Shown here piece after piece: positions 1-33,783 of a stretch of 33,783 bases of DNA. Location: the NCBI GenBank assembly GCA_964633235.1, contig CAZWGD010000001.1, positions 1-33,783 on the forward strand, read 5' to 3'. The notes under the pieces were generated by a model that worked only from the letters and a program-made list of their open reading frames with translations, ran no database searches and was not told the DNA's origin. The stretch comes from an uncultured Desulfobacteraceae bacterium. GTDB lineage: Bacteria > Desulfobacterota > Desulfobacteria > Desulfobacterales > CAZWGD01. Both the position numbers and the translations under genes were made by a program. The stretch's first letter is position 1. Every line of letters begins with the position of its first letter.

Positions 1-92
1 AATCGGTCGACCTCCAGAATGTCTACGCCGCTCTGATGAAAGTGCACGTGATCCACTAAGAAAACGTTGCTTTAAAAGGAGGGATAGGTTCG

Positions 93-467
93 ATGAATTA
101 CCGGACGCTTGTTATCAGAATCGTGGTTTCCTGCCTATGTTCTCAGCTCATGATCTCTTGCGCCCTGAAAATGGATATGGGCAAGTCTGATGACAAGAGA
201 ATCGGAGGGGGTGGACTAAATGCCCAGGCATACTATTCTCGGGGAAATGAGCATATTGATGCCGGGCGGTATCCAAAAGCCATTGCGGATTATACCAAGG
301 CCGTCGCACTCGATACCACCCATGCCGGGGCATTCTATAGCAGGGGATTTGCCCGTAACAAAATGGGGCGATACGATGAGAAAGCGATTGCCGACTATAC
401 GAAAGCCATCGAACTTATCCCCAGTTATGGCGACGCTTATAGACGGTCTATGAAATGGCGGTCATAA
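93..467 (+). CDS. TPR-repeat (putative lipo)protein
   Basis: GGAGGG RBS lies 9 nt upstream of the ATG. The N-terminal hydrophobic signal ends in LMISC (lipobox-like). Two clear 34-aa TPR units are present (AQAYYSRGNEHIDAGRYPKAIADYTKAVALDTTH and AGAFYSRGFARNKMGRYDEKAIADYTKAIELIPSY). A third unit is cut short by the TAA. Confidence 0.75.
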   Translation: MNYRTLVIRIVVSCLCSQLMISCALKMDMGKSDDKRIGGGGLNAQAYYSRGNEHIDAGRYPKAIADYTKAVALDTTHAGAFYSRGFARNKMGRYDEKAIADYTKAIELIPSYGDAYRRSMKWRS

Positions 468-789
468 CCAAGTGTTCCCAAATCCAGGAGATACTGCGTA
501 AAACGGGACAGCAATAGACCCAGCGGCACGGTTTGTCAGCGCAGCGATCAGCGTCTCCGGGAACGCTCGTTATCACTGAAACTGGTCGCAAAACACTCCT
601 GATGCCATTAAGGGTGTAGCCCTGCTGACGCAGGGATGGTATGGTGGGTTTCAAAAATTAAGGAGGACATCCTCGCACATGCGGCAACCCTTTACCACGC
701 TGTTTTAATTCGTGAATTCATCGAGAAATCAGACCGATAATTAGGACACATATCAATTCACCCGCCCATTGGACCGAAAGGAGTTTCTC

Positions 790-3402
790 ATGATCAGACG
801 TACTAAACATTGGATTCCCGTGTTGGTCACCCTCTTCATCATCTCCATTCTTTCAGGATGTACGCATATGGAGAAAAAAGGCGAATTCCAGGAGACTCAG
901 ACTCAAAAGTCAGAGGTACAAGAATCTGCCGCACCTGCTGAAGCCACGCCTGCCTCCGCACCGGAAGTCCAACAGGAAGTTGTAACCGTAGCCGTGGGTC
1001 GACTGAACCTCCGCGCCCAGGGAACCACCGATAGCCTCATCCTGAGCGTTTTAAAGAAGGGCGATGCCCTTGTGGTACTGGAACGGAAGGATCACTGGAT
1101 AAACGTTCAAACCGCATCCGGAAAGCAGGGTTGGGTTGCCGCGCGCTACACCCATCCGCCAGGGAAAGCGCCTGTGGTGGCGTCCGCACCGAAGACGTCC
1201 GCCCTTCCGAAAACGGAGGCCGCCAAACCCCAGGCAACCCCGGCAGCCGACTCACCCGCAGCACCGGCAACCACCCCCTCGACAGGACAAACAGAAGAAC
1301 CTACCACTCCGGCCAAGCCCCGGACGGAAGCATTTTCTCAAAAAGAGGCTGTTGCCCTTTTTAATCACTACCGAAACACCATGGCGGAAGGTGATTTCAA
1401 GGCCTTTTTAGCCTGTATTTACCATCCCCCTGAACCGGCCGGGGATGAGCCTTCGCTCGAGAAGGGCACTCCCGAAGAGTTTGATCAGGCAAAGGAGTTT
1501 CTGCTGGAGTTGACCCCCGATCCTGCGGCATCCGAGATTCTCAAGTTCGACAGCAACGACGAGGTGGCGCTTCTGGTGATTCGGAGCGATCTTGAAAACC
1601 CCGACTACATTACTTTGAGTGCCTTAAAATTTGTTTTTGACAAAGGCGAATGGAAGATTTTCAGTAAGTTTTACGACAACACCTTTCCCCGTAAAGACGC
1701 CGAGGCGGATCAAGCCGCGATTGCCAATGACCTTAAGAACAATCGCGAGCTGCAGCTGGCTGCTGTAGAGGCCGAATTAAGGTCATCAACCACGGTATCC
1801 CCATCCACCCCGAAACCCGAGGCGATCCCGGCCAGTGCCGGAAGCGCAGAGGGGGAGCTGATCGTCAACGGAGAATCCACCCCGCTGAGATATGCCTACG
1901 CCTATATGGAACCCGGCTTTTTCGATAAAACCACGATGGATACAGTGGTTATCCTATCCGACATAGCGCTGGATGAAGAGGCGGTGAACGATTGGGGCAA
2001 ACGGGCGGATCTGGAAGCGGCCGGAAAGCTTCACTGCGTGGAACTAACCATCAACACCGAGGGGCGAGTCATCTCACGCCGCCTGCGCCACTCAGCCTTT
2101 AAAGCCAGCCCCAGTGGAGTGTCCGGCAGCGAGGTTTTCGAACCCCAGGCTGCCGACGAGGGGGTGATTGCCGGCAAGGCCTACACGACCTCAGAGGATG
2201 ATTTTTTCGGCACCACCTACCAGTATCGCGTGTCCTTCAGGACGCAGATCAAACCACCCGCTGAGGCTTCCGCCGAGGATACGGCGGCCCCGACGCAATC
2301 GTCCGTATTCAACGATTCTCCCAAACATGCGGCCCTTGTCGAAATGCTTAAAGCCGAAGGCAAGACGGAGATACTTCAGACGGCTACTTCTGTGGGTATG
2401 AACATCCTGGAAGATTTTGCCAGGGTTGTTATCACCTATGCCCAGGAGGGAGAGGCCGCCAAAGCACATCTTTTCCTGTTTAAGGAGAATGACACCTGGG
2501 TGGCCCACGGCGAGCTTCCCACGCACAAAGATCATCCCCAGGTATTTTCCGAACTTGCCAGGCGATATTGTGCATCTCGGTATGCACATTTACAAGGCGT
2601 CGGTTATCTGGACGACAGCCATGAGAACCAAGACCCACAAAAACGCGTCATCAATATGAATTGCGACGAATATGAAAACAACGAGTGGCAGTACCACCGT
2701 TTGAGCATGGTCTATGAGTACGACGCTCAAAAGGGATGGCACATTAGCGGGGCCGAACCCTACCAGAAGCCGGCGGAAAAAACGGATAAGCAGCCGGACA
2801 CCGCACCTATGCAAGCCGACCAAACCGCATCCCAGGCTGAGGAATCAAAGACGGAAACAAAACCTTGCACCTCCCTGCAGGAGTGCATGCAGATGTCGGA
2901 CTTGCAGATGGCCGTTATCAGCAGTCATCACCAGGGGGAAGCCCGTGTTCTTGAGCTCATCCAAGCAGGGTCGGATTTAGCTCACCGGAATAAAATCGGT
3001 GACACTCCGCTGCACACGGCCGTAAACGCCAGTCCACCCTTGGAAAAGATTGTTCTAGCGCTGCTTGAAGCCGGCGCCGAGGTGGACGCCCCCAATGAAT
3101 ATGGGTATAGCCCCTTACACAATCTGGCGCAGGGTGCCGTGAACAAAGAAGCGCCCATTGCGGTCATGCTCATCGCCGCCGGTGCCGACGTCAACCTCAA
3201 AGATCACTACGGTATGACGCCCCTTCATCATATGACCATCAATAAATTGGGATGCCAGGGTACGGAGGTGGCCCGGGTACTTATTGATGCCGGCGGCGAT
3301 GCCAATATGGAAGACAAATACGGCGAAACCCCGCTGGCTGCAGCGCGAAAAAACGGCTGCCACGAACTTGCGGCTATTTTTGAAAAGGCCGGTACCAACT
3401 AA
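790..3402 (+). CDS. Large lipoprotein with an SH3b domain, Pro/Ala/Thr-rich linkers, uncharacterised middle domains and 4-5 C-terminal ankyrin repeats
   Basis: The ORF track starts at TTG 769. ATG 790 is preferred because AAAGGAG (777-783) lies 6 nt upstream. The lipoprotein signal is MIRRTKHWIPVLVTLFIISILSGC. The SH3b-like segment is RLNLRAQGTTDSLILSVLKKGDALVVLERKDHWINVQTASGKQGWVAARY (about nt 982-1152). Ankyrin units are GDTPLHTAV..LLEAGAEVDA, GYSPLHNLA..LIAAGADVNL, GMTPLHHM..LIDAGGDANM and GETPLAAARKNGCHELAAIFEKAG (about nt 2900-3399). Confidence 0.85.
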   Translation: MIRRTKHWIPVLVTLFIISILSGCTHMEKKGEFQETQTQKSEVQESAAPAEATPASAPEVQQEVVTVAVGRLNLRAQGTTDSLILSVLKKGDALVVLERKDHWINVQTASGKQGWVAARYTHPPGKAPVVASAPKTSALPKTEAAKPQATPAADSPAAPATTPSTGQTEEPTTPAKPRTEAFSQKEAVALFNHYRNTMAEGDFKAFLACIYHPPEPAGDEPSLEKGTPEEFDQAKEFLLELTPDPAASEILKFDSNDEVALLVIRSDLENPDYITLSALKFVFDKGEWKIFSKFYDNTFPRKDAEADQAAIANDLKNNRELQLAAVEAELRSSTTVSPSTPKPEAIPASAGSAEGELIVNGESTPLRYAYAYMEPGFFDKTTMDTVVILSDIALDEEAVNDWGKRADLEAAGKLHCVELTINTEGRVISRRLRHSAFKASPSGVSGSEVFEPQAADEGVIAGKAYTTSEDDFFGTTYQYRVSFRTQIKPPAEASAEDTAAPTQSSVFNDSPKHAALVEMLKAEGKTEILQTATSVGMNILEDFARVVITYAQEGEAAKAHLFLFKENDTWVAHGELPTHKDHPQVFSELARRYCASRYAHLQGVGYLDDSHENQDPQKRVINMNCDEYENNEWQYHRLSMVYEYDAQKGWHISGAEPYQKPAEKTDKQPDTAPMQADQTASQAEESKTETKPCTSLQECMQMSDLQMAVISSHHQGEARVLELIQAGSDLAHRNKIGDTPLHTAVNASPPLEKIVLALLEAGAEVDAPNEYGYSPLHNLAQGAVNKEAPIAVMLIAAGADVNLKDHYGMTPLHHMTINKLGCQGTEVARVLIDAGGDANMEDKYGETPLAAARKNGCHELAAIFEKAGTN

Positions 3403-3492
3403 GCCAAAACGTCCATTGCCGACCGGGTCTGAGGCTTTTTAAACTAAAAAAATTTTTCCACCTCAGGGTAACATCCGGGAATGAGCATTCAT

Positions 3493-3942
3493 CTACTGCT
3501 CGGTTCTGATGATGAAATCGGCAAGATCGTCCGGATGGATGAATTCCTCGGAAATGGCCTGCCCCCTGACTGAAATACCGGCCTGGTGAACCGTCTCGGA
3601 ATCTCCGGTGATCAAGGGATGCCACCATTCTAGATCCTGTCCGTGGGCCACCAGCCGATAGGCGCATGTTTTCGGCAGCCATCGCAGCGCCATTACTCTG
3701 GCGGGGGTCAATGGCAGGCATGTTTTCACCAGGCGGGCTCGCTGCTTATAGGCTTTGCAGCGGCAGTGGTCAATATCCAGCAGGTAGCAGGATACGCCGG
3801 TATAATCGATGCGGCCGGTTTGCTTGTCCTCGAGTTTTTGCAGGCAACACCGGCCGCAACCATCGCACAGGGATTCCCATTCACGGCGGGTTAACTCGGA
3901 CAGGCTTTTTACTTTCCAAAAAAGAGATCGGTGAGGCGACAT
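3493..3942 (-). CDS. ycgN: UPF0260/YcgN-family Cys-rich (YkgJ-type CxxCxxCC) protein
   Basis: EWESLCDGCGRCCLQKLED...VSCYLLDIDHCRCKAYKQR...WLPKTCAYRLVAHGQDLEWWHPLITG is colinear with E. coli YcgN as I remember it. The start lies 5 nt after the stop of the upstream binding-protein gene. Confidence 0.8.
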   Translation of the reverse strand: MSPHRSLFWKVKSLSELTRREWESLCDGCGRCCLQKLEDKQTGRIDYTGVSCYLLDIDHCRCKAYKQRARLVKTCLPLTPARVMALRWLPKTCAYRLVAHGQDLEWWHPLITGDSETVHQAGISVRGQAISEEFIHPDDLADFIIRTEQ

Positions 3943-3947
3943 GTTGC

Positions 3948-4952
3948 CTAAAAGGGGTGCCTGATTACGGCTTCCACATGGACAGGTTTGGGTATCTGCT
4001 TCTGATCCAGCATGATTTTCTCAGTTTGCCGCCAGGCTTCCACATCTATGCTGCCGATACGGATATTCTGTTGGGGCTTGACCAAACTGCGGGTAAGCTT
4101 TAATTGTTCCTGCATGATATCGGGCGCCGTGTCCTTGTCGTACCCTTGCAGCATTTTCAGGACCACCGTCTCATTTTGCGGGTTCAGGGCCTGTTCCCAA
4201 CCCTTTAAAAGTGCCCGGGTAAATTTTGCTACCGTGTCCGGCTGCGTTTCCACCATTCGTTTGGAGGTGACAACGGAGTTGGCCACAAATTTGACCCCGT
4301 GGTCGGCCGGATTAAAATAGGCCACGCTTTCACCGTCCTTGGCGAGTTTTCTTTCCAGGATGGGTGCCTGTGAGTTGCGATAGACCGGCCAGATATCGAC
4401 CTTTTTCTGATAAAAGGGGGTGTAATCATAGCGCACGCTGAAAATGGTGATGTCTTTTTCCGTGATGCCGTTTTTGGCCATGAGTGTCCGCATAATGGTT
4501 TCATCATTGCCGCCGAAGGTGATTCCCACGACCTTGCCCTGGATATCCTGGACCTGATTGATCTGCAAGTTCTCCCGGCGGTAGATCCACTGCAGGGGAT
4601 TGATTTGAAATAGCTGGGCGACGACCACCACCGGCGACCCCTTGGAGAGGGCGCGGATCACCTGGTCGGCCGAGGCTACACCGAAATGGGCATATCCCAA
4701 TTCCAACTCGCGGATGGCGTCCCTTTCCGGTCCGCCTTCTTTGATATCCACCTTCAGACCTTCTGCCTTAAAGGCACCCTGCTCATGGGCGGCGATATCA
4801 CCGACTACGCTGGCATTAAAGAGCCATTTCAGTCGGTAGGTTATCATTTCCGAACTTTCGGCCGGGGTCGTAAAGGGTGAAAATAGCGCCAGGACCAAAC
4901 AGAAAAATAATAATGCAAGCATGGTGGTCTTAGGTTGGGTCTCTCTTAGCAT
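3948..4952 (-). CDS. ABC transporter periplasmic substrate-binding protein, NMT1/THI5-like (NitT/TauT family)
   Basis: A signal peptide (MLRETQPKTTMLALLFFCLVLALFSPF) is followed by the SsuA/TauA/NMT1-like pattern LKWLFNASVVGDIAAHEQGAFKAEGLKVDIKEGGPERDAIRELELGYAHFGVASADQVI. ATG 4952 is preferred over 4973 because GGGGGA lies 8 nt upstream. Confidence 0.8.
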   Translation of the reverse strand: MLRETQPKTTMLALLFFCLVLALFSPFTTPAESSEMITYRLKWLFNASVVGDIAAHEQGAFKAEGLKVDIKEGGPERDAIRELELGYAHFGVASADQVIRALSKGSPVVVVAQLFQINPLQWIYRRENLQINQVQDIQGKVVGITFGGNDETIMRTLMAKNGITEKDITIFSVRYDYTPFYQKKVDIWPVYRNSQAPILERKLAKDGESVAYFNPADHGVKFVANSVVTSKRMVETQPDTVAKFTRALLKGWEQALNPQNETVVLKMLQGYDKDTAPDIMQEQLKLTRSLVKPQQNIRIGSIDVEAWRQTEKIMLDQKQIPKPVHVEAVIRHPF

Positions 4953-5048
4953 GTTCACTATCCCCCATATCATTTTTACCGATCCATAAAGCGCCGCTAA
5001 AGCGGATATCGGAGATCTGGTACGGTTTTATGGGCCGGAGTTGTGATT

Positions 5049-5798
5049 TCAATGGTGCGCCCAGGTCTTCTTGACCAGTCTGCCAATTTCTTCCAGCAGG
5101 CCCTGGTAAACCGACAGGGTCATGCCGATTAAAAAAAGAGCCGTGAGAATTTTGGCCAGATCGCTTTGATAAAGCGCTATGCGGATACTGTAGCCTATCC
5201 CGGCGTTGGCTGCAATGAATTCGGCCACAATCGTCCCGGCCATAGCCAGCGTCGCGCTACCACTGATGACGGTGGTTAGCTTATTCAAATTTTCAAAAGC
5301 CCTTATCTTGACTTCCAACTGCCATCGCATTCTCCCGGTTACCCGGTAGAAATGTTCGATGTCCTCGACCGGCTCAGACATGATCCCGAGAACCGAGAGC
5401 AATATGGGAAAATAGCAAATCATGGCGGCGATCAAAAGCCGGGATAAAAATCCGTCACCGAACAGGATAAAAATGATCGGTGCAATGGCAACGATCGGAT
5501 AGGCCTGAATATTGTAGGCCGCAACCTTAATGAAGGATCCGAACCAGGTTGTCCGACGGCCGAGAATACCAACCAGTAAGGCCATCACAATCGAGATCAC
5601 CTGCCCGATGACGGCCACGGATATGGTATCGGCCGCATCCATCAGATAGCGGTTGAAGGTGGTTCGAAACGTATTCACCAGATCTTCGAGACCCGGAATG
5701 ACGTAATCGGAAAGACCCAGCAGATATTTGACACCAAAGAGCACCGTCAGTCCAAGTAGATAGATGATCAGAAATTGATAAATGCGCCTAGGCAGCAT
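5049..5798 (-). CDS. ABC transporter permease (NitT/TauT-type)
   Basis: A 249-aa polytopic membrane protein of about 6 hydrophobic helices. It lies between the ATPase and binding-protein genes and overlaps the ATPase stop by 11 nt. Confidence 0.8.
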   Translation of the reverse strand: MLPRRIYQFLIIYLLGLTVLFGVKYLLGLSDYVIPGLEDLVNTFRTTFNRYLMDAADTISVAVIGQVISIVMALLVGILGRRTTWFGSFIKVAAYNIQAYPIVAIAPIIFILFGDGFLSRLLIAAMICYFPILLSVLGIMSEPVEDIEHFYRVTGRMRWQLEVKIRAFENLNKLTTVISGSATLAMAGTIVAEFIAANAGIGYSIRIALYQSDLAKILTALFLIGMTLSVYQGLLEEIGRLVKKTWAHH

Positions 5799-6525
5799 GC
5801 ATGATCTCCAGCATGGTTTCCTGTAATTGGTCCCTGGCCACCGACTGGCCCAATTGATGATCCCGGCCCTTCACCTTCAGCACCTGCGGTTTTTTGCGGG
5901 GACTGCGGAAAACGCATATCTCCCGGCAGTAGGTTGCCACCTCCACCACATTATGAGAGATGTACAAAAAATAGGTCTCCGGGAACATGACCTTGATCTT
6001 GAGAATGATTTTTTCCCGGGTGCGCTCGTCCACGTTGGCTAAGCTTTCATCCATGATGAGCAGATCAAAATCCTGCAGCAGGTAGCGTATCAGGTTCACC
6101 CGGTTTTGTTGTCCAAGTGAAAGCTGGGAAAACCTCAGTCCCATGGTATGGGCCATATCAAAGGAATCGATCAGTTCGTCCCGGCGCTCCCTGAGCGTGG
6201 GCGGTGTAATCTTCTCCAAGTGTTTACCGACGCCGGACCAGTCGGGAAGCCTTTCCAAATTGTACGAGTACAGCCGGGTCCGCAGGCCGTCTGTCCTTAC
6301 ACTGCCCGTATATTGGGTGATTTTTCCTGCAAGGATGTGGGCCAGGGAAGTCTTTCCCACCCCGGAAGGGCCGAAAAGCGCATTGAACCCGGGTTTTTCG
6401 ATGGCAAAAGAGAGCTGATGAAAGACATCCATACTGGAATTGGGATAGCGAAAGGTGATGTTACGGCATTCCAGAAGCTTACTCATTGTGGTTAAATCAT
6501 CTCTCCGTTTATGGATCCAAGCCAT
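5788..6525 (-). CDS. ABC transporter ATP-binding protein
   Basis: Walker A is GPSGVGKTS, the signature-like motif is LSLGQQNRV and Walker B is LLIMDESLANVD. The start is ambiguous: ATG 6525 or ATG 6486 (MSKLLECRNITF...), neither with a good RBS. Confidence 0.85.
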   Translation of the reverse strand: MAWIHKRRDDLTTMSKLLECRNITFRYPNSSMDVFHQLSFAIEKPGFNALFGPSGVGKTSLAHILAGKITQYTGSVRTDGLRTRLYSYNLERLPDWSGVGKHLEKITPPTLRERRDELIDSFDMAHTMGLRFSQLSLGQQNRVNLIRYLLQDFDLLIMDESLANVDERTREKIILKIKVMFPETYFLYISHNVVEVATYCREICVFRSPRKKPQVLKVKGRDHQLGQSVARDQLQETMLEIMHAA

Positions 6526-6649
6526 CCGCTAGAAGGCATCTCGGGCTTCCACGGCCAGGGATCCGTTTGCATATCTCATGGCCCGGGGTATGCCGGGTAC
6601 AGCGGAGCGGCAGCCGGTAGTTGAAACATACATGGCCCGCCGTCGTTGC

Positions 6650-7522
<873 letters not shown>

Positions 7523-7581
7523 GGCGTTATGACTTCAATATCAATTGCTTGGGGAGAGGCCGCAGGCCTAGCTTCCAAGGT

Positions 7582-8751
7582 TCAGGGGTCCCAAGTGTCC
7601 GCCTGCAACCCGATCCACGCGCTTTGGACTGCGGGTTGAGCTGCATGCTTGGTCTGCCGATATATTTCCAGCAAGGTTTCAGGGGTGATATCACGACCAC
7701 CCAACCCTGCGATGTAGCTGAAAACCGCCGGACCGCCTTTTAGATTGCATAGGGCCGCCCGCACTTCCTGGGCAAAGATGCCACCGGCGCCAAATGAACA
7801 GTTTCGATCGACCACGGCGACTTTAGAGGCCTGACCGAGAATACGACGGATCTTTTCCGCCGGAAAAGGCCGCAGCATTTTGATCTTTAGCATCCCCACA
7901 CTTTCCCCCCGGGCGCGCAGGCCGGAGAGGGCCAGTCTGCAGGTGCCGCATACGGTGCCGCTGACAACCAGCACCACGTCAGCCCCCCGGCAATGGACAG
8001 CCTCCACGTCACCGTATCGGCGTGCGAAGTGCTGGTCGAACGCCGATTCGAGGCGGTCCCACAAAGCCGGTACCCGTTCCATGGCCTGCTGGAGGTCATG
8101 ACGCATCTCCATATAGGCGTTGGGTGCCACCATCTGGCCCAAGGCGTATGGAGAGGCCGGGTCGAGTCGGATTTTTGGCTTGAAGGGCGGTAGGAAACGG
8201 TCCACCTGTTCCTGGGTCGGGATGTCCACCGGTTCATAAGTGTGGGAAAGAAAAAAGGCATCCAGGACCACCATCACCGGCAGGTTGATCTGTTCCCCAA
8301 GGCGATAGGCCATCAGGGTAGTGTCAAACACTTCCTGGCCGTCCTCGCAGTAAAGCTGGATCCAGCCTGTATCGCGTTGCGACAGGCTGTCGGTCTGGTC
8401 CACCCAGATATTCCATCCCGGGGCCAGAGCCCGATTGACTTCCGCCATGACGATGGGCAACCGGGCCCCCGAGGCCCAGTGCAGCAGTTCGTGCATGTAA
8501 GCCAGACCTTGACCGGAAGTGGCCGTGAAGGTCCGCACACCGCCGCTGGCGGCACCGATTACGGAAGCCATGGCCGAGTGCTCGCTCTCTACGCAAATAA
8601 ATTTGGCGGCCAGTTCGCCATCGGCGACCTGACCGGCAATGGCTTCAACGATATGGGTCTGGGGTGTGATAGGATAGGCCGAAACCACCTGGACCCTGGC
8701 AAGCCGCACGGCTTCGGAGACCGCCCGGCTGCCCTCAATTACCTGGCGCAT
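7582..8751 (-). CDS. 2-oxoacid:ferredoxin oxidoreductase, alpha subunit
   Basis: The PorA-type N-terminus is MRQVIEGSRAVSEAVRLARVQVVSAYPITPQTHIVE, followed by TATSGQGLAYMHE. It overlaps the stop of the upstream flavoprotein/delta gene by 17 nt. Confidence 0.9.
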   Translation of the reverse strand: MRQVIEGSRAVSEAVRLARVQVVSAYPITPQTHIVEAIAGQVADGELAAKFICVESEHSAMASVIGAASGGVRTFTATSGQGLAYMHELLHWASGARLPIVMAEVNRALAPGWNIWVDQTDSLSQRDTGWIQLYCEDGQEVFDTTLMAYRLGEQINLPVMVVLDAFFLSHTYEPVDIPTQEQVDRFLPPFKPKIRLDPASPYALGQMVAPNAYMEMRHDLQQAMERVPALWDRLESAFDQHFARRYGDVEAVHCRGADVVLVVSGTVCGTCRLALSGLRARGESVGMLKIKMLRPFPAEKIRRILGQASKVAVVDRNCSFGAGGIFAQEVRAALCNLKGGPAVFSYIAGLGGRDITPETLLEIYRQTKHAAQPAVQSAWIGLQADTWDP

Positions 8752-10489
8752 GTCCCGTCTCCTCCAGACTCATGGCGCTCCGCGGACACTCTTCTACACA
8801 GACACCGCAGCCTTTGCAGTAATCCAGGTCGATCCACCGGGTGGGTTCACCGATGACCGCTGTCTCCGGACAGAACAAGCTGCAGTTGCCGCAGTCGGTG
8901 CATATGCCGCAGTTGAAGCAGCGACCGGCTTCTGCGGAAGCGGCGCTGTGAACGTAATCAGACTGCGTGGGCGAGAATGACAAACGACCTTCCCGGCATG
9001 CCCCTGAAGCCGGTTCTTGTCTAGATGCGGATTCGAAATAGCCCGTGTTGATATTGGCGTAGTCAACCACCTGCCCCAGTCGCTGCCAAGACCCTTCCCC
9101 TGCGGTATAATGCGCCATGCTTAGCGCCGGTCCCGGGCCTACCCGGCAAGCGGCGAGCCTCTTTTCAATGTGCTGCCACCCCCGCCGGTGATAGACATCA
9201 ATGGCCATGGCCGCTTGCTTGCCGGAAGCAATGGCATCGGCGACACTCAGCTTATGGTTGACCAGGTCACCGCCGTATACAATCGGTTTCTCGTTGGCCG
9301 TCACGGTGCAGTGACTTAGACATAGCCTACCGGCCCCCCCTCTTTGAAACGGTAGCCACGCGGATTCCGCTTCTGCACCCAGGGCGGCAAATACACGCTC
9401 AACCCGCATGGTTTCGTGGCTGCCCCGAAGCGGAAAGGGTTTCACCCTGCCATCGTCATTTTGCCGGATTCCGACTGCCATCTGTTGCAGCTGAACAACC
9501 AGCGACCCGCCTTCCTGGGCAATTTTGACGGGGCGGGTCAGCTCCCTGATGTTGACGCCCTCCCGGCGGGCCGCCGTAATTTCTTGGCCGAGGGCGGGCA
9601 TGTCGGCAACGCGCCGACGGTAGAGAATCACCGCTTCAGATCCTAAACGCACGAGGGTTCGGGCCACGTCGATGGCCGTGTTACCGCCACCGATAACGGC
9701 CGAGAGCCCCTTGAATACGGTCATGCGGCCCCGGCGGATCGCCCGCAACAGGGTAAGCCCATCCAGGACGTGGATCGCCCCGGGGATTTTCATTTTAGCC
9801 GGCAGGCCCAGGCCGCATCCCACAAAGATGGCCTGGTAGGTTTCTCCGGCCGTCCGCAGAAAGGATGCCGAGACGGGGTGATTGCAGTAGATGGCCACCC
9901 CCTGGTTCTGAATCCGCTTGACCTCACGCTTCAAGACAGCCGGGGGTAGACGGTAAGCGGGAATTCCCCACCGCAGCAGCCCGCCCGGCGCCGCCTCAGC
10001 TTCGAAGACATCACAGGCATAGCCCAGACGGCGTAAAAAGAAGGCCGCGGCCAGCCCGGAGGGGCCTGACCCGATCACGGCTACCCGCATCCTGTTGGTG
10101 GGGCCGGGGGTGATCTCGGGTAAAGTCCTTTCATGAGTGAACGGCCGTCCCACAAAGCGCTCGATGGCATTGATAGCCACAGGAGCGTCCAGCTGGGAGC
10201 GAATACAAGACCGCTCACAGGGATGAGAGCAGACATGACCGCATACTTCCGGAAAGGGATTTTCACCCAGCATACTTTGCAGCGCCCGGTGATAGAGGCC
10301 CCGGGAGGATAAACTCATCAGCGTCGGGATATCCGTACCGAGCGGGCAGGCAGCACTGCATGGCGCGGTCTTGTTGATTAAGACCGGCTGCAGGTAACGC
10401 CAGGAACCGGTCTTATTCACACGTGTTGAACGGTCCGAACGAGAAATCAACAAGGAGCGTCCGTCAGGGATGTCTGGTTTGCCGGCCAC
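8735..10489 (-). CDS. Fusion of a GltD/NfnB/SudA-like NAD(P)H:FAD iron-sulfur flavoprotein with an OFOR delta-type 2x[4Fe-4S] ferredoxin domain
   Basis: N-terminal Cys clusters are CSAACPLGTDIP and CGHVCSHPCERSC. The FAD Rossmann motif is VAVIGSGPSGLAAAFFL...GGLLRWGIPAYRLP. The second dinucleotide fold is SAVIGGGNTAIDVARTL. The C-terminal part carries CFNCGICTDCGNCSLFCP and CKGCGVCVEECP. Confidence 0.85.
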   Translation of the reverse strand: MAGKPDIPDGRSLLISRSDRSTRVNKTGSWRYLQPVLINKTAPCSAACPLGTDIPTLMSLSSRGLYHRALQSMLGENPFPEVCGHVCSHPCERSCIRSQLDAPVAINAIERFVGRPFTHERTLPEITPGPTNRMRVAVIGSGPSGLAAAFFLRRLGYACDVFEAEAAPGGLLRWGIPAYRLPPAVLKREVKRIQNQGVAIYCNHPVSASFLRTAGETYQAIFVGCGLGLPAKMKIPGAIHVLDGLTLLRAIRRGRMTVFKGLSAVIGGGNTAIDVARTLVRLGSEAVILYRRRVADMPALGQEITAARREGVNIRELTRPVKIAQEGGSLVVQLQQMAVGIRQNDDGRVKPFPLRGSHETMRVERVFAALGAEAESAWLPFQRGGAGRLCLSHCTVTANEKPIVYGGDLVNHKLSVADAIASGKQAAMAIDVYHRRGWQHIEKRLAACRVGPGPALSMAHYTAGEGSWQRLGQVVDYANINTGYFESASRQEPASGACREGRLSFSPTQSDYVHSAASAEAGRCFNCGICTDCGNCSLFCPETAVIGEPTRWIDLDYCKGCGVCVEECPRSAMSLEETGHAPGN

Positions 10490-10493
10490 TATT

Positions 10494-11090
10494 TCAATTC
10501 CTCTGCTGTTCCGACGGCGGCATTTGCCGGCGGATCACTTTTTCAAAGGCTTGCCGGGCGGCCCTTGCATTGGCGTCAGGTTTTGAGGAAAGATCCCTTT
10601 CAATGACCGCCATGACGATTTCGATGGGTGGTTTTTTTAAAAGGCCTGCCAGGGCGCCGATCATGGCCGTGTTCACCATGGGATGCGTGCGTGTGCCCAG
10701 GTTGTTGTCCGCGGCAATCTTGGTCGCATCAATGGTGGCCAGTTTAACCCCTGAAAAATGATTTGCGAAATCTGAACCCGCGGGTGCATTCAGCAGCACC
10801 CAACCACCGGGCTTTAAGCCCTGGGTGATGTTGACGATTTGCATCAGGCGTCCGTCCTGCACCAGAACATGGTCCGGTGTGGTGATACTATACCTGGCCA
10901 GGATTTTTTGGGTATCGATTCTGAGATAGGCTTCCACCGGAGCCCCGCGTCTTTCCACCCCAAATGAGGGGAAAGACTGGACATGAAAACCCGCCTGGAA
11001 AAAGGCCTTTGAAAGCAGAACAGCAGCCACAACCGTACCCTGTCCGCCGCGGCCGTGAAAGCGAATTTCCTGCATCCGGTCAACTTTCAT
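10494..11090 (-). CDS. 2-oxoacid:ferredoxin oxidoreductase, gamma subunit
   Basis: The PorG-type pattern is IRFHGRGGQGTVVAAVLLSKAFFQAGFHVQSFPSFGVERRGAPVEAYLRI. It lies 4 nt upstream of the next gene. Confidence 0.9.
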   Translation of the reverse strand: MKVDRMQEIRFHGRGGQGTVVAAVLLSKAFFQAGFHVQSFPSFGVERRGAPVEAYLRIDTQKILARYSITTPDHVLVQDGRLMQIVNITQGLKPGGWVLLNAPAGSDFANHFSGVKLATIDATKIAADNNLGTRTHPMVNTAMIGALAGLLKKPPIEIVMAVIERDLSSKPDANARAARQAFEKVIRRQMPPSEQQRN

Positions 11091-11109
11091 TTGCGTTACC
11101 GCCCTGTTT

Positions 11110-14100
11110 TTAGGCCGTCGCCCCTTGGACTCTCATTTTTAGACCGCCCTGCCCATACGGTTCTCCGTGACGGCCGTTTTGCAAGAACCTGAGATATGGA
11201 ATGATGACCTCGTTTTTATTGCTTTCGGTCCCATCGTAGGTGATGGAAACAACCGGGACACCGGTGCTCTTTTCAATCTCCTTGGCCATGGCTTCCGTTA
11301 CAAGCGATGGGCAACAAAAGGCGGGACTGGTCTGGACAAACATGGCCAGGTCGGGATGATGCTTCAGAAGATAGTGAATCTTGATGATATTTTCCATGGA
11401 TTCACCGGTATGCTCCAAGCGCATATTATACCGAGACAAGATTTTTTCAGGCGGATCGTTATATTCCGGCTCGGATTCTCTCAATATCAACTTCAGGTAT
11501 TTTTCATAACGCTTTTCCAGAAGCGTTACGGCTGAGATCATGGCCTTGGAGGCCAGGACACTCAGATAATTGCCCTCCACGAACCATTTTCGAAGATAGG
11601 GTCTGGCGATCATCTTGATGTAGGAGCTGTACGGGGTAGTCACCACCCGCCCCCCCCAGGATTCGATTTGATGAACCAGGTTCTGGTTGCATACCGCATT
11701 ATCGCGTGCATACAGATCACCGAATATGGCCACCTTGGGTCGTGGCGACAAGCCCGGGTCTCTCGTTTCAATGGCTGCCAGCCGCTCGACAACTTCTGCC
11801 AGGGCATTCTCCTTGGACCGCCTTCCCAAGAAGGCGTTTTCCAAGATCGCCAGGCATTGCTGCAGGACGGCATCTGTCTGGCCTGAATGGCATTCATAGG
11901 GTCGAATCATGCATCCCATTTTATGCAGGAACCCACCGAACATATAGGCGAAATAGATGCTGATGGGCAGTTTTTTAGAGATGTCTGCAAAAGACATGAT
12001 CCCGGGATACACCTCCGCGTTTTCAAACCCGTTGCCCTGTTTTGACAACATATGCTTGAGATGCATCGGCAGGAGGCCCAGGTTGCACGGTATGGTGGAA
12101 CGGATCATCCAGAGAATACACCGGGACGGATCAAAGCCGTGACGCTCAACAGTATCAATGAATTCCTGCCCGATGATATTCATCGGGATGCATTGTCCCG
12201 TGTTATGGCGCAGGCTCTTCTGAATGCTTACATGACGCTCTTCTAACAGGTGTGCATCAACACCTTCGCGTCTTAAGGCGGCCACCACCAGGCGCAGGGA
12301 AATGTCCCCCCAGTTGGGCAGCATCAGGGTCTTGCCGGCCAGATCGATGGCTGCCGATTTGCGCAGGGGTTTCAGGGCCGCAGGCGCAATCTTTTTTCTC
12401 TTGGCGCCGTGGTGATTTTGGAACGATTGGATAGCCGCTTCGATACGGGTTTCATACCCGACGGTTGAATCGTGTTCATCCAGCTGTAGAATCAGGTATG
12501 GTTTCGCATACCGGTCCATGATTTGCTTAAAATATTCGGCCACATAGGAATCGGGGCTGCATTTGAAGGACGTAATCAATACCGGATAAGCGTCCGGGTT
12601 TAGGGCGGTCTGTGCAGCTGCCTTCACAATCTCCGCAGCATAGTGCCAATGCAGCTGATCCAGCAGCGGATCAATTGACCCAATCGCCCGGTCCGTGACG
12701 GTGATCATGTCCTGATAAAAGGTCTTGACGCCCAAGGCGCTGAAAATGTCGGGAATGCCCTTGTTCATATGCCTGGAGAGCACCGTGTAAGGCCTTCCCA
12801 GGAGCACCACGTGAAGCTGACCGGCCACAGCCGTTTCCCGGCTGTACAGCTGCTTGAGGGCCTGCAGCCGCTCCCGTTTCATCCTCAAGGCTTGCTCAAA
12901 GGCGGCCGAAACTTTAGAGAATGCTATTCTCCGCGCAGAGACAGTTTTGAGCATGTTGTACAGCTGAATCCGCGCGTGGAACTTGCCGTAGAGGTAGTAA
13001 ATCAGCGGTGTTAAAAAACGGTTCCGCAGGTCTTTCGTCGAGTGACTCCGGTCCTTGATAAAAGATGCCAGGGTGGGCGCATATTGGGTGTAATAACAGT
13101 ACTGCCTGCGGCGCTGATGGCCACGGCGCCCGTGGTCCAGGTAAAACGGCATAAAGATAAAATCCGCTCGGTCCAGCAGGTGAAGGATATGTCCGTGCGT
13201 GGCGGCTATGGGTGCACAAAACTCCGCCCCAGCGAGATGCTTGCCGTCCCGGAGGCCATGTGAAAAATCCGCACTTGTAAGGGTTTTTAGGCCCAATGTA
13301 TGAAAGAATAGCTGCCAGAATTCCAGGTCTTCCTGGAGATGCAGTGCCGCCGGGATACCAATGGTAAGGGTCTGCGGACCCGCGGTTGACTTTGGAATCG
13401 AGAAAAGCTTCTTTCTTTCCTTAAGCAGGTCGAAACCGGACAGGTTGTTGTTGACATACTGTCTGGTATCATAATCCCTGCCGCATAAAAATCCGTATGC
13501 GGTTGTGCGGCCATGGACCTCGGCAACGCTCAATTTGCAGTGGTTGCTGCAAATCTCACAGACTTCAGTTTGAATGGGGATCTTTTTTTGATGAAGATTC
13601 AGCCCCTTGAACCGTGAGGTTGTCAGCCGGGCATCGGCAAGCTTCAAGGCTACCCCCAGTGCACCGGAAAGATGACAATATGGCGATACTTGGATCGGTT
13701 TTCTCAACCGTTGTTCAAAAGCGGCCACTAGCGCCCGGTTTTTGGCCGTGGCCCCTTGAAACAGAACGGTGTTGCCGATGTTGCCCTCCACGGCGACCTT
13801 GGTAAGATAATTTTCCCTGATGGCGTGCAGAACAGATGCCAGGACCTCATCTTTAGGGTACCCTCTGCCGAGGTAGTAATTGATGTCCCTTTCCATGAAA
13901 ACCGTGCAGCGATCGCTGCTAAGGGGTGCACGACGCCCTACAGCACGATCAGCGTAAGCCGCCAGAGGACATTCCAGTCTCGAGGCCTGCTCTTCGATAA
14001 AGCTGCCGGTGCCCGCGGCACAGACCGTATTCATAACCGAAAAGGTAACCCTGCCGTTGTTGAGGGTTGTGAACTTGCTGTCTTGTCCACCGATTTCAAT

Positions 14101-15411
14101 AATCGTGTCAACCTGCGGGTTGATCTCGACAGCCGCCCGGGCATGGGCCGTGATTTCGTCTACCACCAGATCGGCCCCCAGGATGCGGCCTGTAAATTTT
14201 CTTCCGGACCCCGTAGTGCCGGCCGCTAGAATTTTCAGGTGCCCCTCTTCATCCGCCAGCATATCCGCTATGGCGGCGAACAAGTTTTGCACGGCGCTTA
14301 CGGGCCGCCCTGATGTACGGGTGTAAAACCCAGCCAGTACCTCACCGGACCGGTTGGTGATAACGGCTTTGGTGCTGGTTGAACCAATATCGATCCCTAA
14401 ATAGGCCTGCAAAATGTTCCGGTCATCGGAATCAAGATGGATATCCCGGTAAATATCCACTTCAACCGGTATGGAAAACTCATCCCGCCGGGGTCGAAAT
14501 ATATACTGCTTTAGACTGTTGAAGTCAGGATAGTCCGACAATCTTAATTCCAGCGGATGATGAAAGTAAGAAAGCGCGGTATTTTCGTGAACCAAGAGAT
14601 CATCGATCTCGCGGATGTGCATTTCGGAATGGCAAGCGGCCTCGTGGGCTAGAGTCAGAGCCGCCCCTACGGCACCGTAGTGGGATGACTCGGCCTGGAT
14701 GTCCAAGCCAACCAGTGCCTGAATATGTTCGACAACAGCCTTATTCCGGGAAACACCGCCACAAAAAATGATGGGGCCTTCCGGGGACTCTCCCACAAAA
14801 AGCGTATCCACAATATTGCGCGCCAAACCCTGGCAGAGACCGTCGCAGATCTCCGTCAAGCTGTAGCCTTCCTGCTGTGCATGCACCAGGTCGGTCTTGG
14901 CAAAGACGGCGCATCGCGAAGCGATCTTGGGAATTCTTCCAGTGTTGGCATGGGCAATGCGACCGAGTTCGGCAACACTTTGCAAGCTTAGCCGCCCGGC
15001 TTGCTGGTCAAGAAAACTTCCGGTGCCGGCGGCGCAGGAAGTGTTGGTCCGGTAGCCCAGATAGTTGTCCCGGCTATCGAAGCGGATCAAGCCGAACTTC
15101 TCCCCCCCGACGATCAGAATCGAGCCCACGGCAGCATGAAAATGACGTGCGGCCGCTATAACCGCTATGCGGTTATCATACCGCGCGGTGGCTTTAAGGG
15201 TTGCTGGAGATGACGTGGTGGCGGCAATGTATCGTATCGGCGAAAGATCTATATCGGCCAGAAGCGCGGCCAGGGTCGGCTTCAGGTTGCCATGGTGAAA
15301 TCCATAGCGGGTCCATAGAAGATGTTTATCAGCGGTCAGGCCCGCGATGGCTACAGCCACCGATCCGATATCTATGCCCAAGATTTGGCACCGGCTGGAT
15401 GAGTTTGTCAT
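11110..15411 (-). CDS. 1433-aa fusion: two HgdC/BcrAD-BadFG-type ATPase (activase) modules plus a large DUF2229/dehydratase-component-like C-terminal region ('CoA-substrate-specific enzyme activase' family)
   Basis: Module 1 has LGIDIGS, NTSCAAGTGSFLDQQ and SRCAVFAKTD. Module 2 has LGIDIGSTSTKAV, NTVCAAGTGSFIEEQ and DRCTVFMERD. The Cys-rich linker is CEICSNHCKL..FLCGRDY. About 800 further residues follow with no motif I can assign to a catalytic function. Confidence 0.85.
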   Translation of the reverse strand: MTNSSSRCQILGIDIGSVAVAIAGLTADKHLLWTRYGFHHGNLKPTLAALLADIDLSPIRYIAATTSSPATLKATARYDNRIAVIAAARHFHAAVGSILIVGGEKFGLIRFDSRDNYLGYRTNTSCAAGTGSFLDQQAGRLSLQSVAELGRIAHANTGRIPKIASRCAVFAKTDLVHAQQEGYSLTEICDGLCQGLARNIVDTLFVGESPEGPIIFCGGVSRNKAVVEHIQALVGLDIQAESSHYGAVGAALTLAHEAACHSEMHIREIDDLLVHENTALSYFHHPLELRLSDYPDFNSLKQYIFRPRRDEFSIPVEVDIYRDIHLDSDDRNILQAYLGIDIGSTSTKAVITNRSGEVLAGFYTRTSGRPVSAVQNLFAAIADMLADEEGHLKILAAGTTGSGRKFTGRILGADLVVDEITAHARAAVEINPQVDTIIEIGGQDSKFTTLNNGRVTFSVMNTVCAAGTGSFIEEQASRLECPLAAYADRAVGRRAPLSSDRCTVFMERDINYYLGRGYPKDEVLASVLHAIRENYLTKVAVEGNIGNTVLFQGATAKNRALVAAFEQRLRKPIQVSPYCHLSGALGVALKLADARLTTSRFKGLNLHQKKIPIQTEVCEICSNHCKLSVAEVHGRTTAYGFLCGRDYDTRQYVNNNLSGFDLLKERKKLFSIPKSTAGPQTLTIGIPAALHLQEDLEFWQLFFHTLGLKTLTSADFSHGLRDGKHLAGAEFCAPIAATHGHILHLLDRADFIFMPFYLDHGRRGHQRRRQYCYYTQYAPTLASFIKDRSHSTKDLRNRFLTPLIYYLYGKFHARIQLYNMLKTVSARRIAFSKVSAAFEQALRMKRERLQALKQLYSRETAVAGQLHVVLLGRPYTVLSRHMNKGIPDIFSALGVKTFYQDMITVTDRAIGSIDPLLDQLHWHYAAEIVKAAAQTALNPDAYPVLITSFKCSPDSYVAEYFKQIMDRYAKPYLILQLDEHDSTVGYETRIEAAIQSFQNHHGAKRKKIAPAALKPLRKSAAIDLAGKTLMLPNWGDISLRLVVAALRREGVDAHLLEERHVSIQKSLRHNTGQCIPMNIIGQEFIDTVERHGFDPSRCILWMIRSTIPCNLGLLPMHLKHMLSKQGNGFENAEVYPGIMSFADISKKLPISIYFAYMFGGFLHKMGCMIRPYECHSGQTDAVLQQCLAILENAFLGRRSKENALAEVVERLAAIETRDPGLSPRPKVAIFGDLYARDNAVCNQNLVHQIESWGGRVVTTPYSSYIKMIARPYLRKWFVEGNYLSVLASKAMISAVTLLEKRYEKYLKLILRESEPEYNDPPEKILSRYNMRLEHTGESMENIIKIHYLLKHHPDLAMFVQTSPAFCCPSLVTEAMAKEIEKSTGVPVVSITYDGTESNKNEVIIPYLRFLQNGRHGEPYGQGGLKMRVQGATA

Positions 15412-15777
15412 AGTGAGCCCAGTTTATCAAAAACAACCGCCTATCGGCAATTACATTTTGAGGATCATCTTCCAAATTGTTCTGTATTATCAAAATCTGA
15501 GCCTGTCCGTCCATATTAGCTGATTTTTCCAAAAGGGCTCAAAGGGTCCGTCCGTCTCCGGTGGATTGGACCCTCTTCTCCAACTAATTTGGACAAGAAC
15601 CCGTTATCGGTGTAACCTGGCAGCGGCCATCCCATAATATGATGTTGGCAATACGCTATGGGCTGTGCTAACTTTCAATATTAAAAATCAGTTATTCCTT
15701 GATAACGTCAGCCGGTTCATCAGAATCCGTCAGAGCCTATTTCCGACCAATTTGACAGAACGGAGCAAGGGCAACCC

Positions 15778-16344
15778 ATGGCAGCTAAAGCCTGGATGAC
15801 AGTTTCCTCTCATTCCATCCGCAACGAAATTCGTGGCGTTATTATCTTCATCCTGGTCATTTGGGCGGGTTTTTTCTTGGGGTTGATTCTTCCCGTGAAA
15901 CAATCGGGTTTGATTCCGCGCCACGGCGCGGGCGTGCCTGGGATCGTGCTGATGCCCTTTTTGCATGGCGGCCTGCAGCATATCATCAGCAATACCATAC
16001 CGCTGTTTGCCCTACTCTTGTTACTGGCCGGCTCCCGTGCCAATTCAGGGGTCATTGTCGCCTTGATCATTATTTCAAACGGGTGTCTGCTTTGGCTTTT
16101 TGGGCGGCCTGGGATTCACATCGGTGCCAGCGGACTGATTTTCGGACTAATCAGCTTTCTTATTTTTTCCGGTTGGTTTGAGAGACGCCCATTCTCCATT
16201 TTGATTTCCACCCTGGTCGGCTTTTTGTACGGTGGGAGTCTGTTTGCCGGCGTCATGCCGGGTCAAACCGGTATTTCCTGGGACGGTCATCTATTTGGGG
16301 TGATTGCCGGCATAGCAGTCGCCTGGGTGAGTATGCGTAGATGA
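15778..16344 (+). CDS. Rhomboid-family intramembrane serine protease
   Basis: A polytopic membrane protein with FLHGGLQHIISN (the H..N of TM2), GASGLIFGL (GxSG catalytic Ser) and GHLFGVIAGIA (catalytic His, HxxGxxxG). An alternative start is ATG 15796. Confidence 0.8.
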   Translation: MAAKAWMTVSSHSIRNEIRGVIIFILVIWAGFFLGLILPVKQSGLIPRHGAGVPGIVLMPFLHGGLQHIISNTIPLFALLLLLAGSRANSGVIVALIIISNGCLLWLFGRPGIHIGASGLIFGLISFLIFSGWFERRPFSILISTLVGFLYGGSLFAGVMPGQTGISWDGHLFGVIAGIAVAWVSMRR

Positions 16345-16578
16345 GTGAAAATACACCCCCCAATGGTCAAAAGGGAGAAAAGCGGCTGGGAATTGACGGG
16401 TAAGGAGTGCATACTTACTGATGCGCCCTGAGCCTCACGCGCATGAATTTGCTTTGATATGAATTTTAACCCTGCCGGTAATCTATGTGCGCTCGTGATC
16501 GGCCCGATGCCCGCATCGATACCCATGGCATAACCCATCTAAGTCGGCCTTTTCGGGCTTTAGCAAAGGAGGTGAGTG

Positions 16579-16773
16579 ATGTCCGAGAAAAAAATCAAAC
16601 AGACCTGTGAATGCAAAAATTGTGGTAATGAGGCTGAAATGGAAATCACCTGCAGATTGGAGGAGCACCAGGTGATGAAGGCCAAAGTGGTGCCTGAAGC
16701 CCAGGGAAAAACCAGGGGCCATGCAGTCTGCAGCCGTTGCGGTGGTGAGGCGGACATCTGGCTGGATGTTTAA
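16579..16773 (+). CDS. Small (64 aa) rubredoxin-like/zinc-ribbon protein with two CxxCG knuckles
   Basis: A strong RBS, AAGGAGG (16566-16572), lies 6 nt before ATG 16579. The sequence contains CKNCG ... CSRCGG plus extra Cys (CEC, ITC). Its stop overlaps a candidate start of the Fur-family gene (ATGTTTAA). Confidence 0.6.
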   Translation: MSEKKIKQTCECKNCGNEAEMEITCRLEEHQVMKAKVVPEAQGKTRGHAVCSRCGGEADIWLDV

Positions 16774-17242
16774 ATTGAGCGTCAGCCAAACAGAAATTGA
16801 CCTGAGGATGAAACGCTTTACAAAAGCTTGCCGTAAAGCGGGAGCCAAACTCACTCATCAGCGTATGGAAATATTTCGTGAAGTGTCCCGGACGGGTGAT
16901 CATCCGGATGCGGAAACCGTCTTCCAGAGGGTTCGTGAGCGGATGCCCACCGTATCCCAGGACACAGTCTACCGGACCCTCTGGTGGCTGAAAGCCCTTG
17001 GGCTGGTTAAAACACTCGGGCTTCCCCGTGAACGAACCCGTTTTGATGCCAATCTCAGCCGCCACCATCACTTTGTGTGTCTGCAATGCGGACTGACACG
17101 GAACTTAAAAAGTGATATGCTCGACCATCTAGAACTTCCGGAATCCCTTCAATCCCTTGGATATGCGGAAATGACGCAGGTGGAAATCAAAGGGATGTGT
17201 CGTCGATGCACAGCGCATAAAAACCACGTGCGAAATCTGTAA
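16766..17242 (+). CDS. Fur-family metalloregulator (Fur/PerR/Zur type)
   Basis: KLTHQRMEIFREV..HPDAETVFQRVRERMPTVSQDTVYRTLWWLKALGLV forms the winged helix. HHHFVCLQCG ... CRRC forms the structural CxxC pairs. The start is uncertain: ATG 16766 overlaps the upstream stop, and ATG 16808 gives a more typical 144-aa Fur length. Confidence 0.8.
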   Translation: MFKLSVSQTEIDLRMKRFTKACRKAGAKLTHQRMEIFREVSRTGDHPDAETVFQRVRERMPTVSQDTVYRTLWWLKALGLVKTLGLPRERTRFDANLSRHHHFVCLQCGLTRNLKSDMLDHLELPESLQSLGYAEMTQVEIKGMCRRCTAHKNHVRNL

Positions 17243-17398
17243 TGTCTGATCAAGCTTGAAATGTCGCCGCTTGCGTGCCCTTTTTGCGCTCGGGCTGCGT
17301 TACGCTTTCAGCCATATAGGTCCACTAGGCGGTTAAGAGGGCGCCATGCGTATGTGACCTGTTACCAAACAGTCACAATTCACCCCAGCATTCGTGAA

Positions 17399-17734
17399 CT
17401 ACTTTTTGTGCCTATAAAAGCGAACATCCGCCTTTTCCAATGTGGCCAATCCCACCTGGATGGCATCGTCTACCGCTCTCAAGAAACTTTCCAGGTTTTC
17501 TTTCGAGTCCACGATTTCGATAATGACCGGAAGATCTTCCGAAAGGCGCAGAATTTTCGAGGTGTGGATGCGGCTGTTGGCGCCGAACCCCATCATGCCC
17601 TTCATCACGGTGGCACCGGCCAATCCGAGTTCCCTGGCCTTGATCACCAGCCATTCATAAAGCGGCTTTCCCCGGTGTTGAACATTCTCGCCGATCAGTA
17701 TGCGCAGCAGGTATCCTTCTTCCAGAAATGTCAT
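17399..17734 (-). CDS. DUF190 (UPF0166, PII-like) protein, typical crcB partner
   Basis: LLRILIGENVQHRGKPLYEWLVIKARELGLAGATVMKGMMGFG...LPVIIEIVDS matches the DUF190 pattern. ATG 17734 lies 2 nt after the crcB TGA, with GGAGGTGA as RBS. Confidence 0.8.
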   Translation of the reverse strand: MTFLEEGYLLRILIGENVQHRGKPLYEWLVIKARELGLAGATVMKGMMGFGANSRIHTSKILRLSEDLPVIIEIVDSKENLESFLRAVDDAIQVGLATLEKADVRFYRHKK

Positions 17735-17736
17735 GT

Positions 17737-18120
17737 TCACCTCCAGAGGGCATAGGCGATGACCCTTCCGCACCACACAGCGGTCAGCCCGAAAAAAACC
17801 TGGGCAGCGATATTTGCGGCGGCCAGAATGAAGGCCGAATCGCGCATCAACTCCAAGGTTTCATTTCCAAAGGTCGAAAAGGTGGTTAAGGAACCCAACA
17901 AACCGATCATTAAGAACAAACGGCTTTCAGGGCTTAGTATACCGCGGGTCTCGGCGAGATATGACAACAGACCGATAAACAGGCAGCCGATGATATTTAC
18001 TCCCAACGTACCGAAAGGAAAGCTGATGCTTTTGGAAGCCGCCTGGATCCCCCCGCTGATACCATAGCGAAGAATAGCGCCCACAAATCCACCCAATCCA
18101 ATAATAATCAGTTTCGTCAC
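17737..18120 (-). CDS. crcB: Fluoride ion channel CrcB/Fluc
   Basis: A 127-aa four-helix membrane protein with GGFVGAILRY, FPFGTLGVNIIGCLFIG and LGSLTTFSTF. It starts at GTG, preceded by GGTGGGGA. Confidence 0.9.
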   Translation of the reverse strand: MTKLIIIGLGGFVGAILRYGISGGIQAASKSISFPFGTLGVNIIGCLFIGLLSYLAETRGILSPESRLFLMIGLLGSLTTFSTFGNETLELMRDSAFILAAANIAAQVFFGLTAVWCGRVIAYALWR

Positions 18121-18320
18121 TCTTCATCCCCACCCGTATCGCAAACCGATTCCCAGGCTCAAATTCTCATAAACCGACTGCATGAACAAGGATTTCTTTC
18201 AGCAAACCCTTATTCCCATTGTTATCATGCACGATATCAAGTATGACGGTTTGCAGTGACCAAAGAGATCCCTTTATTAACGCTGCGTTGCGGCACATCG
18301 GATAAACAGGAGCCCCAGAT

Positions 18321-19478
18321 ATGAGCCATGCCTTCCAAACGCGTACCAGCACCTTTCAAAACCGTCTGGCGGAGGCCGGTATCGATACCGCGGTTATTTT
18401 CGATGCCGATAACATCTTTTATTTGTCCGCCTACTGGGGCTATCTCGGCATGCAGTTCGGCCGGCCCACCCTGCTGGTGGTCCCCGGCCAGGGCGAATGC
18501 ACCGTTATCACGCCCGGTCTGGAGGCCGAAATGGCGCAGAAAATGACGTGGATTGAGGACATCCGGGAATGGTCCGACGGCGTTGACGGCGAGTGGCGCG
18601 ATTGCCTGCAAAACACCATCGGAACGAAAAGGCGCCTTACCATCGGCGTGGAAAAAAACAGGATCCATGGGATGATTTTGGGGTATCTGAAGGCGACCTG
18701 CCCGGACGCCGCCATCGTGGATATTTCTGATATTCTGGCGGATATGCGCATGCTAAAAACCCCCCGGGAAATCGAAACCATGCACCAGGCCGGTCAGGTA
18801 TCCGTAGCCATGTGCCTGGGCGGAAAAGAGGCCATTGCCGAAGGGGTTCCGGAGTATGAGGTGGCCCTGGCGGTTATCGCCGCCGGAACACGCAAAGCGG
18901 CCGAGTTTCTGACGGATGTGGGCTCGGAGCGGCTTTTTTCACCCATGATCCATAATCTCCAGGTGCTGCAGTCCGGCGGGCCGGACCTCTCCATGGTCCA
19001 CCGCCGACCCACCGTTCGCCGGATCAAGCGGGGTGAGTCGGTGTACATGTGTTTTTGCGAGATGAACAATTTTAAAGGCTTCAAGCTGGGGTTCGACCGG
19101 CAGTACTGGGTTGGAGAGGTCTCCCGGGAAGAGGCCGATTTGTACGCCGTTGCCCTCGACGCCCAGGCGGCGGCGTTGGATGTGATACGTCCGGGCGTGG
19201 TTGCCGAGGAGGTGCATCGGGCGGCCGCCCGGGTTTATGAAGCCGCCGGGTTCGGCCTCTGCTACCGGACGGGACGGTCGGTGGGCTTTTCCCTGCTGGA
19301 AAAGCCCGAGCTGAAAGTGGGGGATCAGACGCCCCTTCAGGCCGGCATGACCTTTGCCGTGGACGGGGCGGTGTCCATACCTGAAAAGGCCGCCGCCCGG
19401 GTGGGGGATTCCATCGTGGTAACGGAAAACGGCTATGAGTATTTAACTCCCTTGCCCAAAGAGCTCCAGGTGCTGTGA
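18321..19478 (+). CDS. M24-fold (creatinase/prolidase family) hydrolase with apparently divergent metal-ligand positions
   Basis: The creatinase/prolidase N-domain pattern is RLAEAGIDTAVIFDADNIFYLS. The pita-bread C-domain has LKTPREIETMHQAG, GMTFAVDGAV and VVTENGYEYLT. Canonical ligand positions look substituted (see findings). Confidence 0.75.
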   Translation: MSHAFQTRTSTFQNRLAEAGIDTAVIFDADNIFYLSAYWGYLGMQFGRPTLLVVPGQGECTVITPGLEAEMAQKMTWIEDIREWSDGVDGEWRDCLQNTIGTKRRLTIGVEKNRIHGMILGYLKATCPDAAIVDISDILADMRMLKTPREIETMHQAGQVSVAMCLGGKEAIAEGVPEYEVALAVIAAGTRKAAEFLTDVGSERLFSPMIHNLQVLQSGGPDLSMVHRRPTVRRIKRGESVYMCFCEMNNFKGFKLGFDRQYWVGEVSREEADLYAVALDAQAAALDVIRPGVVAEEVHRAAARVYEAAGFGLCYRTGRSVGFSLLEKPELKVGDQTPLQAGMTFAVDGAVSIPEKAAARVGDSIVVTENGYEYLTPLPKELQVL

Positions 19479-19565
19479 TATCCGCTTGATCGCAAAATGC
19501 GTGCATGGGCCGCCCAAGGTGTTGATCAAGGACCGGACATGGAGGGGGGTGCCTTCTTTACGGGT

Positions 19566-20375
19566 CTAAAACCGCCTTTTGCGGTGTTTATAAATAAAGC
19601 AGTAAACGATCATGGCCAAAAACATGAGGGAAACCGACAGGCCCATGAGCTCATTCAAGACGGATCGGCGACAGTATGCACCCACGGATAACAGGAAGCT
19701 TACCACACCGAGAACAGCAATGGTTTTTGAAGAGCTGCCCCCCCTGAAAAAATAGAGTGCCAGGATTAAAAAAACCACCGCAATCCCCCCCCACTTTATC
19801 CAGGTAAAGACGTGCAGAAACACCAGCGCACCGGCAATGTCACTGCCGGCCATTTTAGCCGTAATCTTGAGCAACTGTACGTTTTCAAGCGCATCGGCCA
19901 TCAGGATGACAATCGACAGTCCGCTGCCTGCATAGTAGTGTCGCCGCCCGGTGGTTCTTGCACAGGCACGGGAAAAGAAGAACAGGAAGGAAGTATATAA
20001 AAGCATGTAAAGATAGTCCAGTCGGTTGCCGAGATCCATGGAGGCCAGCATGGTGCTGTGCTCCCGGGTGCCGGGAAAACCGAACATCCGCTCAACTTCG
20101 TCAGGTGACTGCACAAATTCAAATGCCAGTATAGGGGTGTAAAAACCCTTCATCATCCAGGCCGCCCTGGAAGGAAATACCGCCAGCAGGACGATGCTCA
20201 TCCCGGCCACCAGCAATCCCAAATAGCCGACGTTGATAAACGGCCGCTTGGCCGGAGCCCGCTTGCCATTCTTTAACTGATCTCTTTCCATACTATCCCT
20301 TATATAGTTTTGGCCCTTGAATCTCAAGCCTTCAGCTTTCCCCAGGGCAGCCGCATTTGGATTTTGAGTCGGCAT
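19566..20375 (-). CDS. Hypothetical integral membrane protein (about 6 TM helices)
   Basis: This is the long ORF in a coding-dense region, with repeated 20-aa hydrophobic stretches. I recognise no family motif. The start is uncertain. Confidence 0.55.
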   Translation of the reverse strand: MPTQNPNAAALGKAEGLRFKGQNYIRDSMERDQLKNGKRAPAKRPFINVGYLGLLVAGMSIVLLAVFPSRAAWMMKGFYTPILAFEFVQSPDEVERMFGFPGTREHSTMLASMDLGNRLDYLYMLLYTSFLFFFSRACARTTGRRHYYAGSGLSIVILMADALENVQLLKITAKMAGSDIAGALVFLHVFTWIKWGGIAVVFLILALYFFRGGSSSKTIAVLGVVSFLLSVGAYCRRSVLNELMGLSVSLMFLAMIVYCFIYKHRKRRF

Positions 20376-20432
20376 CGCCGCTACGCTTCATTCTTTCCAA
20401 ACGCGGTTGTTCTGAGGCTTTAGCCAAGACAG

Positions 20433-20461
20433 TTGACTTGCTTGCACAGCGCAGATAAATA
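20433..20461 (+). promoter_or_regulatory. Candidate sigma70-type promoter for the SagB-type gene
   Basis: TTGACT (20433-20438), a 17-nt spacer, then TAAATA (20456-20461), about 80 nt upstream of the start codon. Confidence 0.3.
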
Positions 20462-20538
20462 ATACCTATACAGGAAGCGATAAAAATATACCGGGCATCC
20501 ACGATCTCTTTTCAAGACCGTTTTGCGTTGACCTGGAG

Positions 20539-22068
20539 ATGAAAGCAGTGATTGATACCGGCGCGGCGTATCATTGGCACACCGCTTATGCCCGCTATGG
20601 CATGGAGCGGCATTTCCTTGACTGGGAAAACCAGCCAAATCCCTTTAAAGAATATGCAAGCCTTGAACCCGTCCCTCTGCCGGCTGTCTCCGGTTTTCCC
20701 CAGGAATCGCTCTGGAGCCTGGTATCCCCGCCGGCTGATCCTGCCGAACCCAAAAGACCAGGAATGGATCTGATTGCGCGACTGCTGTACCTTGCCGGGG
20801 GGCTCACCGCCAAAAGCCGGCACGCCGGCAAGGTTTTTTATTTCCGTTCCGCAGCCTCAGCCGGTGCCCTCTATCCCATTGAACTGTACCTGGGTGTTTT
20901 TAATGTTGAAGACCGGGAGCCTGGGATCTATCATTTCGGCGTTCGTGATTTCACCTTGTCCCCCATGAGACCTGGCGATTTCAGCCCGTTATCGGGAACC
21001 ATCATCCCCGCCTTGCCTGCCGCTCAGCATCCGTGCCTGTCCGTCCATCTAACCGGGATCTTTTTTAGAAGTGCCTGGAAATACCGGGCCCGGGCTTTCA
21101 GGTATGTGCTCCTGGACGGCGGCCATGTATTGGAGAACCTGCTTCTGGCCCTGGCTTCGGCGAAATTGGCCAATACCTGCCACTACGATTTCAGCGATGA
21201 AACGGTCGCGCGGTTGATCGGCCTGGATGGCCGGCGGGAAGCGGGATTGGCATGGGTCAATGTTTCCGGCGGCGCTCGGGAGACTGGAAACCTGCCGGCA
21301 ACCCGGGATCACCAGGCCCTGGATGTGTTGCCTCCCGAAATAATCTCCGCCGGCCGGGTGTCCCGCCGCGAAGTCGTTTACGACGAGATCCTGGAAGCTT
21401 ACCGGGCAGGCAAACCGAAACCAGGACCTGGCCGGATGCGGGTACGGATGTCAAAATATATCGGCGTTCGGGCCAAAACATGGATGGCCGTAGAAAAGAC
21501 GGAAGCGCACGCCGAAGAGGTGCCTTTTGCCCAGTCGATTCTGTCCCGCCGTTCCAAACGGAACTACATCAGCCAGGCCCTGCCGAAAAAGAAATACTTC
21601 CGCCTGCTTGATCTTTTGTGCCGCGCGTCCCGCAAAGACGGAGATAGTGATCCCCTTGGCTGTCTTGCCACCGGGTTGCTAACCGGCAACATTGAAGGGA
21701 TTGCTCCCGGTTTTTACCTACTAGATCCACAAGCACGGCGCTTCGGACAGGTCATTTCCGGCAACCTGGTCGATCCCATGGCGTCGGTTTGCCTGGACCA
21801 GAAATGGTTGGCCGGTGCCGCCCTGCAGGTCATGTTCCTGGCCAACCTGAAAACGCTTGACCAGCAGTACGGCGCCCGGGGCTATCGTTACGCCATGCTG
21901 AATGCCGGTCGCCTGGGCCAGCTCATCTACCTCGGCGCCACCGCTCTCGGGCTGGGATGCTGCGGCATCGGTGCCCTGTACGACACCGAGGCCCAAAAAC
22001 TCCTGGGCCTCAACCGGGACTCGGCTTTGCTTTACCTGGTGGCGGTGGGAGTGGTGAAGCGGCTGTAG
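20539..22068 (+). CDS. Tandem SagB-type dehydrogenase/nitroreductase-family protein
   Basis: The N-half has YHWHTAYARYGMERHFLDWENQPNPFKEY, RSAASAGALYPIELYL and RYVLLDGGHVLENL. The C-half has SRRSKRNY, YRYAMLNAGRLGQLIYL and LGCCGIGALYD. GTG 20548 is an alternative start with better spacing to GGAG. Confidence 0.8.
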   Translation: MKAVIDTGAAYHWHTAYARYGMERHFLDWENQPNPFKEYASLEPVPLPAVSGFPQESLWSLVSPPADPAEPKRPGMDLIARLLYLAGGLTAKSRHAGKVFYFRSAASAGALYPIELYLGVFNVEDREPGIYHFGVRDFTLSPMRPGDFSPLSGTIIPALPAAQHPCLSVHLTGIFFRSAWKYRARAFRYVLLDGGHVLENLLLALASAKLANTCHYDFSDETVARLIGLDGRREAGLAWVNVSGGARETGNLPATRDHQALDVLPPEIISAGRVSRREVVYDEILEAYRAGKPKPGPGRMRVRMSKYIGVRAKTWMAVEKTEAHAEEVPFAQSILSRRSKRNYISQALPKKKYFRLLDLLCRASRKDGDSDPLGCLATGLLTGNIEGIAPGFYLLDPQARRFGQVISGNLVDPMASVCLDQKWLAGAALQVMFLANLKTLDQQYGARGYRYAMLNAGRLGQLIYLGATALGLGCCGIGALYDTEAQKLLGLNRDSALLYLVAVGVVKRL

Positions 22069-22072
22069 AGAG

Positions 22073-22102
22073 GGCCCTAAAAGATGGCCAAAAGGGCTTT
22101 TT
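22073..22102 (+). terminator. Weak candidate intrinsic terminator after the SagB-type gene
   Basis: GCCCT, a 14-nt loop and AGGGC are followed by TTTTTT. It sits between convergent genes. The stem is only 5 bp. Confidence 0.3.
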
Positions 22103-22224
22103 TATTCGTTCTGTTAGCGGCGAATACTCCGTACTGCTTGTCCGGATTAAACCAGGCACCGCCCATTAGGATTTTGACCCTATCCATAACCGATTCATGC
22201 TTGAAGATATGCTGATACAGACGG

Positions 22225-23016
22225 TCACGGATCAATGGGTTTATGCCCGATCCAGCGACCGCTCCAGGCTACTAGAATATCAGCTATATAGGCCGCGTCT
22301 TCCCGCCTGGTGATCAGATGGTCCGCGTCATCAAGGGAAATAAAGCTCTTTGGGTGTTTGGCGGCCGCGAAGATGGTGCCGGCGTTCTCGATGCCGACGA
22401 TGGTATCCATAGGGGAATGCATCACCAAGAGGGCCTTATTAAGCGCCGTGATGCTTTGCATCTGATTCTGCCGGGAAATATCCTCAAGGAACGCCTTCTT
22501 CACGGTAAACGGGCGATCCATCAGCATGACGGTAGCTTTTCCTCTGGCTTCAATCTCACCGATCCGGCGGTCGAATAAATGGGCCACATGGGCGGGATCC
22601 GCCGGAGTGCCGATGGTGGCCACCGCCTTGACCTCCCGGATCTTGCCGGCGGCGGATAGAACCGCCGCTCCGCCAAGGCTATGGCCGATCAGGATTTCCG
22701 GTGCCCTGAGAGTAGTGCGCATATAATCTGCGGCGGCAACCACATCCGCCACGTTTGACGAGAAGGTCTGATCGGCGAAATCCCCCTCGCTCTGGCCGAG
22801 TCCGGGGAAATCGAAGCGTAGGGTGGCGATCCCCCTATCGGCGAGCCCCCTGGCGATTCGACTTGCCGCCAGCACATCCTTGGAGCAGGTAAAACAGTGG
22901 GCAAAGAGCGCGTGAGCCACCGGGGCCCCTCCGGGGTGATTCAGGCGCGCGGCCAAAACCAGGCCGTGGCTGTTTTTAAAGGTGATCCGGGTGGATCCTG
23001 AAGCTCTTGTCCTCAT
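22225..23016 (-). CDS. Alpha/beta-fold hydrolase
   Basis: The nucleophile elbow is GHSLGGAAV, with upstream FAHCFTCSKD...LRFDFPGLGQSEGDF and a C-terminal DDADHL (His). Its ATG overlaps the stop of the upstream gene (ATGA). Confidence 0.8.
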   Translation of the reverse strand: MRTRASGSTRITFKNSHGLVLAARLNHPGGAPVAHALFAHCFTCSKDVLAASRIARGLADRGIATLRFDFPGLGQSEGDFADQTFSSNVADVVAAADYMRTTLRAPEILIGHSLGGAAVLSAAGKIREVKAVATIGTPADPAHVAHLFDRRIGEIEARGKATVMLMDRPFTVKKAFLEDISRQNQMQSITALNKALLVMHSPMDTIVGIENAGTIFAAAKHPKSFISLDDADHLITRREDAAYIADILVAWSGRWIGHKPIDP

Positions 23017-23522
23017 TTTTTAATACGAATTGATTGCCAGTATTTGGCGGCCCAATAGGGATCGTCGAGGCTGGTGATCTGCACCCCCCTGCGGGTGGAT
23101 ACCTGGATAAATTTGCGGTTTTCCAGGTAGATCCCCACATGCCTGTCAAACCAGCCCGTTTTGAAGAACACCAGGTCACCGGGTTTCAGGTTCTTCTGAA
23201 AAATCCGCCTGCCGGATGTTGACTGTGACTTCGTATCCCTGGGGAGCTTGATATCAAATAATTTTTGGTAGGTGATGTATACGAAACCGGAGCAGTCAAT
23301 GCCCCTTTTGCTCAGTCCCCCGCTGCGGTACCTGACGGAGCGCCACTCCGCGAAGTGGGCGTAGAGCGCCCGTTTCACCTTTTCCGTATCGGATAGGGGC
23401 ATCGCTTCAACGGCGGCGGCGTCAGAGGGAGTGCCGATGACAATCACGGTTTTCGGACATCCGGTGAGCAGGATGGCTGCCAGCAGTACAATGGGAAAGC
23501 CTTTGGTCTTTTGTGTCAACAT
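23013..23522 (-). CDS. NlpC/P60 (C40) peptidoglycan endopeptidase lipoprotein
   Basis: The lipobox is LLAAILLTGC. The catalytic Cys context is GIDCSGFVYITY, and the downstream His context is DLVFFKTGWFDRHVGIYL. Confidence 0.85.
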   Translation of the reverse strand: MLTQKTKGFPIVLLAAILLTGCPKTVIVIGTPSDAAAVEAMPLSDTEKVKRALYAHFAEWRSVRYRSGGLSKRGIDCSGFVYITYQKLFDIKLPRDTKSQSTSGRRIFQKNLKPGDLVFFKTGWFDRHVGIYLENRKFIQVSTRRGVQITSLDDPYWAAKYWQSIRIKK

Positions 23523-24142
23523 GGCTGGAGGCCGATAATGCCCTCAATCTCTCTCAGGCTCTGAATGTGAAAATCGGCGGCCAGGTCGGTATTGCCGTAG
23601 GCAATAAAGCCTACATTCGCCCTATGGGCGGCTATCTCGTCCAGTTTGGAGTCCCCCACATAGAGCATCTCTTGCGGGTTGATGCCAAAATTCCGCAGGA
23701 TTTTAATCAACAGGTCAGGATGGGGTTTAGGGTGGACCACGTCTCCGGCAGATACAACGGCATCGAAATAGCCGGTCAACCCATGCATCTGAATGACCAT
23801 TTCGATGCTGTCGGTGCGGTTGGTGGCCACCGCTGTTTTCAAAAAAGGCCTGATACGCCGGATGAGCGGTTTGAGGTACGGTTCCATCTCCATCTCGGAG
23901 ATAAACGGAAGGTAATCCAGGGTGAGGCGATAGGCATTTACCTTTTCCATTTCGATTTTGTTTTCGAAAAGGAAGGGAATGCTCTCTTTGACCGTATGCA
24001 TGTGGATGAACCGGAACTGCTCCGGTGTCATGGCCGGCAGGTCGAAGTGGTCGAGCAGATGGTTGTAATAAGCCCGGTTCGATTGTTCGGTGTCGAACAT
24101 GACCCCGTCGCAGTCAAAGGCAATGGACTTGATACCCTTCAT
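23516..24142 (-). CDS. HAD-superfamily hydrolase (phosphatase, subfamily IA-like)
   Basis: Motif I is IAFDCDGVMFDTE, motif II is VATNRTD and motifs III/IV are K...YVGDSKLDEIAA. ATG 24142 was chosen because the longer ORF extension overlaps the upstream gene's end. Confidence 0.85.
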   Translation of the reverse strand: MKGIKSIAFDCDGVMFDTEQSNRAYYNHLLDHFDLPAMTPEQFRFIHMHTVKESIPFLFENKIEMEKVNAYRLTLDYLPFISEMEMEPYLKPLIRRIRPFLKTAVATNRTDSIEMVIQMHGLTGYFDAVVSAGDVVHPKPHPDLLIKILRNFGINPQEMLYVGDSKLDEIAAHRANVGFIAYGNTDLAADFHIQSLREIEGIIGLQPC

Positions 24143-24152
24143 AGCACCGAGC

Positions 24153-25028
24153 CTAGTCCGTGGTTTGTTGCCGGAGATCCGGTTTCTTCTGGGCTGTTTT
24201 TTGCCGGGGTGTTTGTTTAGGTGCCATGATATTCCCATGGACCCTGATCTTCAGTTTCGGCCGAATGTGGCTGTCTGTTTTTAACGTAATGGTATCGTAG
24301 TATTTCCCCAGCTTCTGCATCACGTTTTCAATGACCAAGAGATACCCGGGACCGTCTTCCGCCATCTTCCTTTCCAGGTGGAAACTGATATTGGCGCCCT
24401 TCATGGCGGTGGCTTCCAGAACGCTGAAAGGGTATTCCTTTTTGGGGATGATGGTTACGGTCTTTTTCATCAGCTTGCCCAGCCGTCCGCTCAGGTGTAC
24501 GGTTCCCGGTTTGATGATGGCAAAATTCTTCACGCTTCCAAATATGCTGAGGCGGTACTTGGCAAATCTGGCATCGTTGGTGCGTATGGAAATGCTTTTG
24601 GCCATTTTTCGGCCGCCATATCCCCTTGTATTCAGCTTGATGGCTATTTTCCCCTCGCCGCCGGGAGGGATTTGCTTCGTATAGGAAGCAACCGTGCATC
24701 CTCATCCGGTCCTGACGCCGATTACCTGAAGGTCGGCGGTGCCCCGGTTTTGAACCGCAAAACTATGCTCGATTATGGTGCCCTCCAAAACCGGCGGGAA
24801 CTCGTAGCTACTAGCCGGGAAATGTGCAGCCGGTGTCGGTTGGGAAGCGCCAGGAGCCTGGTGCTCAGATGATTCAACGGCGCTATCATCAGCCCGGGCC
24901 GTGTTTTCAGATGCGGAAGGCAAGGTGTCGTCGGAGCGGGCGACGGTTATCCCGGTCCCGGGAAACACGGCTGTCCAGGCCAGAATGGCGGCATAGAGCA
25001 GACAAAGAGAAAAACGCTTCGTGGGCAT
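24153..25028 (-). CDS. Secreted DUF1573-domain protein, candidate selenoprotein (in-frame TGA at 24702-24704 read as Sec; 291 aa)
   Basis: ORFs 24702..25028 and 24153..24605 share one frame, and the 32 codons between them are open. The read-through sequence FPPVLEGTIIEHSFAVQNRGTADLQVIGVRTG-U-GCTVASYTKQIPPGGEGKIAIKLNTRG matches the DUF1573 pattern, with the TGA at the first Cys of the SCGCT motif. AAGGAG lies 9 nt before ATG 25028, and an N-terminal signal peptide is present. Confidence 0.7.
24668..24701 (-). promoter_or_regulatory. Candidate SECIS-like hairpin immediately 3' of the in-frame UGA
   Basis: The mRNA reads UGA-GGAU-GCACGG-UUGCUUC-CUAUAC-GAAGCAA-AUCC. A perfect 7-bp upper stem (24685-24691 with 24672-24678) is closed by a 4-bp lower stem (24698-24701 with 24668-24671). 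The apical loop starts 17 nt after the UGA. Confidence 0.45.
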
Positions 25029-25063
25029 GCTTCTATACTCCTTTTAAAAGGGGATTAAACCGA

Positions 25064-25091
25064 AACCCGCCGAATGCGGGTTGTCTTTTTT
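25064..25091 (+). terminator. Terminator-like hairpin with its T-tract on the plus strand
   Basis: AACCCGC-cgaat-GCGGGTT forms a perfect 7-bp stem, followed by gtcTTTTTT. Both flanking genes are on the minus strand, where the hairpin is followed only by UCGGUUUAAU. Confidence 0.4.
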
Positions 25092-25130
25092 CTAGGGTAT
25101 CTAGTTTATACCCTGATCTTTTTCCAGGAT

Positions 25131-25159
25131 AGTATACTCGATTTTTCAAAGAATAGCAA
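25131..25159 (-). promoter_or_regulatory. Candidate sigma70-type promoter for the DUF1573 operon
   Basis: The minus strand reads TTGCTA (25159-25154), a 17-nt spacer, then TATACT (25136-25131), about 100 nt upstream of ATG 25028. Confidence 0.4.
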
Positions 25160-25191
25160 AGCGGAAGGCGACATCTCTCCTTCAGCCCGGT

Positions 25192-27693
25192 TTACATCAT
25201 GAAAATGGGATCAACATCCAAGGCTACCTTTACCCTGGCCGATCTGAACATCTTTTTGCGGGAGGTGAGCAGTCGCTTCATAAAGTCGTGAATGATCCCC
25301 GGGGTCTCACCCTTTAACAGGATCCGATAGCGGTGGTGGTCGGCGATCTTCGGGATGGCGGCCTCAATGGGACCCATGACCCGGACCCCTTTTTTAAAGG
25401 TCGGCACTGAAGCCCTTATCTGTCGACAGGCCGAACTCAGGTGTTGAGACAGCTCATGGGTTGGACGCTTGTCCTTCCCCCGGATTCTCAGCAGAACCAT
25501 CCTGGAGAAGGGCGGGTAATGCAAAGCCTTGCGAAAGGTGATCTCCTGGGAGTAAAACAGGTGAACATCCTGTGCCTTAGCCGCCCGGATGCTGAAGTGA
25601 TCCGGGTTGTAGGTCTGGAGAATGACTTTTCCGGGTGCATCCCCCCGGCCAGCCCGGCCGGCCACCTGCGCCAGCAGCTGGAAGGTGCGTTCCCCGGACC
25701 GGAAATCCGGAAAGTTCAAGGAGAGATCGGCACAGATAATGCCTACCAGGGTGATGTTGGGAAAATCGTGGCCCTTGGCCACCATCTGGGTGCCGATCAG
25801 CACATCGACGGATCCGTTTCGCACCTGTTTTAAAATGTTTAAAACCGCATTTTTTCCCGTGGTGGTGTCCCGGTCCATGCGGGCCACGGAGGCCTTGGGA
25901 AACATGGACTTCACCATGGACTCCAACCGCTCGGTGCCCATTCCGAGAAGCTTTATGTTTGAGGTCCGGCAGTGGGGGCATTGCAAGGTCGCCTGCCGTC
26001 TGAACCCACAGTAATGGCACTTGTAGATATGATGTTGCTGGTGATAGGTCAGGGCGATATCGCAGTGGGGGCAGCGTACGGCTTCGCCGCAGCCACGGCA
26101 CAGGGGCAGCCGGGCATAGCCGCGTCGGTTCAGAAATAGCAGTACCTGCTCCCCCCGCCCCAGGGATTGGGACATGGCACTGTACAGCCGGGGGCTGATA
26201 AACCGGCCGGTTTCGGTCCTGCCCTTTATTTTTCGCAGGTCCACGGTGATGATGTCCGGCAAGGGGCGGTTTTCAATCCGCCGATCAAGGCTCAGGTCGA
26301 TAAACTTCCCCTTTTTAGCATTATGGCAGGATTGAACGGAAGGGGTCGCCGACCCTAAGAGCGCCACGCACCCTTGGAGTTTGGCCCGCAGTACGGCCAG
26401 GTCCCGGGCATGGTATCGCAACCCGCCCTCCTGTTTGTAGGAGGTGTCGTGTTCTTCATCGACCACGATTAAGCCGATATTGGCCAGGGGTGCAAACACG
26501 GCTGATCGGGCTCCGACGGCGATGGGGGTCTTTTCTCTAACAATGCGTATCCACTGATCGAATCTTTCTCCCCGGGAAAGGCCGCTGTGCAGTACCGCCA
26601 CCCGGTTTCCGAAACGTGCCCGGAAGCGCCCCTCAGTTTGTGATATGAGGGCGATTTCAGGAACCAGCACCAGCACGGTCTTTTTGCGCCTAAGGACCTC
26701 GGCGGCCGCCTGGAGATAGATTTCGGTCTTTCCACTTCCGGTGACCCCGGTTAATAGACAGGTTGAAAACCCTTGGTCCAAAACCCCGGTCACCCTGCGC
26801 ATTACCTGCCGCTGGTCCACGGTGAGGCGGAGAGGTTGATCCCGGCGGATCGATTCTCCAAATGGGTTCCGGAACACCGGCCGTTTTGAAATGGTTGCAT
26901 AGCCCATATCCCGGAGGGGTTTTACCTGCCGGGGTGCAGAGGGTACCATAGCGGTTAAGGCCTTCAGGGGGATTTCCCCCTTAGACGACAGGACGCGCAC
27001 GATTTTTTGTTTGGCGGGTGACAGTTTTTCTCCATGGGGAGGATGGTCCGGACCCGGAGGCCTCAGACGCGGGCCCGGGGCAATGATCCGTTCGGTCCTG
27101 GATCCGGTTCTGCCCGTGACCAAGCGTTGTTTTTTGGACAGCCACCCTTTGCGGACCATGGTTTGTATCAGCCCATGGGAGATGTCTACTTTCAGCTCGC
27201 GGCTCAGGGCCTTAAGGTTGGCCGGCTGTTGCTTAAGGTGCTGCAGCACCCGGCTCTCCAAAGGGGTCGCAAGCCGGTTTTCCAGCGCCCTTTTCCCATC
27301 CCGGGTAATGGAAAGCTCGGCCACCTCGATGGGGTTGATGCCCCCGGGAAGCGCTCCTTTGATTACCTCTCCCAGGGGGTGCATGTAGTAGCCGGAGATC
27401 CATTGAAAAAACGGAACCATATCCGGAGGAAAGAGCGGCCATTCATCCAGGACGTCCAGGATGGATTTGATGGGCTTGCCCCGCACAGCCACCCCCGGCC
27501 CGGTGACATATCCTGTCACCCTGCGGCTGCGAAAAGGGACCAGAACCCGTTTGCCGGGACAAATGAGCGGTCTCAGGGGGTCCGGTATTTGATAGGTGTA
27601 GGTGTCGTGAACGGGAAGAGGGACGGCAACACTGACATGGTCTGTCGCAGGGAGTCCGTGTTCTCCTACTCCTTGGGATGACATTCCACGCAT
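25192..27693 (-). CDS. priA: Primosomal protein N' (replication restart helicase PriA)
   Basis: VAVPLPVHDTYTYQIP is the 3' DNA-binding domain start. Walker A is LLTGVTGSGKTE, and DEEH is VVDEEHD. The Cys-rich Zn region is CRGCGEAVRCPHCDIALTYH..YKCHYCG..LQCPHC. Its first 19-28 nt overlap the end of the cytochrome c3 gene. Confidence 0.9.
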   Translation of the reverse strand: MRGMSSQGVGEHGLPATDHVSVAVPLPVHDTYTYQIPDPLRPLICPGKRVLVPFRSRRVTGYVTGPGVAVRGKPIKSILDVLDEWPLFPPDMVPFFQWISGYYMHPLGEVIKGALPGGINPIEVAELSITRDGKRALENRLATPLESRVLQHLKQQPANLKALSRELKVDISHGLIQTMVRKGWLSKKQRLVTGRTGSRTERIIAPGPRLRPPGPDHPPHGEKLSPAKQKIVRVLSSKGEIPLKALTAMVPSAPRQVKPLRDMGYATISKRPVFRNPFGESIRRDQPLRLTVDQRQVMRRVTGVLDQGFSTCLLTGVTGSGKTEIYLQAAAEVLRRKKTVLVLVPEIALISQTEGRFRARFGNRVAVLHSGLSRGERFDQWIRIVREKTPIAVGARSAVFAPLANIGLIVVDEEHDTSYKQEGGLRYHARDLAVLRAKLQGCVALLGSATPSVQSCHNAKKGKFIDLSLDRRIENRPLPDIITVDLRKIKGRTETGRFISPRLYSAMSQSLGRGEQVLLFLNRRGYARLPLCRGCGEAVRCPHCDIALTYHQQHHIYKCHYCGFRRQATLQCPHCRTSNIKLLGMGTERLESMVKSMFPKASVARMDRDTTTGKNAVLNILKQVRNGSVDVLIGTQMVAKGHDFPNITLVGIICADLSLNFPDFRSGERTFQLLAQVAGRAGRGDAPGKVILQTYNPDHFSIRAAKAQDVHLFYSQEITFRKALHYPPFSRMVLLRIRGKDKRPTHELSQHLSSACRQIRASVPTFKKGVRVMGPIEAAIPKIADHHRYRILLKGETPGIIHDFMKRLLTSRKKMFRSARVKVALDVDPIFMM

Positions 27694-28118
27694 CCGGTGG
27701 GGCCGGTGGGCTTGATATGCGTGTCGTCCGCGGGGAACTTCCCGGCCATGCTCTCATTTTCGGCTTTTATCTCTTTATGACATCGGATGCATTTATGATG
27801 AAAAGACGCTTTATAATACATGATCGGTTCGTCCCCCTTCTCCGGGGCCTCTTCGAGATCATGGCAGCCGGATGTGGAACAGGACTGCACCGCGTCGTCT
27901 CCCACCCAGTTGTGGTGGCATTCCTGGCAGGATATTTCGAAATGAAGGCCATGGGGAAACTCAACAGGGGCCCGTGTGGGTTCAACCGATTCCGGTGGTG
28001 ACAGCGTGATGTTCCCCATAGGGATGCACATCTCTTCGTCCGCGCCCACCAAGCCGCCCCCGCAAATAATACCGACAGCCAAACCAAATACCAGAATTTT
28101 TTTCCGTAACATCCTCAT
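27666..28118 (-). CDS. Periplasmic tetraheme cytochrome c3 (class III)
   Basis: A signal peptide precedes four heme-binding sites in the c3 arrangement: CQECH, CSTSGCH (CxxxxCH), CIRCH and CVECH. Extra His residues could serve as bis-His ligation. Confidence 0.85.
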   Translation of the reverse strand: MRMLRKKILVFGLAVGIICGGGLVGADEEMCIPMGNITLSPPESVEPTRAPVEFPHGLHFEISCQECHHNWVGDDAVQSCSTSGCHDLEEAPEKGDEPIMYYKASFHHKCIRCHKEIKAENESMAGKFPADDTHIKPTGPTGCVECHPKE

Positions 28119-28132
28119 ACCCCCTATGGAAG

Positions 28133-28194
28133 AAACCGGGTGAAAAGAACCGGTTTAAAGCCTCCATTTCAAAATCCGGTTACAAACCGGGTTT
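28133..28194. repeat. Cluster of AAACCGG/CCGGTTT palindromic motifs in the cytochrome c3 leader
   Basis: Three elements are present: AAACCGG-N10-CCGGTTT (28133-28156), CCGGTT-aca-AACCGG (28176-28190) and the overlapping AAACC-g-GGTTT (28184-28194). They lie 15-76 nt upstream of ATG 28118. Confidence 0.6.
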
Positions 28195-28445
28195 GTCCGT
28201 TCCGGATACAGGCAGTCGGACGGAACCGCTGCATATGTCTACCGCCGGAAGGTGTCTCCTGACCGAAAAGTATTTCCATGAACGGAATGTCAGTTTTCCG
28301 TCTCGGGTCAAGCGGTCGTTTGTGAACGGAATCAATTTAAAATTTCGACTTTTTCTTAATACGTCTTTTAAAAACTTTCAACACTTAATTGCAGCCCCCG
28401 CCATGCAAAGCGCTCCAGCCGTTCACGGTCCGGCTCCCTGTCCGG

Positions 28446-29654
28446 TTAGGGTATAGGCCTGTTTCTTTTTCGGCTGCGCATAACCAGCAGTCCGATAAAC
28501 ATGGTGGAGATGATGAAACACAGTCCCATGGCATAAAAAACCGATTTGAGTCCAAACCGATCCGCCAGGTATCCGCAAATCGCAGCGGCGGTTGATCCCA
28601 CTCCGAAAGTCAGGAAAAAAAAGATACCGTACCCTATTCCATGGCGGTGTCGGGGCAGGTATTGGGAAATCAAGAAGTTCTGAACCGGCTGGCTGGCGAA
28701 ATAAAACAGCGCGTACATCAAAGCGGCAACGACAATGATCATGTTTTTTCCTATGGCCATTAGAAACACAAAGACCGTTCCTACCAACACCACAGTCAGG
28801 TATAACCGTTCCGGGTTATACCTGTCGACCAGACGCCCGGAAATATATTGTCCCAAAGCCCCGGACAGCAAGGCCACGGTTGCAATGGTGCCTCCCAGGT
28901 TAACCGGGTCCAGGTGCATAAAATTCACCAGGACCTCTTTTCCCAGGTAGGTCGGCAGAAAGGTCATAATCCCTCTATAGGTTAACCCGAGAAAGGTGGC
29001 CGATAAAAAGAACAGCACCAGGTTTACCACCGACACGCTTTGGCCCTCCCTGCCGGTGTCTCCCGCTACGCGTGATTTTGGGGGGACCGGTGCCGGCCGG
29101 GGTACGGTCAAGGAGAAAATGCCGACGGCTATACCGGTGAGACCGAAGATCATGTGCGGCGCCTTCCATCCCATAGCGGTACCAAACCAGGCCGACAGCA
29201 CGGGAACAGAGGCGATTCCCAGGCTCCCGGCAATACCGTGGATGCCGAACCCCTTGCCCTTTTGATTGATGCTCAACGAAATCAAGGTGTTGGCGGCTGG
29301 ATGGTAGGTGCTGCAGAAAAGTCCGATCAGTCCCATGAGCACACCGTATGCCCACAGGGATCCCACCGGCCAGATAAAGATGGACAACAACCCGGCACCA
29401 AACAGGTACAGGCTAATCAGGCGGCGCGGGCCAATCTTATCTGTCAGAAAGCCCGCGGGAAGGGATCCCAGGCCGAAAGCATAGGAAAAAGCCGAAACGA
29501 TCATGCCCAGGTGGAAGTAATCGGTGCTGAACTCGATAACCAACAAAGGGATGAGGGGCGGCAAGACGCCTTCGAATAAGTGCACAAGTCCATGGGAAGC
29601 GGTGGTCAGTCCCATGATCTTCCTTTCTTCCGGTGTCATCCTTGTCTTTGTCAT
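28446..29654 (-). CDS. MFS transporter
   Basis: A membrane protein of about 12 TM helices with the MFS loop motif GFLTDKIGPRR between TM2 and TM3. The start is uncertain: ATG 29654, 29639 or 29615, the last with the best RBS (AGGAAG). Confidence 0.8.
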   Translation of the reverse strand: MTKTRMTPEERKIMGLTTASHGLVHLFEGVLPPLIPLLVIEFSTDYFHLGMIVSAFSYAFGLGSLPAGFLTDKIGPRRLISLYLFGAGLLSIFIWPVGSLWAYGVLMGLIGLFCSTYHPAANTLISLSINQKGKGFGIHGIAGSLGIASVPVLSAWFGTAMGWKAPHMIFGLTGIAVGIFSLTVPRPAPVPPKSRVAGDTGREGQSVSVVNLVLFFLSATFLGLTYRGIMTFLPTYLGKEVLVNFMHLDPVNLGGTIATVALLSGALGQYISGRLVDRYNPERLYLTVVLVGTVFVFLMAIGKNMIIVVAALMYALFYFASQPVQNFLISQYLPRHRHGIGYGIFFFLTFGVGSTAAAICGYLADRFGLKSVFYAMGLCFIISTMFIGLLVMRSRKRNRPIP

Positions 29655-29700
29655 GTCCGTTAAAACTCGCTCCGTTTTCAGCGATCCCCGAGATGGTCGA

Positions 29701-31938
29701 TTAGATCGGCAATGGGGGTGCCGCAAAGGTGGTGTTGTTTTCCCAAAGTGTGCGCAGCCGGTATTTAAGGTGTGTATAGCGCCGGGCGGTTTTATTATTT
29801 CTAACCGCGATGGCCAGGGCCTTGGGCGTACCGACCAGCACCACCAGTTTTTTCCCCCGGGTGACGGCCGTATAAATCAGGTTGCGCTGTAAGAGCATGT
29901 AATGCTGGGTGAGAACGGGGATGATCACGGCGGGATACTCAGACCCCTGGGCCTTGTGTATGGAAACGGCATAAGCAGGGACAATTTCGTCCAGGTCCAT
30001 GAAGTCGTACAACACGTCCCTCCCTTCAAAGCTGATGATCAGTTCCCGATACTCATCGTTGATTTGCTTGATTATGCCGATGTCTCCATTGAAAATCTCG
30101 CGGTCGTAATTGTTTTTGATTTGCATCACCTTGTCGTTTATCCGATAGGTCCTTGTCCCCCGCACAACCCCACCCGGCCCCGGATTGAGGGCGTTTTGCA
30201 GAACGGCATTCAAATTCTCCGCGCCGACCGGGCCCCGGTGCATGGGGGTCAAGACCTGGATGTCATTCAGGGGGTCAAACCCGAAAATGCGGGGAAGATG
30301 GTCGCTTACAAGTTCCAGAATAAAGGTCAGGACTTCCTGGGGGTCTTCCCGCCTACGAAAATAAAAATCGGTTTTTTCCCTTGTCGGAGAAAGGTCCGGA
30401 ATTATACCGGCGTTTATTTGGTGGGCATTGACGACTATGCGGCTCTCCTTGGCCTGCCGGAAGATCTCTGTCAGTCTAACCACCGGGACCACTCCGGAGG
30501 CGATGATATCGTTCAGCACGTTTCCGGGACCCACAGACGGCAGCTGATTGGCGTCTCCCACGAAAATAACCCTTGCACCCGGTGGTATGGCGCTCAGCAG
30601 ATGATACATCAATACGGTGTCGACCATGGAGGCCTCATCCAGGATCACCCCGTCGCAAGACAGGGGATGCTGCGCGTTTTTCAGAAAGCCGCCTTTTTTA
30701 AAGCTGAACGCCAAAAGCCGATGGATGGTGCTCGCATCCCGGCCGGTGGTTTCCTGCATCCGCTTGGCCGCCCGTCCTGTCGGGGCGGTCAGCAGCAGGC
30801 GAAGCCCCTGGCGCTTAAATACCTTTAGAACCGCCTTTATGATGGTGGTCTTTCCCGTACCGGGCCCTCCGGTGACCACCATTACCCGGTGTTTAACGGC
30901 CGCGGCCACGGCCTTGGCCTGTTCGGCCGCCAGGCGGATGGACAGTCGGGCTTGCACCCAGGACAGGACGGAAGGGATATCGATTTCTCCGATAGGTTCA
31001 GGGGTATGGGCCAATATCTTCAGATGGGTAGCAATGCCGGTTTCACAGCGGTGAAACGCCGCCAGGTAAACCGCCCCGTCCGCCTTCCTCTGCCCGGGCG
31101 GCATATCCGAAAGGGCGTCGATGATAATACGCCCTTCTCCGGCAATGGCCGCCAGGGGTGAAGTCAAAAGGTCGGTTCCCACATTCAGGGTTTGGGCGCA
31201 TTTATCCAGCAGCGGTCCGTAAGGATAGTACGCGTGGCCTTCAGCGGAAATCTGATGCAGAACATATAGAACACCCTCTTTGAGACGCGCGCTTGAATCT
31301 TTCGCGAAACCCAGCTTTTCAGCGATCTTGTCAGCGGTGGCAAACCCGATGCCGAAAATATCGGCGGCCAGGCGATAAGGATTCCGGCGCACGACGGAAA
31401 TAGCGGCGTCCCCGTAATACTTATATATTTTGGCGGCAAATCCCGAACTGACTCCATGAGACTGCAGAAAGATCATCACCTCGCGAATTTCTTTATGATC
31501 CGCCCAGGCCTGGGTGATCACGGCAATCCGCTTTTTCCCGATCCCCCTGACCAGGGTGAGTTTTTCCGGCGCGGTATCAATGATCTCCAGGGTGCGTGTC
31601 CCGAAGTATTTAACGACTCGTCCGGCCATCACCGGCCCGATTCCCTTGATCAATCCGGACCCCAGATATTTTTCGATCCCTGCCGCCGTTGAGGGTACGG
31701 CGGTGCGGTAAGTGATCACCCTGAACTGCTCTCCATATTCAGGGTGCCGTTCCCACCGGCCCTGCATCTTGAGGATTTCCCCCGGGGCGGGGTCCATCAG
31801 ATTTCCCACTACATTGACCAGGCCTCCACCGGCAGCGGGCCTGACCTTGGCAACGGTATACCCGTTTTCCTCGTTGGCAAAGGTGATTCTCTCAATCTGT
31901 CCGGAAAGTTCCATCAGGTCATGGACGGGCTTTTCCAT
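29701..31938 (-). CDS. recD2: SF1B ATP-dependent RecD-like DNA helicase (RecD2)
   Basis: The N-terminal RecD2 signature is IERITFANEENGYTVAKV, followed by HhH-like repeats. Walker A is VVTGGPGTGKTT, Walker B is ILDEASMV, and the C-terminal motif is AVSIHKAQGSEY. Confidence 0.9.
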   Translation of the reverse strand: MEKPVHDLMELSGQIERITFANEENGYTVAKVRPAAGGGLVNVVGNLMDPAPGEILKMQGRWERHPEYGEQFRVITYRTAVPSTAAGIEKYLGSGLIKGIGPVMAGRVVKYFGTRTLEIIDTAPEKLTLVRGIGKKRIAVITQAWADHKEIREVMIFLQSHGVSSGFAAKIYKYYGDAAISVVRRNPYRLAADIFGIGFATADKIAEKLGFAKDSSARLKEGVLYVLHQISAEGHAYYPYGPLLDKCAQTLNVGTDLLTSPLAAIAGEGRIIIDALSDMPPGQRKADGAVYLAAFHRCETGIATHLKILAHTPEPIGEIDIPSVLSWVQARLSIRLAAEQAKAVAAAVKHRVMVVTGGPGTGKTTIIKAVLKVFKRQGLRLLLTAPTGRAAKRMQETTGRDASTIHRLLAFSFKKGGFLKNAQHPLSCDGVILDEASMVDTVLMYHLLSAIPPGARVIFVGDANQLPSVGPGNVLNDIIASGVVPVVRLTEIFRQAKESRIVVNAHQINAGIIPDLSPTREKTDFYFRRREDPQEVLTFILELVSDHLPRIFGFDPLNDIQVLTPMHRGPVGAENLNAVLQNALNPGPGGVVRGTRTYRINDKVMQIKNNYDREIFNGDIGIIKQINDEYRELIISFEGRDVLYDFMDLDEIVPAYAVSIHKAQGSEYPAVIIPVLTQHYMLLQRNLIYTAVTRGKKLVVLVGTPKALAIAVRNNKTARRYTHLKYRLRTLWENNTTFAAPPLPI

Positions 31939-31983
31939 ACACCGCTTTCATGTCAATTTGGTTAATAAATACACACCTGTATA

Positions 31984-32087
31984 TATAGAATTCAAGATAA
32001 GCTTTTGGGAGAGCCGGGGGAGAAGGCTGTATTGTTATACGCCGACGGTCGATAAGGCACCCTAAAAAGTTTATCTTGAATTCTATA
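31984..32087. repeat. 23-bp inverted repeat flanking a 58-bp spacer in the recD2-birA intergenic region
   Basis: TATAGAATTCAAGATAAGCTTTT (31984-32006) pairs with AAAAGTTTATCTTGAATTCTATA (32065-32087). The outer 17 bp are perfect, and the extension has 22/23 Watson-Crick pairs plus one G-T. Confidence 0.8.
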
Positions 32088-32270
32088 ACCACACCGGAAG
32101 ATGGGCATGGTTCCCCGCAAAATCGTCTCGACAGATCGCACTCCGGGAATCATTATCTGAAAACACCCCTGTTGACAAGCGGGGAACCGCGGGTAACTGT
32201 GCGGGGTTTCAACGCCCGGCCCCTCAAACCGTGCGGTTGAGTCATTTGGGGTTGACAGGGCGACGGGATT

Positions 32271-32302
32271 TCGTTAACCAATATCCGCATCAATGTTAAC
32301 AA
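32271..32302. promoter_or_regulatory. Candidate BirA operator (bioO-like palindrome) upstream of birA-bioY
   Basis: TCGTTAACC-N14-TGTTAACAA matches 7/9 as an inverted repeat. It resembles the E. coli bioO halves TTGTAAACC/GGTTTACAA and their spacing. It lies 79 nt upstream of the birA ATG. Confidence 0.45.
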
Positions 32303-32380
32303 GCTAGGTTCACGCGTACCCAACAGCTGTTTGGCAGCCGTTTGGAGGAACCCGGCGGTTATGAAAATACATTTGCGGTA

Positions 32381-33340
32381 ATGGGCATGTATAAAAAAGT
32401 GATCAAGGGCCGGATCATCAACCTGTTGAGAAAACAACCAAACCGGGTCGTTTCCGGAGAATGGCTATGCACGCAACTGGGTATTTCCAGAGTGGCTGTT
32501 TGGAAACATATCCAGGGGTTGAAGGAAATGGGGTACACCGTCGATACAACAGCCAAGGGATATCGATTGCTGGAATCAGAGGACATGCTGTTGCCATGGG
32601 AGTTTCCGGGCAGAGAATCCAGAATTCATTATTTCGCCGACATCCCATCGACAATGGATGTGGCCAGAGATATGGCGCGTCGCGGGTGCCCGGAATTCAG
32701 CGTGGTGATTGCCGGCCGTCAAGCCCGGGGCCGGGGGCGTCTCAATAGAACCTGGCATTCCCCGCCCGGAGGGCTTTATTTTACCATGGTGCTGAGACCG
32801 CAGATATCGCCTTTTCTCAGCGCCCGTGTCAATCTAGGCGTGGCTGTGGTACTGGTGAAACTCCTGCGGAAACAGTATCACATCCACGCTGAGGTCAAAT
32901 GGCCCAACGATATTCTGATCCACAACCAAAAACTTTGCGGCATCCTCTCCGAAATGGAGGCGGAAGCCGACAGGGTGGCCTTCATCAATATCGGCCTGGG
33001 CATCAATGTGAATAATGATCCCCCGCTGAATGAACCCGGGGCCGTTTCCATGCAACAGCTCCTGGGTGAGCCGGTTTCGAGGAAAAAATTGCTGGAGAGA
33101 TTTCTAAGCCGCTCTGAAGCTTATCTGACAAATACCGGGTTTGCCAACACCGTTGACGAATGGAAGCAATACACGGTGACCCTCAATCGTCCGGTGAGAA
33201 TCGTTACCCCCCGGATGACCTATCGGGGCACGGCTGTGGATGTAGACGAAAACGGCGCCTTGATCCTGGCCCGGGAGGGCGGCACCACCCAAAAGGTGGT
33301 GTATGGAGACTGCTTCCATGAACCCCTGCCGCATTCCTGA
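32381..33340 (+). CDS. birA: Bifunctional biotin-[acetyl-CoA-carboxylase] ligase / biotin operon repressor
   Basis: The N-terminal HTH is LLRKQPNRVVSGEWLCTQLGISRVAVWKHIQGLKEMGY. The catalytic motif is GRQARGRGRLNRTWHSPPGGLYFT, followed by KWPNDIL. ATG 32381 or 32387 is preferred over the TTG 32342 given in the ORF track. Confidence 0.9.
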   Translation: MGMYKKVIKGRIINLLRKQPNRVVSGEWLCTQLGISRVAVWKHIQGLKEMGYTVDTTAKGYRLLESEDMLLPWEFPGRESRIHYFADIPSTMDVARDMARRGCPEFSVVIAGRQARGRGRLNRTWHSPPGGLYFTMVLRPQISPFLSARVNLGVAVVLVKLLRKQYHIHAEVKWPNDILIHNQKLCGILSEMEAEADRVAFINIGLGINVNNDPPLNEPGAVSMQQLLGEPVSRKKLLERFLSRSEAYLTNTGFANTVDEWKQYTVTLNRPVRIVTPRMTYRGTAVDVDENGALILAREGGTTQKVVYGDCFHEPLPHS

Positions 33341-33427
33341 ACAGGCCATTGTAAAGAGGTCTACACCCCGGGCATACGGCCTAGGCTCAGGGTCGGTCAT
33401 GATGTCTGCAAGCATGGGAGGGTAAAG

Positions 33428-33783
33428 TTGAAGACGACCGCAGCCACACTGCGCATGATGGTGTATGCCTCCTTGCTGGCGGCCCTGACCGCTGTGGGGG
33501 CGTCTATTTCCATCCCCATCGGACCTGTTCCGGTGGTAATGTCCAATTTTTTTGTTCTGCTCACCGGCCTTCTGTTAGGCCCCCGCTGGGGGGTTGCCGC
33601 CATCGGCGTTTATCTTCTCATGGGGGCCTGCGGGCTGCCGGTATTTTCCGGCGCCGTAGGCGGGATTGGAAAATTTGTGGGACCCACCGGAGGATATCTT
33701 CTGGGATACCTGCCGGCGGTATATCTTACCGGCTGGATATCAAAACGGGGCGGTGGACGCATGGGTTACGATTTGGTTGCCAT
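33428..33783 (+). CDS. bioY: Biotin transporter BioY (5' part; runs off the window end)
   Basis: This ORF is absent from the ORF track because no stop lies inside the window. The translation is LKTTAATLRMMVYASLLAALTAVGASISIPIGPVPVVMSNFFVLLTGLLLGPRWG...GLPVFSGAVGGIGKFVGPTGGYLLGYL, which matches the BioY pattern. TTG 33428 is preceded by GGGAGGG at 7 nt. Confidence 0.8.
   Translation, partial: MKTTAATLRMMVYASLLAALTAVGASISIPIGPVPVVMSNFFVLLTGLLLGPRWGVAAIGVYLLMGACGLPVFSGAVGGIGKFVGPTGGYLLGYLPAVYLTGWISKRGGGRMGYDLVA

Follow-up and report, generated by a model that had tools for sequence, protein, structure and literature searches.

A four-subunit 2-oxoacid oxidoreductase of an uncultured Desulfobacteraceae bacterium with an NfnB/DsrL-type flavoprotein inserted into its delta subunit, and its probable link to NADP+

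Ferredoxin or flavodoxin is the partner usually given for the 2-oxoacid:ferredoxin oxidoreductases (OFORs), and in ordinary OFORs the clusters of the delta subunit PorD are the ferredoxin docking site. NfnB-type flavins are known from Nfn, in which they bifurcate. The KGOR of Azoarcus evansii reportedly has three subunits of ~63, 62 and 37 kDa with FAD, its flavoprotein being of a size that would fit the protein described here, and its core is said to be of the two-subunit KorAB type and specific for 2-oxoglutarate. In the excerpted text of PMC10134865 this enzyme (Ebenau-Jehle, Boll & Fuchs 2003) is an NADP+-reducing OFOR with a subunit of the GltD/NfnB family, and biochemical precedent is given for NADP+- as well as NAD+-linked OFORs. 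To judge from NCBIfam family names, the NADH-dependent phenylglyoxylate dehydrogenase PadEFGHI also ties an OFOR-type core to a pyridine nucleotide via an extra flavoprotein. A 2026 review of characterised PFORs recognised one-, two-, four- and five-subunit types, none of them with a flavin/NADP module. Excerpts of Loeffler et al. 2020 (PMC7596348) present DsrL as an NAD(P)H:acceptor oxidoreductase whose C-terminal ferredoxin domain feeds its partner enzyme; OFOR-linked look-alikes of DsrL were mentioned there and then excluded. A search of the literature found no biochemical assay of an enzyme of the type encoded here.

The window, a stretch of 33,783 nt, carries four OFOR-related genes in the order gamma-X-alpha-beta (Table 1). 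A sequence-only reading of this DNA had named these ORFs, their order and the motifs of X, all of which were confirmed, and had proposed that X replaces the usual stand-alone delta subunit. This also held, as no separate delta gene occurs in the operon and the gaps in the ORF list are too small to hold one: gamma and X are 4 nt apart, X and alpha overlap by 17 nt and alpha and beta are separated by 59 nt. A Shine-Dalgarno-like GAGGA lies ~9 nt 5' of the GTG of X, which falls in the same alignment column as the starts of its homologues. The gamma, alpha and beta subunits are ordinary members of the four-subunit POR/VOR clade. Relative to PorABCD and VorABCD, alpha and beta score just below the Por and Vor equivalog cut-offs (alpha: PorA_Arch 475.5 bits, cut-off 550, and VorA 405 bits, cut-off 646; beta: PRK11864 394.7 bits and PorB 349 bits, both with a cut-off of 405), and the four proximal [4Fe-4S] cysteines of beta are invariant among 34 sequences. 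A scan of the region for promoters and terminators returned counts at chance level, which support the operon boundary neither way. An upstream 1433-aa activase fusion was considered as a conserved partner and rejected, there being one weak match among 80 loci and none in the closest syntenic relative (L011). DNA sequencing runs containing the locus came from seawater and marine metagenomes of two studies, with no RNA run among them.

Table 1. Coordinates of the OFOR genes and of the parts of X within the window.
Feature	Position	Strand	Description
OFOR gamma	10494..11090	-	198 aa, P0002; Pfam POR 2.9e-35; TIGR02175 PorC_KorC 178.6 bits, above cut-off 81.1
X	8735..10489	-	584 aa, P0001, GTG start; delta with inserted NfnB/DsrL-type FAD/NADP(H) Fe-S flavoprotein
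OFOR alpha	7582..8751	-	389 aa, P0003; Pfam POR_N 9.2e-73, PFOR_II 7.2e-30
OFOR beta	6650..7522	-	290 aa, P0004; TPP_enzyme_C 2.1e-18; proximal-cluster Cys C17, C20, C45, C207
PorD-like N-terminal arm of X	10361..10453	-	residues ~13-43; motif NKTGSWR..P
N-terminal Fe-S domain of X	10142..10372	-	Fer4_20, residues 40-116; aligns to StnC, NfnB and GltD chains
FAD + NADP(H) Rossmann core of X	9182..10090	-	residues 134-436; Pfam and PDB matches
YRRR motif of X	9611..9622	-	Y290-R293; invariant in family alignment
Linker of X	8924..9181	-	residues 437-522, ~90 aa; invariant C448; aligns with DsrL linker; low AF2 confidence
PorD/DsrL-type 2x[4Fe-4S] ferredoxin core of X	8762..8923	-	residues 523-576; PorD_Arch 529-575

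The domain scan bore out the expectation that the N-terminal part of X is a dinucleotide-binding flavoprotein followed by a C-terminal Fer4/PorD_Arch region. Pfam matches were to Fer4_20 (1.2e-15), Pyr_redox_2 (134-379, 4.2e-18), Pyr_redox (264-333) and Fer4 (553-573), with NAD_binding_8 also matched in the Rossmann core; the FAD fold lies at residues 136-150, the second dinucleotide fold at 265-278 and the two CxxCxxCxxxCP motifs at 530-541 and 558-569. From NCBIfam, PorD_Arch matched with an E-value of 3.8e-18 and TIGR02179 matched residues 528-576 with 53.5 bits, below its cut-off of 60.05; no stand-alone delta of ~70-100 aa of the TIGR02179 type was found, the PorD homology lying within X. 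The two N-terminal Fe-S cysteine clusters that had been proposed are represented by six cysteines (C44, C48, C83, C87, C91 and C95) which, with E110, are invariant in the family alignment, but X lacks the first two cysteines of the NfnB pattern, which in NfnB bind the distal cluster, so that cluster count and electron path in this region are uncertain. The first C-terminal motif comprises six cysteines (C524, C527, C530, C533, C536 and C540), likewise in DsrL and in 80/80 relatives, and one idea is that C524/C527 or C394/C448 are candidate ligands that might complete a cluster. An AF2 monomer of X built on a 25-row alignment had a mean pLDDT of 59.5, with the Fe-S domains below 50, and is therefore unfit for a fold search or for judging the proximity of cysteines. 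According to excerpts of PMC7596348, YRR grips the 2'-phosphate of NADP(H) in NfnB and DsrL-2. The YRRR of X thus points to NADP(H), not NAD(H), as the probable nucleotide, and the earlier idea that the OFOR is wired to a pyridine nucleotide is supported in that form.

The sequence-only reading described X as a delta ferredoxin fused to a flavoprotein. Both parts are present, but the arrangement is not that of a simple front fusion. Residues 20-45 of X match positions 12-38 of the PorD_Arch model (E 1.7e-4), corresponding to residues 11-37 of PDB 9bt4_G, and 33 of 39 N-termini in the family match PorD_Arch as well. Judged by sequence, the PorD homology is split between residues 20-45 and 528-576, and because the first segment matches the PorD N-terminal arm, the flavoprotein is inserted between arm and ferredoxin core. 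Compared with PorABCD/VorABCD, for which the PFOR of M. acetivorans (PDB 9bt4) is solved, the gamma-delta-alpha-beta order is kept and both ends of X match PorD, whereas delta is broken by a ~480-aa FAD/NADP(H) Fe-S module and the predicted acceptor is NADP+ instead of ferredoxin. A complex model of beta and X was supportive of such an arrangement, both PorD-like parts of X being placed on beta with an ipSAE of 0.89 (best control 0.00), a mark attained by 58/80 solved complexes and 2/110 mismatched pairs. At least 83% of contacts were shared across three runs, partner pLDDT was at least 84, and the modelled interface sets residues 16-31 and 538-575 of X (in the latter 538-567 and 575) against residues 8-28 of beta, CxxC included. 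A caveat is that the score may reflect resemblance to already solved PFORs, of which 9bt4 is one; it speaks to the PorD-like parts and is silent on the flavoprotein core.

X had been likened to GltD, NfnB and SudA. The affinity of its core to NfnB and GltD stands, but a comparison of full-length sequences shifts the nearest named relative, which is DsrL and not GltD or SudA. X and a DsrL from a dsrABEFHCMKL cluster are 28% identical over their full length (E 7e-54), and NF009410 (DsrL; PRK12771) was the best full-length model for X, which scored 431.3 bits (cut-off 516), whereas a context-verified DsrL scored 711.5 bits. The two share the whole domain order of N-terminal Fe-S domain, FAD fold with embedded NAD(P) fold, linker of ~90-100 aa and C-terminal 2x[4Fe-4S] domain, and DsrL-2 has YRR, as X does. 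By the definition in the excerpts of Loeffler et al. (PMC7596348), a DsrL has all these domains in the correct order, which is so in X, comes from an organism that possesses dsrAB and is free of linkage to a pyruvate or ketoisovalerate:ferredoxin oxidoreductase, whereas the gene for X lies between gamma and alpha. Further differences are that X keeps a recognisable PorD arm, whereas the N-terminus of DsrL gave no PorD match, and that X belongs to an OFOR operon with a TPP-enzyme partner, whereas DsrL belongs to a dsr cluster with sulfite reductase as partner. For want of a dsr context, X is not a DsrL.

The best matches to solved structures were NfnB/StnC proteins (PDB 4ylf, 5jca, 8oh5 and 9n5u), which aligned with residues ~23-439 of X at E-values from 1e-58 to 5e-73 (4ylf_B 1.1e-58; 9n5u_A 5.2e-73). 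X resembles them in its cluster pattern, in the ligating Glu and in YRR, and has an NfnB-type core in which Fer4_20 clusters are combined with FAD and a YRR-containing NADPH site; it differs in lacking two distal-cluster cysteines and in the added linker and PorD core. Scores with GltD models were below the cut-offs (TIGR01317 129 against 448; TIGR01318 177 against 483), and those of the Pad models at this locus were far below (PadE 117/300, PadF 34/150, PadG 276/700 and PadI 235/700); in the Pad system separate genes encode the flavoprotein, PadH, and delta, PadF, which are joined in X. The NADP+-linked KGOR of Azoarcus is a partial precedent for the X complex. Its documented likeness to X is the placement of its flavoprotein among GltD/NfnB homologues, and the core here is of the four-subunit POR/VOR type. 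Loci of NfnB-like paralogues in one Chromatiaceae and one Sulfurisoma genome were considered as the three-gene KGOR locus and set aside, their neighbours being sulfate permease and complex-I/V-ATPase genes.

The survey of OFOR operons showed the design to be widespread and already catalogued under generic names, so that it is not supported as novel; such proteins had been mentioned and excluded in the excerpts of Loeffler et al. 2020 (PMC7596348), and the excerpted PMC10134865 holds a precedent. More than 5000 protein clusters matched X with E <= 1e-20, and at least 574 species genomes match two peptide patterns of the family. Among 301 sampled genomes of the window's phylum roughly one fifth carry a full-length copy, some of them 2-4 copies, as read from the match table. 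OFOR subunit genes adjoin the X relative in all 80 loci fetched from species genomes, which span more than 10 phyla and two gene orders; gamma, alpha and beta are all present at 69, the remaining 11 being interrupted by contig ends. The clade with the second order, order B, includes many aerobes and facultative anaerobes (Solirubrobacterales, Rhodocyclaceae, Pelagibacteraceae), and cultured carriers of the design include Gleimia europaea and Sulfurisoma sediminicola, both with order B, as well as Varibaculum timonense and Rubrivivax sp. A210. The tree computed from X, DsrL and paralogues supported the order-B clade alone (SH-aLRT 100). Its backbone collapses into a polytomy, long branches come together and no branch has the outgroup as one of its sides; the tree therefore allows no order of events and does not resolve the relation of X to DsrL or NfnB. 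As a side reading, DsrL may have arisen from a split-PorD flavoprotein of the X kind.

The reading that best explains these observations, to which we assign a probability of about 0.6, is that gamma-X-alpha-beta is one four-subunit POR/VOR-type OFOR in which X takes the place of PorD and which reduces NADP+ without free ferredoxin. It draws on the domain and motif content, the missing delta gene, the tight or overlapping junctions, the split PorD, the synteny, the invariant YRRR, the role of the DsrL homologue, the beta + X model, the KGOR precedent and the other OFORs of the genome. The genome carries three further OFOR alpha genes, and since ordinary small ferredoxin genes adjoin two of these, the gamma-X-alpha-beta enzyme looks specialised. 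The N-terminal arm and C-terminal 2x[4Fe-4S] core of X would dock in PorD fashion on beta beside the proximal cluster, with the ~480-residue NfnB/DsrL-type module looping out between them. On oxidation of 2-oxoacid and CoA, electrons would pass from the TPP radical to the beta cluster, the two C-terminal and then the N-terminal clusters of X and FAD, and on as hydride to NADP+, so that they probably reach NADP+ directly instead of free ferredoxin. The net reaction would be 2-oxoacid + CoA + NADP+ -> acyl-CoA + CO2 + NADPH, and 2-oxoacid:NADP+ oxidoreductase is the most likely function; cluster order, acceptor, direction and substrate are those that we infer for the complex. With textbook potentials of about -500 mV to -320 mV, the proposed reaction would be strongly exergonic and thus effectively one-way.

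An alternative that we hold to be unlikely is that the clusters still reduce free ferredoxin as well, with the flavoprotein acting as an internal ferredoxin:NADP+ reductase that keeps both pools in balance and involves no energetic coupling. Such a dual acceptor is favoured by the complete PorD cluster motifs retained in the C-terminal domain of X and by the organism's wealth of ferredoxin-dependent modules, but if ferredoxin were still the chief acceptor, little would account for the strict 80/80 linkage and the lost stand-alone delta.

Slightly more doubtful is the proposal that the FAD of X bifurcates or confurcates, coupling the OFOR to NADP(H) and to a third, external partner, for instance ferredoxin. 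The nearness of the core to NfnB/Stn-type bifurcating modules speaks for it, as do the separate N- and C-terminal Fe-S arms and the invariant E110, counterpart of the glutamate that ligates the proximal cluster in NfnB (as given in excerpts of PMC7596348). In a particular version, to which we lend a little less credence again, the FAD would split NADPH electrons between the OFOR clusters, driving reductive carboxylation of acyl-CoA to 2-oxoacid, and a second, higher-potential exit through which the other electron runs downhill. No NfnA partner ([2Fe-2S] + FAD, FNR-like) lies beside X, however, where the neighbours are gamma and alpha, and in the 80 loci no consistent third-partner gene accompanies gamma, alpha and beta; the excerpts of PMC7596348 ascribe no bifurcation to DsrL, and a simple downhill reaction requires no coupling.

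It is improbable that the NADPH module lies off the main catalytic path and serves to activate the OFOR clusters reductively or to protect them, as when they have suffered oxidative damage. Redox protection devices of PFORs are known (domain VII; PMC13768988) and many members of the order-B clade are aerobes, but X takes over from the medial and distal clusters, on which turnover depends in every four-subunit OFOR, and so sits on the main path by construction. It is scarcely credible that X is an orthologue of DsrL that works with sulfite reductase or some other sulfur enzyme and lies among OFOR genes incidentally, since despite the shared best model its score is below the cut-off, no dsr genes adjoin it, linkage to OFOR genes holds throughout the family and such proteins were kept out of DsrL by Loeffler et al. 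in the excerpts of PMC7596348.

If direct reduction of NADP+ by the gamma-X-alpha-beta enzyme is true, metabolic models in which this step is counted as a source of reduced ferredoxin would be wrong for many anaerobes and for some aerobes, among them Actinomycetota, Rhodocyclaceae and Pelagibacteraceae. Were the bifurcating alternative true, 2-oxoacids or low-potential electrons would be obtained from NADPH without free reduced ferredoxin. The cultured carriers make the enzyme directly testable. The split-PorD topology illustrates in concrete terms how a soluble flavoprotein may be grafted onto an Fe-S wire, and would tie the OFORs to the origin of DsrL.

At the delta position of the 2-oxoacid:ferredoxin oxidoreductase (OFOR) operon, where a small ferredoxin subunit (PorD) is usual, lies a single protein, X. 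The sequence-only reading of X as a flavoprotein-delta fusion was borne out by the four ORFs, their domain matches and the lack of a stand-alone delta gene among the ORFs examined in the gamma-X-alpha-beta operon, and the Pfam scan proposed with it matched Fer4_20, Pyr_redox_2 and Fer4 in X. The genes are tightly packed on the minus strand, with a gap of 4 nt between gamma and X, an overlap of 17 nt between X and alpha and a gap of 59 nt between alpha and beta. A GAGGA site lies ~9 nt upstream of the GTG of X, and this start is supported by the homologues, whose starts fall in the same alignment column. The alpha and beta subunits score between the Por and Vor equivalogs of NCBIfam, below every cut-off.

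Features of the operon, its surroundings and the domains of X
Feature	Position	Strand	Evidence or place
gamma	10494-11090	-	ORF; Pfam POR
X	8735-10489	-	ORF, 584 aa, GTG start; Fer4_20 + Pyr_redox_2/Pyr_redox + Fer4
alpha	7582-8751	-	ORF; Pfam POR_N + PFOR_II
beta	6650-7522	-	ORF; Pfam TPP_enzyme_C
1433-aa fusion: two BcrAD_BadFG ATPase domains, DUF2229, weak HGD-D match	11110-15411	-	upstream
ABC ATPase, permease, NMT1/THI5-type binding protein, 149-aa Cys-rich ORF	3493-6525	-	downstream of beta
877-aa protein, bacterial SH3 and ankyrin repeats	769-3402	+	
509-aa protein, sole Pfam match a C-terminal nitroreductase domain	20539-22068	+	
Fer4_20 in X	residues 40-116		Pfam
Pyr_redox_2/Pyr_redox in X	residues 134-379		Pfam
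Fer4 in X	residues 553-573		Pfam

A protein search with X returned >5000 clusters at E <= 1e-20, and the top 120, all of 544-630 aa with the same domains, are already named in JGI. A species scan (one genome per species) gave at least 600 pattern matches, and among those listed 574 were confirmed as relatives. OFOR subunit genes adjoin X in all of the best 80 loci of at least 574 relatives; gamma, alpha and beta are all present in 69, and the remaining 11 end at contig edges. Two gene orders were found among these 80. The first, gamma-X-alpha-beta (order A, 26 loci), occurs in Desulfobacterota, Bacteroidota, Gemmatimonadota, Planctomycetota and others, and the second, gamma-alpha-beta-X (order B, 54 loci), in Pseudomonadota and Actinomycetota, cultured strains included. 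Order B is a single clade (SH-aLRT 100) in a tree built from relatives of X together with DsrL and paralogues. Cultured carriers of order B are Gleimia europaea, Varibaculum timonense, Sulfurisoma sediminicola and Rubrivivax sp. A210 (loci L054, L090, L051 and L036). Within the window's phylum 108 of 301 sampled genomes have a match at E <= 1e-100, ~60 of them with full-length copies by reading of the match table, some with 2-4.

The closest solved structures to X residues ~23-439 are NfnB/Stn-type modules (9n5u_A, 5e-73; 8oh5_C, 6e-64; T. maritima NfnB 4ylf_B, 1e-58), with GltD a weaker match (1e-43). Alignment of 25 homologues (48-60% identity) revealed invariant C44, C48, C83, C87, C91, C95 and E110 in the N-terminal Fe-S domain, an invariant FAD motif GxGPxG, a second fold GGGN.A.D.AR, Y290-R291-R292-R293 and C448, and two C-terminal Cys sets (C524, C527, C530, C533, C536, C540-P; C558, C561, C564, C568-P). 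YRR is the NADP(H) phosphate site in NfnB and DsrL-2 according to Loeffler et al. (PMC7596348), where Glu117 of NfnB is the proximal-cluster ligand; E110 seems to correspond to it when the sequences are aligned. In contrast to NfnB, the positions of Cys39 and Cys42 are non-Cys in the X family. The extra invariant Cys are C448 and a CxxC (C524, C527) that immediately precedes the first canonical motif of the ferredoxin; H393/C394 are grouped with these as further residues of note. The resulting six-Cys motif is present in 80/80 relatives. The extra Cys might complete the distal cluster that is without its two NfnB Cys, or serve an additional metal site.

The C-terminus of X matches 9bt4_G, the M. 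acetivorans PFOR delta subunit, and NCBIfam PorD models match residues 529-575. Residues 528-576 correspond to PorD model positions 32-81, while residues 20-45 (NKTGSWR..P) correspond to positions 12-38 of PorD_Arch (E 1.7e-4) and to 9bt4_G residues 11-37. Of 39 N-terminal stretches, each 60-75 residues long and taken from OFOR-linked relatives (37) or DsrL (two), 33 matched PorD_Arch at E <= 0.01 (best 7e-7). Because split PorD matches are found at both ends of X, these alignments place the NfnB-like module (~480 aa) within PorD, where it separates the arm from the ferredoxin core. When beta and X were modelled as a complex together with three 4Fe-4S clusters and FAD, the ipSAE was 0.89, and the highest of three controls reached 0.00; this mark is attained by 58/80 solved complexes and 2/110 mismatched pairs, the alignments and ligands of this run differing from those of the tool's calibration. 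At least 83% of contacts were common to three runs, with partner pLDDT of at least 84. The confident interface comprises residues 16-31, 481/483 and 538-575 of X, the first and last being the two PorD-like parts, and residues 8-28 (holding the proximal-cluster CxxC), 51-62, 178-181 and 208-223 of beta. Since a four-subunit PFOR is already solved, the score may reflect likeness to it rather than independent evidence.

NF009410 "NAD(P)-binding protein" matches X 17-576 at 431 bits, short of its cut-off of 516. DsrL, the NAD(P)H:acceptor oxidoreductase of the Dsr system, was identified in two sulfur oxidiser genomes (L101:6893-8854, +; L102:5674-7647, -) by its neighbours dsrA, dsrB, dsrC and a 514-aa Fe-S protein at the dsrK position. 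It scores 711.5 bits, so that NF009410 is effectively a DsrL model, and X is by alignment a full-length relative of DsrL under its cut-off. The two are 28% identical across the Fe-S domain, the linker and the C-terminal ferredoxin (E 7e-54); the linker and the six-Cys motif of X recur in the DsrL of both genomes. Unlike X, the DsrL-1A sequence is without YRR and the first 60 residues of DsrL matched no PorD model; a loose 'SWR' lies near the DsrL N-terminus where X has its PorD arm. These likenesses hint that DsrL and the OFOR-linked proteins may derive from one split-PorD ancestor, a point that the tree, its backbone left unresolved, does not resolve. OFOR-linked look-alikes of DsrL appear in a passage of Loeffler et al. 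(PMC7596348), so the X family had been seen before and then set aside.

The 1433-aa fusion ends 19 nt before gamma and resembles, in its domains, an acyl-CoA dehydratase activase; it is no conserved neighbour of X among the 80 related loci. The four downstream genes recur after the OFOR of the closest relative (L011; 65-88% identity) but show no such synteny in the remaining 79 loci. The compound carried by this transporter might hint at the OFOR substrate. The MAG is 62% complete and has three further OFOR alpha genes, two of which adjoin genes for ordinary small ferredoxins. It also encodes at least five additional NfnB-like modules (contigs C4, C170, C129 and C95; L002-L006), several within very long open frames of 1143-1417 aa, one also with a PorD-like ferredoxin stretch. 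The window's DNA occurs in marine metagenomes.

The best-supported reading is that gamma-X-alpha-beta is a 2-oxoacid:NADP+ oxidoreductase. Electrons would pass from TPP to the beta cluster, to the C-terminal and then the N-terminal clusters of X, and through FAD to NADP+; we infer both the cluster order and the acceptor. Rival explanations are bifurcation (which the sequence-only reading had offered beside NAD(P) wiring) or confurcation, an enzyme that serves both ferredoxin and NADP+, and NADPH input through X with a protective role. The A. evansii KGOR reportedly contains FAD and consists of three subunits (about 63, 62 and 37 kDa). NADP+- and NAD+-linked OFORs already exist in this KGOR, placed among GltD/NfnB homologues in PMC10134865, and in PadEFGHI, a second pyridine-nucleotide-linked example known here from NCBIfam family names; no flavin/NADP subunit appears in a 2026 review of PFORs. 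The X-containing OFOR is a real and widespread feature, a biochemically uncharacterised variant of an enzyme type already known, and the cultured carriers of order B are practical sources for its biochemistry.

Follow-up and report, generated by a model that had tools for sequence, protein, structure and literature searches.

The minus-strand interval 25028..24153 very probably represents one gene of the already described OS_HP2/DUF1573 "UGC" selenoprotein family, with an in-frame UGA recoded to selenocysteine (Sec). It lies in the window, by which the whole analysed stretch of 33.8 kb from an uncultured Desulfobacteraceae bacterium is meant. At the family level nothing new is added, the gene being another OS_HP2 member. 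Sequence comparison revealed the UGA to be conserved among orthologues, with Cys homologues including one at the syntenic locus L171, and a conserved, SECIS-like RNA structure just past the codon, as evident from a collapse of synonymous variation and from covariation in the first of two hairpins. On these grounds, it is almost certainly a genuine selenoprotein gene.

Gene structure and family assignment

Translation of the minus strand from 25028 to 24153 gave 292 codons with one internal stop, a TGA at codon 109 (24704-24702), and a terminal TAG; read through, the complete gene encodes 291 amino acids including Sec109. It starts with the ATG at 25028-25026, 9 nt upstream of which a Shine-Dalgarno sequence GGAG (25038..25041, minus strand) was read from the sequence. 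In the mechanical ORF list, the gene appears as two ORFs of 108 aa (24702..25028) and 150 aa (24153..24605), which are in the same frame and separated by 32 stop-free codons. At the junction, the translation reads ...QVIGVRTG, then the TGA, then GCTVASYTKQIPPGGEG..., and the frame past the TGA stays open for 182 codons.

For the family searches (Pfam), the translation was used with Cys substituted at the TGA. A single domain, PF07610 (DUF1573), was found at residues 70-166 with E=4e-17 and 62.5 bits (cutoff 26.1), covering positions 3-98 of the 98-position profile, and the NCBIfam model NF041425, "OS_HP2 family (seleno)protein", matched residues 71-167 (profile positions 2-98 of 98, E=6.8e-40) with 135.4 bits against a curated cutoff of 100. 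The PF07610 domain runs straight through the TGA, which, together with the shared frame and the lack of an intervening stop, confirms the proposal of an earlier note on this DNA that the two ORFs are one gene. That two independent small genes with 108-aa and 150-aa products share a frame by coincidence is hardly conceivable: both ORFs do have an ATG start, but one 98-position profile continues over the junction, the family is most strongly conserved in the stretch encoded by the 32 codons from the TGA to the internal ATG (GCT..SY..QIPPGGEG), and the Cys-form orthologues are single proteins. In the U-G-C motif Sec109-Gly110-Cys111 (24696..24704, minus strand), the first residue is specified by the UGA and is aligned with the Cys of C-G-C homologues.

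The suggestion that this is a candidate new selenoprotein is not supported, since DUF1573/PF07610 "UGC" is already catalogued and a curated model, NF041425, exists and matches. DUF1573 (PF07610, motif UGC) is included in the 2022 (PMC9312934) and 2026 (PMC13188914) catalogues of prokaryotic selenoproteins, both of which credit the family to Zhang & Gladyshev 2007 (NAR 35:4952), where it was predicted as OS_HP2 (PMC1976440). It is placed among the computationally predicted selenoproteins, not the experimentally verified ones (PMC9312934), and in the 2007 study SECIS elements were drawn for five of the six new families, with OS_HP2 omitted (PMC1976440). Compared with OS_HP2 as defined by NF041425, the window gene differs in nothing essential, with the same domain, Sec in first position of U-G-C, a deltaproteobacterial (Desulfobacterota) host and a score above the family cutoff. 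In comparison to other OS_HP2 members, the window protein is fairly divergent, its identity to orthologues in the GTDB species representatives not exceeding 53%. In place of the OmpA-like domain of some members, it has a low-complexity linker.

An all-frame scan of the window for further split genes with an in-frame TGA revealed no other credible case; the same-frame ORF pair at 17261-18067 was rejected, its separator being TAG and its translation resembling antisense noise. Scanning for promoters and terminators gave match counts near or modestly above those of shuffled sequence, with no terminator-like match on the strand of the selenoprotein gene.

Conservation and decoding of the TGA codon

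Of 80 orthologous loci from species-level Desulfobacterales genomes (GTDB), 79 have TGA at the position of codon 109, as do 79 of 80 loci from metagenomes, although the query of the latter search was a Cys form. The one remaining locus in each set has a Cys codon (TGC/TGT). The TGA-bearing set comprises 159 distinct genes with pairwise protein identities of 39-93% (median 50%). In the alignment, P0005, P0006 and P0009-P0016 have Cys in the Sec column, confirming that the TGA (24702..24704, minus strand) occupies the position of the first Cys of C-G-C; such Cys forms are rarer or more distant. The gene of one of them, P0012, likewise lies between priA and a HAD gene (locus L171).

Orthology of the compared loci is supported by synteny. 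A HAD-IA phosphatase-like gene (23516..24142, minus strand; PF13419, E=3e-29) lies 10 nt past the selenoprotein stop, and priA (25192..27693, minus strand; PriA domains) is found upstream. The HAD gene is immediately downstream in 70/71 orthologous loci with enough sequence and priA is upstream in 47/54, and both genes are also present at the Cys-form locus L171. The best 80 genomic orthologues all come from Desulfobacterales-type MAGs, which, with the priA and HAD synteny, agrees with the Desulfobacterota-like lineage previously deduced from the letters of the window.

A further 158 distinct orthologous genes have TGA at this codon, which excludes chance and sequencing error as its origin, as had been argued for chance mutation before. 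The probability of a pseudogene or of an assembly or sequencing error, by which a Cys codon TGC/TGT was mutated or misread to TGA, is negligible; such an origin would agree with the existence of Cys-form homologues, but the TGA recurs in independent assemblies, the downstream frame is intact, and all codons diagnostic of the Sec form are retained in the window (GAG at +16, CCT CCC at +12/+13, ACG at +8).

It is also very unlikely that the UGA is read as an ordinary amino acid, be it because a variant code assigns it to Trp or Gly or because near-cognate read-through, independent of a SECIS, inserts Trp or Cys. Leaky UGA read-through occurs in bacteria, and six database homologues with TGA at the identical column are given Trp there in public gene calls. 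These calls, however, arise artefactually from the genetic code chosen for short contigs, and the column holds TGA or Cys in homologues, never a true TGG. In the same window, TGA ends the well-supported M24 peptidase, BirA and TPP-enzyme genes, and the genetic code is therefore standard. A dedicated conserved RNA structure after the codon would, furthermore, not be needed by simple leakiness. Recoding to selenocysteine remains the preferred reading.

Among the 26 window ORFs annotated with Pfam, none was selA, selB or selD. No tRNA at all, selC included, was found in the 33.8-kb window by ARAGORN, nor any RNA family at the Rfam gathering thresholds, and tRNA-Sec was absent from the flanks of 58 orthologous loci. 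The capacity of the organism for Sec insertion is assumed from its lineage and from the gene itself.

RNA structure downstream of the UGA

Two hairpins were located past the UGA. The stem of hairpin 1 (UUGCUUC-CUAUAC-GAAGCAA; 24672..24691, minus strand; -7.1 kcal/mol) starts 10 nt and its loop 17 nt past the codon, while hairpin 2 (CCCUCCC-GGC-GG(C)GAGGG; 24652..24669, minus strand; -8.5 kcal/mol) has a C-GGY-G apical motif, 37-39 nt past the UGA, and a one-base bulge. Both hairpins together amount to -17.8 kcal/mol, and the minimum-energy fold of the window from the UGA to +54 is exactly the two-hairpin structure. The earlier note had described a stable hairpin directly after the UGA. A conserved RNA structure does follow, but not directly, as it begins 10 nt later, and its folding energy is ordinary in comparison to shuffled sequences (z = -1.0 for 81 nt and -0.5 for 57 nt); it is conservation and covariation that support the structure. 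With the folding energy being unexceptional, only the comparative data give significance to the hairpin region.

Hairpin 2 encodes the highly conserved IPPGGEG, and part of its nucleotide conservation is due to the protein; this is addressed by the synonymous sites. Normalised synonymous entropy was lower at codons +4..+17 (0.46) than elsewhere (0.84; Mann-Whitney p=6.4e-6). Glu+16 is encoded by GAG in 85/85 cases, compared with 318/1108 (29%) elsewhere in the same genes, Pro+12 by CCT in 84/85, compared with 19% elsewhere in the same genes, and Pro+13 by CCC in 81/85. Constrained codons were likewise found in hairpin 1, namely GTC for Val+5 (60/64), ACG for Thr+8 (51/52) and AGR for Arg+9.

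The two-hairpin structure was paired to 92.9%, as opposed to 37-56% when the partners were slid, and double changes were counted in 32 cells versus 4.9±5.0 in shuffles, none of 500 shuffles reaching the observed value. Covariation is located in hairpin 1, where, among 82 distinct sequences, pair 32-45 occurs as UA (38), UG (23) or CG (21) and pair 33-44 as CG (71), UA (10) or UG (1), with no sequence unpaired at either position. In hairpin 2, 99.1% of the cells in the 82 sequences are paired, without covariation. An alternative helix proposed by RNAalifold, pairing the UGA itself (columns 17-20) with columns 32-35, was rejected; it is invariant, without informative covariation, and is incompatible with the covarying hairpin 1. 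In Cys forms, the downstream codons are relaxed and fewer bases are paired, as judged from only five distinct sequences.

The bSECISearch model, as summarised in Fig. 2 of PMC13188914, served as the bacterial SECIS consensus. It asks for 3-9 nt in the apical loop, 4-16 bp in the upper stem, a G at loop position 1 or 2, a distance of 16-37 nt from the UGA to the loop and an MFE of -7.5 kcal/mol or lower (PMC13188914). Neither hairpin alone satisfies all published constraints. Loop and stem sizes conform in hairpin 1 (5-7 bp stem, 6-nt loop) as well as in hairpin 2 (5+2 bp stem with a 3-nt loop, or 5 bp with an 8-nt loop). The loop G (N1-G-[G/U]-N-N2) is present in hairpin 2, where both G of C-GGY-G are invariant in 84 sequences, and absent from hairpin 1 with its loop N-U-A/U-Y-N-C (CUAUAC in the window). 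The loop distance of hairpin 1 is within the allowed range, that of hairpin 2 at or just beyond its limit (37 nt with the loop counted as 8 nt, 39 nt with the GGY loop). The energy threshold is passed by hairpin 2 and by both hairpins together, while hairpin 1 alone stays at its -7.1 kcal/mol.

The arrangement resembles the consensus and the E. coli fdhF SECIS in being a stem-loop inside the coding region just past the UGA. Hairpin 1 begins at a spacing like that of fdhF, whose SECIS lies ~10-11 nt from the UGA, and hairpin 2 shares with the consensus the N1-G-[G/U]-N-N2 loop, the bulged base and the MFE. In contrast to the consensus, these features are split in OS_HP2 over two hairpins, of which the one at the right distance is without the loop G, and the GG loop of the other lies 37-39 nt out.

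In the proposed mechanism, the UGA at 24704-24702 would not be read as a stop; it would be recoded to selenocysteine during translation, with SelB·GTP·Sec-tRNA(Sec) presumably recruited to the RNA structure in the coding sequence just 3' of it. Hairpin 1 (24691-24672) lies at an E. coli-like distance, its stem starting 10 nt past the UGA, and hairpin 2 (24669-24652), whose C-GGY-G apical motif and bulge are typical features of SECIS loops in bacteria, is the candidate for SelB binding.

Protein architecture and possible function

The predicted product has a cleavable-looking signal peptide (24939..25028, minus strand; MPTKR, a hydrophobic stretch, then ...TVA-RS), a low-complexity linker and two Ig-like β-sandwich domains. 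The first of these, the DUF1573/OS_HP2 domain (24531..24821, minus strand; aa 70-166; PF07610, NF041425 and the model of P0005), contains the Sec codon. The second (24234..24530, minus strand; aa 167-265) is conserved in homologues, is followed by a basic tail and had no Pfam family match. The fold was taken from the AlphaFold2 model of P0005, a Cys homologue with 48% identity to the window protein (pLDDT 89.5), which consists of two β-sandwiches, the second all-β with pLDDT >90. In this model, the C-G-C motif (residues 80-82) is located between strands 71-78 and 83-87, so that U-G-C would form a tight turn between two β-strands; its Gly and Cys are invariant in the alignment. HYDIN/ASH-type Ig domains and 2qsv were found as structural neighbours, whereas a PDB sequence search returned no relative.

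A basic and hydrophobic N-terminus was detected by a crude heuristic in 138/153 complete orthologues, and 27 orthologues are fusions with an OmpA-like, peptidoglycan-binding domain, which takes the place of the linker. Because of the signal peptide and of this OmpA-like domain in some orthologues, the mature protein is most likely located in the periplasm or cell envelope. Cys-type DUF1573 proteins, such as P0009 (an exported hypothetical protein of Desulfamplus magnetovallimortis) and 2qsv of Porphyromonas gingivalis, share the tandem Ig-like β-sandwich, the signal peptide and a C-G-C motif in the corresponding turn; they differ in having Cys for Sec and, in the small sample available, in being without the constrained codons and hairpins downstream.

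The α/β fold and the UxxC/CxxU motif of thioredoxin-like thiol/selenol oxidoreductases, the most common bacterial selenoproteins, were not found. The protein is a tandem Ig-like all-β sandwich with a U-x-C motif, and, as revealed by structural comparison, this fold is not among the known redox folds. A UGSC-containing protein family appears in the selenoprotein catalogues (PMC9312934, PMC13188914). OS_HP2 is similar to this family and to the C-terminal GCUG of thioredoxin reductase in that Sec and a resolving Cys are close together in a short turn, suggestive of a small-ring selenylsulfide. It differs from both in the U-x-C spacing, the Ig-like fold and a probably extracytoplasmic location, and no homology exists. 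Sec109 and Cys111, located in the β-turn, could close a selenylsulfide, and it is reasonable to regard U-G-C as a putative redox-active (or chalcogen/metal-reactive) centre, as the earlier note had suggested for the C-G-C motif.

A true selenoprotein in which U-G-C is a periplasmic soft metal or metalloid site (Cu, Hg, Cd, As, or sulfide/polysulfide species) instead of a catalytic redox selenylsulfide is a possible, if rather unlikely, alternative. It would suit an Ig-like β-sandwich that is not a thioredoxin-type oxidoreductase fold, and C-X-C motifs bind metals or metalloids elsewhere, such as the CVC motif of ArsR and those of metallothioneins. Host lineages are from sulfidic sediments, according to the titles of the orthologous loci, and several new selenoproteins related to metals, such as a YHS-domain protein, a MerT-like protein and a cation ATPase, were found in the same organisms in 2007 (PMC1976440). 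Against a metal site, there are no conserved metal-resistance or transport neighbours, the neighbours being priA and the HAD phosphatase gene, and most Sec/Cys pairs mark redox-active Cys (PMC9312934).

With the UGA taken as recoded to Sec, a tentative and wider proposal may be put forward. The OS_HP2 signal might be a bipartite SECIS outside the published consensus, in which an obligatory spacer hairpin at +11 is joined by a SelB-type C-GGY-G hairpin with its loop at 39 nt, and the product a periplasmic Ig-fold selenoprotein, held in the Sec form in nearly all close Desulfobacterales relatives, whose U-G-C turn would have a chemistry new to selenoproteins (envelope redox or chalcogen/metal handling). 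Neither the bipartite SECIS nor the U-G-C chemistry of OS_HP2 is addressed in the accessible literature.

For annotation, the ORFs 24702..25028 and 24153..24605 are to be merged into a single selenoprotein gene whose codon 109 specifies Sec; split-ORF annotation or Trp mistranslation of OS_HP2 genes also occurs in public metagenome protein sets. For the family, the fold is Ig-like and not a classical redox fold, and the recoding element is a two-hairpin structure under clear evolutionary constraint. Nearly all close relatives in the Desulfobacterales have retained the Sec version of OS_HP2, and its position between priA and the HAD gene is fixed.

In-frame UGA in a gene of a known family

On the minus strand, 25028..24153 was found to be a single 292-codon frame that ends with TAG and contains one internal stop, the putative Sec codon TGA at 24704-24702 (codon 109); a ribosome-site-like GGAG is located 9 nt 5' of the ATG at 25028. 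The two ORFs that the earlier note had placed in a common frame are both present in the mechanical ORF list, and the 32 codons between them contain no stop. Using the window translation with Cys substituted at the TGA as query, the Pfam profile PF07610 (DUF1573) was matched once (E=4e-17, residues 70-166, profile positions 3-98 of 98), implying that one domain crosses the TGA uninterrupted, as had been proposed.

The NCBIfam profile NF041425, "OS_HP2 family (seleno)protein", was matched over its full length with 135.4 bits at a curated cutoff of 100; hence, the NCBI annotation pipeline would already name the gene. This match also links OS_HP2 to the entry "DUF1573 domain-containing protein, pfam07610, motif UGC" in two catalogues of prokaryotic selenoproteins, with the representatives CAB1076174.1 and MDJ0815992.1 (PMC9312934; PMC13188914). 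Both catalogues credit the Olavius algarvensis symbiont study of Zhang & Gladyshev 2007, where OS_HP2 is among the six new families of Table 2 and is represented by a single gene in each of the δ1 and δ4 symbionts (PMC1976440). In the 2022 table, OS_HP2/DUF1573 is listed among the computationally predicted families, outside the 16 experimentally verified ones (PMC9312934). Thus, the suggestion of a candidate new selenoprotein was half right: given the conserved TGA, the Cys homologues and the RNA element, the window gene is almost certainly a true selenoprotein gene, but its membership of OS_HP2 is already known, and nothing is new at the family level.

The stop of priA and the start of the selenoprotein gene are 163 nt apart, and a G+C-rich hairpin (AACCCGC-CGAAT-GCGGGTT, 25064-25082) lies between them, which is terminator-like on the plus strand and could mark the edge of a transcript or terminate transcription in both directions.

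Conservation of the TGA and of the locus

A protein search yielded 16 homologues, and their alignment showed Cys at the TGA column in 10, confirming that the TGA is at the family's conserved Cys, and Trp in six. All six of the latter (P0001-P0004, P0007 and P0008; loci L001-L008) have TGA in the DNA; these metagenome entries are evidently mistranslated, the Trp resulting from use of a UGA=Trp code by the gene callers on short contigs.

For the comparison of TGA with TGC/TGT that the earlier note had asked for in related Desulfobacterota, one genome per GTDB species was scanned, and 80 loci were kept, all from Desulfobacterales-type MAGs or isolates. TGA was present at 79 of these, the sole exception being TGT in Desulfamplus magnetovallimortis; a metagenome scan using only Cys forms as queries likewise gave TGA at 79/80 loci and TGC at one, and, as the loci kept were those most similar to the queries, both counts describe close relatives. 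DUF1573 proteins further off have Cys at this column. In all, 159 distinct Sec-form genes were obtained, with pairwise protein identities of 39-93% (median 50%). A HAD phosphatase gene lies directly downstream at 70 of the 71 loci whose sequence extends far enough, and priA is located upstream at 47/54, supporting orthology of the loci; the Cys-form gene P0012 shares this priA–gene–HAD arrangement. Other genes of the window that are well supported also end with TGA, indicating the standard genetic code. Explanations by sequencing error, a pseudogene, two separate genes or a variant code can in effect be discarded.

A Desulfonema sp. MAG carries adjacent paralogues about 820 nt apart (L021:8460 and L021:9280), which are a natural Sec/Cys pair in one genome. 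The TGA copy keeps both hairpins described below; the TGC copy has GAA at Glu+16 (codons counted from the UGA) and has lost hairpin 1 (3/7 pairs).

The window contains no gene of the Sec machinery and no tRNA, and none was found in the sequence flanking 58 orthologous loci. The assumed sulfate-reducing deltaproteobacterial origin agrees with a class III cytochrome c at 27666-28118 and a cluster typical of anaerobic Desulfobacterota at 6650-15411 (minus strand), comprising 2-oxoacid:ferredoxin oxidoreductase subunits (POR, POR_N/PFOR_II, TPP_enzyme_C), a GltD-like Pyr_redox_2/Fer4_20 protein and a 1433-aa fused CoA-enzyme activase (BcrAD_BadFG + DUF2229). The source organism is not near any GTDB species representative, among which the best OS_HP2 orthologue is 53% and the best PriA 55% identical. 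Two plus-strand ORFs in one frame, 17261-17755 and 17759-18067, separated by TAG plus one codon, were rejected as a Sec/Pyl candidate; they are Arg/His-rich, have no Pfam match and resemble antisense noise of minus-strand genes.

Two-hairpin RNA element

The minimum-energy fold of the window from the UGA to +54 consists of exactly two adjacent hairpins (-17.8 kcal/mol; separately -7.1 and -8.5 kcal/mol). Hairpin 1 (24691-24672, minus strand; UUGCUUC/GAAGCAA stem, 6-nt loop) starts 10 nt past the UGA and not directly after it, as had been stated. It covaries: pair 32-45 is UA in 38, UG in 23 and CG in 21 genes, and pair 33-44 is CG in 71, UA in 10 and UG in one, neither ever being unpaired; in the latter, an Arg/Lys exchange goes along with a synonymous change in the fourth codon upstream of it. 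Hairpin 2 (24669-24652, minus strand; CCCUCCC-GGC-GG(C)GAGGG) is 99.1% paired and, being nearly invariant, revealed no covariation. Overall, the structure was 92.9% paired, compared with 37-56% when the partners were slid, and 32 double-change cells were observed versus 4.9±5.0 in shuffles. The expectation of a stable RNA structure was thus borne out by conservation of both hairpins but not by energy itself, which was unexceptional for the region (z = -1.0 and z = -0.5 in two tests). In a small sample of five distinct Cys-form genes, codons were relaxed (GAA, CCG, ATT/GTT) and fewer pairs were kept (3-6/7 in hairpin 1, 3-7/7 in hairpin 2).

When 85 distinct Sec-form genes were aligned by codon, the normalised entropy of synonymous codons was 0.46 at codons +4 to +17, compared with a mean of 0.84 over 91 conserved, degenerate codons (Mann-Whitney p=6.4e-6). 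The constrained codons coincide with the two hairpins: Val+5 (GTC 60/64), Thr+8 (ACG 51/52), Arg+9 (AGR throughout except one CGG), Pro+12 (CCT 84/85; elsewhere in the same genes 156/827), Pro+13 (CCC 81/85) and Glu+16 (GAG 85/85; elsewhere 318/1108). Entropy was also low around the UGA at codons -4 to +3 (24693-24716; 0.66 versus 0.84, p=0.003), with a bias at Val-4 (GTC 63/82), Thr-2 (ACC 58/77) and Gly+1 (GGG 67/85), which may reflect an influence of codon context on decoding of the UGA or additional pairing. A candidate for the latter, proposed by RNAalifold, pairs columns 17-20 with columns 32-35.

The bacterial SECIS consensus has a loop of 3-9 nt, a stem of 4-16 bp, MFE <= -7.5 kcal/mol, a G at loop position 1 or 2 (N1-G-[G/U]-N-N2) and a spacing of 16-37 nt (PMC13188914). 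Hairpin 1 fits in spacing (17 nt), but its loop lacks the G, whereas hairpin 2 fits in its C-GGY-G loop and energy but lies 37-39 nt from the UGA. As each fits the consensus only in part, we conclude that the recoding element is SECIS-like with its features divided over two hairpins, either of which may bind SelB. This fits with OS_HP2 being the one of six new families omitted from the SECIS drawings (Figure 5 legend, PMC1976440).

Protein architecture and putative role

The N-terminus resembles a Sec-type signal peptide (MPTKR, followed by a hydrophobic segment and TVA|RS), and 138/153 complete orthologues passed a crude basic-plus-hydrophobic test; in 27 orthologues, an OmpA-like peptidoglycan-binding domain lies between signal peptide and DUF1573. 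Together, this points to a periplasmic or cell-envelope location. The AlphaFold2 model of the Cys homologue P0005 (48% identical to the window protein) is confident (pLDDT 89.5) and consists of two β-sandwich domains; its C-G-C motif, which corresponds to U-G-C of the window protein, occupies a tight turn joining two strands. Structurally, the model resembles HYDIN/ASH-type Ig domains and 2qsv, a Porphyromonas protein to which no function is assigned; a PDB sequence search revealed no relative. The predicted fold is not thioredoxin-like.

Sec109 and Cys111 would form a reversible selenylsulfide, serving as an envelope redox centre, which is the putative role we prefer. That U-G-C instead binds a soft metal, metalloid or sulfur species is less likely but must be taken seriously. 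The conserved neighbours, priA and the HAD phosphatase gene, offered no clue to function. Small residual interest lies in the two-hairpin element straddling the SECIS consensus and in the fact that close relatives in Desulfobacterales have almost universally kept the Sec form, and at one fixed locus; a further point of interest is the function of an Ig-fold, probably periplasmic selenoprotein.
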